Source of the DNA: a virus
Taxonomy: Duplodnaviria > Heunggongvirae > Uroviricota > Caudoviricetes
Direction: 5' to 3' (one strand)
Virus record (IMG/VR): IMGVR_UViG_3300033075_001920
Length of the DNA stretch: 64,000 nucleotides
Below are positions 1 through 64,000 of this stretch, piece after piece. The notes beneath the pieces were generated by a model. It saw only the letters and a list, made by a program, of their open reading frames with translations, was not told where the DNA came from and did not search any database. Within the stretch, counting starts at the first letter, position 1, and each line of letters opens with the position of its first letter. Made by a program: the position numbers and the translations under genes.

Positions 1-119
1 ACAGGTATAGAATACAAAATAGAAGAATTAAAATGGCAATTATTATTGTACCACAATAAAAGCCGTCTTCATTTTGTTTCGTTTAAAATTTGCCTTTCGC
101 GTTGTAATTGATTAATAAA

Positions 120-371
120 TTATATTTTAATTTTTGTAACTATAGTATTTTTTATTTCAAATTGACAAGACTTATCGCTTATTATACCATTGGAAGAAAG
201 CAAAGGATTTACAATTCTTATATCTTTTGTTTCGGTATTTATAAGCTTATTTTTATCCGGGTGATTGAATCCGATAATGTGCCAATTTTCACAATCGCAA
301 CCCCTTATTATTATACAACCAATATATCCGCATTGATTCTCAATCCAAAGTTTTTTATTTATTGATTTCAT
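120..371 (-). CDS. hypothetical protein
   Basis: ORF in co-directional leftward gene run. Confidence 0.6.
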   Translation of the reverse strand: MKSINKKLWIENQCGYIGCIIIRGCDCENWHIIGFNHPDKNKLINTETKDIRIVNPLLSSNGIISDKSCQFEIKNTIVTKIKI

Positions 372-402
372 TTTTATATTTTACTTCAGGGTTTATAGGT
401 CT

Positions 403-867
403 TTAGGTGGTTAAATCAGCCCCATCAATCGTTTTAATTTCATCTGATTTTGGCAATAGTTTTTCAAGTATTCTAATTCTATTTTTCCTTGCTTCATTCT
501 CTCCCTTCAATCGGGAAATTTCCTCTTCTAAAACTTTAATATGGTCGTTTTTTCTGTTGCGTAAAAGAGTGTCGTTTTCTTCTGCCGACTTAATCAATCG
601 GGAAATTTCAGATTGGAGTTCTGAGGTTTTGGATTTGGCGTATTGCTCGGCAATTTTTATCATTTTATCAGCTTCATCTCTATCAGAGTTCTTTTCTTCT
701 TCTGATAAATTTGCATACTCTGTTTTCATCTGCCTTTGCCATCTCTCAACAGCCCATTGCGGTAACGTGAAATTAGCATCACATTTACTAAATAAGTATT
801 CCATCCACCCGGACCATTGTTTGTGCGCTAAGTCGGCAAATAGTTCTCTTAATTCCTTTTTGTTCAT
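403..867 (-). CDS. hypothetical protein with coiled-coil C-terminus
   Basis: ORF; shares IAEQYA..SEISRL module with neighbour. Confidence 0.75.
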   Translation of the reverse strand: MNKKELRELFADLAHKQWSGWMEYLFSKCDANFTLPQWAVERWQRQMKTEYANLSEEEKNSDRDEADKMIKIAEQYAKSKTSELQSEISRLIKSAEENDTLLRNRKNDHIKVLEEEISRLKGENEARKNRIRILEKLLPKSDEIKTIDGADLTT

Positions 868-1279
868 TTTATTTGATGGTTAATAATCAACATTCATAAG
901 GCACTTTAATCCATTTATCTTTTACTTTAGCATAAATAAAACCTGCATAACTGTCACCGGAATCACCTACACTCCATTGGTCAATGTGAACGTCTTTAAA
1001 TATCCCATAGCTTTCATTTGTTTTTGAGCCCGTAGGGGCATCAACTATCTCCACCTCTCCGCTTAATCCGCACGAATCTAATAACGCCCCAATATCTTCT
1101 CCCAAATCTTTAATTAAGACTTCCGCTATCGTCTTGTAAAGGCTTCGTTGACATTCTGTGTCGTATAAACACTTTGAATTCATACCCTGTGAAAACTGGA
1201 ACTTTTCATTCTCTCCTGTTAATCGGGAAATTTCAGATTGGAATTCTGAGGTTCTGGACTGAGCGTATTGCTCGGCAAT
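596..1279. repeat. 59-bp direct repeat (596-654 and 1221-1279) inside two adjacent genes
   Basis: aatcgggaaatttcagattgga(g/a)ttctgagg...gcgtattgctcggcaat, about 54/59 identical. Confidence 0.9.
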
Positions 1280-1510
1280 CGTAAGTAAATTAAAAATATT
1301 TTCCTCTCTCATTTTCTCACGACGGGCGGTTTTTTCAGGGTCGTAAACGGCTTGTATTGGAACATCTTTGTATAAATAATCCCATAGAGCGTTGTATGCA
1401 GCCATTTTAGAAGGGTCTTGGTTTAATTCTTCCCTATTCATTTTATTGAATTTAAATATTCTTGAAACACTTCTCTTGAAGTAAGATGACCTTTCCCATA
1501 CCAAAACCAT
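887..1510 (-). CDS. hypothetical protein
   Basis: ORF; true start probably the internal Met (MNREEL). Confidence 0.7.
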   Translation of the reverse strand: MVLVWERSSYFKRSVSRIFKFNKMNREELNQDPSKMAAYNALWDYLYKDVPIQAVYDPEKTARREKMREENIFNLLTIAEQYAQSRTSEFQSEISRLTGENEKFQFSQGMNSKCLYDTECQRSLYKTIAEVLIKDLGEDIGALLDSCGLSGEVEIVDAPTGSKTNESYGIFKDVHIDQWSVGDSGDSYAGFIYAKVKDKWIKVPYEC

Positions 1511-1746
1511 TTATGATTATTCTTATTGTACGTAAACCAAGAATCACAAACCATTTTATTACCTATCCATTCTAAAAAATCTGCAGATATTTTTTCATGC
1601 TCACTTTCTAAGACGTAGGGAGTATCATAATAAATTGTTTTGATCGAACAGTATTCATTATTCATAGAATCTTTTGGATTGTGAAGATAAATCACTTCGG
1701 GTAATTTATTCTCCATAGGTTTCTGATGTTCTTTATTTTTACTCAT
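1438..1746 (-). CDS. hypothetical protein
   Basis: ORF in leftward run. Confidence 0.7.
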   Translation of the reverse strand: MSKNKEHQKPMENKLPEVIYLHNPKDSMNNEYCSIKTIYYDTPYVLESEHEKISADFLEWIGNKMVCDSWFTYNKNNHKWFWYGKGHLTSREVFQEYLNSIK

Positions 1747-1969
1747 TAATTATGTATGTTTTTATTGGAGTTTTTAGCCATTCGCATATTTTGACATAGG
1801 TTTCAATGTCAGGAACCTGCCTGTTGTTTTCCAGCCTGGAAAGGGTAGTGTATGAAACACCTATCAGATATGCACATTGTCTTAAATTAATTTGACCAAC
1901 CAGCCTTCTTTTTTTAAAGATGTCGATTGCAAACGATTTACCATCAAAATATTTGCGTTTTTTAGCCAT
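1739..1969 (-). CDS. XRE/Cro-C1 family HTH protein
   Basis: LRQCAYLIGVSYTTLSRLENN...PDIETYVKICEWL HTH signature. Confidence 0.85.
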   Translation of the reverse strand: MAKKRKYFDGKSFAIDIFKKRRLVGQINLRQCAYLIGVSYTTLSRLENNRQVPDIETYVKICEWLKTPIKTYIINE

Positions 1970-2003
1970 GATTTATATTACTCTGGTTATATTGAAAACA
2001 ACA

Positions 2004-2492
2004 TTATGGGAGCAAAGGATCGCTATCGGCCCAGTCCTCCAAGTGTAATTTTTCTTTAAGTGCTTTTATCTTCTCTTTCAACTCTCCGACGATCCGCTTA
2101 TGCTCAGCTTGGAGTATGTAGGGAATATTATCAATATCGGTTGGTTCTCTTGTGATTTGACCATGACTAAATCCCCTTACTTTACATTGAATTGTCATAA
2201 AATCACTAATATGAATTTTAAGTGCTTTATTCTCTCTGGATTCCGGTATTTCACTATTAGGACCAGTAGAAGATAAAACTACATCATCCAGATTAGGCAA
2301 TACATGTTCGTCCGTAATATTTGTTACCAAAGGATTCATCAGGACTTCATAAGGCAGATAGCCGGTAGTTCCATCTTCCGGTGAGCCGTTTCCAAGCTGG
2401 ATTAGCCCATTTTCCACAAATAATCCATGAGTCCAATTGTAAGATTTTTTACTGAGTATATTCAACTCAAATTTAGTTAGGGGACGTTTCAT
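2004..2492 (-). CDS. hypothetical protein
   Basis: ORF in leftward run. Confidence 0.7.
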   Translation of the reverse strand: MKRPLTKFELNILSKKSYNWTHGLFVENGLIQLGNGSPEDGTTGYLPYEVLMNPLVTNITDEHVLPNLDDVVLSSTGPNSEIPESRENKALKIHISDFMTIQCKVRGFSHGQITREPTDIDNIPYILQAEHKRIVGELKEKIKALKEKLHLEDWADSDPLLP

Positions 2493-2538
2493 AATATTGA
2501 TAAAATAAGGTTGTATGTTGTATTGTCTGCAGGCATAA

Positions 2539-2829
2539 TCAATTCAGCTTGTTCTTTAAATATTCAATTCCGGATTCAGTTATTTTCCACTGATGGATGT
2601 TTAATCCCAGATTAATATTTTGCACAAAACCATCTGATTCTAAGGTGCGTAGACATTGTTTTATTTTTTGTCTATCCAGATGGTGCGCTTCTAATTCGGG
2701 AATAAAAGAAAAATAATGTGTGTATTGGGGCTCTCCATCCCTTAAAGACTCGAGAATTATCATCATCGAGCTCTTGTAGTATCTTTTCAGATCTTCGCTA
2801 AAAACAAGATAGTGTTTTTTCTCGCTCAT
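2539..2829 (-). CDS. hypothetical, possible winged-helix protein
   Basis: IKQCLRTLESDGFV...WKITESGIEYL resembles a wHTH wing. Confidence 0.55.
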   Translation of the reverse strand: MSEKKHYLVFSEDLKRYYKSSMMIILESLRDGEPQYTHYFSFIPELEAHHLDRQKIKQCLRTLESDGFVQNINLGLNIHQWKITESGIEYLKNKLN

Positions 2830-2832
2830 GGT

Positions 2833-3051
2833 CTATTTAACTTCTTTAACTAAAAGCTCGTAAGTTTTTCCCTTGGTTTGAAACTGGAGTTTTTGTTCGG
2901 TTTTCAATAGATGTTCAGCTACACTTGTAACTGCCGAATCTGTTACATCGTGTTTTTGACCGATCCAAAAACCTTTTGACGATACCCTGCCGGCATAGAT
3001 TATACCGGTTAATGGAGAAGTGCCGCATTTAAATTCTGATTTATTACTCAT
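2833..3051 (-). CDS. conserved-type small phage protein
   Basis: GTSPLTGIIYAGR...KHDVT motif typical of small phage proteins. Confidence 0.7.
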   Translation of the reverse strand: MSNKSEFKCGTSPLTGIIYAGRVSSKGFWIGQKHDVTDSAVTSVAEHLLKTEQKLQFQTKGKTYELLVKEVK

Positions 3052-3235
3052 TGGTTTTTTTAGTGATGTTTGCTGTTATGTATACTATCCTAACCTGTTC
3101 CATTAATGACAAAAAATGCTCGTAATGTTCTTTCGGCAGGTCGTTGATGTTGACAATCTCCTCACCTTTTATTTCAACTAAAATTTTAGTGAATAAAGGA
3201 GTTTTATTTTCTTTAGTTTCGCCGGTTTCACTCAT
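3044..3235 (-). CDS. hypothetical protein
   Basis: ORF, overlaps neighbour stop/start. Confidence 0.6.
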   Translation of the reverse strand: MSETGETKENKTPLFTKILVEIKGEEIVNINDLPKEHYEHFLSLMEQVRIVYITANITKKTNE

Positions 3236-3246
3236 GGTTTATTCTT

Positions 3247-3441
3247 TTAAAGGACATATCTTTCTAATAATTCAACCCTATAGTGCCTGCCTTTTGAATC
3301 AGCCCAGATGCTACGACAATTAATACGATTCACCTCATCGCCATAGACATTTCTAATGTGTGTTAATTCTAAGTGTATGGCTTGTTCATTCGAGATGACT
3401 TTAAAGGTTCTGAAATACCATAATTTTATTGCTTCTATCAT
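3247..3441 (-). CDS. hypothetical protein
   Basis: ORF in leftward run. Confidence 0.6.
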   Translation of the reverse strand: MIEAIKLWYFRTFKVISNEQAIHLELTHIRNVYGDEVNRINCRSIWADSKGRHYRVELLERYVL

Positions 3442-3479
3442 TTTATAATATATTAAATTTTGGATTATTACTTTAATTA

Positions 3480-3785
3480 TCAGATGTAATATTGTTTAAA
3501 ACCTTTTTCATCCACCACCATAATATGCCCCCAGGATTCCGAGGTTTGGCTATAAGAACTCCTTTCATACGCACTCACTTGCTTGTGCAATTTTCTATAC
3601 CTGCGCATGAAAATATGAATAGCCCTAACCGGGGTGCCGGCAGTTATTTCCATATCCGACATAATCAGACCCAATCTATTATGGCCGGTAAAGTCGCCAA
3701 ATAAGCCGGCAGACTCTCTAACTTTATATCGCTGGATAGTTCCATTAAACATTCGCCTAATCCTCCTGATGCGCCTTGCTTTCAT
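3480..3785 (-). CDS. hypothetical protein
   Basis: ORF in leftward run. Confidence 0.65.
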   Translation of the reverse strand: MKARRIRRIRRMFNGTIQRYKVRESAGLFGDFTGHNRLGLIMSDMEITAGTPVRAIHIFMRRYRKLHKQVSAYERSSYSQTSESWGHIMVVDEKGFKQYYI

Positions 3786-3823
3786 TTCTTCTTTAAAATT
3801 ATTCCGGTTTTTTTATGTACCGA

Positions 3824-4111
3824 TCAGTAACCCCGGCATTCCCTTAGTTTTTGTTCTAAATAAATAAAATTTTTATCCATAGAATCTATAGCCGTGGTAA
3901 GATACCTCACATCTTCGAGATGTTTAATTTCTCTAGCCTTTTGTTCGTCTTGAAATTCTTCGAATTGGTTTAAAATCTTGTAACACTCAGATTCAAATAA
4001 TGTTGTTTGGATTTGAGCTTCTTCCGCTTCCATCTTATACTTGCTAACAAAGTACAGTGAAATCACAAACAATAAAAGCATGGCGAAGAATGGTATTTTA
4101 TAATTTTTCAT
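3824..4111 (-). CDS. membrane-anchored coiled-coil protein
   Basis: N-terminal hydrophobic helix. Confidence 0.65.
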   Translation of the reverse strand: MKNYKIPFFAMLLLFVISLYFVSKYKMEAEEAQIQTTLFESECYKILNQFEEFQDEQKAREIKHLEDVRYLTTAIDSMDKNFIYLEQKLRECRGY

Positions 4112-4126
4112 ATCTAATTTCAGTGG

Positions 4127-4402
4127 TTAACAGGCGAGGGCAAATTGATAATAATTAGTCCAGTTCTTCTTGATATCTTGAAGTGCTTTTATCATTACAT
4201 CAACACTTTTTATGTTGGAAAATTCCAACAAAACCTTAGGCAGGTCGTTCACGTCCTCTTTTTCAAACCTTTCGCCTACCGGTATCTCGGAAACCAATTC
4301 CTGTAATTGAATTTCCAGCCCATTGACCTGAACACCAATTTTACCTTTGTTATCAATAGAGGCAAACTGAACTGTTGTAATGTTGTTTTCTGTGCTTATC
4401 AT
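4127..4402 (-). CDS. hypothetical protein
   Basis: ORF in leftward run. Confidence 0.65.
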   Translation of the reverse strand: MISTENNITTVQFASIDNKGKIGVQVNGLEIQLQELVSEIPVGERFEKEDVNDLPKVLLEFSNIKSVDVMIKALQDIKKNWTNYYQFALAC

Positions 4403-4432
4403 GTTATAAAAGTTATTGTAAATAATTAATTA

Positions 4433-4831
4433 TTAAGGCTTTTTGAGCTTTAAATCTTCTTCTTTATAAGATTTCCTTTTACCATCCGGAAAGATGCAAC
4501 AGCATACGCGATTAGCTAAAATCGTTTCAATGATCGCCGATCCATCTGAAGGTGTAATAACCTTCATCCCCTGACCTAAGGAGTTCTCATCCCACTCAAA
4601 ACCATCCCCAGGGGTAAACCATGCCGGAGCACTACCCATTCCGGGAAAATAGTCATATCCGACATTTATCCTTGCCTGACTTCCCATCGCATAAACATTT
4701 TCAACCGTGTATTCCCGGTCGTTACTGAATTTGAACTTTTGGCCGATATAAATATCCTTTGCAGCCCTGGTAGAAAACATCTGCTCAGCCAACGGCGTAT
4801 TAAGGTATTTTTCTTGAATAGTAGTTTTCAT
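4433..4831 (-). CDS. hypothetical protein
   Basis: ORF in leftward run. Confidence 0.65.
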   Translation of the reverse strand: MKTTIQEKYLNTPLAEQMFSTRAAKDIYIGQKFKFSNDREYTVENVYAMGSQARINVGYDYFPGMGSAPAWFTPGDGFEWDENSLGQGMKVITPSDGSAIIETILANRVCCCIFPDGKRKSYKEEDLKLKKP

Positions 4832-4834
4832 GGT

Positions 4835-5569
4835 TTAACGTTCAGTTTTTTCATCAGGGAATATGTCTGAATAGGTGATGAGTTTGTGAGGCTCACTATT
4901 GAAAATTTCTTCATCGTCACCATACTTCATTCTACCATCATTTGAAAAATATAAATAAGGTTTATCTATATATTGAGTTAAGCTACCCCCATTACTCCAT
5001 TTAAACCGTTGAATAAAAGCATATTCCTGAACTTTTCTACTCTGCATAGGTGTTACCTTTATTTTAGTGTCCGATAAATTAATATTTGAGCTTTTAGGTT
5101 TTGAAGCTTCAATATCTTTCAAGGTAGATTCATCAAAAGAACCATCTGGGGTCTCAGGCTGCTCAATCAGACCTTCAACGATAAACAGTATGAATCGATT
5201 TCTATCACCATCGGTATTAATCCAGTTTCCAAAATGCATAGATCCGCCATAATTTGCACCGTTAGATAATGGCACATACTCCAGCCGGAAACGCTCTGGG
5301 TCATCATAATCCATGCGAAGAGTTTTATTACCTTGCTTAAATTCAATATAGCCGCCAAGGTGAATAGCCCTTTTATCCTTCCGGTGATAAGAAAAGGTAA
5401 TACCTTCTTCCTTAAACATTGGAATAAACATTTCAAAAGCTTTTATAAACTCTATGGTCTTTGCAGCGCAAATGTCCGCATAAATATCGTCCAATGACTT
5501 TTGCGATTTGGTAGCCTTCTTTTCGTTTTCTTGTCTGATTTTATCAGCCAGTTCTCTTAATTTACTCAT
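4835..5569 (-). CDS. hypothetical protein, N-domain paralogous to 8472..8909
   Basis: PMF..GIT..YH...GGYIEFK.G.K.LRMDYD shared. Confidence 0.75.
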   Translation of the reverse strand: MSKLRELADKIRQENEKKATKSQKSLDDIYADICAAKTIEFIKAFEMFIPMFKEEGITFSYHRKDKRAIHLGGYIEFKQGNKTLRMDYDDPERFRLEYVPLSNGANYGGSMHFGNWINTDGDRNRFILFIVEGLIEQPETPDGSFDESTLKDIEASKPKSSNINLSDTKIKVTPMQSRKVQEYAFIQRFKWSNGGSLTQYIDKPYLYFSNDGRMKYGDDEEIFNSEPHKLITYSDIFPDEKTER

Positions 5570-5775
5570 AATTTTTCAATTTCGGTTTTGACTTGTAGCC
5601 ACCATTCTGAATTATATTCGTTTGCGGGTGTATTAGGTGGATTACCATTTGAGGAAGGTAGATATTTAATAAGTTCGTCGGCAACTAATGATGCACAATC
5701 TTTAGCGAAGAACGAATTGCCATTTATTTGTATAAACTTATCTACCAATTCTTTTGCTTTATTTTTTTCTTTCAT
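5566..5775 (-). CDS. hypothetical protein
   Basis: ORF with ATGA overlap. Confidence 0.65.
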   Translation of the reverse strand: MKEKNKAKELVDKFIQINGNSFFAKDCASLVADELIKYLPSSNGNPPNTPANEYNSEWWLQVKTEIEKL

Positions 5776-5779
5776 CGCT

Positions 5780-6037
5780 TTATATTTCCATTACAGTACC
5801 AGCTGGAAGGATGCGAACCATAAACTGATCGTCATCTTTCTCAAATTTAGTTCTAAATAATTCAAACCAGCTTTTTCCTTGCGGAAGCCCCAGAGAGATA
5901 AGTGAATTGTCGTATCTTTGAACCACCCTACCCACGTAGTGCTTTTGATTACTCCATTTTTCAATGATAGCAATATCTCCATCACTCATTTCAGTCACTT
6001 GGACAATGTTTCCGGTAATTTCAGAAGTTATTTTCAT
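5780..6037 (-). CDS. hypothetical protein
   Basis: ORF in leftward run. Confidence 0.65.
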   Translation of the reverse strand: MKITSEITGNIVQVTEMSDGDIAIIEKWSNQKHYVGRVVQRYDNSLISLGLPQGKSWFELFRTKFEKDDDQFMVRILPAGTVMEI

Positions 6038-6072
6038 GCAATTCTATATAAAGCTTAAATTTATTAAAACGT

Positions 6073-6267
6073 TTATTTCTCTATCAGTTTGTGGGCATGC
6101 AAGGCACCTTTCATTTTCCGTTTGGCAGATCTGACTCCGGAAGCCTGTACAACTATACTTCTATTTCCCGGATACGTAACAACATAATAAGACCTTTTTT
6201 TCACATTGGATCCAAATACTTTTTTTAGTAAGTTTTTTAAACGATATTGCACAGGTTTTTTCAGCAT
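6073..6267 (-). CDS. small basic hypothetical protein, first gene of leftward operon
   Basis: ORF directly after promoter at 6275-6302. Confidence 0.6.
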   Translation of the reverse strand: MLKKPVQYRLKNLLKKVFGSNVKKRSYYVVTYPGNRSIVVQASGVRSAKRKMKGALHAHKLIEK

Positions 6268-6274
6268 TACCCGA

Positions 6275-6302
6275 CAAAACTAACGTTATTTTTCAAAATA
6301 AC
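6275..6302 (-). promoter_or_regulatory. Bacteroidota-type promoter: palindrome GTTATTTTGAAAAATAAC plus -7 TAGTTTTG
   Basis: TAnnTTTG match; same palindrome at three other promoters. Confidence 0.75.
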
Positions 6303-6333
6303 AAAATAAATATTTAGAAACCGTATAACCAGC

Positions 6334-6651
6334 ATGATATTAAGCATATATAATTTAATCGCTTTTATAATCGCATATTTATCAGGGTGTATAATAGCGT
6401 ATAATTATCATACCAAGAACAGACCCCACAGCTGGCAAAGGGATGCGCGCAATACGATAGTAGATCTGCTGATAATTTCAGCTATTGTTATCACGTTTTT
6501 ATACCCTATAGATTACGAACCAGTCATACCATCCCAGTTGCGATTTAAAAAGGAAATGGTAAATTTGCTTGTATTTAATGGAATGATAATATGTTTTTCA
6601 ATTGTAGCCGGCACAGCTACCGTTACAATTATAAGAAGGTTGTTCAGTTAG
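6334..6651 (+). CDS. membrane protein (about 3 TM)
   Basis: hydrophobic segments. Confidence 0.6.
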   Translation: MILSIYNLIAFIIAYLSGCIIAYNYHTKNRPHSWQRDARNTIVDLLIISAIVITFLYPIDYEPVIPSQLRFKKEMVNLLVFNGMIICFSIVAGTATVTIIRRLFS

Positions 6652-6817
6652 ATGAATTGAGTTCCTTGGAAATCTTGGCAATTTGTAGCTTGGTAAGAGA
6701 AAGCTCTACATAATTTTTGTAGATCATGAATCCAAGACCTACGACAAGAACCGTGGTAACAACAGTTGCTGAAACACCGATGGCGCTAACGATACGATTG
6801 ATAGATTTTTCATCCAT
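6644..6817 (-). CDS. small single-TM protein (MDEKSINRIVSAIGVSATVVTTVLVVGLGFMIYKN...), not in ORF track
   Basis: manual translation, 57 aa. Confidence 0.55.
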   Translation of the reverse strand: MDEKSINRIVSAIGVSATVVTTVLVVGLGFMIYKNYVELSLTKLQIAKISKELNSSN

Positions 6818-6838
6818 GACACAAAGATAATAAAAGTT

Positions 6839-7165
6839 ATGAAAATAATCAAAAACCTGATTAGGAGATTTATAATGCTGCTCTGCTCGGCAGCCGAAGG
6901 ATATAACCAGGCTTCCTCCGGTAACTTTGCATTAAAGAAGTGCTATTACTGCGGCCGGCTGAATATTTACGAAGTAGGTCATTTTACAGCCGAGGATAAG
7001 GCAAAAGGAATTGCGTATGTCTGCAACCGGAAACCGTGCGTCGAAAAACTGGATCAGGATCTCAAAGATGTAAAAGAGGAAAACGAAAATTTGAGAAAAG
7101 TAAGAAGCGATTTATCTGTTATGATGGAAAAATACAAGGCAGAAAATCAGACAGATAGAAAATAA
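6839..7165 (+). CDS. hypothetical protein with CxxC...C-C Zn-binding motif
   Basis: CYYCG...VCNRKPC. Confidence 0.6.
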   Translation: MKIIKNLIRRFIMLLCSAAEGYNQASSGNFALKKCYYCGRLNIYEVGHFTAEDKAKGIAYVCNRKPCVEKLDQDLKDVKEENENLRKVRSDLSVMMEKYKAENQTDRK

Positions 7166-7179
7166 ATGAAAATTTATTA

Positions 7180-7208
7180 GTTATTTTCAAAAATAACTAT
7201 AATATTTG
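7180..7208 (+). promoter_or_regulatory. promoter: palindrome GTTATTTTCAAAAATAAC plus AATATTTG
   Basis: motif shared with 6285, 15827, 28215. Confidence 0.7.
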
Positions 7209-7228
7209 CTGCGTACTTTACAATTACG

Positions 7229-7558
7229 ATGGAAAATCCACTTTTTGAATTCTACGAAGCGTTTCATAACGCGGGTATTCAACCCATTTCAGATGAGCAG
7301 TGCTGCAAAATATTAGCCTGGCTTTACCGGTACGGCGGGGCAAATGAGGCGGTGGTATACAATAAGCGCTTAAATGCAGCCATACTCTATGCCCAGAAAA
7401 GGCTTAATATCATAGGAGGTGAAATTCCGAATCCTGAATTATTCTCTTTACTTCAGAACTATCTGCTCGAGGTAAAAGATTTTAATAGCAAAGAGCATCC
7501 CCAGTGGGCTTATGAAATTTGCGATCAGTACAATTTAAGCCGGACATGTATTAACTAA
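7229..7558 (+). CDS. hypothetical protein
   Basis: ORF after promoter. Confidence 0.7.
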   Translation: MENPLFEFYEAFHNAGIQPISDEQCCKILAWLYRYGGANEAVVYNKRLNAAILYAQKRLNIIGGEIPNPELFSLLQNYLLEVKDFNSKEHPQWAYEICDQYNLSRTCIN

Positions 7559-7569
7559 TTCTGCCAGAT

Positions 7570-8043
7570 ATGACTTTACCATTTATCAAATTTATAACAC
7601 CACTTCTGACAATAGAGGATGACGGTAATTGCTGCGGACCAAAAAGACCGGTTGCAATAGCGGACTCTATAACAACAAGGTTCAAAACCAAATACGATGG
7701 TCTGTCGAGAATTGTATTTTCAGATGAAGAAATGTATCAGAAGTTTGACGATACAAAAAAGCGGGGTGTTTCAGAATACGACATACTGGTAATAAGCGTA
7801 AAGCTTCCAGCAACCAAAGCGATATTTCTTATTTTAGATTTGGGCGATCGTTTCATTGATTTTGCACTCGTTTTCGAAAACGACAGAGAAATTACATATT
7901 GCGATAATCATCAGGCATACCTGAGGAGTTTTATCAAGTTTCTAAGCGACAAGCAGCTTAATGCTTTGGTTAATTATTTATTTGATAATTTTGAAAGAGT
8001 ATTTCAAGTTAAAAACCAATTATACAATTTATGCAGAAATTAG
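7570..8043 (+). CDS. hypothetical protein
   Basis: ORF in rightward run. Confidence 0.7.
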   Translation: MTLPFIKFITPLLTIEDDGNCCGPKRPVAIADSITTRFKTKYDGLSRIVFSDEEMYQKFDDTKKRGVSEYDILVISVKLPATKAIFLILDLGDRFIDFALVFENDREITYCDNHQAYLRSFIKFLSDKQLNALVNYLFDNFERVFQVKNQLYNLCRN

Positions 8044-8459
8044 ATGAAAAGGAGTGTAGATATTTAGAAGCTGTAAAGGCGATGCTCAATGCCGAGCTGC
8101 AGCCGTGGCATTCGCTTTATTACACAATAGATGATAATTTCTACATGTTTCGGGATAAAGACATTGAAGCCTCTGATCAAACGCGGATTGAAAAGCCATA
8201 CAGCGAAGTCTATAGCATTAATTTTATCTGCACCAATCCGGGGTGTATTCAAAAATTACACAGCATAGAAATACGGGTGTATAGCGAAATTGACGGGGGC
8301 GATAACGATGAATTGTTAAAAATCTATGGACCGAACAATCCAATGTGCCTTGAATTTGAAGTAAAACTTCCATTTGGAGAGCGTGAATTCAAAAAGTTCA
8401 ACCCCAACGATGCCAGTATCAAATATCTTTGGATGGCACTATTAAACGGAAATCATTAA
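8031..8459 (+). CDS. hypothetical protein
   Basis: ORF in rightward run. Confidence 0.7.
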   Translation: MQKLDEKECRYLEAVKAMLNAELQPWHSLYYTIDDNFYMFRDKDIEASDQTRIEKPYSEVYSINFICTNPGCIQKLHSIEIRVYSEIDGGDNDELLKIYGPNNPMCLEFEVKLPFGEREFKKFNPNDASIKYLWMALLNGNH

Positions 8460-8471
8460 TACATTCAAGCA

Positions 8472-8909
8472 ATGACAATAAAATCAGTATTTAAGCAAAA
8501 GGCAGAAAAGATCAGGTCTGAAATATCTAATCTCGAAAAAGCAAAACAAAAAGCCGAGAAAAGGGCATATGCTAAGGTGCAGAGGGAGAGAATAAAGCAG
8601 TTTGAGCAGAGATTCGAAAAATTCCTACCCATGTTTGCTGCCGATGGCATTACCTACAAGTATCATTTAAAAGACCCACGGTATCAATATCAGGGAGGAT
8701 ATATTGAGTTTAAAATGGGTAAAAAGAAGCTCAGGATGGATTATGACAGCAGTACAGACTACCGGTTTGAATTTAATGAATACGAAGGAAAAAGAAGTGG
8801 GCAAGATATATATTGGGACTGGCTAAACCAAGAAGACGGAGAAGAGCGATTCATCCTTTTTATAACCGAAGGTTTGATTGAGAAATCTGAACCCCAATAC
8901 GAATTTTAA
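8472..8909 (+). CDS. hypothetical protein, paralog of 4835..5569
   Basis: shared GGYIEFK/LRMDYD block. Confidence 0.75.
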   Translation: MTIKSVFKQKAEKIRSEISNLEKAKQKAEKRAYAKVQRERIKQFEQRFEKFLPMFAADGITYKYHLKDPRYQYQGGYIEFKMGKKKLRMDYDSSTDYRFEFNEYEGKRSGQDIYWDWLNQEDGEERFILFITEGLIEKSEPQYEF

Positions 8910-8911
8910 CA

Positions 8912-9760
8912 ATGAGTAATATACAAAACACATCTGAGATGGTTGTTACAAAGGGTATGGTTGAATTATATAAAGTCAGACCTTTAAAACCATACAACGG
9001 TATGCTGATTTGGGCGGATATAATCGTGCACGACACCGGACACAATTCCGGACGTATCACTATCAGTTCTATGTATGACAACTGGCAATGTTATTTCGAT
9101 GAATGTGGGATAGATTTTAAGCAGTTTCTTATTGGTCTTGAAAAGCAATATCTTGCTGATAAATTTCTATGTAACAAACAATTTAACTTTAAAGGCACTT
9201 TAGAACACTATAAATCTGAGGTGAACAAAGCTTTGAAAGAGAAAATAATTACACCTTACCTCGGTGAAATTATCTTGAAGGAAATCAAAGATATAGATGA
9301 AAACATTTTAAGTGAGCATGAAATTGCATTTGCAGCATACATTCAAACGAAGGCCAAACATTTACTGGAATTTTTTGGATATACACCCCAATTGATCAGG
9401 ACAATCAATTTTGCCTTTTCTGATTTTTGGGAACAGATCTGGCCGCATTTTATTGAACACTTAAAAAAGGAGCTTGCTGACGAGGAGTCGGCGCAGAGTT
9501 TTTATGATCACGATAAGCTGCCGCCAGAAAAGATAATCCCTGCAGAAGAGATTGATATGGAAACCTATGAAAAATTGGAAAATCAATCAACTGACGATAA
9601 TTCTAAATGGAAACATGGTGTTGTATCGCCTACCAAAAACGGGCATTATGTATGCTATGAAGACAATGTCAGAATGCTGCTTTATTTTGACGTAAAGAAG
9701 GATAATTGGTTGGACATGGCTGGAAAAGAGCATAAACCAGGCAAATGGCTTGATAAATAA
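8912..9760 (+). CDS. hypothetical protein
   Basis: 282-aa ORF. Confidence 0.75.
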   Translation: MSNIQNTSEMVVTKGMVELYKVRPLKPYNGMLIWADIIVHDTGHNSGRITISSMYDNWQCYFDECGIDFKQFLIGLEKQYLADKFLCNKQFNFKGTLEHYKSEVNKALKEKIITPYLGEIILKEIKDIDENILSEHEIAFAAYIQTKAKHLLEFFGYTPQLIRTINFAFSDFWEQIWPHFIEHLKKELADEESAQSFYDHDKLPPEKIIPAEEIDMETYEKLENQSTDDNSKWKHGVVSPTKNGHYVCYEDNVRMLLYFDVKKDNWLDMAGKEHKPGKWLDK

Positions 9761-9765
9761 GAAAT

Positions 9766-10167
9766 ATGGATACAAGATTTATACACTACAGAACACCTAT
9801 GTACAGAGATGGTCAGTTCAGCCACTTTTTTCTTTGGGGACAGATTGATATTCATAATCAATTTAGTGAAGAATGTTTTATCGCGCCACAGCGTTATTCT
9901 CATTTCGAAATGAAGCCGGCAGAGGCATACATTTATACCATTAAGGGTGGGGTAAGAATTTATGAACATGATTTAGTTCTTGTTCAAACCAGAAAGTTGA
10001 TGCCGGGAGGATATATTGATCAGGTGGTTTGGGATGGATTACAGGGATATAAATTGAAAAATTACAAAGGTAATATGCCGGTAGAAAAATCATTCAGATC
10101 AATTATTGAAAAAGCGGGAAACATCCATCAAAATCCGGACTTAATACCTTACACCAAAAAGCAATGA
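9766..10167 (+). CDS. YopX-like protein
   Basis: GVRIYEHDLV and C-terminal GNIHQNPDLI match the YopX pattern. Confidence 0.65.
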   Translation: MDTRFIHYRTPMYRDGQFSHFFLWGQIDIHNQFSEECFIAPQRYSHFEMKPAEAYIYTIKGGVRIYEHDLVLVQTRKLMPGGYIDQVVWDGLQGYKLKNYKGNMPVEKSFRSIIEKAGNIHQNPDLIPYTKKQ

Positions 10168-10739
10168 AAATAACACTAGCAGCCAAAGCAGGGGATACCC
10201 TTTTAGACAAAATGCGGAATATTGAATATCTGATTGTGGATACTCTTTCAAGTGATCCGGGAGCTGGTATTTATGAAAAGACTGTGCAGGAAGCATGCAT
10301 CTGCTTAAACTTTTATCCGATGCACTGGCATTTAAAGCCGGTAGCCCCCAGAGATATAAAATATGTTATCATTCAATCCCCTAATTGCGTCCTGCACCCG
10401 TTTGGCACGGTATGGGAGGTTGATAAGGAAGATAGTGAATCCTATCGCATCTTAAGCCGGTCTATGGATAAAATACCTGCATCCTGGTGCAGCGAACTCC
10501 CGCCGGACTTTATAGAATCGGATTGCTTTAAGGATGCATATGGTCATCTACACAAGGACAAATCCAGTATTTTTGGCCATATAACAACTCCTGCAGGGAT
10601 GCCTTTAAACTTTTTTCGAAAAGAAGGGTATTATTCAGACGGTACCAGAACCGGAAAGTTTACCATAGAAGAGTACAAACACTACGAGGCATTTAACCGT
10701 CGCCTCAATTCTATCAATACATTAATCCAAGAAATATAA
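10164..10739 (+). CDS. hypothetical protein
   Basis: ORF, ATGA overlap. Confidence 0.7.
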   Translation: MKITLAAKAGDTLLDKMRNIEYLIVDTLSSDPGAGIYEKTVQEACICLNFYPMHWHLKPVAPRDIKYVIIQSPNCVLHPFGTVWEVDKEDSESYRILSRSMDKIPASWCSELPPDFIESDCFKDAYGHLHKDKSSIFGHITTPAGMPLNFFRKEGYYSDGTRTGKFTIEEYKHYEAFNRRLNSINTLIQEI

Positions 10740-11395
10740 TGGACTTTGTTTACTTGGTTTTAAGTGCCTCTTCTACACTATTAGCCCTCTATCTTTACTA
10801 TAAGGCATGTTCAGCTATTAAACTGTATTACAAAAACCGAGATAAGCGCCGCCAGAGCCGGCAGGATGCATTAGATTTAGCCGACCAGCATGTAAATGTG
10901 TTCTCAGATGATATTGCATTTAAAAACACTTACTCTGTGCCTGAGTGGAAGAAATTGGTAACAGATCCACTGACCAAGGAGAACTTTATAAAATACTGGA
11001 AGCTCTTATATCGCCATGAGCCAAAAGAATGCGGTATTGAACTACCAAGGTCTTTTCATCAATTTTTTTTCGGAGAAAATGTAAAAATTATTTTTCCGGG
11101 TGGAGACCCTGCAAAAGGAATTGAGCCGAAAAAAGTACTGGTCAAAGATTTTATAAATTTTTCAGATTCTCCGGTTGTTTCTGATTATGAGGATCTTTTT
11201 CATGTATCTGCAATAATTGGCATAGATCTGCAGCAAAGATTCTATTATTATTTAGACAGGGAGACACTACTGCCCAAATGGTGGCATATTAACCAGATAC
11301 CTCAGGCAAGAGAATTTATCAGACTTTACTTTTTTAACTGCGGTCAGGAAGCTTTTTTATCTTTATTTAAAAACTATCAGGGATTAATCAATTAA
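10739..11395 (+). CDS. hypothetical protein, N-terminal TM
   Basis: hydrophobic N-terminus. Confidence 0.7.
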   Translation: MDFVYLVLSASSTLLALYLYYKACSAIKLYYKNRDKRRQSRQDALDLADQHVNVFSDDIAFKNTYSVPEWKKLVTDPLTKENFIKYWKLLYRHEPKECGIELPRSFHQFFFGENVKIIFPGGDPAKGIEPKKVLVKDFINFSDSPVVSDYEDLFHVSAIIGIDLQQRFYYYLDRETLLPKWWHINQIPQAREFIRLYFFNCGQEAFLSLFKNYQGLIN

Positions 11396-11397
11396 TT

Positions 11398-11910
11398 ATG
11401 AAACAAGAATATATACTTTACATTCTCGCATCCGGTGTTTTAATCATATTTATATGGATGATTGTCAACATGATTCGTGCAAAAGCACTACTCAAAAAAC
11501 CGCCACTCAACACGTATAGAAAGATCAAATGGTCGTGGGTGGAAAATCACAAAATAAATGAAGTTATTGATCTGCTTCAATTTATCCTTGAATTCTACAA
11601 AAACCAGTACAATGATTTTAAGGCGTATATTGATGTAAGTGATAATTCGACAAATCGTATGGAATTATATAACAAAATAGAAGCTTTGAATATGCATCTC
11701 GGTTTATGTAATTTTATGACAGGGGCCCTACCTACTATTAATGATTATTCTTTTGATTACAATATATATCGGATAACCAAAAATTTAATATTAAAATCAA
11801 TTACTCAAGGCTGCTTTATTTCACCAACACTTTCCAGAAAAAGCAGTGTAAATGAAATGTTACAACGAATCAAAGACAGAATCGACTACCTTGAATATCA
11901 ATTAAAATGA
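11398..11910 (+). CDS. hypothetical protein, N-terminal TM
   Basis: hydrophobic N-terminus. Confidence 0.7.
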   Translation: MKQEYILYILASGVLIIFIWMIVNMIRAKALLKKPPLNTYRKIKWSWVENHKINEVIDLLQFILEFYKNQYNDFKAYIDVSDNSTNRMELYNKIEALNMHLGLCNFMTGALPTINDYSFDYNIYRITKNLILKSITQGCFISPTLSRKSSVNEMLQRIKDRIDYLEYQLK

Positions 11911-12107
11911 AAGACAAAACATATGAATATATTGTGCTTACAATATCTTCGGCTATTGTGATAATCTGCATGTTTATACCTCAAATAAACACATTTGCAA
12001 GAATAATGGTTGGCGTAATTAATGGATTAAATGTTGGGTTTACCATCGCTAGAATTAACGCAATCACTAAAAAAGACAAAAACAATCAAAACGATAATCC
12101 AATATGA
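11907..12107 (+). CDS. small 2-TM protein
   Basis: hydrophobicity. Confidence 0.6.
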   Translation: MKDKTYEYIVLTISSAIVIICMFIPQINTFARIMVGVINGLNVGFTIARINAITKKDKNNQNDNPI

Positions 12108-12406
12108 ATCTATTACAAATATACTTTTTCGACACAGGCAACGCCGCTCCTTTGACCGATTATGATATCAAAGTACTTAAAGGTATTTTGTTAATCCTAA
12201 CCGTTATATGGATGCTAGCAAGCATCTATACCATCTACTTATATAGAAAGTGCAAGGGAAAAAACTTCTTAAATCACAAAATATCGTTTTGGGAATTCTA
12301 CTTTTGGCAAAGTCCTATAAGTGCGTTTCATTATATAATGACTTGGTTATACGGGGTTTTGGTCATTATTTATGGCGGAGTATTGGTTGCAAATCTATTA
12401 TTCTAA
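12104..12406 (+). CDS. small membrane protein
   Basis: hydrophobicity. Confidence 0.6.
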   Translation: MNLLQIYFFDTGNAAPLTDYDIKVLKGILLILTVIWMLASIYTIYLYRKCKGKNFLNHKISFWEFYFWQSPISAFHYIMTWLYGVLVIIYGGVLVANLLF

Positions 12407-12950
12407 AATGAAGAAGCTAAAAGATTATAATCCGAGCGCATGCTCTTGCAATGGATGTCAGGCTGCATGCATGTCATCCCCATGCTTTCCAACTCCTGAG
12501 CAGGTGGAGAGGTTGATTAATGCCGGGTATAAAGAAGACCTGCGAATTTCGTTTTGGGCAGATGTTACCGCTCAGGGAGCAGATGATAAAAAGTTTGACA
12601 TATTCAAACAACTTCGCATTGTTGTAGCGCCTAAATCCAAAGGAAAGATAGTTGTGGGCGATAATATACTCTCACCATGCTCTCTGTTTAAAGATGGGAA
12701 GTGTATGCTGCACAACAAGGGATTAAAGCCTTTAGAAGGCACCCTTATTGATCATAACATGACCCAGCAGGATACGGTAGATATCCGAAATATGGTATGC
12801 GACACCTGGGTGAGTGATAAGGGGGTAGAAATTTTAAAGCTTTTTGAAGACGATGCGGATTTAAAACAGGTTTTGAATAATGAAACGATGTCAGTTGAGG
12901 ATAAACTTAAGGCAATGAAAACAAAGGTTGTAAGCGTAGCGAATGATTGA
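12372..12950 (+). CDS. YkgJ-like cysteine-cluster (Zn/Fe-S) protein; start likely 12408
   Basis: CSCNGCQAAC...PC...CSLFKDGKCMLH...KPLEG. Confidence 0.7.
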   Translation: MAEYWLQIYYSKMKKLKDYNPSACSCNGCQAACMSSPCFPTPEQVERLINAGYKEDLRISFWADVTAQGADDKKFDIFKQLRIVVAPKSKGKIVVGDNILSPCSLFKDGKCMLHNKGLKPLEGTLIDHNMTQQDTVDIRNMVCDTWVSDKGVEILKLFEDDADLKQVLNNETMSVEDKLKAMKTKVVSVAND

Positions 12951-14349
12951 ATTTATCTTAGGAAACAATATTGAGGTTATGGCCGGCATGCCGGAAAACT
13001 ACTTTCACAGTATTGTTACGGATCCTCCATACGGGTTAGGTCAGGAGCCTGATCCGGTGGAGGTGATGAAGGCTTGGACGGAAAGCGGGCATTACGATGT
13101 GAAAAACAAATCCGGGTTCATGGGAAAACAGTGGGATGCTTTTGTTCCCCAGCCGGCCATGTGGAAACAGGCATTCAGAATTCTTCGTCCGGGCGGACAC
13201 ATGCTGGTTGCATGCGGAACAAGAACCGTGGACTGGATGGCTATGAGTATCCGGTTTGGCGGGTTTGAAATCAGGGATATTATTACCTGGCATTACGGCT
13301 CAGGCTTTCCAAAGTCATTGAATATTTCAAAAGAAATCGATAAGCAGCTCGGAGCTGAAAGAAAAGTAATTGGCGAAGGGAAGCCTGTTAAACGAATTAT
13401 TCCCGGAGCGGATCAGGAAAAAACCGGTTCATGGTTAAAGGATAATGGACGAGAATTTGTACCAACCCTGACCGAGGCTGCCTCTGAAGAGGCTAAACAA
13501 CACGATGGCTGGGGCACAGGGTTAAAACCGGCTACCGAGATGTGGATTCTGTGCCGTAAACCCATCTCTGAACCAACCATCACCCTGAACGTGCTAAAAT
13601 GGGGAACCGGCGGGATAAATATTGATGAAAGTAGAATAGAGACACTGGATTCTACTTTACGAGAAAATAAAGGTGTTGAATGGGGAAACAGAAAAGATGA
13701 ATATTACGAAAACAATAAACCAAAGGTATTTGGTTCTGAACTAGGGCGTTACCCTGCCAATGTTATACTTGATGAATTTTCTTCTGAAATTATGGATGAT
13801 CAGGCTCCGGAAGCCGGAGGATGTGCTCCCGTCAATTCAGGATACAATGGCGATAGTCGTGGAATATTTGGGGATTTTAATCAAAAAGGCGGCGGACCCT
13901 TTTACAATGAAGATTTATCCGGAGCATCCCGGTTCTTCTACTGTGCTAAACCAAGCCAGTCAGAACGCAATAAGGGACTGGAAAAGATGGGTAGAAGTAA
14001 GGATGTGCTGTGCCAGACCTGTCAAATGTTGATTATTAAAAATTTTCAGTATAAAGATGTTCCCGGTATTTGCTATTGTGAAAATCCGGTACCAATGCCA
14101 CCAACCGGTAGAAACATGCATCCAACCGTAAAGCCGGTCAAACTTATGCGCTACCTAGTAAAGATGATTACTCCAAAAGGAGGTATCTGTCTTGATATGC
14201 ACAACGGGAGCGGTACCACCGGTATAGCATGCGATGAAGAGGGTTTTGATTACAAAGGAATTGACAATGAGAAAGAATACATTGAAATTAGTAAGCTCAG
14301 AGCAGCTGCGTGGCAGAAGGAAAGAGATACCCAGTTGAAATTGCTATAA
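12943..14349 (+). CDS. DNA N6-adenine/N4-cytosine methyltransferase (beta class)
   Basis: TDPPY motif IV near N-terminus; HPTVKP and LDMHNGSGTT motif I near C-terminus. Confidence 0.92.
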   Translation: MIEFILGNNIEVMAGMPENYFHSIVTDPPYGLGQEPDPVEVMKAWTESGHYDVKNKSGFMGKQWDAFVPQPAMWKQAFRILRPGGHMLVACGTRTVDWMAMSIRFGGFEIRDIITWHYGSGFPKSLNISKEIDKQLGAERKVIGEGKPVKRIIPGADQEKTGSWLKDNGREFVPTLTEAASEEAKQHDGWGTGLKPATEMWILCRKPISEPTITLNVLKWGTGGINIDESRIETLDSTLRENKGVEWGNRKDEYYENNKPKVFGSELGRYPANVILDEFSSEIMDDQAPEAGGCAPVNSGYNGDSRGIFGDFNQKGGGPFYNEDLSGASRFFYCAKPSQSERNKGLEKMGRSKDVLCQTCQMLIIKNFQYKDVPGICYCENPVPMPPTGRNMHPTVKPVKLMRYLVKMITPKGGICLDMHNGSGTTGIACDEEGFDYKGIDNEKEYIEISKLRAAAWQKERDTQLKLL

Positions 14350-14352
14350 AAA

Positions 14353-14673
14353 ATGAAAACATTGGTATTTGTAGCGACAAAGCACAACACTCGCAGAAAT
14401 GATTCTCGAACAAAAACATATTGGTCAATTCAACAAGATGAAATTCCGGATGGCGATTTAGTTGACGAATTTGGGTTTTTAAAAATACCAATAAGTTTAC
14501 ATTGGGCTGAATCTATAATTCCAAAAAAGATTAGAGAAATTTTAGAAACAAGCGATAAGGACGAAACCGGTTATGGATTAAAGCAGGGAAAATTTTCAAT
14601 CACCCTAAATAAAGATTTCGAGGAAGGTGAAACATTTGAAATTGAAGATATTATTGAAATTAAAAAAGTATGA
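14353..14673 (+). CDS. hypothetical protein
   Basis: ORF. Confidence 0.65.
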   Translation: MKTLVFVATKHNTRRNDSRTKTYWSIQQDEIPDGDLVDEFGFLKIPISLHWAESIIPKKIREILETSDKDETGYGLKQGKFSITLNKDFEEGETFEIEDIIEIKKV

Positions 14674-15053
14674 ATAAGCGGGAAAAATATACACATAGAT
14701 TAAAACATACATCTTCTTTACTCCTTAGAATTGACGCCGAGATATTTGGCAACAAGATGGACATCGTTCTAAGGTCTGATGCTAAAGTGAAATATGGTAG
14801 ATTTTTTATTCAAATTCAATATACAGATATTTGCAAAAAAACAGGGGAGAAAAAAGTATGGCATGGTAGAAAGTGGTATCTAAGCGATCATATGACGGAC
14901 GATGAAATCGTAAAGACCGCATACGCCGCATTTGAAGCTGCTGTCAAACATGAAATTCTCGAGGGATTCACAGTTGATGGTAAACCGCTTTTTAACCCGC
15001 ATATTGACTTTGAGGAACTGTTGAAAATAAAAAAAGAAGTAAAAAGAAAATGA
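14670..15053 (+). CDS. conserved-type phage protein
   Basis: WHGRKWYLSDHMTDDEIVKTAYAA...EHEILEGF. Confidence 0.7.
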   Translation: MNKREKYTHRLKHTSSLLLRIDAEIFGNKMDIVLRSDAKVKYGRFFIQIQYTDICKKTGEKKVWHGRKWYLSDHMTDDEIVKTAYAAFEAAVKHEILEGFTVDGKPLFNPHIDFEELLKIKKEVKRK

Positions 15054-15424
15054 CCAGACTACCGGATAATTTAAAATGTGTACTTCACAACGGAGGGTAT
15101 TATACTCACTGGGTGTCAATAAATGTAAATAAGACAAAGGCAGCAGCCAGAACATTTACAATTTCATGTCTGCATGTCTCTTCGGAATATGCAGCCCCTC
15201 ATTCAGGATTACTGCGCGATTATGTATGTGCTGAGCTGCCCCCCAAAGATGTAAAATCCATCCCGACTTTACTCGGATTTAGAAAACCGGGTATTGAATG
15301 TTTTGAAATTCTTTTTAAGGATCTTCCGGAAAATGTCAAAAACCGGTTCAGGGAATTTGAGCACATGCTTGTACAAAGACACATTGAAAAGCTTGATATC
15401 TGTCTGCAGATACTTAAGCACTGA
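15050..15424 (+). CDS. hypothetical protein
   Basis: ORF, ATGA overlap. Confidence 0.65.
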   Translation: MTRLPDNLKCVLHNGGYYTHWVSINVNKTKAAARTFTISCLHVSSEYAAPHSGLLRDYVCAELPPKDVKSIPTLLGFRKPGIECFEILFKDLPENVKNRFREFEHMLVQRHIEKLDICLQILKH

Positions 15425-15788
15425 TATGGACATTCAGGAATTTATAAGCAAGGTAATAGAACGGGGCAAGGTAGCTGCCAAAAGGGATTATACCGATGCA
15501 AAAGACAAAGATAGGCTCGATGGCTCATTGGCCGGCTTTGAAGCATGCAGGGGACTGGATGAAGAAGGCGTACTGGATTTATTCAGAACTGCCAATAAGT
15601 ATAAAAATGAAGCTTGGAGAGATCAGGTAGATAATTACTGGTATTTTGTATGTTATGCACTTGAGGTAGAATGGGTTTTAAACTGTATAAGTGCTAAAAA
15701 TAAGATAGAAGGAAAGCCACCATTACTCTATTATCATCCTACTGTAAACGCAATGAGTGTAACGGTTCGCATCTTGGACAGCCCCTAA
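15294..15788 (+). CDS. hypothetical protein; start likely 15426
   Basis: ORF. Confidence 0.65.
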   Translation: MNVLKFFLRIFRKMSKTGSGNLSTCLYKDTLKSLISVCRYLSTDMDIQEFISKVIERGKVAAKRDYTDAKDKDRLDGSLAGFEACRGLDEEGVLDLFRTANKYKNEAWRDQVDNYWYFVCYALEVEWVLNCISAKNKIEGKPPLLYYHPTVNAMSVTVRILDSP

Positions 15789-15826
15789 TCAACAAAAAAA
15801 TGTTCAAAAAATAATAAAAAATAATT

Positions 15827-15855
15827 GTTATTTTGAAAAATAACATATAAGTTTG
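15827..15855 (+). promoter_or_regulatory. promoter: palindrome GTTATTTTGAAAAATAAC plus TAAGTTTG
   Basis: exact TAnnTTTG match. Confidence 0.75.
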
Positions 15856-15914
15856 CCTCAGGTTAGGTAATAAACACATATAAAGAGTTAGTTGATAAAA
15901 GTCTGTACCTGAAA

Positions 15915-16655
15915 ATGGTGCAGGCTTTTTTTCCCTTTCTCGACACAATTACAAATATGAAACAATACAAGCACTATTCCTTTTCTTTATGGAAGACGCT
16001 GATAGTATCGCATCCGGATTTTAAATGGCAGATGGCGAAGTATTTTGCCGAGCATTTTAACCCAACGGTAAAATCAATTGAAGAAATTATAAGAATCTTT
16101 AAAGTTGTTGATGATACATGTAGTTTCACTAATGAAATAATTGGGCAGAAAATTGATGCATTCGAAATGTATGCAATGGTATTGTTTCAGCTTAAATATA
16201 AAGAACCGGTTGAAATGCAATCAATATATTCAAATTGTGTTAAACTATTTGAAAAATATCCACCAATACTTATTGAACAGGATATTTTACCAGTATTAAG
16301 AAGCTTGAAACAGCATTCTACAATTTCAATTATTTCGAATACTGGATTTATAAAAAGCACAGAAATTCGATATGTATTACAGAATCTAGGGATAAAGTGG
16401 TTAATAGATTTTGATATATACTCCGATGAAATCGGATATTCTAAGCCATCAACAATAGCATATAACCATCTGCTGCATAAAATTGAAGAAATTAATCCAG
16501 GTATAGAAGAAAGTTCTATTTTACATATTGGAGACAACCCAAACGCTGATGGTGTTGGAGCAAAAAACGCTATGATAGATTTTATTCTTTTCAATCCGGA
16601 CACCGAAAAACTCTCAGATCTAGTAATTCCTAAAACGATAGCAGTAAATGCTTGA
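15915..16655 (+). CDS. HAD-superfamily hydrolase-like protein (motif I Asp replaced by Ser)
   Basis: YSFSLWKTL, IISNT, YSKP, LHIGDNPNADG. Confidence 0.8.
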   Translation: MVQAFFPFLDTITNMKQYKHYSFSLWKTLIVSHPDFKWQMAKYFAEHFNPTVKSIEEIIRIFKVVDDTCSFTNEIIGQKIDAFEMYAMVLFQLKYKEPVEMQSIYSNCVKLFEKYPPILIEQDILPVLRSLKQHSTISIISNTGFIKSTEIRYVLQNLGIKWLIDFDIYSDEIGYSKPSTIAYNHLLHKIEEINPGIEESSILHIGDNPNADGVGAKNAMIDFILFNPDTEKLSDLVIPKTIAVNA

Positions 16656-17070
16656 AGAAGAAAACATAGAGAGTATATTTACAGATGCTGAGCGAAAGAC
16701 GTTCAAGAGCCGGTATAAAGATATCGGGGCTGGATATTATGATCTGGACTACGATATATCCAACGAAGCAATTATTCTGAATCAAAAGCTGCAGGCGCAT
16801 GTGGATGCTATTGAAAAGTTAAAAGTAATGGTATTTGAACCCAAAGACATTTACCACTATCCGGACCTGATGCGCTGGTGCCATGTTCACAATATAAAAG
16901 CCAAGGGATGTAATCCGATAAAAGATACTCAAAATCCTTTAAATCCCTTTCTCTTCACCCAGATTATTATCAAAGACCATATATTTGAACATGCCAGAAA
17001 AGAGAGTGGTATGCTCTTCGGAAGTAAATTATATCAGATTGCTGAAAACGTTCAATTGAGTTTATTATGA
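16648..17070 (+). CDS. hypothetical protein
   Basis: ORF. Confidence 0.65.
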   Translation: MLEEENIESIFTDAERKTFKSRYKDIGAGYYDLDYDISNEAIILNQKLQAHVDAIEKLKVMVFEPKDIYHYPDLMRWCHVHNIKAKGCNPIKDTQNPLNPFLFTQIIIKDHIFEHARKESGMLFGSKLYQIAENVQLSLL

Positions 17071-17426
17071 AAATCAGCAATACCCAGCAGACCGGCCCAG
17101 TACAGATACCTTTGAAAGGATTATCGGTTAACGAAGCTTACACCGGAAAAAGGTATAAAACAGACAAGTATCGTAATTTCGAAAGGTCAGCGCTGTTCAT
17201 TTTGCCTAAATTAACACTGCCGGAGCCTCCCTACTGCATCCATTTAGAATTTGGCTTGACCAACATCGCATCTGACTTTGATAATCCAATAAAGCCATTT
17301 GTGGACGTTTTGCAGAAGAAGTATAAATTCAATGACAAACTGATTAACAAGGGAATTATTGAAAAAATACCGGTAAAGGAGGGACAGGAATACATAAAAT
17401 TTGAAATAACTCATCATGGGAATTAG
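17067..17426 (+). CDS. rusA: RusA-like Holliday junction resolvase
   Basis: LSVNEAY...SDFDNPIKPFVDVLQ...NDKLI acidic catalytic pattern. Confidence 0.8.
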   Translation: MKISNTQQTGPVQIPLKGLSVNEAYTGKRYKTDKYRNFERSALFILPKLTLPEPPYCIHLEFGLTNIASDFDNPIKPFVDVLQKKYKFNDKLINKGIIEKIPVKEGQEYIKFEITHHGN

Positions 17427-18282
17427 AACAAGAATAGTAAAATGGATAACCGGTGTTGATTACGCGGTTATTAAGACGCACAAAGCCTTATTGGATGCGG
17501 CTTTAGACAAGCTAAAAATTGAAAACGAAATCATGCGTGTACGGTCTAATGATGGATTGAATGAAACCTATCTTTTTGACTTTACTTCCTATTCTGCAGA
17601 AGTTAATATGGGATTCAGACCGATGCCGATACAGGGAGCAATTGCAACCATTACAGCCGAGGAACAGAGTCCTAACCCGACTCCACTGGCGATTGGGGAG
17701 CAAATGATGTTTGGTGATGGTGGTGATGTCGTTGACGGATCTGATTCAAAACTAAATCCTCCTAAGAAAATAAAGGTAAAACCTATTGATGTGCTCAATG
17801 AACTTGAAACGGTGCCTACGCCATTTTCACTGGCCTTGCTGGATGAAAAAATAAACATACTTGAAGATAAGGCGCAGCTCATAACGCAGGTTTATGCAAA
17901 GCGGGAAATACTGGGATTGAAGGAAAGGCTTGTCAATCGCAAGAAGTATACTGAGCATAAGGCTTTTTTCGACAAGTTTCTAAATACCACTCAGGAAAAA
18001 GTAGACAAATTGCTTTCAAAGTATGAATTGGTAATGAAAACTGCAGACATATTCATCCCGGAATTCCCAGAACAGGCAACGGCTATCATGAAGGCGTATA
18101 CAGAAAAATGCACAGAGATAGGAAGTAAGAAACCGGTGTTTTATGTGATTGCTGAAGAGAATATGTTTCGGAAGGCATACGAGAAAAGAGATCCTATTTT
18201 ACTTGTCCAAAGTCCGTTTGGATTCTATTGGCAGATTTTGGGAGCTTGGGATCAGGAAATGTTAATTTTATCAGAACTGTAA
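17416..18282 (+). CDS. hypothetical protein (C-terminal DPILLVQ..WQILGAW)
   Basis: 288-aa ORF. Confidence 0.75.
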   Translation: MGIRTRIVKWITGVDYAVIKTHKALLDAALDKLKIENEIMRVRSNDGLNETYLFDFTSYSAEVNMGFRPMPIQGAIATITAEEQSPNPTPLAIGEQMMFGDGGDVVDGSDSKLNPPKKIKVKPIDVLNELETVPTPFSLALLDEKINILEDKAQLITQVYAKREILGLKERLVNRKKYTEHKAFFDKFLNTTQEKVDKLLSKYELVMKTADIFIPEFPEQATAIMKAYTEKCTEIGSKKPVFYVIAEENMFRKAYEKRDPILLVQSPFGFYWQILGAWDQEMLILSEL

Positions 18283-18605
18283 TGCCACATAGTAATACTT
18301 TTTTAAAAATTTGCATAGGGGTTCAGATTGTTATAATAATCATTGTATTCATTTTGATGAATACCGACAATAAACCATTTACTTTGTCTCAGGCTCAGAA
18401 AGATTCTTTAGATAGAGTCGAGCAGATCAGGGCTGCTGAGAAAAAAGAAAGGCAATTAAGGGGAGAAAATTACGAACCGTACTCCGGAAGCGCTATTCAA
18501 ATATTGGAATTTACAAAAGACAGTTGTGAATTCCTGATGATCTACCACAAAAGAGGTCATATCAACACCATCCATAAACCAAAATGCAAAAACCATGAAA
18601 ATTAA
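18228..18605 (+). CDS. membrane-anchored hypothetical protein; start likely 18282
   Basis: TM segment. Confidence 0.55.
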   Translation: MADFGSLGSGNVNFIRTVMPHSNTFLKICIGVQIVIIIIVFILMNTDNKPFTLSQAQKDSLDRVEQIRAAEKKERQLRGENYEPYSGSAIQILEFTKDSCEFLMIYHKRGHINTIHKPKCKNHEN

Positions 18606-18828
18606 ACTCATAGTATTATTATTGCTTGCCGGCTGCGGACCAAGAGTAGATAAAAGGCAGATAGAATGGTTTAACTCTGAAATCCAAATATATAAAGACT
18701 TAGGGGATAAGGCATACAAATCCGGAGATATGAAAAGGTACAAAATCTATCATGACAGGGCAATGCATCTTTGCGATTCCGGTATCATAGTATTTAATCA
18801 AGAAATGAGAAAAATGGACAATTATTAA
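18595..18828 (+). CDS. putative lipoprotein
   Basis: MKIKLIVLLLLAGC lipobox. Confidence 0.65.
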   Translation: MKIKLIVLLLLAGCGPRVDKRQIEWFNSEIQIYKDLGDKAYKSGDMKRYKIYHDRAMHLCDSGIIVFNQEMRKMDNY

Positions 18829-19308
18829 ACCCTATTATATGATTTTACTGTTAAATAAAGAAGCATTGGGATGGTTTATGGATGATCTATTCAAAGTGGC
18901 AATATTTATTACTGTCCTGGTCATACTTGCTTATATCGTTTACACAACAGTATTGCTGGGTAGAATGATATTTACAATGGTTTTAAAGAAAAAACAAAAA
19001 GAACAATAAAATGGTAGTATTAGAAGCAAAGGTATTGGGATTAAGCATGGAACAATTCGCATTGATTGCGTTTATGATTTTTATTGTATTGATGGCCGCG
19101 AGCATTACAGTGCTTCTGGTAATCATTGCAAGAGGACAAGGAAAAGAAAAAAATAAAAATCTCCAAAAGTCTGATGCTGACCAATAACCCTAAATTACGC
19201 CCACAACATTACCTGGATACAATCAGGTATGAAGATATTTATCTGTTATATTTTACAGAATTTACGACATTTGTAACCAAGGCTAAATAAAAAACCTTAC
19301 TTAATAAC

Positions 19309-19800
19309 ATGAAAAAATTAACCAAAGAACAGGAGCAAGAAATATTCAACTTCGCCCTGCAAGTCTCTACCCACCTTTTAGGCGACAAGAAAAAGAAAAT
19401 TGAACCCTCATTTGCCGACACCACGATTTCACACGTGAATGGTGAAACTACTATGAAGGTTATTCTTGCCAATGATTGCCCTATCGCCCTAAGATCTGCC
19501 AGATACGCTAAAACCATCGAAATCAATCCGGTTTTACTTGCCAAGGAAGGAAAGCAGATGATTTTATTTATCTGCATCTGGGGAATGGTAAGAGTGCACG
19601 ACAACGACGTAGATTCTGAAGGTACACTAGAAATGCATCTGGAAGCCGATAAGGATGCTATTAGCTTGCTGAAAGCTAATTACAAAGACTTTGATGCACC
19701 ATCACTTCTGACTGAACTTACGGCTTATTTTGCCAAATACCCTACGCAATTAAACCAGGAGAGGCTAAAACAGTTTGCAAAAATCTTAAAGAAAAAATAA
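19309..19800 (+). CDS. hypothetical protein
   Basis: ORF. Confidence 0.7.
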   Translation: MKKLTKEQEQEIFNFALQVSTHLLGDKKKKIEPSFADTTISHVNGETTMKVILANDCPIALRSARYAKTIEINPVLLAKEGKQMILFICIWGMVRVHDNDVDSEGTLEMHLEADKDAISLLKANYKDFDAPSLLTELTAYFAKYPTQLNQERLKQFAKILKKK

Positions 19801-19821
19801 TTTAAAAATAAGTATTATCTT

Positions 19822-20730
19822 ATGTTACAAGAACTTAAATCCAGATTCTTTCCTTCTCAAAAAGAAAAGGAACAAAGAATCATCCAGCAGATCCATGACG
19901 ACATTGATTCTGCCGAGGAAAGACTTTTGGCTCAGGCTAACAGTATTCTCAAAGAACTTCACATCACAACGGAGTCTGATATTGAGAAGATTGCTGACCG
20001 GCTTGAAAAGATTGGATTTTCCAATGTGCCCACTATCAAAAAGGCCAGACAAATAAGCGATCAGCGCCAAAAGACGGAGTTGCAGAAGAAAATGACCAGT
20101 GAAATCGCCGCCTTAATTGAGTACTACAAGTTCACCTATCCGATGCATAAGTTTTTGACCGGATCCGAACTTGACAGAATATGTCTCAAATATGGGCTTA
20201 TTTATGCACCGGTATCCTGTTACACCAAGGATGTGCCTGAAAAGAATCTGGCAGAGATTGAAAAGGCTCAGGAGTTGAAAGAAAAAGACAAGGCAATAGA
20301 TAAAATCATTATTTCTATTGATTACAAAAATCAACTTCGAAGGCTTTTAGATGCTCCCGAAATGGCGGCAGAAAAATTCCTGCAAATGGCTAAAAAAGGC
20401 TTTCAGATCGACCCAAAGCATAAGAATATGGATGCCAACTGGCTTGGATACCAATATTTAAAGGCTAATGGAAATATTGTACCATTCCTCACCCAGACAG
20501 AAACGCATATTTCCACAAGCGTTCGTCAGGGAATGTTTATCGCAGCTCCCAAAGACCATTTTGATTTAAAATCCGTAATGCAATCCGGATACGGATTCTT
20601 TACCGAAAGAAAGTCAATTATTCAAAACGACCCTATTGTGTTCCGCGGGGTAAGAGGAGGAGTGCAGGTGCTTTCAAAATGGGGATTGGAAGGTAAAGAT
20701 GAGGCTCTTTTCAACGAAAAATTAAACTAA
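19822..20730 (+). CDS. hypothetical protein (C-terminal DPIVF..QVLSKWG)
   Basis: 302-aa ORF. Confidence 0.75.
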   Translation: MLQELKSRFFPSQKEKEQRIIQQIHDDIDSAEERLLAQANSILKELHITTESDIEKIADRLEKIGFSNVPTIKKARQISDQRQKTELQKKMTSEIAALIEYYKFTYPMHKFLTGSELDRICLKYGLIYAPVSCYTKDVPEKNLAEIEKAQELKEKDKAIDKIIISIDYKNQLRRLLDAPEMAAEKFLQMAKKGFQIDPKHKNMDANWLGYQYLKANGNIVPFLTQTETHISTSVRQGMFIAAPKDHFDLKSVMQSGYGFFTERKSIIQNDPIVFRGVRGGVQVLSKWGLEGKDEALFNEKLN

Positions 20731-20734
20731 TTGT

Positions 20735-21055
20735 ATGGAAAGTCAAGTTTATACCAGAGAACAATCAATAGAGGGAATTCAATGCGTTGTTACCGTGAGA
20801 CTCAATGCAAAAGTTGAAAGACGCCCCGGTGGAAAGGTGGAGCATCATATTCAAATTGCCGAAAAAGAAGTAGGACAAAACATTCTTTTGTATGACAAAC
20901 TTATAGAACTCGGTGGACGTACACTAATGAGTTGCCTTTTCGATGCATATACCGATGTTGAAAATTTTATCCGCTTAAGGGACAATAAAGATCCGCTCAC
21001 CAGCGAACTGATTGAAAACGGCTTTATTCCCTTAGATATAAACAATCCTGGTTAA
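20735..21055 (+). CDS. hypothetical protein
   Basis: ORF. Confidence 0.65.
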   Translation: MESQVYTREQSIEGIQCVVTVRLNAKVERRPGGKVEHHIQIAEKEVGQNILLYDKLIELGGRTLMSCLFDAYTDVENFIRLRDNKDPLTSELIENGFIPLDINNPG

Positions 21056-21066
21056 ATAGCATAAAA

Positions 21067-21228
21067 ATGAGAATAATTAAGTCGGGCAAAGTGCCCAGTA
21101 AAGAAAAGGAAAAAACATGTCCGACATGTAAAGCAATATTTGCTTATTTACCCAGTGATATTACATTTAATTCTCGTGAAAGAGATTTTGTAAAGTGTCC
21201 TTGCTACTCTTCATTAATTGACGTATAA
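21067..21228 (+). CDS. small Zn-ribbon protein (CPTC...CPC), not in ORF track
   Basis: manual translation MRIIKSGKVPSKEKEKTCPTCK... Confidence 0.6.
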   Translation: MRIIKSGKVPSKEKEKTCPTCKAIFAYLPSDITFNSRERDFVKCPCYSSLIDV

Positions 21229-21230
21229 CA

Positions 21231-22499
21231 ATGGGAGTAAACAGAAACAATACTTTAAGAAGATTAAACGTAAATCAAGCACGTGGAAGGGGTAGGTATT
21301 TTTTTCCAACACAGAAAAACGAATTTGATGGCCACTATTATCCACATTTTAGATGGCATAATGCAACTGGACGTCCTCAAACAGGGGAAGGAATTATAAA
21401 TGGCAGTATGATAGCAATGGATTACGCAGATTTTCCAGCACTTCAATACTACATTAACAAATATGAAACATACCCAGGAATTATAAAACACGAAGCCCTA
21501 TTTTCTTTGGAAAATATATATAATTGTGCAAGACTTTACGCTGCCGGCGGCTTATATATTGAGAGAAAAGGACCGGTTAGAAATTTTAGAGATTCTAAAA
21601 AAACCATAGAAACCACATCAATAACTTTTGAATCGGAAAGTCAAAAAATGTTATTTATGATTATTTTTGATATTCCCGAAAACAGTACCAAAAAACATAT
21701 AAATTTAGGTGTCAGAAATATTGCGATTTCTTGTTTCCATGATAATTCCAGAACAGCTGACGAGGTTCTGGAAATAATCAAAACACAGGTTTTTAATATT
21801 CCGGAAATTGAAATTGACGAAGATGATTCAAGAGGCTTTGTTAATATTTTGGCACTTAATGGTAATTCCGGATTTAGTCTGTCTCCTTATAAGACCACGG
21901 TTCCGGAAATAGACTTTGATCTCAATTATAACGAAGATTTCAAGGAAATTCATCGAATGATTGAAACTGGTCTTTCGGCAAATAATTCAAAAGGATTAGT
22001 TTTACTTCATGGGCAACCAGGTACTGGAAAAACTACCTATGTTCGCTATCTTATCAGTGTTCTTAAAAAGAAGGTAATATTTGTTCCACCGAATATGACT
22101 AATACCCTTTCGGAACCAGCGCTTATAAAGTTTATGCTTGATAATTCCAACTCTATCCTAGTGATAGAAGATGCGGAAAACGTATTAGGTAAAAGAACCG
22201 GAGGGGAGCAGCAGGCGGTAGCAAACATCTTAAATCTGACCGATGGTCTTTTGAGTGATTGTGCCCATATTCAGATTATTGCAACATTTAATACCGATAT
22301 CAACAAGATAGATGAGGCATTACTCAGAAAAGGACGCCTCATTGCCAGATATGAATTTAAGCCGCTCACCAACGATCGTGCTGAAGCTTTAGGTAAAAAA
22401 CTCGGGATAGTATCAATAAATGAACATACTTTGGCAGACATTTACAATGCTGCAGACAGTTCGTTTAAACAAGAGAAAAGAACAATAGGATTTAAATAA
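21231..22499 (+). CDS. AAA+ ATPase
   Basis: Walker A GQPGTGKT, Walker B LVIEDAE, LLRKGRL arginine finger. Confidence 0.9.
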   Translation: MGVNRNNTLRRLNVNQARGRGRYFFPTQKNEFDGHYYPHFRWHNATGRPQTGEGIINGSMIAMDYADFPALQYYINKYETYPGIIKHEALFSLENIYNCARLYAAGGLYIERKGPVRNFRDSKKTIETTSITFESESQKMLFMIIFDIPENSTKKHINLGVRNIAISCFHDNSRTADEVLEIIKTQVFNIPEIEIDEDDSRGFVNILALNGNSGFSLSPYKTTVPEIDFDLNYNEDFKEIHRMIETGLSANNSKGLVLLHGQPGTGKTTYVRYLISVLKKKVIFVPPNMTNTLSEPALIKFMLDNSNSILVIEDAENVLGKRTGGEQQAVANILNLTDGLLSDCAHIQIIATFNTDINKIDEALLRKGRLIARYEFKPLTNDRAEALGKKLGIVSINEHTLADIYNAADSSFKQEKRTIGFK

Positions 22500-23743
22500 T
22501 GGACCAAATATTTGCACCCTTCACGCCTGAGCAGGTAGAAGCTTTGAATGAATTTCAGAAGTCGGGGATTATGCATCCCTTTACCTGCGGCCCAAGCAAA
22601 ATACTGCACGAACCTCAAATAAGGCATCCTGAATGCGAAAAGAGTAAAGGAGGTGAGGGTATCCTTATTGCAACCAAGGATGGATGGGTATGCCCTTGCG
22701 GAAACTTTACTCAGAACTGGGCACATGCTTTTATGGCTGATAAAGAGCAGCATTCATCCATGCAGCGTATAAGGTTCAATGCCGGTGTTGCGGTTATTGT
22801 TGGCCGTTTTCAGACGAATGCTTTAACAGTCGCGCACAGCACTCTTATTTCTTATGCTCAACAAAACTATGCCAAAACATTCATTTTCATTGGTCAGCAC
22901 AGATCGCAGCCAACTGTTAAAAATCCATTATCCTTCGAATTGCGCAAAAAGATAGTGCAAAGTATGGGTGAGGATTTGACAATTGACCAGATATTAGATT
23001 GCCGGGACGATGAGCAGTGGTCTTTGTCTTTGGACGAATTGATAAAAAAGCACATACCGGACTCAGGAGTTAATGTAACTCTTTTAGGTTCAAGGGATAG
23101 TTTCATACAATACTATAAAGGTGCGTATCCGACAAAAGAAATTGAATTAAACCTTCCTGATATCAGCGCTTCCAAGGCAAGAGAATATTTGAAAGATAAG
23201 TCCATCTATGATCAGATTGGTAGGCATGATATTTGGTCTTTTACAGCCGGAGTAATACACGCAATATGTTCCAGACATCCAAGCCCGTTTATAGCGGTGG
23301 ATATAGCGATTGTAAAGCAAAAATTACACCCACAGATAAATCAGCCTTCGGATTATCTTGTTCTTATGGGCAGAAAGAAGCAGGATGGAAATAAATACCG
23401 CTTCATAGGCGGTTTTGTCGATTCATCCGACGAAAGCATCACATCTGCAGCTCACAGGGAAGTAGTGGAAGAAACAGGCGGAAATCTGATTACAGACCGG
23501 TATACCTTAGCAGGTGAAGCAAAGATTGATGACTGGAGGTACAAGGGCGCACCGGAGAATATATTTTCTAACTTCTTTATCTGTCGTTACGTATCCGGAG
23601 AGCCGGTAGCCAGCGACGATATAGACGAACTTATCTGGTGCAATATCCCAGCTTTAAAGCCTTACCACGTGGTAAAAGAACACCATCGTTTTTTACAAAT
23701 ATTACAATTACATGATTTTCATTTCAGCCCCCTATTCGCATAA
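22499..23743 (+). CDS. nadM: bifunctional NMN adenylyltransferase / Nudix (ADP-ribose) hydrolase with extra N-terminal Cys/His domain
   Basis: IVGRFQ...TVAH nucleotidyltransferase motif; GGFVDSSDESITSAAHREVVEETG Nudix box. Confidence 0.88.
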   Translation: MDQIFAPFTPEQVEALNEFQKSGIMHPFTCGPSKILHEPQIRHPECEKSKGGEGILIATKDGWVCPCGNFTQNWAHAFMADKEQHSSMQRIRFNAGVAVIVGRFQTNALTVAHSTLISYAQQNYAKTFIFIGQHRSQPTVKNPLSFELRKKIVQSMGEDLTIDQILDCRDDEQWSLSLDELIKKHIPDSGVNVTLLGSRDSFIQYYKGAYPTKEIELNLPDISASKAREYLKDKSIYDQIGRHDIWSFTAGVIHAICSRHPSPFIAVDIAIVKQKLHPQINQPSDYLVLMGRKKQDGNKYRFIGGFVDSSDESITSAAHREVVEETGGNLITDRYTLAGEAKIDDWRYKGAPENIFSNFFICRYVSGEPVASDDIDELIWCNIPALKPYHVVKEHHRFLQILQLHDFHFSPLFA

Positions 23744-24191
23744 AGATAAATCGGTTGTAAATTATCGTTACAACCAGACGCTTAAATATGCCCATCATTT
23801 AATGCTCGAGCAGTTGAATGCTATCAGCCCGGTTGTGTATGGACATGCCATTGTAGAACAGTATCCGGAAATAGATAACACCTGGGGTACATGGAATGCT
23901 TTTTGCGAAGAATTGATATCTTATTGCGACAAAATACACATCCTAATGCTTGACGGATGGGATGAATCGATTGGAATATTTTCTGAAATCGATTATTTTT
24001 TAGAGCAGAACCGAGAAAGACCAATTGAAAAAAGAATTGATGACCATTGGATGATCTTGAAAAAAATTGTATTCATCGATGCTCAAACCTTTAAACCAAT
24101 AGATGAGAAAGAAAATGCCGGGATATATAAAAAATGGCAAACAGATTGGCAAATAGATATTCCCGAAATTAATACAAAAACAAAGTTATGA
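23712..24191 (+). CDS. DUF1937-like / nucleoside 2-deoxyribosyltransferase-fold protein
   Basis: IFISAPYSH...SPVVYGH...LMLDGWDESIGIFSE. Confidence 0.7.
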   Translation: MIFISAPYSHKDKSVVNYRYNQTLKYAHHLMLEQLNAISPVVYGHAIVEQYPEIDNTWGTWNAFCEELISYCDKIHILMLDGWDESIGIFSEIDYFLEQNRERPIEKRIDDHWMILKKIVFIDAQTFKPIDEKENAGIYKKWQTDWQIDIPEINTKTKL

Positions 24192-24667
24192 TACAGCCAA
24201 AAACTCAGGCAGAAGCCAGAAAACGATTATCATCATTGGAAGCTGAAATGGAAGAAATCAAAAGTTTTCTTTTAAAGCAAACTTCGGTAAACATTATGGA
24301 AAGGGTAAAGACCTTTGATGATGCGCTTGAAATCTATAAGCAGGACCATGATATCAGCAGTGATATGCAGGCGATACTTGATTATAAAGGCAATGATACT
24401 GGAATGATCGCTATGCAGGGATTTGCTCAGATAAATATTATCAGGGCAGTACTTAATGAAGGTTGGGCGCCAAACTGGTACAATGAAAATGAGTATAAAT
24501 ACTACCCGTGGTTCAAGATGTTTGCCTCCGGCCTGTCTTACGACGACTGCATTTATGCACGCTTGAATTCGGTTGTCGGCTCCCGTCTTTGCTATAAATC
24601 CTTAGATTTGGCAAAATATGCAGGCACCCAATTCATCGACATATATCAAAAATTCTATACCATATAA
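24188..24667 (+). CDS. hypothetical protein, VKTFDDA family with C-terminal VGSRL
   Basis: paralog of next gene; possible DGR-type variable region. Confidence 0.75.
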   Translation: MIQPKTQAEARKRLSSLEAEMEEIKSFLLKQTSVNIMERVKTFDDALEIYKQDHDISSDMQAILDYKGNDTGMIAMQGFAQINIIRAVLNEGWAPNWYNENEYKYYPWFKMFASGLSYDDCIYARLNSVVGSRLCYKSLDLAKYAGTQFIDIYQKFYTI

Positions 24668-25061
24668 AATGGAAAATCAAGTAAAATCATTCGAACATGC
24701 CTGTCAGGTTTTAGGAAGAAGTACCGATGTTCCGGTAGTAAACATGCTTCCGGAAAAACATCAGAAGGCTATCATTGCTCATTATAAATTAATCACCATT
24801 TGTGAAGCTGCCAATTTTCTACACGCAGGAAAGTCCTGGGAGCCTGACTGGAATAACCATGCCCAGTGGAAGTACTTTTCTTGTTTTGAAGTAGAAGCCA
24901 GTGCTGAAAAACCTTCGGGCTCCCGCCTGTGGTACCAAGTCTATGATAGCACGCTCTCGTATGTATATGTCGGCTCCCGCCTTAGCTTTCAGACAAGTGA
25001 GCTGGCTGAGTACATCGGAGAAACATTTATAGACTTGTATAAGGATTTATTACTGTTATAG
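24618..25061 (+). CDS. hypothetical protein, paralog of previous gene; start likely 24669
   Basis: VKSFEHAC...W.PDW...VGSRLSF. Confidence 0.75.
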   Translation: MQAPNSSTYIKNSIPYKMENQVKSFEHACQVLGRSTDVPVVNMLPEKHQKAIIAHYKLITICEAANFLHAGKSWEPDWNNHAQWKYFSCFEVEASAEKPSGSRLWYQVYDSTLSYVYVGSRLSFQTSELAEYIGETFIDLYKDLLLL

Positions 25062-25121
25062 TTCTATAGCCCATTTTAAAACGAATAATTTTTAATTTAA
25101 TAAAACAAACATATTACATAT

Positions 25122-26549
25122 ATGAAACTTCCAAATAACTTTTGCGTCGACACAGACGCATACAAAATAACCCACCACTTACTGGATCGCGACGATTTAA
25201 CCGGAAGAATCTCTTATGGGGAATGTCGCATAGGTGCAAAATACCCTGATACTCTTCTTTTCGGACCTCAGATGATTTGCATTGAACATTTTGAAGGTCA
25301 GGTCATCGACAAGTATAAGATCGATGAAGCTCAGTATCTCAGCGCTGAGTGGTTTGGTACCGATAAGTATTTCAACCGAGCTATGTTTGACTACATCTTA
25401 AATCAATATGGTGGAATGCTTCCGGTAGAGATAAAAGCGGTCAGGGAAGGCTCTAGAGTGCCAATTTCCAATGTCCTGTTTACCCTCGAAGCATTAGACC
25501 GGAAGTGCCTGCCGCTGGTTCAACACATGGAAACTCTGTTTATGCAGTTCTGGTACCCGACCACCATTGCCACGGATTGTTTCTACATCCGTCAGGATAT
25601 AAAAGGATTTTTAGAGAAAACCGGCACTCCGGAACTTTTACCATACATGCTGCATAATTTTGGGTATAGAGCCACCTCATGTCAGGAGCAATCTGCGATT
25701 GGAGGAGTTGCCCATATGATTTCATTTGAAGGCTCAGATACGCTGGTGAGCGATCGGGCTATTCAATTCTATTACGGGTATGATAAACTAACCAGATTGA
25801 AATCTGTGCTGGCTACCGAGCATTCTGTTGCCCTGCAGTACGGACCGGGCGAAGGTGAATATGAATATGTCAAGGCGGCGCTTAAAGCCACACCCGACCA
25901 TCTTATAGCTTCCATTGTTATTGACACATATGATGCCGAAAACTTTATCGACAATGTTGTTACCAGACCCGATATTATGGAGATGGTAAAAGCCAGATCC
26001 GGTAAGACCGTATGGAGACAGGATAGTGGTGAGGCAAAGCAATGCACTTTACGCAATTTAGACAGCCTTTCCAGAAGCTATGGCATGGATTTCAATAGCA
26101 AGGGCTATAAAGTGCTGCATCCAAAAATAGGATTACTTCAGGGCGATCATATTGAGCGCGCCACCTGCAAGGAATTGTACGAATACATTATCAGCTATAA
26201 ATGGTCTGCAGATAACGTGGTTATGGGCTCAGGGGGAGGTATTATGGTTAAAAACTTTGAAAGGGATACCCAAAGAATTGCCATCAAGCCAAGCCTGATA
26301 AGATTGGATGGTATTGATAAACCGGTTCAGAAAACAGTAAAATCACAACCGGACAAGGCATCCAAGCCCGGACATCTGAAATTACACAGATCTGGCAACA
26401 CCTTTCATACCTTTAGTTCTGTTACTACTCCGGAAGCTGAGTTTAAAGGATATGTGGATTCACTGGAGGTTATATTCCGCAATGGAGAACTCAAAAGAAG
26501 GCAGACATTCAACGATGTAATCAACATTGCAAGAAGTTATGAATATTAG
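25122..26549 (+). CDS. nadV: nicotinamide phosphoribosyltransferase (Nampt)
   Basis: DTDAYKITH, LHNFGYRA, ATEHSV, SIVIDTYD, RQDSG, LLQGD, GSGGG. Confidence 0.93.
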   Translation: MKLPNNFCVDTDAYKITHHLLDRDDLTGRISYGECRIGAKYPDTLLFGPQMICIEHFEGQVIDKYKIDEAQYLSAEWFGTDKYFNRAMFDYILNQYGGMLPVEIKAVREGSRVPISNVLFTLEALDRKCLPLVQHMETLFMQFWYPTTIATDCFYIRQDIKGFLEKTGTPELLPYMLHNFGYRATSCQEQSAIGGVAHMISFEGSDTLVSDRAIQFYYGYDKLTRLKSVLATEHSVALQYGPGEGEYEYVKAALKATPDHLIASIVIDTYDAENFIDNVVTRPDIMEMVKARSGKTVWRQDSGEAKQCTLRNLDSLSRSYGMDFNSKGYKVLHPKIGLLQGDHIERATCKELYEYIISYKWSADNVVMGSGGGIMVKNFERDTQRIAIKPSLIRLDGIDKPVQKTVKSQPDKASKPGHLKLHRSGNTFHTFSSVTTPEAEFKGYVDSLEVIFRNGELKRRQTFNDVINIARSYEY

Positions 26550-27129
26550 ACTGACAGCGAAAAGACATACTTCGTCGGAGGTTTATGAAGAAAATTTTTC
26601 GCGGAAGGCAACTGCGGTTTTTGCACAAGACCTATATGAGCGATATTTAAAAATGGTGGAACAGGAAAAAATATTGGAGGCAAACAATGTATCCTCAAAT
26701 CAAAGAAATTGGCAAATTGTACAATTGCATGAATTGATAGTAGAATCCGAAAAAGAATTCACAGCTAATTTTCCGGACAAGGTATTTGATCCTGCCGTAA
26801 GTTTGCTTCGTATTTTTGAAAATGGAGTAGTTATAAAAGCCTCGCCGGCAGATATCCATCTTCACGATATTATTACGGCCGATTCATTTTCGGTGCACGA
26901 AAATAACATCGTCGGAACCCAAATAAAAGAAAAAAAATTAGAAATAGCCATAAGAGGATTAATCCAAGTTTTATATAATGATGTGCATCTATTTCGTATG
27001 CAGTTTGTTGTTGTAAAAAGGATATGGAAAAATTCAGAACTAATTTTACAACTTGAAGCTTGCACAAGTCAACAAAGTCTTAAAAACTTTCTTAGAGGGC
27101 TGAAAAAGGGAGAGTTTATAATATCATAA
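26527..27129 (+). CDS. hypothetical protein
   Basis: ORF. Confidence 0.65.
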   Translation: MQEVMNIRLTAKRHTSSEVYEENFSRKATAVFAQDLYERYLKMVEQEKILEANNVSSNQRNWQIVQLHELIVESEKEFTANFPDKVFDPAVSLLRIFENGVVIKASPADIHLHDIITADSFSVHENNIVGTQIKEKKLEIAIRGLIQVLYNDVHLFRMQFVVVKRIWKNSELILQLEACTSQQSLKNFLRGLKKGEFIIS

Positions 27130-27141
27130 TCATTTAGTGAC

Positions 27142-27456
27142 ATGAATAGCGAAAATCCATTTGATTCACTTGATGAGCAGACAATAAAGGAATTAATTGT
27201 CGGAATCGAAAAGAATTTTTGTACTGCTTACAAGACAGATAAAAACGGACATTTAACTGAAAAAATGTATGATTATTCAAAGCATCTATTTTTATTTGCC
27301 AAACTGGTTAATTGGACATATATTCATCAAAGTCAAATAAAAGAAAAATATAATCCCACTACCGGATTTAGTGAAAAAGAGAAATTACAGAGGGAATTTA
27401 GTACAAGGGGCATAGTTTACAGAATATTGGAGTCTAAATTAAAAAATAATGAATAG
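27142..27456 (+). CDS. hypothetical protein (MNSENPF paralog 1)
   Basis: tandem paralog. Confidence 0.7.
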   Translation: MNSENPFDSLDEQTIKELIVGIEKNFCTAYKTDKNGHLTEKMYDYSKHLFLFAKLVNWTYIHQSQIKEKYNPTTGFSEKEKLQREFSTRGIVYRILESKLKNNE

Positions 27457-27997
27457 CGAAAATCCATTTCAAGCCCTTAGTTTAGAAACTCTCGAGCAGT
27501 TGGAGGCGGGTATAATTAAGAATTTTTCAAGGGCTTGGAAGTACGGAAAGGATAAAGAGCTGATAATGATTCATGACTATTCCCAGCAGTTTCCATTGTA
27601 TATAGAACTTATAAAATGGGTATGGGAACAAGGAGTGGAAATATATGAAAAACATAATTTCCGACAAGAGTTTACTGTTGGTAATATTATATGGTATTTT
27701 GTTGATAATCAAATCAAGTATAAAAAAGAGCAAATTTCGCTTATGAAGATGAAAGAAGATAGCCAAGAGAAGATTATTAAAAAGGTAGAATTTATGCAGG
27801 ATATTAAGGAGTATACACTTCAATACAAGGTGGATCCGGAATATGGAAAATTGAATATTCCCCCTTTGACATATGACGATATTGAGGTGGCAAGGGGAGA
27901 TGCAGATAAATTCTTAAATGAATATCCTCAGATACAGGAGATTGAAATTATCATGCAACATACCTTTGCCTATGAAACAGTCAGAAGAAAAGAGTAG
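27449..27997 (+). CDS. hypothetical protein (MNSENPF paralog 2)
   Basis: tandem paralog. Confidence 0.7.
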   Translation: MNSENPFQALSLETLEQLEAGIIKNFSRAWKYGKDKELIMIHDYSQQFPLYIELIKWVWEQGVEIYEKHNFRQEFTVGNIIWYFVDNQIKYKKEQISLMKMKEDSQEKIIKKVEFMQDIKEYTLQYKVDPEYGKLNIPPLTYDDIEVARGDADKFLNEYPQIQEIEIIMQHTFAYETVRRKE

Positions 27998-28025
27998 TTT
28001 TTCGGTTTGAAAACTTCTTATAAAG

Positions 28026-28070
28026 CAGAAAAGGCCACTTTTCAGGCGACCTTTTCTGTGTTGGTGTAAG
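28026..28070 (+). terminator. probable intrinsic terminator hairpin
   Basis: gcagaaaagg...ccttttctgt after end of gene run. Confidence 0.55.
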
Positions 28071-28214
28071 CTCGTTACCCTTTCCGACTCGGTAACAGAG
28101 CCAGACGTCGACTGATCCGGGTTAATACCTTTTGTACTCGATCTCTTTATGTATTGAAGAGAGCATTACAGGGACGAAATTAAAGAAATTTGTAAACAAA
28201 AACAAAATACGTAT

Positions 28215-28242
28215 ATTATTTTCAAAAATAACCATATATTTG
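28215..28242 (+). promoter_or_regulatory. promoter: ATTATTTTCAAAAATAAC plus TATATTTG
   Basis: shared motif, 7 nt before HTH start. Confidence 0.75.
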
Positions 28243-28249
28243 CATCGTT

Positions 28250-28534
28250 ATGATGGAAGCAGTAAAGAAAGAAAGGGGCAGACCCGTTCAGAAAAAAGGC
28301 TCACAACAGGCACAGGTTCCGATAAGTGAAACCAAGTTGTCTTTAATATTGATTTCCAGGGGGATGAGCCAGCAGGATTTGATTGATAAAATCAAGGAAG
28401 TCAGTGGTAAAACCATAGGCAGAGACCGTATATCCAAGATAGTAAGCGGTAAGCTCAGGGATTACATGATTTCCACGGCTCGCATTATAGCCAGTTCGTT
28501 AGACCTCACAATAGAAGAAATTGTTGAAATTTGA
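28250..28534 (+). CDS. XRE-family HTH regulator
   Basis: RGMSQQDL...DRISKIVSGK...TARIIASSLDLTIEEI. Confidence 0.85.
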   Translation: MMEAVKKERGRPVQKKGSQQAQVPISETKLSLILISRGMSQQDLIDKIKEVSGKTIGRDRISKIVSGKLRDYMISTARIIASSLDLTIEEIVEI

Positions 28535-29159
28535 TGAATTCATAAAGCACCTGATCACCCGACCATCCGGATATCAGCTTTTTTGGCTTTATCTGATAGC
28601 ATACGCAGAAGAGCCAATTACCATTGCGGATGCATCGCGCCACGCAGGCTTCTCCCGCACGCACGGCATGAGAGTGTTACAATGGGGAGAGGGGATGCTG
28701 AAAAAGCTTAAAATACCCTTTTCAAGACAGGACTCCGGCAGTCAGGTTGTATTTAGCTTTAAGGAAATAGAAACTGAATTATCCGAGCTGCAGCAGCGCC
28801 ATCAGAGAATAGTTTTGCGGGCAATAGCCTATCTGAATGAGGTGGCAGGCACATCTTACCGGCCGGAACTGGTAAAAAACCAAAAAAACCTCAAAGCGAG
28901 GCTGAATGAAAACTTTACCGCTATACAGATAAAGCAGGTTATCGATACCAAGGTGGCGGAGTGGAAGGGTACAACCCAAGAAAAATATCTTCGTCCGGAA
29001 ACTTTATTCGGACCCAAATTCGAATCGTATTTAAATCAGAAGCAAAATGACCAACCAATTAGTCAAAAACTCACAGGAGATGAGCTTGCAAAGGCAAACA
29101 TTGCCATTGGGCGAAATGTGGCCTCAGGCATATTCAAGCCAGATACCAAAGCTGAGTGA
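28521..29159 (+). CDS. phage replication initiator with conserved phage C-terminal (Phg_2220_C-like) domain
   Basis: YLNEVAG...VIDTKVAEW...YLRPETLFGPKFESYLNQ. Confidence 0.85.
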   Translation: MLKFDEFIKHLITRPSGYQLFWLYLIAYAEEPITIADASRHAGFSRTHGMRVLQWGEGMLKKLKIPFSRQDSGSQVVFSFKEIETELSELQQRHQRIVLRAIAYLNEVAGTSYRPELVKNQKNLKARLNENFTAIQIKQVIDTKVAEWKGTTQEKYLRPETLFGPKFESYLNQKQNDQPISQKLTGDELAKANIAIGRNVASGIFKPDTKAE

Positions 29160-29955
29160 TCGTAAAATATACCTTGCCCATTTTGATAAGCAGGTTCAGG
29201 ACTTTACCGAATCCGATGGCAAAGCTTTAACCGATACGCTTGCTTACTGGAAAACATGCATTGGAATAAAAGACATGCCTTCGGAGGTCGAAATTTCTAT
29301 AAACACTTTGTTTATTGTAGAAAATTACCCGAGCCTTACCATTAAGCAGATCCGTATGGCAATAGATTTATCCCTTACCGGTGTTTTGGATATTGATCCA
29401 AAGCTTTATAACAATTCCTTTGCCCCTTTGTATATTGGTAGGGTACTGACCGCTTATCAGAAGTACCAGGCAGAGGTAATGAACCGTATTGCAAAAGAAA
29501 AGCTTGCAGCTGACATGCAGGTAGTTTTAAAACCGGAAGCCAGAACTTATGAGCAGAAGGTTCAAGATATTCGCGGAATCATTATTTCTTATGCTAAATT
29601 AGTCAAAAAAACAAAAAGCTTTGAAATAGATTTCAGGAGTAATACCTTCCATTTCTTAAAAAAGCATGGACTTGGAGATTGGTCAAAAGAATCACTGGAT
29701 GAAATAAAAGCACTTGCCAAACAGGATGTAGACAATTCAATCGCTGTTGGCTTGATGAAAAAGATTCAGGAATCGCTAAATGTGAATGAAGCCGAAAGGG
29801 AACAAGATAAATTACTGAAAAACTTCGGTCGTTATCACTTCTGTAAAAGATTCTTTGATACCATAGAAGATGTCGATAAATGGGCAGCAATGTTTACGGA
29901 TGAAGATTTTTACCCCAGACCCAAAGAGCGGCCAAAAGAATTGAAAGAAAAATAA
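29047..29955 (+). CDS. hypothetical protein, possible replication partner
   Basis: follows initiator gene. Confidence 0.65.
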   Translation: MTNQLVKNSQEMSLQRQTLPLGEMWPQAYSSQIPKLSDRKIYLAHFDKQVQDFTESDGKALTDTLAYWKTCIGIKDMPSEVEISINTLFIVENYPSLTIKQIRMAIDLSLTGVLDIDPKLYNNSFAPLYIGRVLTAYQKYQAEVMNRIAKEKLAADMQVVLKPEARTYEQKVQDIRGIIISYAKLVKKTKSFEIDFRSNTFHFLKKHGLGDWSKESLDEIKALAKQDVDNSIAVGLMKKIQESLNVNEAEREQDKLLKNFGRYHFCKRFFDTIEDVDKWAAMFTDEDFYPRPKERPKELKEK

Positions 29956-29967
29956 TACATTTGTCCA

Positions 29968-30315
29968 ATGAGAAGTGAAAAAAGTATATTCTATGCCAAT
30001 CGGGGTGTGAAACGAAACAAAAAGCCGATTCAGAATATCATTTACTGGTTTATATTACTTCCGGTTGAAAAAATAGAAGCCATTGTTCCGGGCAGAGCTC
30101 AGGAGTATGATATATACAAGTTCAAAGATCTTGGCTACCTTTGGATGGACTGGGCTCACCAAAAGGATTATAATAAATGCAAAATCAAAAACATTCATGG
30201 ATTTATTACTCCGGAGCGATTAAGAAAGACACTTGGTCAGGAGCAATATTCTAAATTTTGCCAAGGCAAAAGAGAATTCATCATCCAGCGCAGAATTAAT
30301 GGGAATAACACTTAA
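29968..30315 (+). CDS. hypothetical protein
   Basis: ORF preceded by TACATTTG. Confidence 0.7.
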   Translation: MRSEKSIFYANRGVKRNKKPIQNIIYWFILLPVEKIEAIVPGRAQEYDIYKFKDLGYLWMDWAHQKDYNKCKIKNIHGFITPERLRKTLGQEQYSKFCQGKREFIIQRRINGNNT

Positions 30316-30331
30316 AATAGTAGAATAGTAA

Positions 30332-30538
30332 TTGGATAAAGTCAGACAGAAATGCATGGTAAAATGCAGCATAGGGCCTTATACCGGCCTTGAAACAATA
30401 TACTGCTGGTCGAGCGATTCGGAAGAAGAAATAAAAAAAATATGCAAGCAGCAAGTTTTATCCAGGCTTAATCAAAAACCATTCGGAAAAGAGATCTATA
30501 CAATTATTGAGAGAAAAGATGAAAAGCATAAAGCTTAA
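30332..30538 (+). CDS. hypothetical protein
   Basis: ORF. Confidence 0.55.
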   Translation: MDKVRQKCMVKCSIGPYTGLETIYCWSSDSEEEIKKICKQQVLSRLNQKPFGKEIYTIIERKDEKHKA

Positions 30539-30698
30539 TAGCGCGACTACTGTAATAGATGAAGAGAAGTTTGTAAAGAGCCATCAGGATATAATTGAGT
30601 TTAATAAAGGCAAGGATTTCATTGCTCCGTATCAGGAGCGCTTAGATACTTATTTAGAGATTAAACGCAAGGAAAAAGAAGAAGGTGCTGCCGGCTGA
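30507..30698 (+). CDS. hypothetical protein
   Basis: ORF. Confidence 0.55.
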   Translation: MREKMKSIKLNSATTVIDEEKFVKSHQDIIEFNKGKDFIAPYQERLDTYLEIKRKEKEEGAAG

Positions 30699-30705
30699 TT
30701 CGAAC

Positions 30706-30900
30706 TCAACATCTTTTTCCATATGAATTCAGATTGCAATTAGGACATAGCCTAAGCCGCTTTACATTCATTTTAAACTCAGCTTCATTAGTTTTTGTAA
30801 CGTTGGGGGCTTCAATTCTTTGTTCATGACCGCAATGCTCACAGACAATTTTTGCACTTGTCTCAAATCCCTTAAATGTATCAATACTTAATACTCTCAT
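30706..30900 (-). CDS. small Zn-finger protein (CEHC...CPNC)
   Basis: two CxxC pairs. Confidence 0.6.
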   Translation of the reverse strand: MRVLSIDTFKGFETSAKIVCEHCGHEQRIEAPNVTKTNEAEFKMNVKRLRLCPNCNLNSYGKRC

Positions 30901-30943
30901 TTTTATGACATAAAAAAAACTTCAGTTAATCCAAAGTATGTAT

Positions 30944-31179
30944 ATTGTAGCGCATATCCTGCAAATGTTGTTTATGAATATAGCAAATTTGTTGTAAATA
31001 CTTTATTAATCATAATTATACAGAAGTGTCCCAGCTTTGTTACGGGGACAGAACTGTTGTAAATATGAATACAAAATTGTAAGATATCGTTTCCTGGTTC
31101 ATCGGCTTCACAAGGAAGTCTCCACAGGCACACCGCGGGTACACTCCCGCTGCAATCAGAGAACTGATGTGCAAATCTA
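30944..31179 (-). ncRNA. TnpB/Cas12f-like guide-RNA scaffold copy C with degenerate mini-array
   Basis: homolog of 45387-45522 and 47319-47427; promoter TAGATTTG; TTTACAAC repeat ends at 31056 and 30991. Confidence 0.7.
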
Positions 31180-31881
31180 GTGGATTTTACAAAGTATAAA
31201 AATTTTTTAGCAATTTATTTAGTATTATTATTGAAAATAATTCTAATGGTAACAGTTTCACTGGGAATTCCTACTATAAATCAGGCTGACAATCTAAAGG
31301 TTGCAATGGCTGAATATAATAGCCTTTGGCACCATCGGCATGTTATCATTATAGACAACGGAAACCAGAATATTGACCTTGAAAATAAATTCTTAAAAAA
31401 GGTTGCAGTCATGCCTTATAACATGGGTGTTGCCGGCTCTTGGAATATAATAGTCCAAAATATGATACAGAAAGGTTACACGCATGTAGCACTTTTAAAC
31501 GATGATATCATATGGAGAAAAAGCGCAAACCAGATAGAGGAATTTATAGCCCAGAATCCGGCTGATCTATACCTTGGAAACCGTGCTTGGTGTATTGCTG
31601 TATTGCCGGTTGATACATACTTAAAGATTGGCAAATTCGACACAGAATTTAAAGGTGCTTACTTTGAGGATAACGATTATGAATACCGTATAAAGCTCGC
31701 CGGAATGAAAATTCTCAAACATGAATTCTTTAACCCGGATGTATTTGACTCTTCCGCATCTATTCGAAAAGACCCAGCCTTAAATGTCAATTTTGAGATG
31801 AACAAGTGGAGATATCAGCAGAAGTGGGGCGGAGCACCCGGTTATGAAAAATATTCAACACCAATGAATGGAGGGTTATAA
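31180..31881 (+). CDS. GT2-family glycosyltransferase; start likely 31246
   Basis: IIIDNG, NMGVAGSWN, LLNDD, YFEDNDY. Confidence 0.88.
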   Translation: MDFTKYKNFLAIYLVLLLKIILMVTVSLGIPTINQADNLKVAMAEYNSLWHHRHVIIIDNGNQNIDLENKFLKKVAVMPYNMGVAGSWNIIVQNMIQKGYTHVALLNDDIIWRKSANQIEEFIAQNPADLYLGNRAWCIAVLPVDTYLKIGKFDTEFKGAYFEDNDYEYRIKLAGMKILKHEFFNPDVFDSSASIRKDPALNVNFEMNKWRYQQKWGGAPGYEKYSTPMNGGL

Positions 31882-32572
31882 AATGAATTTAAATCAAAAA
31901 ATCAATATTGTTCTCATCTTGGCGCTGGTTGTGCTTATACTCCTCAATATTGATTCATGCAACAGGGCGCAGGATACCGAAAGAAGGCTCACTTCAGTTA
32001 CAGAAAAATTTACAGTTAAGGTAGGTAAGGACAGCGCCATCATTGCCACTCAGGCACAGAATGTATTGACACTAAAAGAAGCTTTGGCTCTCGGAACTAT
32101 CGAAAGGGAAAAATACATGAAGGATATTGTCAGTCAGATAAAGGCTGAAATAGGCTTCTCTGTAAAAACCATTCCGGTACCATACATTGATTCAGTGGAT
32201 AGGCTTGTATATATAGACAGCAATACCCTTGACACTTCAATTTATATCAAAACTCCGCTCCGCGTAGCCCGGCATTCAAAATTCTTTAACTTTGCCGGCA
32301 CAGTAAAGTCCAAAGATTTTACAATTGATTCCTTTTCAATGTTCACAGATCTTCGTGTTACGGTTTTCGAGCAGAAGGATTCCAATTGGTTTAGGCGTAA
32401 TATTTTAGGCAAATCAACTCCGGTGGTTGAAATAAAGAGCAGTAATCCGGATACAAAGTTTAAATCCATGAGCAATGTGCAGATTAAGACCAATAAACCA
32501 TTTTACAAAAAAGTATGGTTTGGAGGTATAATAGGTGCAGCTGCAGCGTTTTGGATATCATCAAAAATATAA
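31868..32572 (+). CDS. membrane protein with N- and C-terminal hydrophobic segments (possible spanin-like)
   Basis: TM-coiled-coil-beta region-TM layout; function inferred. Confidence 0.55.
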   Translation: MEGYKMNLNQKINIVLILALVVLILLNIDSCNRAQDTERRLTSVTEKFTVKVGKDSAIIATQAQNVLTLKEALALGTIEREKYMKDIVSQIKAEIGFSVKTIPVPYIDSVDRLVYIDSNTLDTSIYIKTPLRVARHSKFFNFAGTVKSKDFTIDSFSMFTDLRVTVFEQKDSNWFRRNILGKSTPVVEIKSSNPDTKFKSMSNVQIKTNKPFYKKVWFGGIIGAAAAFWISSKI

Positions 32573-33201
32573 AGTCCAATCTTATGACCACAAAAAAAAC
32601 CGTCGATTCAAAACACGCAAAAGCTAAAAAATTTGGGGCTCCAAATATTGTTGATTCTCCACCTGTAAAGGAAAAAAAGGACAAGAAGACCGGGGCTATA
32701 AAATTGCAAATTGAAGAACGAAAAAATCCGGATTCTGATCCATATGTAATTATGGTCAAGAATGCCAGTGATAACACGGAGACTATCAGAATCTTTGCTG
32801 AAAATGCCAAAGGACCGATCAACCATCCGTATGTTCATGTGTATTCCCGCGACCCTAATGCAAATTATGAGAACATATTAAAGGAATTCAGGGCAAAGAA
32901 TGTTGTAATAGGCTTGGTCTACATTCAAAAAGATGATTTATGCAAGCGCTTGCCTTTTATTTTGAAATATAAAGTACGAACCTCTGCAAAACATGTTCGC
33001 ACTGTGGTGCATAAAGTTACCATAGACCCATATCAGATGCAAACCTCTGTTATAGGGTTCAAACCTCCGATACAGAAGGTAGGAAGGCAAATGCTTTTAA
33101 ATCAAAATTCATGGATTGAAGTGGAGCTTGGTGCTGATGAAAAAATGTGCATCAGTTTCTATCCACACAGCAAAGAAACAATGGGCTATGAGCCAAAATA
33201 A
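32515..33201 (+). CDS. hypothetical beta-rich protein; start likely 32584
   Basis: ORF. Confidence 0.7.
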   Translation: MVWRYNRCSCSVLDIIKNIKSNLMTTKKTVDSKHAKAKKFGAPNIVDSPPVKEKKDKKTGAIKLQIEERKNPDSDPYVIMVKNASDNTETIRIFAENAKGPINHPYVHVYSRDPNANYENILKEFRAKNVVIGLVYIQKDDLCKRLPFILKYKVRTSAKHVRTVVHKVTIDPYQMQTSVIGFKPPIQKVGRQMLLNQNSWIEVELGADEKMCISFYPHSKETMGYEPK

Positions 33202-33268
33202 GCAAAAATATAGACTGATTATACCATAAAATCAAAAAAAGCATAAAATCACGCATAAATAGACATAT

Positions 33269-34099
33269 ATGATTTCCCCTATTATTACCATAATCCATCC
33301 ATCGCGTTCCAGACCCGAGATGGCATTTGAAACAGCAAAGAACTGGATGTATAAGGCTTTATCCCCAGAGGGTATTCAGTACGTTCTAAGCTTGGATACA
33401 GATGAACCTATGATGGAAGAATACGACAGGCTTTTTAATTTTGACGAGATTTTACCACTTCCTGCCAGAGATTCCTTTGTGAAATGTATTGCTCCGAACA
33501 AAACTGCGGTAGAGGCAATTAATGTTGCAATGAAGGCATTATGTCTAATGAAATCCGAAGGAGGGTACAATGTTATTTTTCCAAGGCGATCTACGGGCTT
33601 AGATAACTCAGAAAAAGATAAATCTAATAACCTGATCATTGTGGTATCGGATGATTTTGACTGCCCTAAGCACTGGGATGATTTTCTAAGAAGTCATCTT
33701 AAAGCTATGCAGGATTATATCGTCAAAGTGGACGATGGTAATCAGCCTTGGCTTATTACCCTACCCATCATGGATAGGGTGTATTACAATCGCTTTGGAT
33801 ACATCTACAACCCACTTTACAAACACATGTTCTGCGACACAGAAATGACGGCAGTAGCAGACATGCTGGGCAAGACTGTTAACTTAATAGATCCGAACTA
33901 TGTGTTTCGCCATAAACATTACACCACCGGCGGAATGACCAAGGATGCTATTAATGAGAAAAACGATGCTACCTGGAAGCACGGTGAATCTGTATTTTAT
34001 CCAAGGCTGGATAGAAACTTTGATTTACCACCAGAACAGATAGTGAGCACGGAGTGTAAAGAAAAGTATTTTGCCGGTTATAAAAGCAGGTTAGGATAA
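33269..34099 (+). CDS. GT-A fold glycosyltransferase
   Basis: IIHPSRSRP, VVSDDF, HMFCDTE. Confidence 0.8.
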   Translation: MISPIITIIHPSRSRPEMAFETAKNWMYKALSPEGIQYVLSLDTDEPMMEEYDRLFNFDEILPLPARDSFVKCIAPNKTAVEAINVAMKALCLMKSEGGYNVIFPRRSTGLDNSEKDKSNNLIIVVSDDFDCPKHWDDFLRSHLKAMQDYIVKVDDGNQPWLITLPIMDRVYYNRFGYIYNPLYKHMFCDTEMTAVADMLGKTVNLIDPNYVFRHKHYTTGGMTKDAINEKNDATWKHGESVFYPRLDRNFDLPPEQIVSTECKEKYFAGYKSRLG

Positions 34100-34659
34100 T
34101 GGAACTGAGTATTTTGATATGTACCATTCCATCCAGAACAGCTATGTTCACCAGGCTGCTTGAATCGATTCATTCTCAGATTCAGGGAGCAGGACCAAAA
34201 GCTTTTGAGGAAATTGAAATTATTTCCAACAGAAGTGCCGTTGATATTGTAGGGAAGAAAAGAAATGATCTTCTTCAAAAAGCGCAAGGCAAGTTCATTG
34301 TCTTCATAGACGATGATGATTATATTCTGGATGGATATGTGCACGATATTTACCATGCTATAAAAAACAATCCGGACATTGACTGCATTGGAATATCAGG
34401 GTTTATGACAACCAATGGTGCTGGTAAGAGAGAATGGCATATTTCAAAAGAGTACGGAAGCTGGTTTGAACAGGATGGCATTTATTTCCGTACACCCAAT
34501 CATATTTCACCGGTTAAAGCAGAAATTGCAAAATCGGTTGGATTTCCGGAAAAGAATTATTCGGAAGATTACGAATACAGCATGGGGATATTACCTTTGC
34601 TGCGAAAAGAAGTAAAAATAGAAAAGCAAATTTACCACTATAATTATAACAGCAAATGA
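34099..34659 (+). CDS. GT2-family glycosyltransferase
   Basis: LSILICT, KKRNDLL, FIDDDD, YSEDYEY. Confidence 0.88.
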   Translation: MELSILICTIPSRTAMFTRLLESIHSQIQGAGPKAFEEIEIISNRSAVDIVGKKRNDLLQKAQGKFIVFIDDDDYILDGYVHDIYHAIKNNPDIDCIGISGFMTTNGAGKREWHISKEYGSWFEQDGIYFRTPNHISPVKAEIAKSVGFPEKNYSEDYEYSMGILPLLRKEVKIEKQIYHYNYNSK

Positions 34660-34913
34660 ACAACTTAATGAGCGATCAGGAGTATCAACAGCTCGAAAAA
34701 TTACTCCAAAAAATGCATGCCGATGTTGAATCTGACTTTGTGATTGTTGCAGAAGCCCATAATCATACTTCAGAGCAGGGACAGGTATCAAAGGTTGTGC
34801 AATTTCAGGTCAATGTCAGAACCAATGAAACCCTGTTTCAACCACCGATGGAAAACGGCATCTATCAGCAGTTGGTTCTGATTGAACAGCACTTAAAACA
34901 ACAGCAAGGATAA
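34656..34913 (+). CDS. hypothetical protein
   Basis: ORF. Confidence 0.6.
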   Translation: MNNLMSDQEYQQLEKLLQKMHADVESDFVIVAEAHNHTSEQGQVSKVVQFQVNVRTNETLFQPPMENGIYQQLVLIEQHLKQQQG

Positions 34914-34914
34914 T

Positions 34915-35283
34915 ATGAAAGAATATATGTATATCGCGCTTTCTTTTACCCTAAAGGGTCAGGATCAAGACGCCATTATTAAGGAAATAAAAGCGCTGGC
35001 GCTAGTATATCCGAACACTATCTTAGTACATGGCTTCATGCCTAGAAAGTTAGTGATTGAAAAAGGTTTCAGCACGGCTATTGTTGATGCGCTGGAAGAA
35101 AACTTCCCAATACAACTTAATCTTTATGACAATGGACCCCTGAGGAAAGAAATGGCATCATTGATTTCCCAAATGAACGGCTTTGTAGTAATTATAGGCG
35201 AGATTAAAGAAGGTGTTGAAGAGGAAAAGTTGTTTTATAAAAATGCTGGGATTACGCGCTTTATATCTATTAGTTTAAATTAA
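34915..35283 (+). CDS. hypothetical protein
   Basis: ORF. Confidence 0.6.
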   Translation: MKEYMYIALSFTLKGQDQDAIIKEIKALALVYPNTILVHGFMPRKLVIEKGFSTAIVDALEENFPIQLNLYDNGPLRKEMASLISQMNGFVVIIGEIKEGVEEEKLFYKNAGITRFISISLN

Positions 35284-35289
35284 CTATTA

Positions 35290-36573
35290 ATGACTCAGCC
35301 AAGATTATCTATACTGATTCCTTCGGTGCCAACCAGATTTCATCAGACCACAGCTCTGTATCGCAAGATTATGAATATGATCGGGGATATGGACATAGAG
35401 GTTCTGATGTTCATGGACAATAAGAAGCGAACCATTGGTGAAAAAAGAGAAAGTCTTAAAAATATCAGTCAGGGAAAGTACTTTTTGTTTGTCGATGACG
35501 ATGATGATTTGGTATCAATTAAGCCGGTGTACGAAGCAGCCATGCAGGATGTGGATGTAATTACCTACAAGCAGAGATGTCGCAATCAGGACGGTTCTAA
35601 TTACATTATTACTTTCGGACTCGGGAACGAAATAGAGCATAACACTGAAAACGGCAGGTATAAAGATTCTAAACGACCACCTTTTCACGTTTGCGCCTGG
35701 AATGAGAAATTCAAAAGCTATCAATACCCGGCAGTCAACTACGCAGAAGATTGGGGATGGTTAAAACAGGTAATACCGCTTGCAAAAACCGAGATACATA
35801 TTCCGGAGATTGTGCACAGTTATAATTTTGACATCAATGTATCGGAAGCCTCTACTGAGAGTAATCCGGAATGGAAGAATCCCAATGAGGTTAAACCACA
35901 GCCGCCAAGGATAAAAAGAAGAGCAATTGTCAATCTGGTTACAAGAAATTCACCCCATTATATTCAGGCTCAAGCAAGACTCATAGATAGCCTCACCCGC
36001 GTAAATTCGGCTTCCCAGTTTGATGTATATACAATTATTGGAGAAGAATCAGTAAGTGCGGATCCGCACAGCCAGAATCCTTATGCATTTAAAATCAATG
36101 CCATTCAGATGGTAAGAGATCAAGGATACGACCAGGTTTTCTGGTTTGATGCCTCCATTGTTGCCACAAAGGATTTAACCCCTATATGGCAAAGGCTCGA
36201 GCAGAATGGAATATTTATGGAAGAAGCCGGCCACTGGGCAGGTACTTGGTGCAATGATTATGCGCTCAAATACTTTGGACTCACAAGGGAGCAAGCCATG
36301 ACCATCCCGATGTTTGCGGCCGGTTATGTAGGATTTGATTTCACTCATCCGGATGCAATTGAATTCTTTGCAGCCTGGAGAGAATCTATGCTCAATGGTT
36401 GTTTTAAAGGTAGCTGGAGCGATCATCGCCATGACATGACATGCGCCAGCATCATAGCTCACAAAATGGGTATTACAAACAAGTACGGAAGCGGAGGCGA
36501 ATTCTTCGCTTATATCGGACCGTCATTTAGTAATCCAAAACCAACAGTAGTGGCAGAACTAAGAGGTATATGA
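35290..36573 (+). CDS. two-domain glycosyltransferase (GT2 plus second GT-A domain)
   Basis: FVDDDD in domain 1; AFKINAI...WFDAS...HRHD in domain 2. Confidence 0.85.
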   Translation: MTQPRLSILIPSVPTRFHQTTALYRKIMNMIGDMDIEVLMFMDNKKRTIGEKRESLKNISQGKYFLFVDDDDDLVSIKPVYEAAMQDVDVITYKQRCRNQDGSNYIITFGLGNEIEHNTENGRYKDSKRPPFHVCAWNEKFKSYQYPAVNYAEDWGWLKQVIPLAKTEIHIPEIVHSYNFDINVSEASTESNPEWKNPNEVKPQPPRIKRRAIVNLVTRNSPHYIQAQARLIDSLTRVNSASQFDVYTIIGEESVSADPHSQNPYAFKINAIQMVRDQGYDQVFWFDASIVATKDLTPIWQRLEQNGIFMEEAGHWAGTWCNDYALKYFGLTREQAMTIPMFAAGYVGFDFTHPDAIEFFAAWRESMLNGCFKGSWSDHRHDMTCASIIAHKMGITNKYGSGGEFFAYIGPSFSNPKPTVVAELRGI

Positions 36574-37178
36574 ATACAAAATTTGACATAGAATTATACA
36601 ACGACGATTTCTTTTTATGGCATAAAACACATGCCCATGAATACAGTATGAAAAACATGCAGTGGTATGTTGAAACATTTCATCCGTATTCGGTAATTGA
36701 TTTCGGATGTGGTATTGCCTCTTACCTGGAAGCCGCCTTTTTTAAAGGAGTAAAGATTCTGAGCGGACTTGATATTGCAAGAGATCAAGCTTTGCCTCAC
36801 ATGCATCCGGAAATAAGGGTATATACACACCAAATGGATTGTGCCGCGCCACTTCCGGATGATTTTGTGTACAAAAATGCGTTTGAATGCGTGCTGAGCT
36901 TTGAAACAGCTGAGCACATTGAGCCGGAAGGTTCAGAGCAGTTTGTAAAAAACATAGTGGAGGCAAAAGCCCTGCAGGGAAGAATTCTCTTTACCGCAGC
37001 ACCTCCCGGTCAGGAAGGTACCGGCCATATCAACTGCCAGCCAAAGGAATATTGGATAGATCTGTTTGAAAAAAATGGAGTAAAGAACAAACCGGATATT
37101 CAGCAGCATATTGCCGGTATATGGCAATCACAGGGCTGCCCAAGATACATACACGATAATTTATTGATATTTGAATGA
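36570..37178 (+). CDS. class I SAM-dependent methyltransferase
   Basis: VIDFGCG, SFETAEHI, TGHINCQ. Confidence 0.88.
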   Translation: MNTKFDIELYNDDFFLWHKTHAHEYSMKNMQWYVETFHPYSVIDFGCGIASYLEAAFFKGVKILSGLDIARDQALPHMHPEIRVYTHQMDCAAPLPDDFVYKNAFECVLSFETAEHIEPEGSEQFVKNIVEAKALQGRILFTAAPPGQEGTGHINCQPKEYWIDLFEKNGVKNKPDIQQHIAGIWQSQGCPRYIHDNLLIFE

Positions 37179-37825
37179 ACCAACCAAAAAAATATTCACA
37201 AAATGACGAGGAGTTAGTTATCAAACAATACTTCTTTGGTCAAAACCCCGAAGAGCTTACTGTTCTGGACATCGGCGCCAATGACGGGATAACGTTTTCC
37301 AATTCTTATGGCCTTATAGCCGATGGGTGGAACGCGCATCTACTAGAGCCATCCGCTAAGGCATACAGCCTGATGGTAAGCCTGCATAGCGAGAATCCAA
37401 GGGTAAAATGCCACGGATACGGCATTGCTGATTTTACAGGCACTGCAGCATTTTTAGAATCCGGAAGCTTTGAAAACAAGGGGGAAGATATTGCCCTCCT
37501 GAGCACCTTACACGAGAAAGAATTAAAGCGCTGGGGAGATAAAGTAAAATTCGAGCAGGTGCAGGCCCACTTCTACACCTTCGCAGATTTTATGCGCAAT
37601 CCCCTTTTAAACCATAACCAGAAGTTTGATTTCATCACCATTGATGCAGAAGGTTCGGACTGGGATATACTCCAGCAGATTGATTTGGATGCGGTAGGAT
37701 GCAAAATGTTATGCGTAGAATACAACTCCTTGCCTCTGTTTAGAAATCTGTTTACCGATTACGCTTCGAAATTCAATATGAAACTCAGGTCTTTTAACGC
37801 TGAAAATTTGCTATTTATAAAATGA
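37175..37825 (+). CDS. FkbM-family methyltransferase
   Basis: YSQNDEE, LDIGANDG..SNS, ITIDAEG. Confidence 0.9.
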   Translation: MNQPKKYSQNDEELVIKQYFFGQNPEELTVLDIGANDGITFSNSYGLIADGWNAHLLEPSAKAYSLMVSLHSENPRVKCHGYGIADFTGTAAFLESGSFENKGEDIALLSTLHEKELKRWGDKVKFEQVQAHFYTFADFMRNPLLNHNQKFDFITIDAEGSDWDILQQIDLDAVGCKMLCVEYNSLPLFRNLFTDYASKFNMKLRSFNAENLLFIK

Positions 37826-38952
37826 AAGAATTTAAATCATATAACCAGATTCCGATGGGAAGGGAAGGACTGGTAGATCTATTCAATGAATTTGCCAAGG
37901 ATGGTTGGACTCCTATTCATATTGAGCAAGTTACAAAAGGCGAGCAGGGTGATTCTCCTGGGTATAACTTTGATCCAATTGAAGGGGTATCTCAGGAAAG
38001 AAGTGGCACCGGTGCAAAGCAAGGGTCTACAACTTGGCAAAGAAGTGGTTATTTCATCATTTTCAGCCGGGAAAAATTAAAGCTGCCCAATTGGAACAAA
38101 CAACCTTTGGAAAATAAAGATGTTTTCCCAAATGTGGTGTCTATCGAGCTGGGGCAAGACATTGAAGTTCATAAAGCTAAAATTACTCAAGAATCGACAC
38201 CTGAAGTATTAAACCACTCACCGGCAGTTACCCAGGAAGGACCTACAGGATTATCAGGACCTATTGATACTATTGTTCAATCAAAAATTGCGGAAGATTC
38301 GAGTCCGGAATTTATGCTAAACGACGGGCCCAGACAGCTATTCCCAATCACCATTGTAATGCCGGTATTCGGCAGACCGGAGCAGACCGCCAGAGCAATA
38401 CAGTCTATCATTGATCAGAAAATGCCAAGGTTTCAGGCAATTATCATTGGGGATGCATGCCCTGACTTTGAAGCTAAGATGATAGATGGTTCATATGCAA
38501 AAATCAGGGAGGAACAGGCAGCATTAGGCAGGGAGTTTATCTTTATCAATTATGCGACTCATAAAGGCGGATGGGGATACAGCCAGCGCAACGGAGCAAA
38601 AAAGCTTATTAAAGGAGATTATGTCTGCTTTTTAGATAACGATGACTTTATCATTCCTGATCACCTGACAAATTACTATAATTCAATAGCCGGTCAAAAT
38701 TACAGGTTTGTGATTCACGACGTACAAGTTACCACCGGTAATGGAGGACATATAAGAACTTGCCGCGCGGAAAGGGGATTTGTAGGACATGCCGAGATGG
38801 TGATAGAATCGTCGTACTATCAATCTATGGCCGATCAAAGTGACCAGTATGGACACGACTGGGAACTGTTTTTAAACCTCCAGAAGCATTGTGTTGGCCG
38901 TTGGGCAGAATCGCATAAAATGGCATCTTACATCATTGTACAAGGAAAATAA
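37822..38952 (+). CDS. GT2 glycosyltransferase with N-terminal extension
   Basis: ITIVMPVFGR, IIIGDAC, CFLDNDD, GHDW. Confidence 0.82.
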   Translation: MKEFKSYNQIPMGREGLVDLFNEFAKDGWTPIHIEQVTKGEQGDSPGYNFDPIEGVSQERSGTGAKQGSTTWQRSGYFIIFSREKLKLPNWNKQPLENKDVFPNVVSIELGQDIEVHKAKITQESTPEVLNHSPAVTQEGPTGLSGPIDTIVQSKIAEDSSPEFMLNDGPRQLFPITIVMPVFGRPEQTARAIQSIIDQKMPRFQAIIIGDACPDFEAKMIDGSYAKIREEQAALGREFIFINYATHKGGWGYSQRNGAKKLIKGDYVCFLDNDDFIIPDHLTNYYNSIAGQNYRFVIHDVQVTTGNGGHIRTCRAERGFVGHAEMVIESSYYQSMADQSDQYGHDWELFLNLQKHCVGRWAESHKMASYIIVQGK

Positions 38953-39242
38953 TGGCATCAAATAAATACATACCAAGACCTATTGAAGTGGAAGCTGAGC
39001 AGCTTGTGGTATATACTCAAAAGGAAGTACCGGATTTTATCCAGATACACGGCATTACCTTTCCTGTATACACCGATTTGTTGATTAATAACAAAAACAG
39101 TCGGCCGTATATCCTAATTCCAACAGGAGATCTATTACGCCCGATGCAGGCAAATAATATGGATTGGATAATAAAGGATTCACAAGGTAAGTTTTGGGTC
39201 AAAACCGATTCACAATTCGAAAGAGAATATCAAAAAAAATAA
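38952..39242 (+). CDS. conserved-type phage protein
   Basis: YIPRPIEVEAEQ...DWIIKDSQG..W...F..EY. Confidence 0.65.
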   Translation: MASNKYIPRPIEVEAEQLVVYTQKEVPDFIQIHGITFPVYTDLLINNKNSRPYILIPTGDLLRPMQANNMDWIIKDSQGKFWVKTDSQFEREYQKK

Positions 39243-39255
39243 AAACAAACCACAT

Positions 39256-39618
39256 ATGAACGAAGAAAAAAAAGAACCAAAATTCTATCCGGCAGATACC
39301 TATTCCTTAGGTGCGTTGCCGGATAACAAAGAAGTGAAAGTACTGCTTAAAAATGGCATTATGTGTAAGTGCCATAAAGTTAGCGCTATATTAGTCAATG
39401 GTAAAATAGCCGGCACACTTGACAAAGTATATGAGCAATGCAATTCACTTTGCTCCCGGTTTGAGATTGGCGTAATAAAAACATCTGAGCAGGATGAAGG
39501 CGTTTACGTTGTAAGACAGACCTGTGAAACGTTAGGAAAGCAGTTTGCCCTGACTAATGCAGTAGATCCGGCATCTTTGCTTCCGGAGAAAAAGAAAAGC
39601 AATTTGTTAGTGAACTGA
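39256..39618 (+). CDS. hypothetical protein
   Basis: ORF. Confidence 0.65.
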   Translation: MNEEKKEPKFYPADTYSLGALPDNKEVKVLLKNGIMCKCHKVSAILVNGKIAGTLDKVYEQCNSLCSRFEIGVIKTSEQDEGVYVVRQTCETLGKQFALTNAVDPASLLPEKKKSNLLVN

Positions 39619-39620
39619 TT

Positions 39621-39983
39621 ATGCGCTCTCCGGAAGAGTATCAACAAACGCAAGAATGGGAGCCAAAGCCGAGGGTGTGGGGATATACGTGCTTAAAACA
39701 CCGCATCTTAAGGCTTTTTGGTTTTTTCATATATGAGTTTGAAGCCGAGCTTCCAAGTGAAAAAATCATACACTTAAACGGATATGATATTGATATAGTT
39801 AAAGAATATGCATCAGACACTTTATTGAAAATAGGGTATCATCACTATCAGACCGCCAAGATTATTCAAAAAGACACGATTACAAACCATATCACCGGAA
39901 TGTATAAATTCAATTTGGATAAGAAAGAATGGTATTTCGAGGATTACACTCCTATACTTTACGCAAAAAAAACCACAAAATAA
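39621..39983 (+). CDS. hypothetical protein
   Basis: ORF. Confidence 0.6.
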   Translation: MRSPEEYQQTQEWEPKPRVWGYTCLKHRILRLFGFFIYEFEAELPSEKIIHLNGYDIDIVKEYASDTLLKIGYHHYQTAKIIQKDTITNHITGMYKFNLDKKEWYFEDYTPILYAKKTTK

Positions 39984-39992
39984 CATACATAT

Positions 39993-40346
39993 ATGCTACT
40001 AAGCTTTGCTGATAATTCCATCAATATTGACTCTCTAAAAGGCATTATTGCCTCAGAGAAAAAGAACCTCAGGGATGATAGAGATTATTTCAACATCGTC
40101 CATAGTGAAAAACTACAGCTTGAGGATGAAAAATCAAAATTGCTCGACAAGCTTCTGACTACAATGACCAAGATTAAGGAGCTTACAAATGAAATGGTCC
40201 GGATTGACACGCACATGAATAAAACCGTTGAAATGATTGTCAATCGTCAAAAGGACATCGAGCAGCGCAAGCTGGAAAAAGCCCGGCTTAAACAGGAACA
40301 AATGGATGCAGAGCAATCAGAAGCAAACGATACAATAGAAGAATGA
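39993..40346 (+). CDS. coiled-coil protein
   Basis: heptad-rich. Confidence 0.65.
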   Translation: MLLSFADNSINIDSLKGIIASEKKNLRDDRDYFNIVHSEKLQLEDEKSKLLDKLLTTMTKIKELTNEMVRIDTHMNKTVEMIVNRQKDIEQRKLEKARLKQEQMDAEQSEANDTIEE

Positions 40347-41593
40347 TAAGAATACTTGTTTACGCCGACTTTCTGGCTCCTTCCGGGTTTAGCCAGGTGA
40401 CAGAAAATATATTTTCTCGCATGGAACCATTTTTAGAAAAATACAATATAAAAATGGATGTCTTGGCTTACAATCTGCGCTCAACTGAGGATATTGAGTA
40501 TAGCCCGAGAATAAAAGTGCATCACCCTAAAAATTATGCTAAAAACATGTCCGATCCTTTTTATGTGGATGGGTTTTTAAAGTATTTGCAGAAAAAGCCT
40601 TTTGATCTGGTTTGGATAATCAATGACTATCCATTGGTTGCCCCTTTTATTTCTTTGCTCAATGGATTGAAAAAATGGAAGAAGGAACAAAGGGAAAGAA
40701 TATTTAAGATGATGATTTATTTTCCGGTGGACAGCATCATTGCCGGAGATTATCTGGAAGGACTCAAATTCTTTCATAAATCCGTAACATATACCAATTA
40801 CGGAGCCGAGATGATTTTTAATCAGACCAAGGATGCAGACTATACCTACGATTTAAGTATTATTCCGCACGGCATTGATACCGTTAATTTTTTCCGGATG
40901 CCGGACGATCAAAGGCTGGCTTTGAGAGAAAAATACGGACTGCCGAAGGATGTTTACATTTTTGGAACGGTTAATAAGAACGGGCCAAGAAAAGATATCG
41001 GAGGCACCCTGCTAGCCTTCTCGTATTTCAAAAAGAGAAATCCGGATGCCAAAGTAGCTTTGTATCTGCATACCTACCATGCCGATACAACCGGTATAAA
41101 TGTGAAAATGGCGGCAAAGAATCTGAATCTGAAAGAAGGCAAGGATTATTTTCTTCCGGTGGAGGGTAAATACAACAATGCCGATTATACCACTTCAGAT
41201 ATGAATGAGGTATACAACTGTTTTGATTGTTTTGTTTCAACCTCTATGGGAGAAGGATGGGGGCTTACTGTTACCCAGGCAATGGCTACCGAGCTGCCGA
41301 TAGTTTGTGGCGATCACACCTCTCTTTCAGAAATTTGCAACGAAGATCTGTCGCAAGAGAATCGTGCTCAGGCGGTGTACTCAGTTCCAAGTTCCAGATT
41401 GAGCGAAGTTATAGTCCCTAATGAATTTGCTCCCCAGCCAATCAGGTACCGCCTTGATCCGGTAGCCGTGGCCGAACAGATGGAAGAGGCAATGAAAGAT
41501 GGTAATAGAAAAACATACCAGCCCATTATTGACAGATACAACTGGGATGATATTACCAGGGAATGGGAAAAGTTAATTTTGGAAGTTTTATAA
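40343..41593 (+). CDS. GT4-family (GT-B) glycosyltransferase
   Basis: IPHGID, GTVNKNGPRKD, SMGEGWGLTVTQAMA. Confidence 0.9.
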   Translation: MIRILVYADFLAPSGFSQVTENIFSRMEPFLEKYNIKMDVLAYNLRSTEDIEYSPRIKVHHPKNYAKNMSDPFYVDGFLKYLQKKPFDLVWIINDYPLVAPFISLLNGLKKWKKEQRERIFKMMIYFPVDSIIAGDYLEGLKFFHKSVTYTNYGAEMIFNQTKDADYTYDLSIIPHGIDTVNFFRMPDDQRLALREKYGLPKDVYIFGTVNKNGPRKDIGGTLLAFSYFKKRNPDAKVALYLHTYHADTTGINVKMAAKNLNLKEGKDYFLPVEGKYNNADYTTSDMNEVYNCFDCFVSTSMGEGWGLTVTQAMATELPIVCGDHTSLSEICNEDLSQENRAQAVYSVPSSRLSEVIVPNEFAPQPIRYRLDPVAVAEQMEEAMKDGNRKTYQPIIDRYNWDDITREWEKLILEVL

Positions 41594-41600
41594 GAAGAAC

Positions 41601-41912
41601 ATGCCTTTTTTAAAGAATATAAGAATAGACAATATTCAGAATGTTACTGTAATGGTAAACAGTTCTATTGACATCAGGCATGCCATCAGACCGGATGGAC
41701 GAATACATATTTGTTTTGCAGATAGCGATAGCGTTTTGCAAGATACACTTGTGGATTTTCAAGATGGAACAGGGCTTGCTATTTCAGACAAGACCAGTCA
41801 TATAGATTTACTAATTGATACCGATGCCGAACACTTGGACGCATTAATTATAGGTTTATTAAGAATCCGCAATAAAGCCAAGAAGGAAGGTTTAACAAAC
41901 AATCGCCCATGA
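41601..41912 (+). CDS. hypothetical protein
   Basis: ORF. Confidence 0.6.
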   Translation: MPFLKNIRIDNIQNVTVMVNSSIDIRHAIRPDGRIHICFADSDSVLQDTLVDFQDGTGLAISDKTSHIDLLIDTDAEHLDALIIGLLRIRNKAKKEGLTNNRP

Positions 41913-42391
41913 AAATAACATGCCTTCCAAAAGACTATTTCGATGATCTGATGAAATCCAAAAAGATAACAGACCAGAACGTAAACCTACGTTCTGAGTG
42001 CTTTATCAGCATTAATGACTCTTGTGAAACAGACCAAAAACCTTATTTTAAAAACAATGAAAATGTACTTGTACTTTTCTTTGATGATATCGATAAAGAT
42101 TTGTTTGTAAGAAAGGCGGAAGATGGTTCTGAAATATGGCACAGGGCTTTTACACAGCAGCAAGCTGAGCAGGTAATAGAATTCATCAACCGTAATAGAA
42201 ATAAGACCACTTGTGTTATTCATTGCACTGCAGGAGTGAGAAGAAGTGGTACCATTGCAGAATTCATAAACCGGTATTTAAATCTTGCTTGGCCGGAGTT
42301 CAGGGAGGCGAACAGACATATTCAGATAAGACAATCCATAAAAGACACACTACAATCATGTATTCAAAAAGATTCTGGTTTAATAAAATAG
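41909..42391 (+). CDS. protein-tyrosine/dual-specificity phosphatase-like protein
   Basis: HCTAGVRRSG = CX5R P-loop; upstream FFDD. Confidence 0.85.
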   Translation: MKITCLPKDYFDDLMKSKKITDQNVNLRSECFISINDSCETDQKPYFKNNENVLVLFFDDIDKDLFVRKAEDGSEIWHRAFTQQQAEQVIEFINRNRNKTTCVIHCTAGVRRSGTIAEFINRYLNLAWPEFREANRHIQIRQSIKDTLQSCIQKDSGLIK

Positions 42392-42720
42392 GGATACCAG
42401 CAAATCAGACTGAGGTCAGAAGGGTCTTTCAAATAAAAGACAACTTTTTGAGCATCGTTCGAACCGAAGGATCCTTATATTTTCCAAAAGATATTTCAGA
42501 TGTTTCTTTTGGGCTTTGTAAGATAAACATTGTAAAGCCAAACATTGTATTCTACTCAGACCCAATCTGTGGATTTATGATTGAAATGCCGCAGCTCGTG
42601 GATATGCTTAAAAATAAAAATCACGTTGAATATCTTTCCGGACTAACCTGGATATATCAAGCTAATTCAATGATTGATGAATTTACAGTACTAAACCTTA
42701 AGAAAAGAAAAAGGGCATAA
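42211..42720 (+). CDS. hypothetical protein (true start probably internal)
   Basis: ORF overlaps phosphatase gene. Confidence 0.5.
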   Translation: MCYSLHCRSEKKWYHCRIHKPVFKSCLAGVQGGEQTYSDKTIHKRHTTIMYSKRFWFNKIGIPANQTEVRRVFQIKDNFLSIVRTEGSLYFPKDISDVSFGLCKINIVKPNIVFYSDPICGFMIEMPQLVDMLKNKNHVEYLSGLTWIYQANSMIDEFTVLNLKKRKRA

Positions 42721-42777
42721 CATCTCGTTACACCCGCTTTCCAAGATCTGCTCAGGCATACCCTTACAAGGCAAGAA

Positions 42778-42891
42778 TTACTTCTTGAATGCTTTGTAAG
42801 TTAGGGCAGCGAGCATTACCACACTGGCAGTCATAAGCACGTTAGCGCCTCCTAACCAGTTTGGACTTTTAATGTTGAAGAAATCTCCCAT
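42778..42891 (-). CDS. 37-aa single-TM peptide MGDFFNIKSPNWLGGANVLMTASVVMLAALTYKAFKK
   Basis: manual translation. Confidence 0.5.
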   Translation of the reverse strand: MGDFFNIKSPNWLGGANVLMTASVVMLAALTYKAFKK

Positions 42892-43326
42892 AGGAATTTT
42901 ATTTTGATAATAAACTAATTACAAAGTTCTTATAAATAAGGTCATAAATTTCAAGCACTTGCACTTATTTATTAGCTTAAAAAATAATTTTGCTCATTTT
43001 ACCTTGTCGCAGTAAGCATCTTCGAGGATTTATAAAATTAAAAAAAAAAATAAGTGCAAGTCGCATCTTGTAAAATCAACCCCTAAAAAGCTGATTTTTC
43101 ATTATTTTAGAGTATAACCAGCCTCACTTTTTAAATTTCAATTCGCATGAAATAACATAGAAATCACTCCGGATGCCGGCAGGGGCTATAAACACATTAC
43201 CCCACCTTGGGCAAAAGGCAGGGTAACATGTAAATTATGAATACTATCAGGTATCAGGGCAAATGTACGGGAAAGAAAAAAGACCGGCCATATACAGACC
43301 GATCTTTTTTTACACAAATACACAAA

Positions 43327-43401
43327 TGGTTGCGGGGGACGGACTCGAACCGCCGACCTGGGGGTTATGAGCCACCCGAGCTACCGCTGCTCCACCCCGC
43401 G
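43327..43401 (-). tRNA. trnfM: tRNA-fMet (CAT), initiator
   Basis: cloverleaf, C1:A72 mismatch, encoded CCA. Confidence 0.92.
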
Positions 43402-43564
43402 ATAAAATGGAATGTATGGTCAGTCAGCAAAAGCCCACGGACCAAAATGGGGCAAAGTTAAAATCAGCACGAAAACAACTTTCTCATCTTTTACATTCCA
43501 GTGGACAAATATAGAAGAAAAGAAATAATCCTAAAAATATTTTTTCAGATAATAAAAAATCCAT

Positions 43565-43730
43565 TATTTTTGTTTTGTCTATGCGAAAGAGCCCTGCGCC
43601 AAAAGAACCCTCAGCTAAAAGTGAGATACTGTCTCCAAACAGCCTCATCTAGGATAGTATCCTGGATCTGATTGGTCAATTGCAGACCAATTTCACAAAA
43701 GAACCGGTTATGCATGACCGGTTTTTTTTT
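43565..43730 (+). ncRNA. putative small RNA with own promoter and terminator
   Basis: TATTTTTG at 43565; serial hairpins; terminator aaccggtt..gaccggtt plus T-run. Confidence 0.55.
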
Positions 43731-44007
43731 ATTCCGGAATATGAACAATAGTCCATCCGTCTGGTTCTGTAAACTTATGCTTCACACAATAAGTCATCGC
43801 TTTGCCATAGGTTTTTAAATTCATTGCCAACTGGGTATTAAGTGTAGTGGTATGGTCTTTCATAAGGTATTCTAAGGTAGTTTTATTCTGTATTAGATAA
43901 ATTCCTTCGGAAGTAAAGATTTTGTGCATCCTACGAATGGAAGATGCATCATCCCTTGAAAAAAATAGTTGTCTCATATAATAAATACGACGGAGCGTGA
44001 CATTCAA
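43729..44007 (-). CDS. hypothetical protein
   Basis: ORF between tRNAs. Confidence 0.55.
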   Translation of the reverse strand: MNVTLRRIYYMRQLFFSRDDASSIRRMHKIFTSEGIYLIQNKTTLEYLMKDHTTTLNTQLAMNLKTYGKAMTYCVKHKFTEPDGWTIVHIPE

Positions 44008-44141
44008 TTACATTAATCGAAATTAACAATTAACAAAACAAGGGTATAAGGCAAAGACTGCCAGTGCTGTATGTCTGCAAATACCATCTTCACATTTAAC
44101 AAATGATTTGCACAAAATTGTGCAAATTTTATAGAAACTTT

Positions 44142-44215
44142 GTCTCCCGAAGAGGAGTCGAACCTCTAATTGCAGGGTCGTAACCTACTGGTTTGTCCAT
44201 TAGCCTACCGAGAGA
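44142..44215 (-). tRNA. trnR: tRNA-Arg (ACG)
   Basis: cloverleaf, loop TTACGAC. Confidence 0.88.
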
Positions 44216-44220
44216 AATTT

Positions 44221-44293
44221 GGGTGTAACACCGGATTCGAACCGATACCAGCTGATTCACAGTCAGCCCGCCTGCCATTAGCGTAGAAACACC
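44221..44293 (-). tRNA. trnH: tRNA-His (GTG)
   Basis: loop CTGTGAA, G-1 present. Confidence 0.9.
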
Positions 44294-44302
44294 ATATATT
44301 TT

Positions 44303-44376
44303 GTACTCCCCAAAGGATTTGAACCTCTATTTCCAGAATCAAAGTCTAGCGTCCTGCCAGTTAGACGAGAGGAGTA
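44303..44376 (-). tRNA. trnQ: tRNA-Gln (TTG)
   Basis: loop CTTTGAT. Confidence 0.88.
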
Positions 44377-44424
44377 TGTAATTACTACTAATCTGTATTA
44401 AAATTAGTAGTAACTCACCATTTG

Positions 44425-44510
44425 AGCCACTTGTAGGATTTGAACCCACGATGAACTTTCGTTTTCTGCTTACAAGGCAGGTGCAATCGACCAGGCTATG
44501 CGAAAGTGGC
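44425..44510 (-). tRNA. trnT: tRNA-Thr (TGT) with long variable arm
   Basis: loop CTTGTAA; variable arm AAC-GAAA-GTT. Confidence 0.85.
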
Positions 44511-44524
44511 ATTTTAAAGAACTG

Positions 44525-44596
44525 TGGAAATGACTGGAATCGAACCAGTCCGCACGGATTTTCAGTCCGCTGCTCTACCAACTGAGCTACATCTCC
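44525..44596 (-). tRNA. trnF: tRNA-Phe (GAA)
   Basis: loop CTGAAAA. Confidence 0.92.
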
Positions 44597-44602
44597 ATTT
44601 TG

Positions 44603-44675
44603 AGCCTAGTACTGGATTTGAACCAGTGTACACATGATTTTGCAGACCATGACCTAACCACTCGGACAACTAGGC
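44603..44675 (-). tRNA. trnC: tRNA-Cys (GCA)
   Basis: loop CTGCAAA. Confidence 0.9.
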
Positions 44676-44682
44676 TTTTATT

Positions 44683-44762
44683 TGCGGTTCAGTCTCCCTC
44701 CTAATTAGAAGTTGTAGGCGTGCACTAACGCCTCGTTATTCGGACATTTCCTACGCTGAACC
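44683..44762 (-). ncRNA. tRNA-sized structured element of unclear type
   Basis: closing stem GGTTCAG/CTGAACC, inner AGGCGT/ACGCCT hairpin. Confidence 0.4.
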
Positions 44763-44837
44763 TAGAGGGGGTGGCTTGCCGTTAGCCGATTGCCGTTTTC
44801 ACAGTTTACAGGATTCGAACCCGCATTTCCCCCAACG
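44763..44837 (-). ncRNA. circularly permuted tRNA-like element Y (opened at anticodon loop)
   Basis: 3' half (GGGGG-AAAT-T arm-acceptor), GAAA, then 5' half (acceptor-TC-D arm-CCCCC). Confidence 0.7.
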
Positions 44838-44913
44838 TGGCATAAGCAGGATTCGAACCTGCGCATTCCTGCTCCCAAAGCAGGTCGGAAAAACCGGACT
44901 TCCGTATTACGCC
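44838..44913 (-). tRNA. trnP: tRNA-Pro (TGG)
   Basis: loop TTTGGGA. Confidence 0.88.
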
Positions 44914-44933
44914 ATTTTTTTATATGTAAGAAC

Positions 44934-45010
44934 TCATAAGAGCATCGTCCTTCCATTAAACGATCACCCATTAAACGGGTGAGCCGGGGTTGAACCGACA
45001 TAATGCCTCG
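44934..45010 (-). ncRNA. circularly permuted tRNA-like element X (opened at anticodon loop)
   Basis: GGCAT-TAT-T arm-TCACCC, loop, GGGTGA-TC-D arm-G-ATGCT. Confidence 0.7.
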
Positions 45011-45085
45011 TACTCGGTGCGGGGATCGAACCCGCTGCAACAGGATGAAAACCTGCCGTTTTAACCTACCGTGAACTAACCGAGC
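45011..45085 (-). tRNA. trnE: tRNA-Glu (TTC)
   Basis: loop TTTTCAT. Confidence 0.88.
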
Positions 45086-45087
45086 AT

Positions 45088-45116
45088 AAAAAAACCCTGA
45101 TTGTTAGTCAGGGTTT
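45088..45116 (-). terminator. attenuator terminator of leftward tRNA operon
   Basis: AAAACCCTGA-ctaacaa-TCAGGGTTTT plus T-run immediately before tRNA-Glu. Confidence 0.85.
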
Positions 45117-45143
45117 TAAAATATCGTAGTATTTTCAATTATC

Positions 45144-45224
45144 TCACGACACAATAAACCCTGATTCGCATGTAAAACATGGGAATTGCTCGGGGGTGTG
45201 TCGCTGAATAAGATTTAAAATCAC
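45144..45224 (-). CDS. leader peptide 1: MILNLIQRHTPEQFPCFTCESGFIVS (GTG start)
   Basis: codons 7-20 use only Q,R,H,T,P,E,F,C, the amino acids of the downstream tRNAs. Confidence 0.85.
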   Translation of the reverse strand: MILNLIQRHTPEQFPCFTCESGFIVS

Positions 45225-45333
45225 GTTGCAATTATAAAGAAAAAAATAGAATAAACAAATTAATATTTTTGGAATGGGAAAATATAAACCAATACCTTTA
45301 GAGAATATGAAATATTACAGTTTTTGCGAGACT

Positions 45334-45522
45334 GTTGTATATGCCTTTCAAATTGAGGTTATTCACAACATGAATCGCAGATAGAAGTTGTAAAAGCCAT
45401 TAGTGATAACTGGGCTGTGTTGTAAGGCATTATTTCCTGATTCATCGGCTTCGCAAGGAAGACTCCACAGGCGCATCGCGGGTACACTCCCGCTGAAATC
45501 AGAGAACTGATGTGCAAATATA
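45334..45522 (-). ncRNA. TnpB/Cas12f-like guide-RNA scaffold copy B with mini-array
   Basis: promoter TATATTTG; scaffold to 45387; spacer 45354-45386; repeat ATTTGAAAGGCATATACAAC 45334-45353. Confidence 0.8.
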
Positions 45523-45563
45523 GGAAAATTCTTGAATTCTGTTAGTAATTTAGAAAAAAATAT

Positions 45564-45571
45564 TATATTTG
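45564..45571 (+). promoter_or_regulatory. -7 promoter element of Leu/Ser/Tyr tRNA operon
   Basis: TATATTTG. Confidence 0.75.
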
Positions 45572-45579
45572 CACTCCCG

Positions 45580-45642
45580 ATGAGACAACAATTATCACTC
45601 AGTTATTCGTACCTATCAGCCTTTGCTGATCAGCTCGGATAA
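45580..45642 (+). CDS. leader peptide 2: MRQQLSLSYSYLSAFADQLG
   Basis: codons 5-13 use only L,S,Y, the amino acids of the downstream tRNAs. Confidence 0.88.
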   Translation: MRQQLSLSYSYLSAFADQLG

Positions 45643-45667
45643 CCTATGTGATTAAAATCTTGCATAG

Positions 45668-45695
45668 AAACCCCGGCTGAAAAGTCGGGGTTTTT
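45668..45695 (+). terminator. attenuator terminator of Leu/Ser/Tyr operon
   Basis: AAACCCCGGCT-GAAA-AGTCGGGGTTTTT. Confidence 0.85.
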
Positions 45696-45705
45696 GTGTT
45701 TATAT

Positions 45706-45779
45706 ACCCCTTTAGCCCAACGGAAGGAGGCGCGTGCCTTAGGAGCATGACAGTATCGGTTCGAATCCGATAGGGGGTA
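45706..45779 (+). tRNA. trnL: tRNA-Leu (TAG), short variable loop
   Basis: loop CTTAGGA, A73, 5-nt variable region. Confidence 0.8.
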
Positions 45780-45815
45780 CAAAAAAAAGTACACTGTACA
45801 AAAAGTGTACAAAAT

Positions 45816-45889
45816 GCACCCGTAGTCCAACGGCAGGAGACGAAGAGTTTAAGCCTCTGACAGTGTGGGTTCGAATCCCTCCGGGTGTA
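45816..45889 (+). tRNA. trnL: tRNA-Leu (TAA), short variable loop
   Basis: loop TTTAAGC, A73, 5-nt variable region. Confidence 0.78.
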
Positions 45890-45894
45890 CAAAT

Positions 45895-45985
45895 GGAAAG
45901 TGAAGCAGCTGCATTGGAGCGGCGATCAGTCTTGAAAACTGAGTCAGGTTTTGCCTGTGGGGATCGGGTCCTCCTCTTTCCGCCA
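45895..45985 (+). tRNA. trnS: tRNA-Ser (TGA), atypical T-loop
   Basis: loop CTTGAAA, long variable arm, G73, CCA. Confidence 0.82.
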
Positions 45986-45990
45986 GTTAT

Positions 45991-46079
45991 GGAAGATAGT
46001 CAGATATGGCTCGCTGAGTCTGTTTGCTAAACAGATCTGCTTTAAAGGAGCAGTGAGGGTTCGAATCCCTTGTCTTCCG
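45991..46079 (+). tRNA. trnS: tRNA-Ser (GCT)
   Basis: loop TTGCTAA, long variable arm. Confidence 0.88.
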
Positions 46080-46087
46080 CTAAATAT

Positions 46088-46173
46088 GGGTGTGCTGTCG
46101 CGATTGGTGGAGCGGCGCCGGTCTGTAAAATCGGTACTTTGATACGCTGTGGGTTCGAATCCTACCACACCCT
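46088..46173 (+). tRNA. trnY: tRNA-Tyr (GTA)
   Basis: loop CTGTAAA, long variable arm. Confidence 0.88.
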
Positions 46174-46214
46174 CTAAATAAACATAAATATACAAAAGTG
46201 TGTATATTTACATT

Positions 46215-46820
46215 TTAATGTATGTTTGGCAGTATATTCAACTCCGAGTATTCCTTTCCGAAATTTTCAATCGCAGCTTGATTATATGCCATTGCAGCAT
46301 CTTCCTCGTTTATAAAATAACCCAGATGCTTTTTAACGTAATCTAATTTTATATAAGCAGCCCATTTTTTTGCAAAATTACTCCAGCTAACTCCCTTGTA
46401 AACACTGGATGGCTCATCGCCGTTTGCTGTTTTGGGTTTCTTCTCCTTGTAATGTGCTTTACGATGATCAATGATTTCAATATTGTCTCGTCTTAAATTG
46501 AGCGGGTTTTTATCCTTATAATGGATAATAGATTTACCTTCAATATCCATCATTAATTTTGCTACCGGCGCAACAACCCTCTTACCTTGTTTTGAAATCC
46601 ACAATGCCATTACTATACCCCTCTTTTTATCAAAGAAGATTGCCTGCTGTCTTAAAATTTCATAATCTAAATCATCAAATTCAATGATTTTACCGCAGGT
46701 TGTTTTGACCCATCTGAATTGATTCGCAAATATCCGCATTGCTTTTATTGCATCATTTTTTGAGATATTTTCGGTTTTCTTTCCAAAAATGTCGTGCAAT
46801 ATTTCAATTTCGGTTTTCAT
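46215..46820 (-). CDS. HNH-AP2 homing-endonuclease-like protein
   Basis: IHYKDKNPLNLRRDNI (degenerate HNH) plus SSVYKGVSW...HLGYF..EEDAAMAYNQAA AP2 domain. Confidence 0.85.
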   Translation of the reverse strand: MKTEIEILHDIFGKKTENISKNDAIKAMRIFANQFRWVKTTCGKIIEFDDLDYEILRQQAIFFDKKRGIVMALWISKQGKRVVAPVAKLMMDIEGKSIIHYKDKNPLNLRRDNIEIIDHRKAHYKEKKPKTANGDEPSSVYKGVSWSNFAKKWAAYIKLDYVKKHLGYFINEEDAAMAYNQAAIENFGKEYSELNILPNIH

Positions 46821-47073
46821 CTGTTTTGCAAAGTAAATCTATTTAAAATAAATTGTTGTTATTGTTTAGTTTGAAAATGTCGAACTTTAAAATGTTTTCC
46901 GGAATAAGGGTTTATGAAAGAGCAAATACTATATGTTACTGAGGCGGGAGTTCTTATGTTAAATGTATGTGATATTGTTTACGGAATACAATATTTTGAG
47001 TATGAAACGCTGCAAAACCAAGTTTATTGGCTGCATTGTCCTGTTTGGTTTTATGATAGATATAATTAAATCT

Positions 47074-47265
47074 AAACCGAGAACTATAAAAATATTAGTA
47101 GTGTCTCAGTTTGAAATTTTAGACCGTTTGGTTTTTTATATCCTTACAAATTTACCGTACAAGAAAGAACTATGTATTTAATATTCATCTTTTTATAAGT
47201 GTATGGTTTTTTTGTATCCTTACAAATAACCATACACATAGGTCAAACCGAGAACTATAAAAATA
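47074..47265. repeat. AT-rich non-coding region with nested direct repeats
   Basis: AAACCGAGAACTATAAAAATA at 47074 and 47245; TATCCTTACAAAT at 47139 and 47215. Confidence 0.85.
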
Positions 47266-47294
47266 ATTTTAATTTATTTTCCCGGTTTTTTGTG

Positions 47295-47427
47295 TACATT
47301 TGCCTTGTTCTTTGAACCCAGCGGGAGTGTACCCGCGATGCGCCTGTGGAGTCTTCCTTGCGAAGCCGATGAATCAGGAAATAATGCCTTACAACACCGC
47401 CCAGTTATTACTAAAGGCTTTTACAAC
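47295..47427 (+). ncRNA. TnpB/Cas12f-like guide-RNA scaffold copy A
   Basis: promoter TACATTTG; 109 nt nearly identical to reverse complement of 45387-45495. Confidence 0.8.
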
Positions 47428-47530
47428 TAGTACGAAATTGTCGATTTCTTTAGTTTGAAAGGTATTTACAACTCGTATGAGTATCATAAATTTGAAAGGC
47501 AATACAACATTCCCTCCAGCTCACATCTTT
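47411..47530 (+). CRISPR. minimal CRISPR-like array with short repeats
   Basis: CTAAAGGCTTTTACAAC / GTTTGAAAGGTATTTACAAC (47453-72) / ATTTGAAAGGCAATACAAC (47490-508) separated by unique 25- and 17-nt spacers. Confidence 0.65.
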
Positions 47531-47558
47531 CCGTTATGCACCTAGTTGTAAAACTTAA

Positions 47559-50474
47559 GTGGATAATACGCATTTATCCATTTTAGCTTTGCCGAACCAT
47601 ATGAAAAATATATTTTTAATGCTGTTCTGCCTTTTGTCTCAGATCAGCTTCGGACAAACTCCGACCGACACCATCTATCTGAATGGGAAGACAAAAACGA
47701 CATTCAGCCTTGGCAAAACAATACCATTTTATTACATCGATTGCATTCAGTTCACAACAAGAACCACTTCCAGATCTATTTCGGGAGTTGGAACAGTAGT
47801 TTTTAAATCCGATGGCTCAGGCTACATTACGCCTTCATCAGCCGCTTATACTGCCAAATGGGATTACTATGTTTCAAATTGTGGATATGAAAAAAGGCAT
47901 CTTTTTTTTATGCAGAAGCCTACCATCCCGCCCCCGCCGGCCAATAAAGTACCTATACCAATATCAGATGCTTATACGATAGATCAAGATGCTACACTTT
48001 CTGAAAATATACTTATCAATGATTCAGATCCGGATTCAGATCCAATAACAGTTGCCTCATTTGCAATAAACGGAATTATTTATTCTCCCGGCACTCAGGT
48101 TATCCCATCGGTTGGAACTATAACCATTTTATCTTCCGGAGCACTATCTTTTTTAAATGCCGCAGGTATAACAGGAGATATTCCTATTATCAGTTATCTT
48201 ATCAAAGACAGTAAAGGAGCGCAAGCTGCATCATCTGTTTTAATTTCTGTAAAATCCAAACCGACCCTTCCGCCCAATACATTTGTTCTGGATAAAACAT
48301 CTACTACTTCAGCAGGAGTATACATCGGCAATAAACTAATCAGAACCCTTTGGAACAATGTTTCTAAACCGGCAGGCACTTATACCGTATCCTGGGATGG
48401 AAAAGACGATGCAGGGAACACAGCTCCTCCGGGAGGAAAAATAGCAGTTCTTTACCATCAGATGACCTACCAGTGGAAGGCAAGTATTGGAAATTCTTCC
48501 AGAGTGGATACAGGTTCTCATAAGCTCAGAGGGTTACGCACCCCGTTTGCTGGAGTTGAGGCTGGTGGCTACATTTATATATGTAAAGGTAACACAGAAG
48601 GTAACAGCCCGATATTCAAAATAGCCAAGTCGGATCCTCAATATATGTATTCTCTCCGTGAATCAGGTTGTGGGGATTGCGATATGCAAACTGAGTTTGT
48701 AGCCTCGGATGGTAATTTGGTTTATTGGGCAGGTTATGACGCTTGGACCGGTTACTGGCCTGTTACCAATAAAGTTCCACCGGATACCAATTCAAGAGTA
48801 AAGTCGATTATCTATGCGACCAAGGTAAGCGATGATCAGGATTATACATTTCCATCCGGAAAAAAGACAAAAGCTTCCCTTGCGGCATGTAATACATATT
48901 CCGGCATTGGTATAGTGCTGGACGATGACCTTGCCCGCCCTACGGGTCTTGCTGTCATGTCCACGGGGAATTATCTGTATTCTACCCATCTGGGCAAGTC
49001 GTGGGTTAGGTGCTATAATAAGACTACCGGTTCGCTGATAAGAACAATGGTCAATACTTTATCCAATATTGCAATCGATGGCAATTATCTGTATGGAATA
49101 AGCGGATCAACCATTAAAAAATATGCAATTAATTCAGATGGCACCCTGACAGATCAGAATGTAAATATTGCCATGCAAAGTCCTTTAAATATCTCTGTAA
49201 AAAATGGCACAATCATGGTCATAGAGGCAGCAACACAGCAGGTCTTAGCATACAATACCTCGGGTGTACTTCAATGGACTCTTGGTCAAAGCGGAGGATA
49301 TAAATCTAACCCTTATGTCAGCGCAGACAGGTTTAACTTCATAGAATTTAATAGAGATGAAAAAAAAGGATTTATTATACCTCAGGCAGATGGTTCGTTT
49401 TGGGTAGGAGATGCAGGCAATTGCAGAACTATCCATTTTGCAGCCGACAGAACGTATATTGAAAATGTAGCATATCTTCCTACCAATTATAATTGTGGAG
49501 TTGATCAGAATGCCCCTACAAGGGTATTTGCCGGATTTTTAGAATACGATGGACCTACCGGAACACTGGTAGCTAATTGGAGCGCAAACCTAACAGCCAA
49601 CTACAATTACATTGATAATCGTGCAATTTTTTCAAGCATACAAACCATATTAGGCAGAACCTATGGATTGATACTTTATTATCCAAATCCACCTTCTTCT
49701 GAAAATGTCGCTCAGGAATTAGTAGAACTTACATCCACGGGAATCAGGTTTACCGGCATTCGAAGGAATAATGACAATCGCTATGTATTTGACAAAAACG
49801 GCGATTTGCTGCATCCGGAAAGCGATTACTACGCATTATCGGGCACCGGAAAAATCATCCGGGAAAGATTTACAGGAATTAATACTTCAGGTAATCCTAC
49901 CTTTTCAGCTCCGGAAACCTTGTACACCTTTCCACTTGGTAAAAATTATCCTTCCTATGCTTCTTTGAACTATGGCACTAATGCCAAAGGAATTGTATTT
50001 TCGGATCATTATAATAATACCGGTTATCACTTAGGACGCATTGAAAACGGACAATGGATATGGATGACATGCAAATCTACTTCCAGAAACTATACTGGGG
50101 ATATGCCTACGGATGGCACCTTTGATTGCGGGAATGGAACACAGTATGCAGGATGGAATCTTTATAACATAGATTCATTTTTTGTCTGGTCTTTTCATGG
50201 AGAATTTTGGAAAAACTCTCAAACCAATATATGGAATCTGTTTCATGAGGATGGTTTAATGCTTATGCAGCTGGGTAAAACCGGTCCGCAGGCAGACATC
50301 TATAATGGAGGACATGATGCACCCAGGGAAGCTGCTGGAAACATGCTTGGAGGCCAGATTGTTAAAATCGGAAACGATTACTGGATCTTCTATTGCGATG
50401 AATCCAGACATGGTGCTATACATTACTTTAGGATATCCGGGGCAAACACGGTAAAAATAATTTATTTAAAATAA
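47559..50474 (+). CDS. secreted multidomain protein (signal peptide, Big/cadherin-like Ig, FlgD-Ig, beta-propeller); start likely 47601
   Basis: MKNIFLMLFCLLSQISFGQ; SDAYTIDQD..NILINDSDPD; LIRTL..YTVSWDGKDDAG. Confidence 0.82.
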   Translation: MDNTHLSILALPNHMKNIFLMLFCLLSQISFGQTPTDTIYLNGKTKTTFSLGKTIPFYYIDCIQFTTRTTSRSISGVGTVVFKSDGSGYITPSSAAYTAKWDYYVSNCGYEKRHLFFMQKPTIPPPPANKVPIPISDAYTIDQDATLSENILINDSDPDSDPITVASFAINGIIYSPGTQVIPSVGTITILSSGALSFLNAAGITGDIPIISYLIKDSKGAQAASSVLISVKSKPTLPPNTFVLDKTSTTSAGVYIGNKLIRTLWNNVSKPAGTYTVSWDGKDDAGNTAPPGGKIAVLYHQMTYQWKASIGNSSRVDTGSHKLRGLRTPFAGVEAGGYIYICKGNTEGNSPIFKIAKSDPQYMYSLRESGCGDCDMQTEFVASDGNLVYWAGYDAWTGYWPVTNKVPPDTNSRVKSIIYATKVSDDQDYTFPSGKKTKASLAACNTYSGIGIVLDDDLARPTGLAVMSTGNYLYSTHLGKSWVRCYNKTTGSLIRTMVNTLSNIAIDGNYLYGISGSTIKKYAINSDGTLTDQNVNIAMQSPLNISVKNGTIMVIEAATQQVLAYNTSGVLQWTLGQSGGYKSNPYVSADRFNFIEFNRDEKKGFIIPQADGSFWVGDAGNCRTIHFAADRTYIENVAYLPTNYNCGVDQNAPTRVFAGFLEYDGPTGTLVANWSANLTANYNYIDNRAIFSSIQTILGRTYGLILYYPNPPSSENVAQELVELTSTGIRFTGIRRNNDNRYVFDKNGDLLHPESDYYALSGTGKIIRERFTGINTSGNPTFSAPETLYTFPLGKNYPSYASLNYGTNAKGIVFSDHYNNTGYHLGRIENGQWIWMTCKSTSRNYTGDMPTDGTFDCGNGTQYAGWNLYNIDSFFVWSFHGEFWKNSQTNIWNLFHEDGLMLMQLGKTGPQADIYNGGHDAPREAAGNMLGGQIVKIGNDYWIFYCDESRHGAIHYFRISGANTVKIIYLK

Positions 50475-50514
50475 TTTTGTTATTTCAATAATAGTAATTA
50501 TAATTGCAGTGCAA

Positions 50515-50601
50515 ATGAGCAAAAACGTCAATATAGCCGGCATGAATAAAGATTGGAGAGGAATTCTTCACTCAGGGGCTCTATTGCGCACAATGATATA
50601 A
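50515..50601 (+). CDS. leader peptide 3: MSKNVNIAGMNKDWRGILHSGALLRTMI
   Basis: codons 3-17 use only K,N,V,I,A,G,M,D,W,R, the amino acids of the downstream tRNAs. Confidence 0.85.
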   Translation: MSKNVNIAGMNKDWRGILHSGALLRTMI

Positions 50602-50625
50602 AACCGTTCGGAAACGCGCCAAGAA

Positions 50626-50655
50626 AAGCCCCAGAGAAATCTGGGGTTTTTTTTT
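50626..50655 (+). terminator. attenuator terminator of third tRNA operon
   Basis: AAGCCCCAGA-GAAA-TCTGGGGTTTTTTTTT. Confidence 0.88.
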
Positions 50656-50692
50656 GCACTTATGTTCTTTGACATTTAAATAGTTTCATTAC

Positions 50693-50765
50693 GGGCCCGA
50701 AGCCAACGGCAGGCCGGCTGCTTTGCAAGCAGATCGTTTGGGTTCAACTCCCACGGTGTCCACCA
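50693..50765 (+). tRNA. trnA: tRNA-Ala (TGC)
   Basis: loop TTTGCAA, G3:U70, CCA. Confidence 0.85.
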
Positions 50766-50857
50766 GTTGGCTCATTTTTGAGCCAGTTAGTGTCTCAAAA
50801 ATCATTGATTATGAGACGCAATGTAGTTTTGTGGCTCATTTTTGAGCCACAAAACAG

Positions 50858-50968
50858 GTAGTGGGTCGATCACCGGATATATCCATTCTTATGGTAAATG
50901 CTAGGTTCGAATCCTGCCGGCGGGTTGCCCTCTAAAATTGGAAGGGGAACCCGCCGTAGACTCACTAC
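50858..50968 (+). ncRNA. circularly permuted tRNA-like element Z (opened at D-loop)
   Basis: 10-bp GTAGTGGGTC/GACTCACTAC stem; TTCGAAT T-loop; CGGCGGG..CCCGCCG-TA acceptor. Confidence 0.6.
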
Positions 50969-50976
50969 TTTTTTAC

Positions 50977-51052
50977 TCTCCTTTAGTTCAGTCCGGCTAG
51001 AACATCCCACTTTTAATGGGTAAGGTCACTGGTTCAAATCCAGTAGGGAGAA
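50977..51052 (+). tRNA. trnK: tRNA-Lys (TTT)
   Basis: loop CTTTTAA. Confidence 0.9.
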
Positions 51053-51058
51053 CAATAA

Positions 51059-51133
51059 GCAGATCTAGCTCAATTTGGACAGAGCAACGGCCTTCTAATC
51101 CGTAGGTTTGGGGTTCGAATCCCTGGTTCTGCA
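51059..51133 (+). tRNA. trnR: tRNA-Arg (TCT)
   Basis: loop CTTCTAA. Confidence 0.85.
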
Positions 51134-51144
51134 CAAGCAAATAT

Positions 51145-51215
51145 ACGTCTGTGGTGTAATGGTAGCATAAGTGATTCCAAACCATTTGATGGCAGTTCGA
51201 ATCTGTCCGGGCGTG
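51145..51215 (+). tRNA. trnW: tRNA-Trp (CCA)
   Basis: loop TTCCAAA. Confidence 0.85.
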
Positions 51216-51271
51216 CAAATTTAGTTCATTTATGAAAAAGACTAAATTTAGTGTTACAGCTAAATTTCTAT

Positions 51272-51346
51272 AGAAGTATGGCCAAGTTGGTAAAGGCATC
51301 TCACTGATAATGAGAAAATGCGGAGGTTCAAATCCTTCTACTTCTA
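51272..51346 (+). tRNA. trnI: tRNA-Ile (GAT)
   Basis: loop CTGATAA. Confidence 0.9.
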
Positions 51347-51355
51347 CAAATATAT

Positions 51356-51427
51356 TGCGGGGTGGAGTAGCGGTAGCTTGCTGGGCTCATAACCCAAAGG
51401 TCGCGGGTTCGAATCCCGCTCCCGCAA
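51356..51427 (+). tRNA. trnM: tRNA-Met (CAT), initiator-like body
   Basis: three G-C pairs in anticodon stem; U1:A72. Confidence 0.85.
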
Positions 51428-51431
51428 CATC

Positions 51432-51502
51432 AAGATTGGGTGGCGTGAATAACCAATAAGCGCGACATGTGCACCCAGCGCATGCTAATGACATCCAATC
51501 TT
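51432..51502 (+). ncRNA. unidentified structured RNA between tRNAs
   Basis: closing stem AAGATTGG/CCAATCTT. Confidence 0.35.
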
Positions 51503-51509
51503 TATTCAT

Positions 51510-51582
51510 GCACGATATAGCTCAATTGGCTAGAGTATCTGACTTCCAATCAGAGGGTGCGGTTCGAATCCGATATTGTGCT
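51510..51582 (+). tRNA. trnG: tRNA-Gly (TCC)
   Basis: loop CTTCCAA. Confidence 0.9.
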
Positions 51583-51629
51583 CGTAGAGGCGAGAAGCCG
51601 CAGTTAAAGTTCTGCTTAAAAACTTACAT

Positions 51630-51705
51630 TCTCTGGTAGCTCAGCCTGGTTTAGAGCAAATCCCTTACAAGGATAAGGTCGTTGGTTCGAATCCAACCCG
51701 GAGAA
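51630..51705 (+). tRNA. trnV: tRNA-Val (TAC)
   Basis: loop CTTACAA. Confidence 0.88.
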
Positions 51706-51715
51706 CAAGATTATT

Positions 51716-51791
51716 GGACCTTTAGCTCAGTCTGGTTAGTAGCAACTCACTCATAATGAGAAGGCCGGTGGTTCAAATCCATCAGGGTCCA
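51716..51791 (+). tRNA. tRNA (CAT): Ile2 (lysidine) or elongator Met
   Basis: loop CTCATAA; ATA codon in leader peptide 3 favours Ile2. Confidence 0.8.
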
Positions 51792-51859
51792 CAACATGCA
51801 TAAAAAATCACTGTTTTCTGTACATGTTTAAGTTATATGCACTGATTTTGTGCATTTAT

Positions 51860-51945
51860 TGTGCCTTGACCGAGTGGCCGATGGTAGCAGACTGTTAATC
51901 TGCCGGGAGTAATCCCCATCGTAGGTTCGAATCCTACAGGTACAG
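51860..51945 (+). tRNA. trnN: tRNA-Asn (GTT) with long variable arm
   Basis: loop CTGTTAA; variable arm GGGA-GTAA-TCCC. Confidence 0.85.
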
Positions 51946-51954
51946 CAAATAATA

Positions 51955-52032
51955 CGGTTCTATAGGGGAGTCCGGCCGTCCCCGTCTGCCTGTCACGCAG
52001 AAGACCACGGATTCGAATTCCGTTAGAACCGC
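51955..52032 (+). tRNA. trnD: tRNA-Asp (GTC)
   Basis: loop CTGTCAC. Confidence 0.85.
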
Positions 52033-52034
52033 AA

Positions 52035-52162
52035 AGGTCATTGTGTATAAAAAGACGAGTGCTGATCAGCAGATTTTTGGAGTCCAATCCCAAAAATTAC
52101 ATACGTGAGGTAGACAAGATTCCCGATGCAATATCCGTTAATGCTGATTTGCACAATGACCT
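52035..52162 (+). ncRNA. putative 128-nt structured RNA at end of tRNA operon
   Basis: 12-bp closing stem AGGTCATTGTGT/GCACAATGACCT. Confidence 0.5.
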
Positions 52163-52424
52163 GGCAAAAAAAAACCTTTTAAGCCAAATAAGGATAGGCT
52201 GAACTTCTATTATTTTCCAATTCTTCCTTAGACCTGACTTTAAAATTGAAAAGAGGCGCATTAGGTTTGATAAACAATATGAATGCCATATCACCGGCAA
52301 CTACATAAGCTGCAGTGGAATTATGTGTTACAATTTCTTTCATATTATTTTCAAAGGTCTTTAATTTTTAGCTTTTTTTCAAAAATAAAAAAGCGGAAGC
52401 ACTTTAAAATACTTCCGCCCCTTA

Positions 52425-52751
52425 GGTGGAGCTGGGGGGCTTCGAACCCCCGTCCGGTCGCAGGAACCCTTACATATTTATAGTAATAGAGAGATTAAGA
52501 CCTCACAAACCATGATGGGTATTTTGAATTTCTTTCAAAATTCTGTGCAAATAGTCGCTTGCATCAATTTTGCGGATTTGTGACACCGCGGTTTCACCTT
52601 AGGCGGCAAGCTTAACGCTGGCGGGCTGAGGACGGAAAGCAATCACTTTGCAGTTTTTGTCTTTTGTTTTATGAATGTTGTTTTAGCAGTGCAAACAAAC
52701 TGCTACTAAATGTAAGAACTCATATCTACCCCGTCAATTCCAGTCAACCCC
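52425..52751 (-). ncRNA. ssrA: tmRNA
   Basis: 5' GGGGTTGACTGGAATTGAC; 3' GGTTCGAAG..CAGCTCCACC with G3:U70; tag ...KNCKVIAFRPQPASVKLAA*; promoter TATCTTTG at 52756-63. Confidence 0.92.
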
Positions 52752-52852
52752 GCTTCAAAGATAAAATAGCACTTGCACTTATGCAAATCCAAAAGTTTGT
52801 TTCTTTGTTTTTTCAATTTATTTTTGTAAAGGATATAAAACCAACGTAATCC

Positions 52853-53377
52853 GTGCAAAAAACATTAAATCAGAGATATGGTCACCTTCTGGGCACATCT
52901 CCTCTGACAGATATACTTGATAATAAGGTAGTTGAAACATCTGCCATGTTTGAAGTAGGAGGATCTGTTCAGGGTAAAGGAGTCAATCCCTCGGATGGTA
53001 AAAGAGGAGGGTATTTTAAGGGTCGATCGCACAGGGAAGGTGGAATTAAGGCATACAATGTTACCACCGGTCAGCCAATCGAAGTGGAAGGCGATGAAGT
53101 AATCATTACCAAACCAGCAGTATTGGACGAAACAAAAAGAGAATTTGAGGGAGAGATGCTCACTAATAAAGAAATTCTTTCCCGGATAAACGAAGGTGGA
53201 GGCGGAGTAAAGTTCGAAGATGGCGGAGAAATTGAAAGATGCGCATGCGGCGGAAAAACTTACAAATATGGCGGAGAAGTTCTTGAAGACAGTATAATTA
53301 TTTCAAGACTTGAAAGAGATTACCAGGAACGGGAAATCAGCCGTGCCTACAAACAATTTTTAAGTAAAATACGATAA
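52853..53377 (+). CDS. hypothetical protein with GRSHREGGI/EVEGDE motif and FEDGG/YKYGG motifs
   Basis: ORF. Confidence 0.75.
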   Translation: MQKTLNQRYGHLLGTSPLTDILDNKVVETSAMFEVGGSVQGKGVNPSDGKRGGYFKGRSHREGGIKAYNVTTGQPIEVEGDEVIITKPAVLDETKREFEGEMLTNKEILSRINEGGGGVKFEDGGEIERCACGGKTYKYGGEVLEDSIIISRLERDYQEREISRAYKQFLSKIR

Positions 53378-54507
53378 TGGCAAAAGAAAAAGGCAAAATA
53401 AGCTTTAAGGCATGGGGAGTAGACTTTGTTGATATTCCATACATGAAAGGTGACTACTGGGAAAAACAACCGGAAAGAATATATCTTGGTGTAGCCGGCA
53501 CTGCCGCTATGGTTCGCCAGTTTCTAAAAGCTTTGTATCCAGGAGTAAAATTTTGGGTAAAGTCTGAGAGTTATTCAATGGGAAATTCTATCAATGCTTA
53601 TAGCTGGGGTTTTCCTGAGAATGAAGAAGCTGCCAGAGTAATAGATCGAGAACTCTCTGCTAAATTTCAAGAAGGCCATTTCAATAGCATGGAAGATATT
53701 TATGAGTATGGTAAAATGGAAGAGATTAAAACCGATGATGGTAGGACTATTGACTATGGCACTAAGTATATGCATTATTATACCAAACCGCCATACGGCT
53801 CTCCAGAATACAATTTACCACCACCGGATTATAGCAAGATAGGAAACACAAAAAAAGAAGTTCCCCGTGGAACAGGATCAGGCAAAAAATGGAAAAAGTT
53901 TGAGAAAAAGCCTGACGTAATCAAAGACAGTGGAGATTATAAACTCTTAGTCAAGCTCACAACAGGTTGGGAATTGTTTTACAAGGAAGAACCTTCCGGT
54001 GATGTTGAAATGGTTTTCAAATTCAATTATTCAGTTGGAAAGGCAGTTTACGACAAAGAGAAGTGGTCTAAATTAAAAAGCCTATTGGAATCAACAGGAT
54101 TAATCTGGTCGCTTCGCTTAAAAGGATTTTTCCTTTCGCAAGACAGAGGCGGTGTTCAGTCCTTGGTTGTAAATAAGCAGTATGCAATAGAACAATTGCT
54201 GGATGCGGCTTCCGGAATAGCATGGCCTTACGTGGACAATCTTTTTGCTGAAAATGGATATAAGAGAGTTTTAGATCAGGCTGTGGTCAACTATGATGTT
54301 ACTGACGGGAAACTTCAAATATTAAGTGAAGGTAAAATACAGCCCCAGCCAGATCCTGAACCCGTTCCGGCACCAACACCCAAACTTTCAGGAAAAGAAG
54401 AAATCGCTCAAATGATAAAATCGCTTTACACGCTCAATAAGCTATCGCCGAGCGATGAAATTACTAAAAAAATAAAAGCCCTCGAAACTTTACAAAAATA
54501 CTCATGA
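53377..54507 (+). CDS. LPD29 (large polyvalent protein-associated) domain protein
   Basis: VRQFLKALYPGVKFWVKSESYSMGNSI...FNSMEDIYEY. Confidence 0.75.
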   Translation: MAKEKGKISFKAWGVDFVDIPYMKGDYWEKQPERIYLGVAGTAAMVRQFLKALYPGVKFWVKSESYSMGNSINAYSWGFPENEEAARVIDRELSAKFQEGHFNSMEDIYEYGKMEEIKTDDGRTIDYGTKYMHYYTKPPYGSPEYNLPPPDYSKIGNTKKEVPRGTGSGKKWKKFEKKPDVIKDSGDYKLLVKLTTGWELFYKEEPSGDVEMVFKFNYSVGKAVYDKEKWSKLKSLLESTGLIWSLRLKGFFLSQDRGGVQSLVVNKQYAIEQLLDAASGIAWPYVDNLFAENGYKRVLDQAVVNYDVTDGKLQILSEGKIQPQPDPEPVPAPTPKLSGKEEIAQMIKSLYTLNKLSPSDEITKKIKALETLQKYS

Positions 54508-56063
54508 CAAGAAGAGAAGAAATATCCGCCGAACTTGCAGATCTTCAATTTCTATTGGACGATACAAGTGGAACCATCTCCCAGGAGGTGAAAAATATTG
54601 CTGCCGCAACAATGTCCGAGCTGCAAAAGGAATTGGATGACTTGATAGACAATCCAAGTCCTGAACCGGAACCTGTTCCCGAGCCTCCAAAAGGTCCTTC
54701 GGCGGCTAAAAAGAAAGGTAAAACGGTTGTAAAAACAGAACCGATACCCGAGCCTCCGGCGCCTGCTCCACCAATACCGGCTGAAGGTAAAACAGACCTG
54801 AGAGCAGCTGTTATAATAGCTATCAAAGAATTGATGGACTTAGGCAGAGGCAGTGGCGTAGATTCCGACCAGGTACAAGGCATTATCAAAGAGTATCTTG
54901 CCATTAAAAAGATTACTCTTGAAGAACTGGATAAATCAGTTCTGGAAGAAATTAAGCGCAACCAAACAGTTGTCTTAGAAATTCCAAGATTTGGCTTAAA
55001 AGTCTCTTTAAGCAAAGAAATTGCCGAAATTCCAAATATCTTCTCCATTATTGATGATGTACTGGCCGGCAATAACGTTATGCTGATTGGAGAAGCAGGT
55101 GGAGGTAAGACATTCACAGCTGAAAAGGTTGCACAAATCTTAAAAAGAAAGGTTGCAATTATCAACTGCAGCCAATATACATCGCCGGTTGAAATTCTTG
55201 GCGGTCAGACCATCGAAGGATATAAAGACGGAAAGCTTATTGTTGCATGGAGAGAAGGTTATATTCTCATTCTGGATGAGATGGCTAAACTCGATAGCAA
55301 TACAGCCGGTCTATTTAACGATGCTCTGGCTAAGAGCACAAAAACAACTCCTTCCGAAAATGCAATGATCAGCACTGCAAATCCGGAAGAACCGCCAATT
55401 CAGCGTAATAATAATTTTGGGGTTATTGCAACCGCAAACATCTACGCCAACAAGCCTCCGCAGGGTGGTTATGTAGGAAATAATCAGCAGGATTTATCCT
55501 TGCTTGACCGTTTTTCCGGATCTGTTTACTTCGTGGAATTTTCCAATTACATAGACCAAAGCAGTTGCAGATATAAATTTCTGTATGACTTTTTGGTAGG
55601 TAATTACCATGAGTATATTGCAGCAGTCCGAGATAACAAGACACCTGGGGATGCAAGAGGGCTTAGAACCATCATTGAAAAGAACAATTACAAGAATATG
55701 GCCCTGATGTCTTACAGGACGATCACCGCATTCAGGGTGGCATTCGAAATGCAGCTTGTCAGAGCTTTTCAGAAAAAAGCCGGTCAGCCGGTTCTTGAAA
55801 AAGGTGGTAAAACGGTCAGACAGACATATGAGAACTATCTGATAGCGTTTTCGGAAGATGCGCGTCAATCCATTATTCGAACAGTTGGCACTCCGGATGC
55901 GCTTGAAAGGATGGCTAGAAACACGATTGAATCCATTGTTGATGGAGATGAAAACACGTTTAGAAACTCACTTACAGATGCTATCAGGGATGTTGCTTCG
56001 GAATTGTATGAAGAATCAAAACAATGGCTGCTTGCTGAAAACTACGATGTAAAAGGTAGATAA
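54504..56063 (+). CDS. MoxR/CobS-like AAA+ ATPase with Pro-rich N-terminal linker
   Basis: GEAGGGKT, LILDEM, IATAN, LLDRF. Confidence 0.88.
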   Translation: MTRREEISAELADLQFLLDDTSGTISQEVKNIAAATMSELQKELDDLIDNPSPEPEPVPEPPKGPSAAKKKGKTVVKTEPIPEPPAPAPPIPAEGKTDLRAAVIIAIKELMDLGRGSGVDSDQVQGIIKEYLAIKKITLEELDKSVLEEIKRNQTVVLEIPRFGLKVSLSKEIAEIPNIFSIIDDVLAGNNVMLIGEAGGGKTFTAEKVAQILKRKVAIINCSQYTSPVEILGGQTIEGYKDGKLIVAWREGYILILDEMAKLDSNTAGLFNDALAKSTKTTPSENAMISTANPEEPPIQRNNNFGVIATANIYANKPPQGGYVGNNQQDLSLLDRFSGSVYFVEFSNYIDQSSCRYKFLYDFLVGNYHEYIAAVRDNKTPGDARGLRTIIEKNNYKNMALMSYRTITAFRVAFEMQLVRAFQKKAGQPVLEKGGKTVRQTYENYLIAFSEDARQSIIRTVGTPDALERMARNTIESIVDGDENTFRNSLTDAIRDVASELYEESKQWLLAENYDVKGR

Positions 56064-57379
56064 TGCCTGAAATAATCAAAGATACCGCTACTAGAACAAC
56101 AAACATCTATTTTAAAAATGGATTGTTTGAAAGTTTTGATTATGTTGCAAAAAGAAAAAGAGAAGCTCGCCATCCTAATATTGTATCACTATTTCAGAGA
56201 GAAGATAATGATTATACGCATCAAAATAATTTAAACAGATTTAAAAAGGAATGGTTTGGTACACTTGATTTAGAAGAGGTAAAACGACCTAAAACTTCAT
56301 TTTTATTTTCTGAAAAGATATATGGGATGATTGATAAATTTGAGAAGAAAACGGATAAAATTGATGTTTCGGCATTGAATCAGAAAAAAAAGATAGTGTT
56401 CAATGACCGTCAACTGGGTATTTTCTCTTTTGATTTGGCATCCTTGGGTCTTATTCCGGTTGTGGAATATTACAGCCCTTATTTGAAGTATATCGTAAGC
56501 CCTAATCTTGTAAGAAGCAGAAAAGTGGATGGAAAGCTTGAATTTTATCATATTGAGCAAATAAGAATACCGGAGCATAAGCTTCAAGAAAAGGGAGCAG
56601 ACCTATATAGTCCTATTTTAAAACGGAATGTCACAAGATCGGAAGCAAGGGTAATTACGGATGACGACGGAAATATTATTTTTATTTTTCCGGAAAGACC
56701 GGCTGTAGCTGAGCACACTGTTGAGCAGCGCCAAGTGAACCTTCCCAATGGAACAAGAAAATTCTCATCTACCTGGAAGAAGTCATTTATTTTCTTAGAA
56801 AAGAATCCTCATCAATTACCAACAATTGATATCATTATTAATAGTTCATTTTCTTGGAAAATAAAGGCAGACTCAGAAATGTTATTTAATTGTCTCCCTT
56901 TGGTAGTGATGATGAAAATGTTAGAAAAAAATAACGTCAAATTTCGTGTTTTTACTGTAAAAGCATTAATGTTTCAAAAGGATAATGGTACGCCAAATTC
57001 TGTTAATGCTTTTGTGAAATTAAAAGACACAAATGATCCTATAGATTATACAACATTAATGATTACCTCTTCTGATGCAAGATACTGCAGATTTGAAAGT
57101 TTGAAATTAAACATTGTTGCAGCTATGGATTCAGGCAGTGAAGATAAAATAACTAATGGATTGGGTTATCCAGTTAATGATTATAATTTATTGAAAAAAA
57201 ACTTCAATCAGGTTATAAGGGAAACTAAGGATTATGGAGAGGCTGACCCGAAATTTTATCAAGGCGATAATGAAAATAACAAGTTGATATTTACAACTTC
57301 CCTTTCAGAGCAGCAAGCTTTCGAGCGCTATGAGGAAAACGTAAATAAAATCAAGGACATGTTAAAAAGAGCAGGATGA
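56063..57379 (+). CDS. putative vWA/CobT-like partner of the AAA ATPase
   Basis: gene adjacency; C-terminal Rossmann-like IDIIINSS strand; fold inferred. Confidence 0.6.
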   Translation: MPEIIKDTATRTTNIYFKNGLFESFDYVAKRKREARHPNIVSLFQREDNDYTHQNNLNRFKKEWFGTLDLEEVKRPKTSFLFSEKIYGMIDKFEKKTDKIDVSALNQKKKIVFNDRQLGIFSFDLASLGLIPVVEYYSPYLKYIVSPNLVRSRKVDGKLEFYHIEQIRIPEHKLQEKGADLYSPILKRNVTRSEARVITDDDGNIIFIFPERPAVAEHTVEQRQVNLPNGTRKFSSTWKKSFIFLEKNPHQLPTIDIIINSSFSWKIKADSEMLFNCLPLVVMMKMLEKNNVKFRVFTVKALMFQKDNGTPNSVNAFVKLKDTNDPIDYTTLMITSSDARYCRFESLKLNIVAAMDSGSEDKITNGLGYPVNDYNLLKKNFNQVIRETKDYGEADPKFYQGDNENNKLIFTTSLSEQQAFERYEENVNKIKDMLKRAG

Positions 57380-57678
57380 CCGCAGAGCAGAAGATGCAAA
57401 TACAGATACTCCGTGAGCAATATACTCAGAATTGCAGCAAATATGCTACAAAAGGGAGCCATCATATCTGCAGTTTTACGGTACAGAAATCCTCAAATCC
57501 GGAAGATAAATCCGTTACAGTAGTTTGGAATCAGATTACCGGAATTGATGATAACCTGATACCCGAAAGCGAGCTGGTGTTTTACAACATTACCGAGGAT
57601 GGAAACTGTGTTAACCTGGCTTTAATTCTTGATTTTAAACAAATGGCGGATTACACCGGTAAATTGATAGACCTATGA
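57376..57678 (+). CDS. hypothetical protein
   Basis: ORF. Confidence 0.65.
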   Translation: MTAEQKMQIQILREQYTQNCSKYATKGSHHICSFTVQKSSNPEDKSVTVVWNQITGIDDNLIPESELVFYNITEDGNCVNLALILDFKQMADYTGKLIDL

Positions 57679-58034
57679 AAGAGATAAAAATGTTAAATTT
57701 CCTGAGGATCACTAAAAGTGAATACAAGTATATTCCGGATGACTGCATTCAGCTTGCCGAAATGGTAGACGATGTGAGTACAGAGCTTTTGGATGCATAT
57801 GAAAAGGAGCCTGAAAAATCATTAGCTGTCAGAATCCTCGGAAGCAAACTGTTCACTATTTTAACAGATTCTTTAAAGCAAATACCATCTTTCACCAATC
57901 GTGTAACGGACGTTGTGTCCGAGCTGGAAAATGCACCGGCTGAGCAAATAAAGGAAATCGTTGAAGAAACTATTGAAACTCAAAAAAAGAAAGACGAAGA
58001 TATTTTAGATATTATTGATAACTTAGAATTATAA
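57675..58034 (+). CDS. hypothetical acidic protein
   Basis: ORF. Confidence 0.65.
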   Translation: MKEIKMLNFLRITKSEYKYIPDDCIQLAEMVDDVSTELLDAYEKEPEKSLAVRILGSKLFTILTDSLKQIPSFTNRVTDVVSELENAPAEQIKEIVEETIETQKKKDEDILDIIDNLEL

Positions 58035-58038
58035 CATT

Positions 58039-59685
58039 ATGGCAAAACCAATAAAAGCAAATGAATATTTTTATTCAAAGATTGTTTTATCAAGGCTGAG
58101 TCCTGCGGCTGTGGCTATCTTAAAGAAAATCAAAAAAGACACCAATAAATTTAAGGATGTAGATGCTCAGAATGAAGCTGCATTCATAAAACTGGCAACA
58201 AAGATTAGGGCTGAAAAGCCGGAAGCTTGGAAAGACACCAAAGAAAACTTAGCGGCTAATGCAGCCAAAAGACCAGTTCCTGCGCCAAAGCCCGAGCCAG
58301 AACCCGAGCCCAAACCTGAACCACCAAAGAGAAAACCGGTAAAAAGGGTAACTCTTACCAATAAAGAAAAGGATGCTGCCAGACTTGGCAAACGTCCTGG
58401 ATGGAGAATACCTGGTTCAAACAGAGTTCCTCTGAGAAAGGATATCAGTTCAGGACTTGCCTATTTTGAAAACAGAAGTAATCGGGCTGATGTGAATAGA
58501 AAGGGATATCCGTACTTGAACAAGGGCGGTAAAACAAAAGGAACAGGGGTTGGAAAAGTGTTTTATCAGCAGCACGGCATTGGTAGTTCTAAATACACCA
58601 TTAGCTATCACGATGGAGAACAGACTCATAAAGACGGAAGTCCTTTTTACGGAATAAAAATATTCAACAATAAAAAAGACTTGGAATCTGCTATAAGTAA
58701 GTTTAAAGCTGAAGGATACACAGAAACTAGTGGGTTTGGCTATGCTAAAGGTGGTAAACTAGCTGATGAAAAATTAGCTAATTTAGCTTATCAAATACAT
58801 GCTGCCGATCAAGGTTGGAAGAAAAATCATCCGGAAGAATTCAAAAAAATGGTAGAAGAATACCAAAAAGAATTTTCAAAAATGCATGGAGGAAAAAGGG
58901 ACCAGAGCCAGTTTGCCAGAGGTGGCAAAGTAATCAGTGTTACTAAAATCAGCGATATACCCGATATTAAACAAAAGGTAAGGGCGGGTAAGGTTTCTTA
59001 CCGTGGTCTTGGCTTTGGAAAGCTGTACAATGATTTTCGTAAGTTGGCTGGCGAGAGCGGCACAAGAATCAAGGTGGATGGAAAAGAGTATTACATTACC
59101 GATACAGACTATGAAAAGCTAAGGGAATACAACGGTGGCAATCATCTGAGGTTTGATGCCCCTTACCGTAAATATGCCAAAGGGGGGCAAACAGATCTGA
59201 ATTCTATCATAGCAGACATAGACCTCCAACTTGAAAAACTAGTAAAAGATGATTATTGGGAATCTGATGAGTATCATAATAAGCAAGATGAAATTTATCA
59301 AAAGATAGGCGCCATAAAACCTTGGACTGATCAGGACGATGACTATATGCTTAAAGCTACTGCGGAAGAAATTCTTGAATATATGAAAGAACGTGCTCAG
59401 GGGTTGAATTCAAAAGCAAAAATTACGGAAAAAGATATTACCGTCGGATCTATATTTCGAATGGATAATGGAATTGAATGGGAAATCGATGAAATTGAAG
59501 ATGATCCAAAATTTGGGAAGTTAGTATCTACAAGTATTACCGGTGGTAAAAAGGGAGACTACCGCGATCCTATCGATGATTTAGTCGATTTTCTTAATGA
59601 AAATAATTCAATAAAAGTCAGCAATGCCGGCGAAAAATTCGCGATGGGAGGTCGGATAAAAGAAAAAACACACAGAACGATATGA
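58039..59685 (+). CDS. modular protein with repeated (Y/F)xxGG linkers
   Basis: LNKGG, YAKGG x2, FARGG, FAMGG. Confidence 0.82.
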   Translation: MAKPIKANEYFYSKIVLSRLSPAAVAILKKIKKDTNKFKDVDAQNEAAFIKLATKIRAEKPEAWKDTKENLAANAAKRPVPAPKPEPEPEPKPEPPKRKPVKRVTLTNKEKDAARLGKRPGWRIPGSNRVPLRKDISSGLAYFENRSNRADVNRKGYPYLNKGGKTKGTGVGKVFYQQHGIGSSKYTISYHDGEQTHKDGSPFYGIKIFNNKKDLESAISKFKAEGYTETSGFGYAKGGKLADEKLANLAYQIHAADQGWKKNHPEEFKKMVEEYQKEFSKMHGGKRDQSQFARGGKVISVTKISDIPDIKQKVRAGKVSYRGLGFGKLYNDFRKLAGESGTRIKVDGKEYYITDTDYEKLREYNGGNHLRFDAPYRKYAKGGQTDLNSIIADIDLQLEKLVKDDYWESDEYHNKQDEIYQKIGAIKPWTDQDDDYMLKATAEEILEYMKERAQGLNSKAKITEKDITVGSIFRMDNGIEWEIDEIEDDPKFGKLVSTSITGGKKGDYRDPIDDLVDFLNENNSIKVSNAGEKFAMGGRIKEKTHRTI

Positions 59686-62600
59686 AACTATTCACCAAAG
59701 AAATAGATAAAAAGCTTTTTGCCAATTTTGATCCACTGGCGAAGGAAGAAAAGCATTGGGACGAAATGGATGTAGTTTGTAAAATATTCAATCCATACGG
59801 ACGGGGGTATTGGTACATCATCAGTTCAGACCCTAATGATCCTGATTATCTTTGGGGAATAGTAAAATTATATGAAACTGAGGTGGGTTCTTTCAGTAGA
59901 AGTGATTTAGAGGGTATAAAATTTGGTCCGTTTAAACTTGGACTTGAAAGAGATTTAAGTTTTAGAGATCAAAATGCCGGTGAATTGTACGAAGGTCTTC
60001 TTAAGGGTAAGCATTATGCCAATGGTGGACGCATTGTTTCTCTTGGTACTGAATTTGGAGCCGGTTCGTCATCTGACTACAGTTATTCTATTCTCCCGCT
60101 TTCTTCCGCTTTAAAAGTGTTCAATGATGGCAAAGTTGATGTATTTGTCCTTTATCCGGATAAAAAAACCAAAAAGATTGAATCCGTTGAAGAACTCAAA
60201 GAACATTCCGGGAAAAATAAATTGTTTGCAAACTTCGATAAGCTGTACCAAAACTATGAAGTATACGATAAATCCGAAGAAGGCATGTTTGCCCAAGGTG
60301 GTAGCGTAAATAGTAATGAGGATATTAAAAAACTACTCGAAGCCTTAAAAAAGAAACTTGAAGCAAAATACAGTTTCCTTACATGGTCTGTAGATTCTTA
60401 CGATACAAAACACCCATTCTTGCAAGAGGGATATGCTATAAACTTTAAAGCACCAAAACTTTTCAGTCAGAACTTTATTGTTGTAACAAAAATCACAGAC
60501 ACAAGTGAACATTGGAAGCGTTTTAATAAGGGTTTAAACTACTTTTTGCAGATCTACTATTATCCGATAGTGCATATTTATGGCAGTGATGATAGAGATC
60601 AAAACCCAACATATACAGAAATGGCTGAAAAGTTATTTTCTTTAAAGTATTTAGAGAAAATGATTGTGGATATGGATAAGTCGTTTACTTACGTAAATAA
60701 AGATAAGCCTAAATACGCCCAAGGTGGTAAAACGCCAAGCAACTTAAAATACAAGCCTGGTGATATTGCCTATGTTTTTCAGTATCACAATGAGCAATAT
60801 GATAAATCTCTTCCGGAAAAATACATTATTCGTGGCGAAGGTGACATGAACATTCAAAAGTGGTGCAAGGTAAAGGTATTGAATGTTATAAGCGATGAAA
60901 AGTACTTTGAAAGATACAGGGTAGAACAAATTGATGGTTATAGACCGGATAAAATATTTACCGTCTATCAGTCTGCAATGGCAGATTCAAATAAAAAAAG
61001 AATTGCTATAGGATATGCCCAAGGTGGTAAAATACAGGATTATACCAAACTGGAAGGATATTATCTCCATGTGTTTGAACCGGGGGATGATGAACCGTTT
61101 GTAAAAACCATAAAAAGTGTCAAGAAAAGCGATCCGAAATTTGATAAGGTAACATATAAGATTGATGCCGGGTATCCTGGTCAGCCTGATTCCTATTTGG
61201 AATATACATTTACCGAGGCTGAAATGAAAAAATTGCTTACCGAGGGGGTAAAGGCGCGTCAGTTTGGCGCTAAGGAGCCTTACATGTTTTACCTTCATGA
61301 TATGAATAATAATTTTCTCTATGATAAAGGTGGAGAAATAAATTCCGATTCAGAAATGCTTGCCGGTTGGCTTCCATCATCTGTAGTTATGGCTGGTTAT
61401 CAATCCTATTGTGATTTCATCTGGAATGGAGATGATTCAAGATTAAATAAAGCGGGAACGGAAAATCGCTTACAGGAATATAAGCAAATGAAAGAGGATT
61501 TTGACAATAAGCTTATTCCACCAAGAAAGATTATTGGAACAGGTTACAAGCCTCAATACGTCAGAAAAATTGCGAATGAATACCTGGATAAAATGATTAA
61601 GGAATTTACTTTAAATGTAAATACAAAGGGAACGACCAGTGATATTAATCAAGCTAATTTCAAACATTGGCTTAGAAAATTGCGCGATGACGGAAAAGTA
61701 AGTCAGGAAAAATACGATTCACTTGTAAAAGAAATGGAGGATATAGTATTTGGAAACGGGCTTGGTGTCTTTAAAAAAGGCGGTTCTACTGAAGCAAAAA
61801 AATATGTAGTAGTAGGATATAATAAGCCCGGTGATGTCACCGGCTTTGTTGAATCCTCTCCTACTTCACTGGAAAATGCCAAGCGGGTTATAGAAGGAGC
61901 AAAGAAAGTTGATGCATTGGTAGGTGGTGATTCAAAAATCAGAAAGGCTATACCGCTTAGTGATGCTGAAAAAATGGATCTAGTGGGTAAAGAATACTTC
62001 AAATATGCTTCCGGAGGTAAATTGAGCGATAGAACAATATATGTTCCTAATCGCGACATCAAAGAACTCACAATTGCCTTAAAAAATGAATTGAAGACCG
62101 TCTCTGGTAGTCAGGTGGTAGATGGTGTTTACTTGAAAAAGAAAGCAACATTGAGTAAGAAAAAAGATGATCTTATTGAAAAGTTGCACGGTTTTATAAA
62201 TTCCGATAAAACCAAATCTGAGGAGTTTAAAAAAGCAGCGATAAAATTTATCAATACTTCACATATAAATAAATTGAGAAAAGATGGATTAACCGATAGG
62301 CAAATCATTGGCTATATGGTAGGTCCTGCATTTATTTTCGATATAAAATGTGATGCAGAATTTAATAATAGCTCAGTTGAGGGCATATTTGATTACAGAG
62401 AAGAATTCTGGGAAGATAATTTAAAAACAGCCACAATTTCTGTAAAAGAAGGTTATTATGAAGCTGGCATCAAATACGTATTTGATGCAGACTGGAAGAA
62501 AATATTTAAAGAAAATAATATTTCTTTTGATAATACGAAGAAGATAATTAAAGTCAAAAGTAAATCGCATCCAAAGTATGGATGGCAGGAAATAGAATAT

Positions 62601-63152
62601 GAAACCTACAGCAATGGTACGCTCATTTTTGGACGTGAAATCGGAAGAAAAGTGTATAATTTAGATGGTACCCTTGAAAGAGAAACTGATATTTACGAAG
62701 AACTTGGATTAGAAAAAAGATCCAAAATTGACTTAAATGGTGGGCATTATTGGGGAGTGGTTTCAAAAACTTCGCCCGCAATGGACAAATTTCTTGAATC
62801 TATTTTTTCTCAAACACAAGCCTACGTAAAAGATTGTAATTATATATACAACGGTCTTGGAGGAATTAACTACAAGGATGTTGAAGGTAAATTTGCCAAA
62901 GGAGGTCGAATCAGTATTCGTGGAAATGAATACAAAGACCGGGTTACTAAGGTTATTGATGGGAAAAAATACGAATACGAGATGGTATATAGCAAGCTCT
63001 ACAAAACCTTCAATATTCGAATTACATCCGATGCCGGCGGTCCTGCGGAATATACCTGGTCAATCCAACATCTTCCGGAAGAAATGGCAGATCTGATTAT
63101 GAACAGCATGGATGGCATGGTGCATTACTTTGCTACCGGAAAACCAATGTAA
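59682..63152 (+). CDS. large modular (polyvalent-type) protein, N-terminal DUF2958-like domain, repeated (Y/F)xxGG linkers
   Basis: KIFNPYGRGYWY..E.GSFS..L..LERDLSF; YANGG, FAQGG, YAQGG x2, YDKGG, FKKGG, YASGG, FAKGG. Confidence 0.85.
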   Translation: MKLFTKEIDKKLFANFDPLAKEEKHWDEMDVVCKIFNPYGRGYWYIISSDPNDPDYLWGIVKLYETEVGSFSRSDLEGIKFGPFKLGLERDLSFRDQNAGELYEGLLKGKHYANGGRIVSLGTEFGAGSSSDYSYSILPLSSALKVFNDGKVDVFVLYPDKKTKKIESVEELKEHSGKNKLFANFDKLYQNYEVYDKSEEGMFAQGGSVNSNEDIKKLLEALKKKLEAKYSFLTWSVDSYDTKHPFLQEGYAINFKAPKLFSQNFIVVTKITDTSEHWKRFNKGLNYFLQIYYYPIVHIYGSDDRDQNPTYTEMAEKLFSLKYLEKMIVDMDKSFTYVNKDKPKYAQGGKTPSNLKYKPGDIAYVFQYHNEQYDKSLPEKYIIRGEGDMNIQKWCKVKVLNVISDEKYFERYRVEQIDGYRPDKIFTVYQSAMADSNKKRIAIGYAQGGKIQDYTKLEGYYLHVFEPGDDEPFVKTIKSVKKSDPKFDKVTYKIDAGYPGQPDSYLEYTFTEAEMKKLLTEGVKARQFGAKEPYMFYLHDMNNNFLYDKGGEINSDSEMLAGWLPSSVVMAGYQSYCDFIWNGDDSRLNKAGTENRLQEYKQMKEDFDNKLIPPRKIIGTGYKPQYVRKIANEYLDKMIKEFTLNVNTKGTTSDINQANFKHWLRKLRDDGKVSQEKYDSLVKEMEDIVFGNGLGVFKKGGSTEAKKYVVVGYNKPGDVTGFVESSPTSLENAKRVIEGAKKVDALVGGDSKIRKAIPLSDAEKMDLVGKEYFKYASGGKLSDRTIYVPNRDIKELTIALKNELKTVSGSQVVDGVYLKKKATLSKKKDDLIEKLHGFINSDKTKSEEFKKAAIKFINTSHINKLRKDGLTDRQIIGYMVGPAFIFDIKCDAEFNNSSVEGIFDYREEFWEDNLKTATISVKEGYYEAGIKYVFDADWKKIFKENNISFDNTKKIIKVKSKSHPKYGWQEIEYETYSNGTLIFGREIGRKVYNLDGTLERETDIYEELGLEKRSKIDLNGGHYWGVVSKTSPAMDKFLESIFSQTQAYVKDCNYIYNGLGGINYKDVEGKFAKGGRISIRGNEYKDRVTKVIDGKKYEYEMVYSKLYKTFNIRITSDAGGPAEYTWSIQHLPEEMADLIMNSMDGMVHYFATGKPM

Positions 63153-63160
63153 TAAATAAA

Positions 63161-63853
63161 ATGGATAAAATTAATCCAAATAGCATAGCTCAGATAGATT
63201 ATTGCTCAAAAGAGTATGGAGTTGATTTGCTACATGTACGAAAAGGTCAACCAAGCAATATATTGACAAAAGTAAGATATTCTATTGACGATGAGAGTGA
63301 TATTGATATAATTCACACTTTTCAATTAATGTTTATAGGAATATCCAAAGTTGACCAGTCAAAGCCATTCGCGGTTGCATTTTTTGGAGATAATAATTTG
63401 AATCGATATGAGTATGCCACTGCTTCGAATACTATAGGGGACATTGTAGAAGTTCTTAAAAACTGGGATCAGCAGGAAGCTGTTGTTGAAATTTATAATC
63501 CAAACTCAAAGAAAATATTTATCTTTACAATTTATCCAATTGATCTTGAATATACTAATGAATCAGTAGGATTAACTCCCAAAGCAAAAAATGGTATGAA
63601 ATTAAAGAAAAAAGCAACATTAAAATCGCTTAGTTCAAAATACTCAGAAGGTGGAAGTACTGATTCTGAAAATCAATACAATCTTTTATATATTCCTGAA
63701 AACAAGCTGGTTCAGCAAAATATATCTGAGCAGGAAGTTATCAGCATAGTAAATTCGATGATTGCAGATCCAAGCAATCTGGTTCAATCATTTGATGATG
63801 CCAAAGTCTACCTTGAAATGAATGGGTATGATCTTGTAAAAAAAAAGCCCTGA
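63161..63853 (+). CDS. hypothetical protein with YSEGG motif
   Basis: ORF; shares LKKKATL segment with preceding gene. Confidence 0.7.
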   Translation: MDKINPNSIAQIDYCSKEYGVDLLHVRKGQPSNILTKVRYSIDDESDIDIIHTFQLMFIGISKVDQSKPFAVAFFGDNNLNRYEYATASNTIGDIVEVLKNWDQQEAVVEIYNPNSKKIFIFTIYPIDLEYTNESVGLTPKAKNGMKLKKKATLKSLSSKYSEGGSTDSENQYNLLYIPENKLVQQNISEQEVISIVNSMIADPSNLVQSFDDAKVYLEMNGYDLVKKKP

Positions 63854-64000
63854 CCACAACGGAACTTAAAGGCTATGCTAATAAGATAAAAGCCAATATG
63901 GAGCATATGGGCTCCTCTACCAATGATTGGACATCTACTCCTATTACCGGCTTTAATATTATTGATGTCAACGGCAAAGACAAGAGTATGCCTACTTTTG

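Follow-up and report, generated by a model that had tools for sequence, protein, structure and literature searches.

A putative leader-peptide attenuator precedes a phage tRNA operon

We describe a locus that very probably represents a ribosome-mediated (leader-peptide) transcription attenuator controlling a phage tRNA operon, although no expression or in vivo response data are available. With this arrangement, the phage probably makes its Leu-Leu-Ser-Ser-Tyr tRNAs only when ribosomes are short of them. The locus is situated in a stretch of 64,000 nucleotides from a Caudoviricetes phage (IMG/VR record IMGVR_UViG_3300033075_001920), the whole of which was analysed and is referred to as the window. 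The window belongs to a contig of 132 kb, has a G+C content of 38%, harbours 24 tRNA genes and a tmRNA gene at 43.3-52.8 kb, and encodes phage-type proteins such as an HNH endonuclease, NAMPT, DNA methyltransferases and glycosyltransferases. A Bacteroidota host was inferred from the TAnnTTTG-type promoter boxes and has not been shown.

An earlier note on this DNA had interpreted the region as an attenuator for the Leu-Leu-Ser-Ser-Tyr operon. Our analysis supports this interpretation in that every sequence-level feature is present, in the right order and with the right spacing; the in vivo response is inferred. On the plus strand, the unit starts with a putative promoter −7 box, TATATTTG (45564..45571), of the Bacteroidota TAnnTTTG type, located 8 nt upstream of the leader ATG. 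The −33 element is weak, no Shine-Dalgarno sequence is found at the leader start, and the sequence further upstream is a divergent promoter region and not a gene end. In the absence of transcription start site data, the position of the box implies a 5′ UTR of a few nucleotides at most (~0-8 nt), and thus a nearly leaderless mRNA. When the whole window was searched, the TAnnTTTG motif was not enriched (96 found vs 80 expected). Among ten leaders that were checked, nine harboured a TAnnTTTG-like box 4-8 nt upstream of the start codon, and in the tenth this distance was 27 nt. Since the motif is not enriched window-wide, the promoter call rests on position and recurrence, and the transcription start is inferred.

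The leader ORF (45580..45642, +) consists of 20 codons and a TAA stop codon (ATG at 45580, TAA at 45640-45642) and has the translation MRQQLSLSYSYLSAFADQLG. Translation of this ORF confirmed codons 5-13 as previously listed: TTA TCA CTC AGT TAT TCG TAC CTA TCA, a control run at 45592-45618 (+) that encodes LSLSYSYLS. The ORF is followed by an inner 8-bp hairpin (45644..45667, +) and by an intrinsic terminator (45671..45702, +) composed of a stem, a GAAA loop and a T tract, with a predicted core energy of −14.3 kcal/mol. The terminator stem is GC-rich and comprises 8 bp, with CCCCGGCT (45671-78) as 5′ arm and AGTCGGGG (45683-90) as 3′ arm, after which the T tract TTTTTGTGTTTA is found.

Directly after the terminator, which is located 4-15 nt upstream of the first tRNA, the operon begins with tRNA-Leu(UAG) (45706-45780, +), which is followed on the same strand by tRNA-Leu(UAA) (45816-45890), tRNA-Ser(UGA) (~45895-45985), tRNA-Ser(GCU) (45991-46080) and tRNA-Tyr(GUA) (46088-46174). 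The proposed Leu-Leu-Ser-Ser-Tyr operon (45706..46174, +) is therefore confirmed, with the restriction that tRNA-Ser(UGA) was detected by ARAGORN at relaxed thresholds only. At default settings it was missed by both ARAGORN and Rfam, and the Rfam class-II (tRNA-Sec) model gave a weak match (27.5 bits, E 0.048).

Several tRNA genes in and around this operon are unusual. tRNA-Ser(UGA) (45895-45985) and tRNA-Ala(UGC) (50693-50765, +) both have an encoded CCA and were both found at relaxed thresholds only; several tRNA arrays of other phages contain homologues of the odd tRNA-Ser(UGA). For tRNA-Leu of bacteria, a long variable arm is the norm. Both tRNA-Leu genes of the window, by contrast, measure only 75 nt and are class-I-like, having a variable region of 5 nt and a D stem of 3 bp. 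The Leu tRNAs of one other phage described below (L050) are likewise 75 nt long, and those of the remaining lineages are 81-88 nt long. Between the two Leu tRNA genes, a terminator-like hairpin with a T8 tract is found on the opposite strand (45810-45789, −), which could be a stop for antisense transcription coming from the HNH gene.

The codons of the leader match the tRNAs of the operon

When all ORFs of 12-50 codons in the window (n = 1249) were compared, the run of nine Leu/Ser/Tyr codons was the single longest, the next best being six. Based on the codon frequencies of the window, the probability that a codon specifies Leu, Ser or Tyr is 0.237, and that of nine in a row is 2.3 × 10^−6. 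When the leader was scored with the tRNA sets of the two other tRNA operons of the window, the run length dropped from nine to three and two.

At the level of single codons, the match with the downstream anticodons was claimed to be exact for TTA, CTA, TCA, AGT and TAC. This holds for TTA, CTA, TCA and TAC, which are the exact complements of four of the five downstream anticodons. AGT, on the other hand, is decoded by anticodon GCU through G:U wobble. The CTC codon lies outside the standard wobble of UAG and would need four-way reading by U34 (U:C). CTY and TCY are the codons that the anticodons of the operon cannot read under standard wobble; only 1 of the 39 Leu/Ser control codons in the first five Leu/Ser/Tyr leaders belongs to this class, compared to 35% in the genes of the phage (P ~10^−6, or 10^−3 if three independent lineages are counted). 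CTA is rare in the genes of the window (7% of Leu codons), yet it is frequent in the runs. However, CTC or TCC is present in two leaders that were found later (L044 and L049), which weakens the codon-level argument. Moreover, each leader of the window contains NNC codons of four-fold boxes for which only a U34 tRNA is available (CTC, ACC, CCC, GTC, GCC and GGC). Such control codons fit with a minimal tRNA set that reads four-fold boxes via U34, and the strict isoacceptor argument is weakened accordingly.

Predicted alternative folds of the leader depend on the position of the ribosome

The leader transcript is predicted to fold in three mutually exclusive ways, which involve a 1:2, a 2:3 or a 3:4 helix. 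Region 2, the putative antiterminator strand TCAGCTCGG (45630..45638, +), covers codons 17-20 and ends 1 nt before the stop codon. In the 1:2 hairpin (45602..45643, +), GUUAUUCG...AUCAGC is paired with GCUGAU...CGGAUAAC, and the 5′ half is located within control codons 8-14. With its flanks, this hairpin has a folding energy of −17.4 kcal/mol (z −3.9; none of 200 shuffles was equally good). According to the folding it would act as an anti-antiterminator and possibly as a pause hairpin, but pausing has not been shown.

Region 3, CCGGCTGA (45673-80, +), overlaps the 5′ arm of the terminator and consists of six arm bases and two bases of the GAAA loop. The 2:3 helix is formed by UCAGC-U-CGG (45630-38) and CCG-GCUGA (45673-80), in which 5 bp and 3 bp are separated by a bulged U, and it encloses the inner 8-bp hairpin. 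The pairing of 45630-38, with one bulge, to the 5′ arm and loop of the terminator had been predicted beforehand and was recovered with an energy of −10.6 kcal/mol, as the MFE structure of a transcript that ends before the 3′ arm of the terminator. The complete 2:3 structure reached −17.9 kcal/mol (z −4.55), which was again matched by none of 200 shuffles. Taken alone, the antiterminator complementarity is only modestly unusual (39 of 2000 shuffles, p ~0.02).

The influence of a translating ribosome was modelled by masking positions −15 to +13 around the A-site codon and folding a transcript that ends before the 3′ arm of the terminator. As long as codons 4-13 occupied the A site, region 2 sequestered six of the eight bases of the terminator 5′ arm (P 0.75). 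When the A site was placed on codons 15-17, region 2 was masked and sequestering of the terminator arm fell to P 0.26-0.38. For a ribosome at the stop codon, this crude model gave P ~0.5 for a partial sequestering of the 5′ arm by AUCAGC of region 1. If the full-length leader was folded at equilibrium with the same mask, the terminator always won, so that no discrimination was obtained and the truncated (co-transcriptional) model alone is informative. Because equilibrium always favours the terminator, read-through must be kinetic, as in trp, which is assumed here and not shown.

Both other tRNA operons of the window have a matching leader

The same leader/terminator design was found in front of both other tRNA operons of the window. 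The minus-strand sister unit (45224-45091, −) has the box TATAATTG, which is separated by 4 nt from a GTG start codon at 45224, and a terminator at 45117-45091. Its leader, VILNLI-QRHTPEQFPCFTCE-SGFIVS, contains the 14-codon run QRHTPEQFPCFTCE, and its operon encodes tRNAs for Glu, Pro, Cys, Phe, Thr, Gln, His and Arg(ACG). In the plus-strand sister unit (unit C; 50515-50655, +), TATAATTG is located 8 nt upstream of the ATG at 50515 and the terminator is found at ~50628-50655. The leader of unit C, MS-KNVNIAGMNKDWRGI-LHSGALLRTMI, contains the 15-codon run KNVNIAGMNKDWRGI, and the operon encodes tRNAs for Ala(UGC), Lys, Arg(UCU), Trp, Ile, Met, Gly, Val, Met, Asn and Asp. A Trp codon in the run is accompanied by a tRNA-Trp gene in the operon.

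Each of the two sister runs is the unique maximum for its own tRNA set, and the 3 × 3 matrix of leaders by operons is diagonal. The Arg codon is CGA in the minus-strand leader, which precedes the operon with anticodon ACG, and AGA in the leader of unit C, which precedes the operon with anticodon UCU. Taken together, the three runs of the window use all 20 amino acids. In both sister units, a strand complementary to the 5′ arm of the terminator follows directly after the run, and ribosome masking gave the same on/off pattern as in the Leu/Ser/Tyr leader.

The tRNA region of the window contains some further elements. A non-coding element of ~200 nt is present in two copies (45514-45300, − and 47303-47500, +), each directly behind a TAnnTTTG box. 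The copies are 82% identical overall and nearly identical over the first ~115 nt; the former is flanked by the promoters of attenuators A and B. This element looks like a duplicated small-RNA gene, and one copy had been called a guide-RNA locus in the earlier note. Between tRNA-Ala and tRNA-Lys, a region of ~210 nt (50766-50976, +) has no tRNA call but contains a GGCTCATTTTTGAGCC hairpin twice, one further hairpin and GGTTCGAATCC, which resembles the T arm of a tRNA. Apart from the operons, a tRNA with initiator features (C1:A72 mismatch) is encoded within 43327-43513 (−). This possible fourth control unit has its own TATATTTG box (43513-43506), a 7-codon ORF (MRKLFSC) and, at 43451-43434, a T tract with a weak hairpin. 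A promoter-ORF-terminator match at 43581 (+) was dropped, as no tRNA is located behind it on that strand. The tmRNA of the window (52424-52751, −) is of the standard type and that of another phage, G001 (L027), is permuted; both adjoin tRNA arrays.

Leaders of unrelated phages follow the content of their tRNA operons

An exact-match search for the leader in IMG/VR gave no match, and no close relatives were found in IMG/VR via the neighbouring proteins of 376 aa and 971 aa. A blastn search of the region against the INPHARED phages gave only generic tRNA matches. In the absence of a close relative, support has to come from analogous leaders, and no alignment-based covariation is available for the leader of the window. 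Other tRNA arrays of uncultured phages were therefore retrieved using the neighbouring HNH endonuclease and the odd tRNA-Ser(UGA) as baits. The phages obtained in this way have little or nothing else in common with the window; G001, for instance, shares the HNH gene as its sole gene.

Seven further leaders of Leu/Ser/Tyr operons were found. Those of L001 (= L028, L029; MKNT-SLHSYLSLY-PKQSVQENLYCS), L041/L035 (MKN-LSLHSSLYLS-PKGSGDFLL) and L038 (MKN-LSLHSLSYLSLS-KGSGYILL) precede operons that start with tRNA-His, and among the Leu/Ser/Tyr leaders these are the only three with a His codon in the run. The other four are those of L031 (= L032, L033; MKRN-YSYLLLSLSYL-KSNYG), L044/L047 (MKRTN-LYLLSSLSYSL-NYNRDTII), L049 (MKNINT-YLLSYLSS-DPRAEIGM) and L050 (MKTQK-SYSLSLSYSLS-KQEAFY). 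The eight distinct leaders, from the phage of the window and at least five other phage lineages, have their composition in common but not their sequence, and their Leu/Ser/Tyr runs comprise 8-12 codons. By inspection, the first tRNA is immediately preceded by a terminator in all seven relatives, and a complement of the terminator 5′ arm follows closely on the run within the ORF. For L001, L041, L038 and L031, 1-9 of 2000 shuffles equalled the best pairing with the 5′ arm, and in the mask model the 5′ arm was sequestered only with a ribosome on the run. Comparison of L041 with L038 revealed a compensatory exchange (C:G to G:C) in the terminator stem.

Other operons behave in the same way. The operon of G001 is reduced to Pro-Phe-Gln, and the run in its leader is QQFFPQQPQF. 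In L031 and L049, tRNA-Trp is grouped with Pro, Cys, Phe, Thr, Gln and His, and the corresponding runs are QHTTWQCQFPFT and WHTTCTQCPF. That the content of the leaders follows that of the operons is, as far as can be judged from sequence comparison, the strongest argument for a function of these leaders.

Further codon-matched leaders were observed in L049 (4490-4660 and 6515-6660) and L031 (11953-12110 and 13203-13365, −). The C-type leaders of L031 and L049 match their operons less cleanly, as they include a few amino acids (Glu, Gly, Asn and Arg) for which ARAGORN found no tRNAs in the operons; undetected tRNAs may be located in the gaps. When the terminator of attenuator A was used as a search pattern, ordinary gene-end terminators were returned (L024 and L026), showing that the hairpin by itself has no diagnostic value. 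In G001, a candidate leader found upstream of the large tRNA cluster was rejected, as it is located inside the permuted tmRNA gene.

The HNH endonuclease of the window (46215-46820, −) belongs to a family that is also found in L001, L028, L031, L035, L038 and L041, with copies that are 59-75% identical. These copies are located inside or adjoining the tRNA arrays of otherwise unrelated phages, and the family has the appearance of a homing endonuclease that moves together with tRNA regions. SegB of phage T4 is a homing endonuclease that has been reported to travel with a tRNA region (PMC2330249).

Evaluation of alternative explanations

The observations above have to be weighed against the possibility that the Leu/Ser/Tyr-rich ORF arose accidentally in an AT-rich spacer, in which codons for these amino acids are common (p = 0.24 per codon). 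However, none of the other short ORFs (1249 in total) has a run of nine (p ~2 × 10^−6), the leaders of all three operons in the window fit with a diagonal cross-matrix, and at least five further phage lineages show such a match as well, so that chance is effectively refuted. We also regard it as unlikely that the hairpin is merely a leaky, constitutive terminator or insulator that does not switch but keeps tRNA transcription at a fixed low level or ends transcripts arriving from upstream, with the ORF being a separate micro-peptide gene or serving as a translational 'warm-up'. Terminators precede many phage genes, the same type of hairpin ends ordinary genes in L024 and L026, and at equilibrium the terminator always wins, all of which would be compatible with such an element. 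It does not account for a peptide whose composition is conserved rather than its sequence and shifts with the tRNA content of the operon, nor for an antiterminator strand that invariably follows closely on the run within the ORF; in addition, the sequence upstream is a divergent promoter region rather than the end of a gene.

A further possibility is that the run acts as RNA without being translated, by pairing with the anticodons of tRNAs in a T-box-like or sponge-like manner and thereby stabilising the antiterminator or the terminator. The exact complements to four of the five anticodons in the run could be read in this way, and as with T-boxes the regulated genes belong to the translation apparatus. 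However, neither the T-box family (RF00230) nor any other riboswitch family was matched, even at E<=1, and neither a specifier loop nor an acceptor-binding bulge is present. The match to the tRNA set is confined to a single frame, and in all leaders this frame has an ATG or GTG near the promoter box and a stop codon after region 2. Furthermore, as many as 10 different tRNAs would have to be bound by one and the same element. Untranslated action of the run is thus very unlikely, and ribosome-mediated attenuation is the reading that we follow below.

Proposed mechanism of the attenuator

For the ribosome-mediated attenuator we propose the following sequence of events, in which the promoter, the transcription start, leader translation, read-through, the kinetics of folding and the physiological trigger are all inferred. 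Host RNA polymerase would initiate a few nucleotides upstream of the ATG, and the nearly leaderless transcript would be loaded by a ribosome, which then meets nine test codons that call on all five downstream tRNA species. If any of the cognate aminoacyl-tRNAs is scarce, the ribosome would stall within 45592-45618, where it melts the 1:2 hairpin and leaves region 2 (45630-38) free. As soon as region 3 (45673-80) has been transcribed, it could be paired by region 2; with region 3 occupied, no terminator would form and the polymerase would enter the Leu-Leu-Ser-Ser-Tyr genes. In the case of fast decoding, a ribosome at the end of the ORF would cover region 2, allowing the terminator to form and transcription to stop at 45691-45702. 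The predicted net effect is a negative feedback that supplies tRNAs on demand. The demand may come from a mismatch in codon usage with the host, from decay of host tRNAs during infection or from cleavage by anticodon nucleases.

Much more tentatively, and with greater doubt than confidence, we consider that the three leaders of the window constitute a codon census of all 20 amino acids, by which the phage would monitor the decoding capacity of the host one block at a time and switch on the replacement tRNAs of precisely the block that is failing. Such a census would be a response to tRNA decay or to anticodon-nuclease defence, going beyond the tuning of codon usage. The same tentative reading includes a resolution of isoacceptors, namely CGA vs AGA for Arg and CTA, TTA, TCA and AGT for Leu/Ser.

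If the attenuator is real, decoding capacity would be under direct closed-loop control, and a very old regulatory mechanism would have found a new use. It would also offer a handle on the near-complete tRNA sets of large phages, with respect to codon mismatch, host shut-off and escape from tRNA-cleaving defence, and might provide synthetic biology with compact, modular and codon-specific sensors of tRNA availability. As the design recurs in several phage lineages that are unrelated, the principle may well be widespread and have been overlooked.

Comparison with known attenuation systems

Control of tRNA genes is thought to act at promoters, through growth rate and the stringent response, and not by attenuation. 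To our knowledge, it is generally not known how phage tRNA genes are regulated. In our literature search, in which the full text of most subscription journals was out of reach, we found no report of leader-peptide attenuation of tRNA genes. A classical attenuator design with tRNA genes as its target is a departure from the scope of this family for which we found no published description. Because the downstream genes are tRNAs, we classify the phage locus as a variant and not as an ordinary attenuator.

Leader-peptide attenuators are classically represented by trp, his, leu and pheA, and multivalent leaders are those of ilvGMEDA, with Leu/Val/Ile codons, and thr, with Thr/Ile codons. The phage locus resembles the ilv/thr type in having a promoter, a short ORF with a run of regulatory codons, 1:2, 2:3 and 3:4 helices and an intrinsic terminator, and in sensing several amino acids. 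Searches with Rfam models gave full-length alignments to Thr_leader (20.2 bits, cut-off 55) and His_leader (17.9 bits, cut-off 49), which are below threshold and reflect architectural likeness, not homology. A further sub-threshold match, to STnc40 (32.8 bits, cut-off 55), was likewise discarded as not homologous, being driven by the terminator and a hairpin. In contrast to the attenuators of amino-acid operons, the phage locus is followed by five tRNA genes and not by genes for biosynthesis, transport or aminoacyl-tRNA synthetases. Its codons enumerate the tRNAs of the operon (five isoacceptors for three amino acids here, up to 10 amino acids in a sister leader), and its output would replenish the sensed molecule itself. 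It further differs from the enterobacterial leaders in being phage-encoded and in its putative nearly leaderless mRNA and Bacteroidota-type promoter.

The pheST operon of E. coli, with its pheM leader, is similar in that a component of the translation apparatus is subject to attenuation and the cognate charged tRNA is sensed. That system, however, is cellular and controls a synthetase gene in response to one amino acid, and no tRNA gene is regulated. T-box riboswitches (RF00230) likewise convert tRNA status, via codon-anticodon pairing, into a switch between terminator and antiterminator. In T-boxes, one uncharged tRNA is bound directly and without a ribosome, and genes for aminoacyl-tRNA synthetases and amino-acid metabolism are controlled, whereas the phage element has an ORF in the place of the specifier loop.

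Follow-up and report, generated by a model that had tools for sequence, protein, structure and literature searches.

Three loci in the window, the whole 64-kb stretch of phage DNA analysed here, very probably encode a guide RNA of the TnpB family, of a type that stands between the transposon omegaRNA and the tracrRNA-crRNA pair of CRISPR systems. For the first of them, locus A, a sequence-only reading had described a promoter, a tracr-like scaffold and a mini-array of repeat units, and direct reading of the DNA found all of the listed elements in place. Such an arrangement is far from anything expected by chance. The promoter-plus-scaffold block of locus A is repeated at 45522-45387 (-) and 31179-31056 (-), referred to here as loci B and C; the scaffold word GCCGATGAATCAGGAA, for example, is present again at 45434-45449 (-), and a version with a single change lies at 31091-31106 (-).

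Features of the three guide-RNA loci in the window, with the evidence for each where given.
Feature	Position	Strand	Basis or remark
Locus A, overall	47295-47590	+	TAnnTTTG box, ~125-nt structured scaffold, units ending TACAAC
A: TACATTTG box, putative Bacteroidota-type -7 promoter	47295-47302	+	direct reading; activity predicted
A: scaffold	47303-47427	+	RAGATH-18, R3 and R1 matches; pair counts
A: short leader hairpin	47307-47317	+	
A: P1 hairpin GCGGG/CCCGC	47321-47336	+	direct reading
A: RAGATH-18-like core, CCTGTGGAG...CGATGAATCAGGAA around small hairpin	47343-47380	+	
A: anti-repeat AATGCCTTACAA	47383-47394	+	direct reading
A: cis repeat half AAAGGCTTTTACAAC, ending TACAAC, preceded by loop	47413-47427	+	
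A: degenerate mini-array	47428-47508	+	comparison with 65-67-nt units of L093, L104, L108, L114
A: diverged full-length repeat, after 10-nt segment	47438-47472	+	
A: second diverged repeat, or 18-nt spacer plus 18-nt repeat half	47473-47508	+	
A: terminal guide segment, ~36 nt	~47509-47544	+	
A: truncated repeat start GTTGTAAAA	47545-47553	+	
A: A/T-rich hairpin plus T-run, possible terminator	47560-47590	+	direct reading, inverted repeat; termination predicted
Locus B, overall	45522 to about 45300	-	
B: TATATTTG box	45522-45515	-	
B: scaffold	45514-45387	-	R1 155.6 bits; R3 41.5 bits, E 1.6e-9
B: array	45386-45301	-	
B: 18-nt spacer	45386-45369	-	
B: intact 35-nt repeat	45368-45334	-	
B: 33-nt spacer	45333-45301	-	
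Locus C, overall	31179-30920	-	
C: TAGATTTG box	31179-31172	-	
C: diverged scaffold, anti-repeat changed to GATATCTTACAA	31171-31056	-	R1 125.9 bits; R3 40.3 bits
C: array (33-nt segment, diverged repeat, two short units, terminal segment, T-run)	31055-30920	-	
C: last short unit, complementary to the changed anti-repeat of C	30966-30944	-	by hand

Counted from the P1 hairpin, identity is 97% between A and B and ~70% between C and either of them. Despite the common box and scaffold, the downstream sequence differs among the three loci, and A and B cease to agree exactly where TACAAC ends, at 47427 and 45387, respectively. A TAnATTTG box lies in the same place in B, C and a fourth copy from another phage (copy D, on the metagenome contig L093) as it does in A, where its sequence suggests that it acts as a promoter. 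By direct reading, the TACAAC-ending units of locus A end at 47427, 47472 and 47508. A terminator scan did not call the hairpin at 47560-47590.

The scaffold resembles the guide RNAs of TnpB proteins. In a permissive scan of 331 nt, the Rfam family RAGATH-18 (RF03064) aligned to positions 47343-47380 with 25.5 bits (E 0.0099); the alignment runs end to end, and all conserved unpaired positions match. This score is below the Rfam gathering threshold of 44.9 bits, but a bona fide short-hairpin relative of the core scores 31.9 bits and likewise falls under the cut-off, so that a sub-threshold score is typical of the short-hairpin variant. At gathering thresholds, Rfam returned tRNAs and tmRNA only across the whole window. 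RAGATH-18 is the core of the IS607 TnpB guide RNA, or reRNA (Ren et al. 2024, PMC11061315), and in the ISFba1 reRNA the motif is found at -51 to -122, ~50 nt before the guide (PMC11061315). In locus A, 47 nt lie between the end of the core (47380) and position 47428, where the likeness of A and B ends. The core features of an omegaRNA are present, namely the closing stem CCUG/CAGG, the GGAG...GAUGAA internal loop and the inner hairpin. The hallmark of being encoded beside tnpB, at the right end of a transposon, is absent, and a promoter box takes the place of the 3' end of the gene.

An exact-pattern scan for the short-hairpin core, using one genome per prokaryotic species, yielded nine places, five of which lie directly behind tnpB-like ORFs whose products carry the TnpB zinc-ribbon and a D-x-D-x-N-A-A ending. 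In IMG/VR, the exact-pattern scan yielded 76 places with a common plan of hairpin, 5-7 nt, core, hairpin and short terminal word; the terminal words include GUAGUUCAC, GGAUGUCAA and GGUACAAC, and variable sequence follows. A covariance model, R3, was built from 30 cores behind tnpB-like ORFs, none of them from the phage of the window. It matched the three loci of the window and L093 with 40-41.5 bits (E ~1e-9) and nothing else in the window. For locus A the R3 score was 40.2 bits (E 3.6e-9). The training set of R3 was fetched by a pattern from the locus A core, so agreement in the core is to some extent a given; the pattern did not specify the upstream hairpin or the spacings. A second model, R1, covers the full scaffold and was built from copies A to D; it gives locus A 151.5 bits, and its best outside match is the omegaRNA of a 399-aa TnpB (L069), which it matches at full length, UACAAC end included. 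Thermodynamic folding of the scaffold was no better than that of shuffled sequence. The proposal in the sequence-only reading that the scaffold is omega-RNA-like was borne out by the RAGATH-18 alignment, the pattern scans near tnpB and model R3. We also considered the scaffold as coding sequence and rejected this, because one-base indels in copy D leave no conserved reading frame across it and the short ORFs are not conserved.

The 3' part of the scaffold contains a second structural element. In all four copies, the anti-repeat pairs with the repeat half just before UACAAC in a helix of 8 bp. Three of these eight pairs are altered on both sides among A/B, C and D with the pairing kept, the compensatory changes being A-U to G-C, G-C to A-U and C-G to U-A. 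The repeat halves farther downstream change together with the anti-repeat: A and B have AAGGCA/AAGGUA, D has AAGGUAUU, and C has AGGAUAU in its last unit. When aligned by hand, the free-standing repeat halves downstream can pair with 10-11 of the 12 anti-repeat positions. Thus, the complementarity between anti-repeat and repeat core that had been noticed in locus A extends to a pairing that covaries between copies (four sequences). The 3' module would accordingly resemble a tracrRNA plus crRNA in its behavior, an interpretation with which the four sequences, limited in number, are consistent.

Copy D also clarifies what a full repeat looks like. L093, a contig of 1230 bp, carries this box and scaffold as well, at 88% identity to A, followed by an array of six full repeat-spacer units of 65-67 nt and one shortened unit of 45 nt. 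Its repeat is TTGTGAATGG...ATTTGCAAGGTATTTACAAC and its spacers are ~30 nt, and the periodicity of the units is that of a spacer-acquiring CRISPR array. The left flank of L093 matches the tRNA-Leu leader beside locus B, indicating that the position of the module is conserved in two phages. L093 was the only real match in the first pattern scans of IMG/VR and metagenomes, which otherwise returned mostly chance matches in GC-rich coding DNA; a looser pattern of the 3' half in IMG/VR gave 18 chance matches, none of which matched model R1.

In the homologous arrays (L093, L104, L108 and L114), the repeat is ~35-37 nt long and reads TTGTGAAT...TACAAC, so the 'short repeat' of the sequence-only reading is the conserved 3' half of a longer one. 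It follows that what had been taken as the first spacer of locus A is in part (47438-47453) a diverged 5' half of the repeat, and all of the second (47473-47490) may be such a half as well. Of the short repeats with unique spacers described previously, the units ending in TACAAC stand, and the limits of the spacers do not, since they took in repeat sequence. If the longer repeat is used, the spacers of locus A would be very short (10 nt and 0-18 nt) save for the terminal segment of ~36 nt. The window's own arrays consist of irregular units of 23-53 nt with a single intact 35-nt repeat, in locus B, and to judge from this layout they are degenerate and worn down.

The proposed resemblance of the repeat end to Cas12f repeats was supported by finds in other phages. 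A repeat-pattern scan of IMG/VR identified two contigs, L104 and L105, with a repeat that by eye is like that of locus B at most positions; the array is directly followed by an ORF of 455 aa with Cas12f1-like TNB and OrfB_IS605 domains, in which candidate RuvC D/E/D motifs can be read by eye. Relatives of this protein number 507 at E below 1e-5, and those whose surroundings were retrieved lie in phage-like contexts, among them contigs 311 and 340 kb in length. Similar repeats thus flank proteins with a Cas12f1-like TNB domain. In this family of jumbo phages (P0003, L104-L114 and L136-L139), as in the window, repeats of 35-37 nt read TTGTGAAT...TTTGAAAGG.A..TACAAC, the tracrRNA continues into a fused cis repeat half and a first guide, short units are interspersed, and there may be several modules per gene, with two, for example, for one Cas12f-like gene (L108). 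In contrast to the window, the family has a tracrRNA without a RAGATH-18-like core, and its modules lie directly beside the nuclease gene. We built a model of this tracrRNA, R2, from four modules; it found its four training modules and all three modules in loci outside the training set, and it had no match in the window or L093. Conversely, R1 and R3 had no match in the loci of the Cas12f-like family. Because the R2 class of tracrRNA differs from the window scaffold, a P0003-type Cas12f was rejected as the direct cognate effector. The RNA of the window thus combines a transposon-type core with the repeats of the phage Cas12f-like family.

Virus-borne mini-CRISPR arrays, solitary repeat units and RNA anti-CRISPRs have reportedly been described by Medvedeva in 2019, Faure in 2019 and Camara-Wilpert in 2023. 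The mini-arrays and solitary repeats are, like the loci of the window, cas-less elements on a virus whose effector is encoded elsewhere, but they are described as repeats or arrays only, whereas the window adds a complete tracr/omegaRNA scaffold in three dispersed copies. With the IS607 TnpB omegaRNA/reRNA (PMC11061315; RF03064), the window RNA has in common a hairpin ahead of the core, the conserved core sequence CCUGUGGAG...CGAUGAA-N-CAGGAA and the ~50 nt from core to 3' guide, and some TnpB omegaRNAs (L069) also have the terminal word ...ACAAC. Unlike the IS607 reRNA, it has no overlapping or adjacent tnpB and has its own promoter box; its inner hairpin is ~14 nt rather than ~49 nt, its scaffold is shorter than the 187-nt ISFba1 reRNA, and its terminal module, an anti-repeat plus a repeat, could be split and is followed by array units.

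TranC (Jin et al. 2025) uses a transposon-type guide RNA whose 3' part is a tracrRNA plus crRNA (PMC13565253; bioRxiv 10.64898/2026.03.27.714800). Its repeats of 32-38 bp, its short arrays, the lack of adaptation genes nearby and the existence of phage-borne members (PMC13565253; bioRxiv 10.64898/2026.03.27.714800) are further points of likeness to the window. TranC is defined by its protein, of which the window has none, so that the RNA half alone is compared; in this half, the window RNA matches the TranC intermediates.

The absence of a TnpB or Cas12 ORF from the window, as first read from the DNA, was confirmed for the 64 kb by three kinds of search. Pfam gave no TnpB/Cas12 match among 20 ORFs of the window (the candidates of 350-550 aa, together with the neighbours of the loci and the longest frames), tblastn of the Cas12f-like protein against the window gave nothing, and HMMs of the Cas12f-like family and of 32 TnpBs gave no match below E 0.1 among all stop-to-stop frames of at least 40 aa in the window. 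We also compared IMG/VR phage genomes that have promoter-driven, stand-alone omegaRNA-like genes for the presence of TNB-domain proteins. One of them, G008 (46 kb and rated 100% complete), has an omegaRNA-like gene and no TNB-domain protein, one of 170 kb (G006) has only end fragments of such a protein, and two others encode one somewhere in the genome. Thus, omegaRNA-like genes occur both with and without such a protein.

For the guide segments, there was no convincing target in the window, the fetched loci or INPHARED; the scan of IMG/VR, which covered four spacers, had the same outcome. Self-targets in the window, sought as 16-mers with up to 3 mismatches, were at chance level. No protospacers were found in the fetched loci or among the GenBank phages of INPHARED, where one spacer scan returned only A/T-rich chance matches to Clostridium and Staphylococcus phages, and a scan of IMG/VR with two spacers from the window and two from L093 found none.

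We propose that the window has three genes for a TnpB-derived guide RNA, each with a promoter of its own, and that locus A is one of them, with transcription, protein binding, targets and biological role all predicted from sequence. The 5' two-thirds of the RNA would be an omegaRNA-type scaffold, made up of the P1 hairpin, a 6-nt linker and the RAGATH-18-like core with its short inner hairpin. The 3' module would be a tracrRNA fused to a crRNA, in which the anti-repeat AAUGCCUUACAA pairs in cis with the repeat half ending in UACAAC; with a guide segment directly after this half, the molecule would amount to a single-guide RNA of natural origin. The CRISPR-like array that follows, short and degenerate, would offer repeat 3' halves able to pair with the same anti-repeat in trans. 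The transcript (~280 nt for A) would be bound by a protein of the TnpB/TranC/Cas12f class, which, as no such protein is encoded in the 64 kb, would be supplied by the rest of the phage, the host or a co-resident element. The RNA would then steer this protein to DNA that matches the segment after each ...UACAAC. By analogy with what has been proposed for other virus-borne arrays, the likeliest purpose would be to attack or silence rival mobile elements.

Within this framework, the modules are probably real guides, that is, trans-acting guide RNAs of a system intermediate between TnpB and CRISPR (TranC/Cas12f-like) whose effector acts in trans. This reading draws on the promoter box, core and helix, which are kept even in the diverged copy C, and from the regular array of L093. 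That the phage is without any RNA-guided protein of its own and supplies RNAs only, commandeering a TnpB/TranC/Cas12f-class protein that belongs to the host or to a resident mobile element and either redirecting it (to rivals or host genes) or disarming it, is a tentative idea that we regard as somewhat doubtful. The degenerate arrays, with spacers of 0-18 nt save for the terminal segments, fit decay or a non-guiding role.

Since the arrays of the window are strongly reduced, some probability stays with two readings in which the RNAs do not guide. The loci could encode a decoy, in the manner of an RNA anti-CRISPR, in which intact scaffolds with useless guides soak up a TnpB/Cas12f-class defence nuclease of the host and blunt it, an effect described for solitary repeat units of phages. 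Three promoter-driven copies with well-kept scaffolds, worn arrays and very short spacers would suit such a role, as would the lack of an effector gene nearby in the 64-kb window, the lack of targets in the databases scanned, and the promoter-driven omegaRNA-like gene of G008, a complete genome without a TNB-domain protein. We consider a decoy unlikely, however, in view of the regular array and ~30-nt spacers of L093, which suggest a guiding function in the lineage, and of the unique segment that each copy still has after its last repeat; moreover, there is no known host system with a repeat of the window type. The RNA anti-CRISPRs described to date are mimics of repeats, and whole tracr-like scaffolds are not known among them. 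The other reading takes the three modules as drifting, functionless relics of a phage-borne TranC/Cas12f-like system that lost its nuclease gene, which would account for both the degenerate arrays and the effector missing from the window. Simple decay seems quite improbable given that all three copies have retained the promoter box and P1, the UACAAC end and the full set of conserved core positions, that copy C upholds the anti-repeat helix by compensatory changes at only 70% identity to A, and that copy D, in another phage and 88% identical to A, has an intact array.

Two further explanations are very improbable. The sequence-only reading had raised the possibility that the guides hijack a host dCas12f-sigmaE pair, reprogramming it to start transcription at chosen sites. 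The host is probably a member of the Bacteroidota, where such systems occur (PMC13472631), the guides are short, and the RNAs are promoter-driven and stand-alone; the dCas12f-sigmaE gRNAs are likewise stand-alone single guides with the guide at the 3' end in a Bacteroidota setting. Yet as described by Hoffmann et al. (2026, PMC13472631), these gRNAs are single RNAs of 85-105 nt with 14-16-nt guides and no tracrRNA-like species; their scaffolds resemble the CRISPR repeat itself, they are encoded beside dcas12f, and their targets lie upstream of the regulated genes with a 5'-G TAM (PMC13472631). The window RNA, with a 125-nt omegaRNA-type scaffold, a separate anti-repeat and 35-nt repeats, is set apart by this description, being larger, having a tracrRNA-like part and having no dcas12f beside it, and within the window no 16-nt match with 3 or fewer mismatches was found in a promoter-like position. 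The hijack of such a pair was not supported. The loci might instead be non-autonomous mini-elements of IS605/IS607 type, i.e., right-end omegaRNA cassettes mobilised in trans, the apparent guides being flanking DNA. In keeping with this, the scaffold type is that of transposon omegaRNAs, A and B lose their identity precisely at the end of TACAAC, and 36% of RAGATH-18 RNAs are not beside an IS607 TnpB (Ren et al., PMC11061315). We found no transposon left end or remnant of tnpA or tnpB, though; the block starts with a host-type promoter rather than with the 3' end of tnpB, locus B and L093 sit at one and the same place in the genomes of two phages, and what lies downstream is repeat units, in L093 a regular CRISPR array, which would not be expected from transposon flanks.

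The loci bear on how type V CRISPR systems arose. A TnpB guide scaffold, CRISPR repeats and an anti-repeat are united in a single RNA gene, which corresponds to the RNA-splitting step proposed for the emergence of these systems and would provide a natural intermediate in which to study it. If the phage does supply RNAs only, an RNA between the transposon omegaRNA and the CRISPR tracrRNA-crRNA pair would have been preserved in it, and if the whole genome is without an effector, viruses would be able to exploit or jam RNA-guided proteins with RNA alone, a mechanism with a bearing on phage-host defence, conflicts among mobile elements and the exchange of guides and effectors in trans. Should the effector be found, the ~125-nt scaffold may be a compact natural single-guide design. 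Virus arrays without cas genes, phage-borne Cas12f and TranC systems and the split of omegaRNA into tracrRNA are already known; new here is that CRISPR repeats are fused with a canonical RAGATH-18-type core, and that a large virus with no effector nearby has three such self-promoted copies at scattered positions.

Positions 45466-47348 of the window are matched at 100% identity by a Logan contig that stems from a separate, independent run; this contig ends inside both scaffold copies, as expected for an assembler at an inverted repeat. Outside the three loci, the window is phage-like, with 23 tRNAs, a tmRNA, NAMPT/Nudix, methyltransferases and glycosyltransferases.

The scaffolds of guide-RNA loci A and B form an inverted repeat, the arms of which flank ~1.8 kb. 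This stretch contains a 201-aa ORF and an operon of tRNA genes for Leu, Leu, Ser and Tyr. Both scaffold copies contain an end of one independent Logan contig. The segment between the scaffolds could be inverted by recombination.

Upstream of locus A lie two pairs of direct repeats. In the shorter, TATCCTTACAAAT is similar to the anti-repeat, the scaffold segment complementary to the array repeat, and the second copy falls within the loop of a hairpin (47196-47240). Related sequence is also present, partly inverted, in L093, a metagenome contig that carries the same scaffold. Behind locus C, on the same strand, a small zinc-ribbon-like ORF starts directly after the terminal T-run; its product would be too small for an effector.

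Features at the window loci and in other genomes
Feature	Location	Strand	Detail
Direct repeat pair, upstream of locus A	window 47074-47094 / 47245-47265		exact 21-mer
Direct repeat pair, upstream of locus A	window 47132-47151 / 47208-47227		20-mer with TATCCTTACAAAT
Inverted repeat, scaffold B arm	window 45387-45495	-	109 bp, 97% identical to A arm
Inverted repeat, scaffold A arm	window 47319-47427	+	109 bp, 97% identical to B arm
64-aa ORF	window 30706-30900	-	two CxxC pairs
TnpB-type omegaRNA with extra unit	L064:5-105	+	IMGVR_UViG_3300006217_002295
OmegaRNA-like core with hairpins	L010:5578-5618	+	Clostridiaceae MAG, JAAYGP010000092.1
Same 38-nt word	L003:1794-1831 and L006:1855-1892	+	archaeal MAGs
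Four short repeat-half units	L104:7163-7334	+	intervening segments 4-22 nt

In L064, an omegaRNA carries a one-unit "mini-array": behind it come 17 nt and a repeated copy of its terminal hairpin alone, plus UAGUUCAC. This is the same idea as at the window loci, but the lineage is unrelated. Three IMG/VR phage genomes (G008, G006 and G007; loci L015, L014/L048 and L029) have stand-alone omegaRNA-like genes that are preceded by a sigma-70-type -10 box and lack an immediately upstream tnpB. G008 (46 kb, rated 100% complete) encodes zero TNB-domain proteins, and in G006 such a protein is present as fragments only, at the genome ends. The L010 core lies just 3' of a ribosomal protein S7 gene, and a tnpB-like ORF was not found directly upstream. 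The archaeal 38-nt word, which lies within a conserved 301-aa ORF (peptide ...GRLWSLAEESDEPGK...), probably arose by chance or as coding sequence and is unlikely to be an RNA gene.

At L104, a jumbo-phage Cas12f-like locus, the short units follow the regular array and precede the nuclease start codon, a placement that would suit autoregulation.

Follow-up and report, generated by a model that had tools for sequence, protein, structure and literature searches.

A putative leader-peptide attenuator with codon-level sensing upstream of a phage tRNA operon

Why phages carry tRNA genes is an old question, and the regulation of these genes has hardly been considered. A concrete form of the second problem is posed by the stretch of Caudoviricetes DNA analysed here (64,000 nucleotides of IMG/VR record IMGVR_UViG_3300033075_001920, a 132,469-bp contig of an uncultured virus; hereafter the window), which harbours three tRNA clusters and a tmRNA gene: what decides whether the tRNAs of the third cluster are made? 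Our analysis, performed entirely in silico and devoid of any data on expression, ribosomes or termination, makes it likely that this operon is gated by a ribosome-mediated (leader-peptide) attenuator with codon-level sensing. The phage probably makes the tRNAs of operon 3 only when ribosomes read the codons of one short run slowly.

The region upstream of the third tRNA cluster contains, in this order on the plus strand, a promoter, a 28-codon ORF, an antiterminator, an intrinsic terminator and the tRNA array. The promoter-like element (50476–50506, +) is composed of TTTG, a 19-nt spacer and TATAATTG, and can alternatively be parsed as TTGTTA-N16-TATAAT. An upstream ORF of 971 aa ends at 50474, and there is no terminator between that point and 50621. 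The leader ORF itself (50515–50601, +; ATG at 50515, 28 codons, TAA at 50599–50601) is nearly leaderless, with a predicted 5′ UTR of only ~3–8 nt. Its codons 3–17 (50521–50565, +), which are identical to those listed in the first-pass annotation, encode the run K N V N I A G M N K D W R G I (hereafter the census run). The 5′ half of a predicted anti-antiterminator (segment 1, 50526–50538, +) lies inside this run and pairs with 50577–50588 in the MFE fold. Further downstream are the antiterminator (segment 2, 50571–50591, +), where CTCAGGGGCTC pairs with the 5′ arm of the terminator and an inner helix lengthens the pairing, and the intrinsic terminator (50621–50655, +), which consists of a 5′ arm (50621–50635), a GAAA loop, a 3′ arm and a T9 run. 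The terminator has a GCCCCAGA/TCTGGGG core lengthened by A/U pairs and then followed by T9 (−21 kcal/mol), and ends 38 nt upstream of the first tRNA-like gene. Between CTCAGGGGCTC (50571–50581) and AAGCCCCAGAG (50626–50636), 9 of 11 positions are paired (3 bp, an A/A mismatch, 6 bp and a terminal mismatch); the 9/11 complementarity to the terminator arm claimed earlier is thus real, and it is placed as in the other leaders described below. The leader ORF, its translation being inferred, has the position expected in an attenuator, immediately behind a promoter and ahead of the tRNA genes. No match to the Rfam leader families (His, Trp, Leu, Thr and similar) or to the T-box could be detected in the interval 43000–52900, either at gathering score or at E ≤ 1.

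The size of the controlled operon depends on the detection threshold. By default, both ARAGORN and Rfam report ten tRNA genes (50977–52032, +), namely Lys-TTT, Arg-TCT, Trp-CCA, Ile-GAT, a CAT tRNA (51356), Gly-TCC, Val-TAC, a second CAT tRNA (51716), Asn-GTT and Asp-GTC. The first-pass annotation had counted eleven, and the additional gene, a tRNA-Ala(TGC) at 50693–50765 (+) with G3:U70, an encoded CCA and two acceptor-stem mismatches, is seen only at relaxed thresholds (24.8 bits in Rfam versus a cut-off of 29; relaxed threshold in ARAGORN). It aligns with the tRNA-Ala of Cellulophaga phage phi4:1, which holds the same first operon position. The Ala and Lys genes are separated by a structured spacer of ~200 nt (50767–50962, +) without a match in Rfam. 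It comprises two near-identical hairpins (~50767–50786 and 50826–50855) and a tRNA-like element that has a GGTTCGAATCC loop and into which a hairpin is inserted; an 11–12 bp stem with T6 behind it closes the element. The spacer may serve in processing, contain what is left of a decayed tRNA or act as a second stop; the long stem with its T6 (~50856–50968), placed as it is between Ala and Lys, could act as a transcription stop. The tmRNA gene (52425–52751, −; 61 bits in Rfam) immediately follows the third tRNA operon but is encoded on the other strand, and a link between tmRNA and ribosomes stalled on the leaders is conceivable.

All 15 codons of the census run specify amino acids carried by the downstream tRNAs, and all ten of these amino acids are covered, with none outside the set. 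No longer run of this kind occurs in any of the six frames of the 64-kb window. At the amino-acid frequencies of the window itself, 15 in-set residues would arise with a chance of 9e-5 and, once in-set, would cover all ten amino acids with a chance of 0.015, which gives a joint chance of ~1.4e-6 per position. On amino acids alone leader 3 is nevertheless the weakest of the three leaders of the window, because its set of ten amino acids covers 54% of the residue frequency; its codon diversity, taken alone, is not unusual (p = 0.49).

The same leader-attenuator layout is found in front of all three operons of the window. Sister attenuator 1 (45086–45232, −) contains the run Q R H T P E Q F P C F T C E (45206–45165, −), the longest in the window for its set, directly upstream of an operon for Glu, Pro, Cys, Phe, Thr, Gln, His and Arg-ACG. 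Sister attenuator 2 (45563–45705, +) contains the run L S L S Y S Y L S (45592–45618, +), the longest Leu-Ser-Tyr run of the window, directly upstream of Leu-TAG, Leu-TAA, Ser-TGA (sub-threshold), Ser-GCT and Tyr. The promoter of leader 1 (TTTG-N19-TATAATTGCA) has the same layout as that of leader 3, and leader 2 has TATATTTG. Taken together, the three runs partition the 20 amino acids, only Arg being common to more than one of them.

Some features of the second operon deserve a separate mention. Its tRNA-Ser(TGA) (45895–45981, +) is a long-arm tRNA with an unusual T arm (GGGGATCG...CCTCC); ARAGORN and Rfam do not report it at default settings. It is also present, without annotation, in phi4:1 (L010 6628–6722), where a small "hypothetical protein" CDS (Phi4113_076) overlaps it, and a search with its motif recovers more than 120 IMG/VR contigs. 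A 122-nt inverted repeat (45386–45507 and 47307–47428; 94% complementary, with weaker extensions) brackets leader 2 together with its Leu-Leu-Ser-Ser-Tyr operon and an HNH endonuclease gene (46215–46820, −), and a TAnnTTTG box precedes each of its arms. One arm of this repeat folds no better than shuffled sequences (z = 0.04). The region may represent a mobile or duplicated cassette.

The predicted folding of leader 3 is suggestive of a switch. In the fold of the full transcript (MFE −40.6 kcal/mol, z = −2.68) the terminator coexists with a 1:2 pairing (50526–50538 with 50577–50588), and this pairing, which involves the regulatory codons, is present in both the MFE and the centroid structure; as modelled, the full-length leader is in the classical 1:2 / 3:4 state. 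We then masked a ribosome footprint, moved codon by codon, on a transcript cut just before the 3′ arm of the terminator. With the A site of the masked ribosome on codons 2–15, the 5′ arm of the terminator was 86–88% sequestered by 50571–50581; the value dropped to 58% and 44% for codons 16 and 17, and to 9–18% for codons 18–26. The switch point in this model therefore falls between codons 15 and 18, and leaders 1 and 2 behave alike. At −13.1 kcal/mol, the antiterminator duplex of leader 3 is more stable than 97% of the mononucleotide shuffles (p = 0.028). Overall, every part required by the attenuator reading of the first-pass annotation (promoter, leader ORF, anti-antiterminator, antiterminator and terminator) could be located, and the ribosome-mask model switches as that reading would have it.

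Two details of this arrangement need qualification. The stop codon of leader 3 is located 18 nt past the antiterminator, which is its departure from the textbook trp attenuator, and with a ribosome on the stop codon the antiterminator is free again in the equilibrium model, so that kinetic coupling is required. However, ORF tails extending 5–18 codons past the run are the rule in all leaders that we collected. The common design, as far as can be inferred, seems to be one in which an unstalled ribosome crosses the antiterminator during synthesis of the terminator. Moreover, the last two codons of the run, GGA and ATT, are close to the antiterminator, and a ribosome stalled there would partly cover segment 2. 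Since ATT is the sole codon for Ile-GAT and lies in the shadow of the antiterminator, sensing of this tRNA is doubtful.

The mechanism that we propose may be outlined as follows, with leader translation, its coupling to transcription and the direction of the response all being inferred. Transcription would begin only a few bases upstream of the ATG at 50515, and the 28-codon leader would be translated by a ribosome as RNA polymerase advances. If all codons of the run (50521–50565) are read fast, the ribosome would cross segment 2, and the terminator (50621–50655) would form and stop transcription before the tRNAs. If any codon is slow, its tRNA being scarce or uncharged, the ribosome would stall in the run and cover segment 1, leaving segment 2 free to pair with the 5′ arm of the terminator and allowing the polymerase to enter the tRNA array. 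In the absence of translation, segments 1 and 2 would pair with each other and the terminator would form. The predicted outcome is a demand-driven feedback on tRNA supply. The run would sample individual tRNA species, probing Arg-TCT through AGA (and, in leader 1, Arg-ACG through CGA) and the two Ile decoders through ATA and ATT.

As no close relative of this virus was found, we sought the pattern in other phages. A blastn search against GenBank phages returned isolated tRNAs only. The neighbouring 376-aa protein has no relative in IMG/VR, and only four weak ones, on short contigs, in a large protein collection. Relatives recognized via a nearby ATPase (52–61% identity) have no tRNA array, and their single CAU tRNAs have a promoter without a leader. 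The cultured Cellulophaga phage phi4:1 (KT962245), on the other hand, contains three census-leader units with terminators (L010 3494–3720, 4468–4694 and upstream of 6450), in which the tRNAs are grouped differently and the leaders differ correspondingly. One leader, with Q R L H L Q E L E Q P, precedes Pro, Glu, Gln, His, Leu-TAG, Leu-TAA and Arg-ACG; another, whose run is made up of T, K, G, I, V, D, A and R, precedes Ala, Lys, Ile, Gly, Asp, Thr, Val and Arg-TCT; the remaining one, with Y N N S N W S F S Y, precedes Tyr, two Ser, Asn, Trp and Phe. An identical promoter stretch is common to the first two leaders of this phage, and one of its leaders is annotated as a hypothetical protein (Phi4113_075).

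To extend the comparison, two IMG/VR pattern scans, seeded with a tRNA-Ser and with an ileX-like tRNA, provided ~230 loci, and an automatic census score was judged against 400–500 control windows. Census-positive regions upstream of tRNAs were found in excess in both sets: 26 of 629 at p ≤ 0.01 (6.3 expected) in the first, and 48 of 1022 at p ≤ 0.02 (20.4 expected) in the second. The flagged regions collapse to ~28 leader families with ORFs of 20–42 codons that display no sequence homology among themselves, only common rules of composition. Nearly all flagged leaders are followed by a strong terminator ending 3–40 nt before the first tRNA, and carry a complement to its 5′ arm starting 0–20 nt after the run (p ≤ 0.03 in 15 of 20). 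In three related Ser/Arg leaders the variable part of the terminator arm (GGATTA, GAACTT, GAATCT) covaries with the antiterminator (TAATCC, AGGTTC, AGATTC) so that both pairings are kept. Leader 3 is missed by the automatic score, because a small subset of its amino acids (A, K, R) scores higher by chance, and was added by hand to the Arg, ATA and third-base comparisons given below; the family tables behind these were compiled once the data had been seen, and rest on operon boundaries that we set and on our ARAGORN calls. Not every phage with tRNA genes has the feature: census leaders were found neither in Bacteroides phage DAC19 (three tRNAs) nor in the tRNA region of coliphage T5.

Is the leader sensing individual tRNA species, as the earlier reading of this DNA held, or would a simpler device suffice? 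The alternative that survives best, though we consider it improbable, is a leader-peptide attenuator that senses only amino acids or the general speed of translation, its codon matches being due to codon usage or chance. Within the window alone this could hardly be dismissed. CGA occurs in leader 1, whose operon has Arg-ACG, and AGA in leader 3, whose operon has Arg-TCT, but the chance of such a match is ~0.37 × 0.64 (~0.24), and the ordinary codon diversity of leader 3 (p = 0.49) likewise gives this alternative some support. Beyond the window, leader codons covary with operon content across phages, an observation that, together with the anatomy of the leaders and their statistics, does not depend on the proposed mechanism. 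The box of the Arg codon follows the box of the Arg anticodon in independent leader families (10/0/0/6, Fisher p = 1.2e-4 in the first family set; 14/1/3/8, p = 8e-4 in the larger one, in which a few cases disagree), and operons containing both Arg tRNAs have both Arg boxes in the leader (L024, L067). Codon usage does not readily account for this, as CGN makes up only 4–6% of Arg codons in phi4:1 and the L015 family, and yet their leaders before Arg-ACG use CGT or CGC. The claim that Arg is sensed at the isoacceptor level, weak on the window's own AGA and CGA, is thereby strengthened.

Ile codons discriminate in the same way. Where Ile-GAT is the sole Ile tRNA of the operon, the leaders together have 19 ATT/ATC and not one ATA, even though ATA accounts for 17–65% of the Ile codons in those phages. 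Where a UAU and/or an ileX-like CAU tRNA are the only Ile decoders, the Ile codons of the leader are almost exclusively ATA (e.g. three ATA codons, read directly, in the leader of L198), and operons with both kinds of decoder, the window included, have both ATA and ATT-type codons in the leader. At the family level, ATA occurs in the leader only together with an ATA-decoding tRNA in the operon (UAU or ileX-like CAU; 5/0/1/6, p = 0.008), whereas an internal ATG goes with Met-like CAU tRNAs (5/1/1/5, p = 0.04) and not with the ileX-like type. Third bases also depart from genomic usage toward codons read by U34 tRNAs: in boxes served only by such a tRNA they are shifted from T to G (p = 6e-8). 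A point against the match in leader 3 is that the codons GTC, GCC and GGC need U34:C reading by the phage tRNAs. The four-codon boxes of leaders 1–3 of the window have six C, six A, one G and no T endings, T-ending codons being common in the genes of this phage. Against the sensing of individual species, and in favour of the alternative, is the lack of any association between Ser and Leu codon boxes and operon isoacceptors in the leaders of other phages; the isoacceptor match is therefore not universal. This lack of tracking may reflect truncated loci and missed tRNA calls, or it may be a real limit.

Codon-level sensing bears directly on the identity of the tRNA at 51716 (51716–51792, +), for which the ATA codon of leader 3 had been taken to predict a lysidine-modified tRNA-Ile2. 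If the run samples two Ile decoders with its ATA and ATT codons, 51716 is implied to be the ATA-reading one. The comparison of tRNAs points the same way. The molecule has an elongator-type cloverleaf with C4:G69 and C5:G68, acceptor-stem pairs that serve as TilS determinants in E. coli, and its anticodon-stem pairs 28–31 are identical to those of the phage's own Ile-GAT. Among 5,426 E. coli genomes, the genes that match it best over the full length are annotated tRNA-Ile (78–79% identity) and sit in a prophage Ile-Arg-Arg cluster beside an antitermination gene. The margin is modest (identity of 0.75 to ileX, 0.79 to the prophage tRNA-Ile and 0.71 to metT; 0.74 to T5 Ile2 versus 0.64 to T5 Met). 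The tRNA groups with phage CAU tRNAs characterized by GGnCCyTTAGCTCA...AGGGnCCA, a class that reaches 0.86 identity to ileX. With ATA tracking ATA decoders across leader families and 51716 placed in this ileX-like class, the prediction has fared well: we assign 51716 as an ATA-reading tRNA-Ile2 with good confidence on the combined weight of tRNA comparison and leader statistics, lysidine modification itself being inferred.

The remaining CAU tRNAs of the window are less easily matched to a codon. The one at 51356 (51355–51428, +), inside operon 3, is initiator-like, its anticodon stem having three G-C pairs, but it pairs U1 with A72. The window has yielded no metT-like elongator tRNA-Met, and the internal ATG of leader 3 is left without a clear elongator tRNA-Met partner; it would be matched only if 51356 works in elongation. 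Another initiator-like CAU tRNA (43327–43401, −; C1xA72, encoded CCA, 71% GC) has its own TAACTTTG promoter and no leader.

A second alternative, marginally less probable than the first in our estimate, is that the ORF is translated but acts otherwise (by affecting how the tRNA precursor is processed or how stable it is, through Rho-dependent polarity, or as a functional peptide), the hairpin being merely the terminator of the 971-aa gene. In its favour, no data exist for conditional termination at this hairpin, the ORF ending at 50474 has no other terminator before 50621, and transcription–translation coupling is unknown in the presumed Bacteroidota host. Against it stand a dedicated promoter between the end of the 971-aa ORF and the leader, a complement of the terminator arm that ~20 unrelated leaders have at a corresponding position, one family showing compensatory changes, and leader peptides that have composition rules but no sequence in common. 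Mere chance, i.e. an accidental short ORF between an AT-rich promoter-like stretch and a terminator, is scarcely credible even though short ORFs are everywhere and a ten-amino-acid set amounts to half of all residues, given that the three longest in-set runs of the window each lie directly upstream of their own operon, that the third covers all ten amino acids (P = 0.015 given in-set), and that the pattern recurs in unrelated phages well above an empirical null.

We thus retain the codon-sensing attenuator as the preferred reading, and its mechanism is classical attenuation; what is new is the regulated genes, which are tRNAs, and the codon-by-codon census. Multivalent attenuators are known from enterobacteria, where the ilvGMEDA and ilvBN leaders contain Ile, Val and Leu codons and the thr leader contains Thr and Ile codons. 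Leader 3 resembles these in having a short ORF just after the promoter with regulatory codons for more than one amino acid, and in its four-segment logic of terminator, antiterminator and anti-antiterminator, by which a stall leads to readthrough. It differs from them in regulating tRNAs rather than biosynthetic enzymes, in being phage-borne and in its nearly leaderless mRNA. Furthermore, instead of runs for one to three amino acids it samples ten, mostly once or twice each, and its choice among synonymous codons mirrors the tRNA species.

A functional parallel is pheM, the leader attenuator that controls pheST (phenylalanyl-tRNA synthetase), hisL and trpL being the single-amino-acid prototypes. 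As in pheM, part of the translation machinery would be attenuated through leader translation according to how much charged tRNA is available. Unlike pheM, which responds to one amino acid and controls a synthetase, the product of the leader 3 operon is the sensed molecule, which makes for a direct feedback loop on tRNA abundance. In T-box riboswitches a conserved fold binds the uncharged tRNA itself, and no translation is involved. They share with leader 3, as we read it, the sensing of tRNA status at isoacceptor resolution (by a codon-like specifier) and the switching of an intrinsic terminator, but the specificity of leader 3 would be carried by a translated ORF, and it has no T-box match. 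To our knowledge, all leader-peptide attenuators described so far regulate enzymes of amino-acid biosynthesis or aminoacylation. By this criterion leader 3 does not qualify, as the genes downstream of it are tRNAs and not enzymes of either kind. A literature search found no description of leader-peptide control of tRNA genes.

Whether these observations can be generalized is, in our judgement, an evenly balanced matter: phage tRNA operons would carry codon-resolved sensors, each leader being a roll-call of the exact tRNA species encoded behind it, by which the phage tops up scarce decoders. The shortage could arise from host shut-off or from tRNA-cleaving host defences. The presence of such units in the cultured phage phi4:1 makes the idea testable at the bench. 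The match at the codon level offers a sequence-only route to the function of ambiguous tRNAs, and the leaders could serve as a key to them, e.g. to CAU tRNAs as Ile2 and to the wobble range of U34 tRNAs. If the proposed mechanism is true, leader-peptide attenuation would extend to RNA genes, with direct feedback by the product and a census of up to ten or more amino acids. Phage tRNAs would then be an inducible reserve rather than a constant supplement, tied to codon demand, host shut-off and tRNA-targeting defence.
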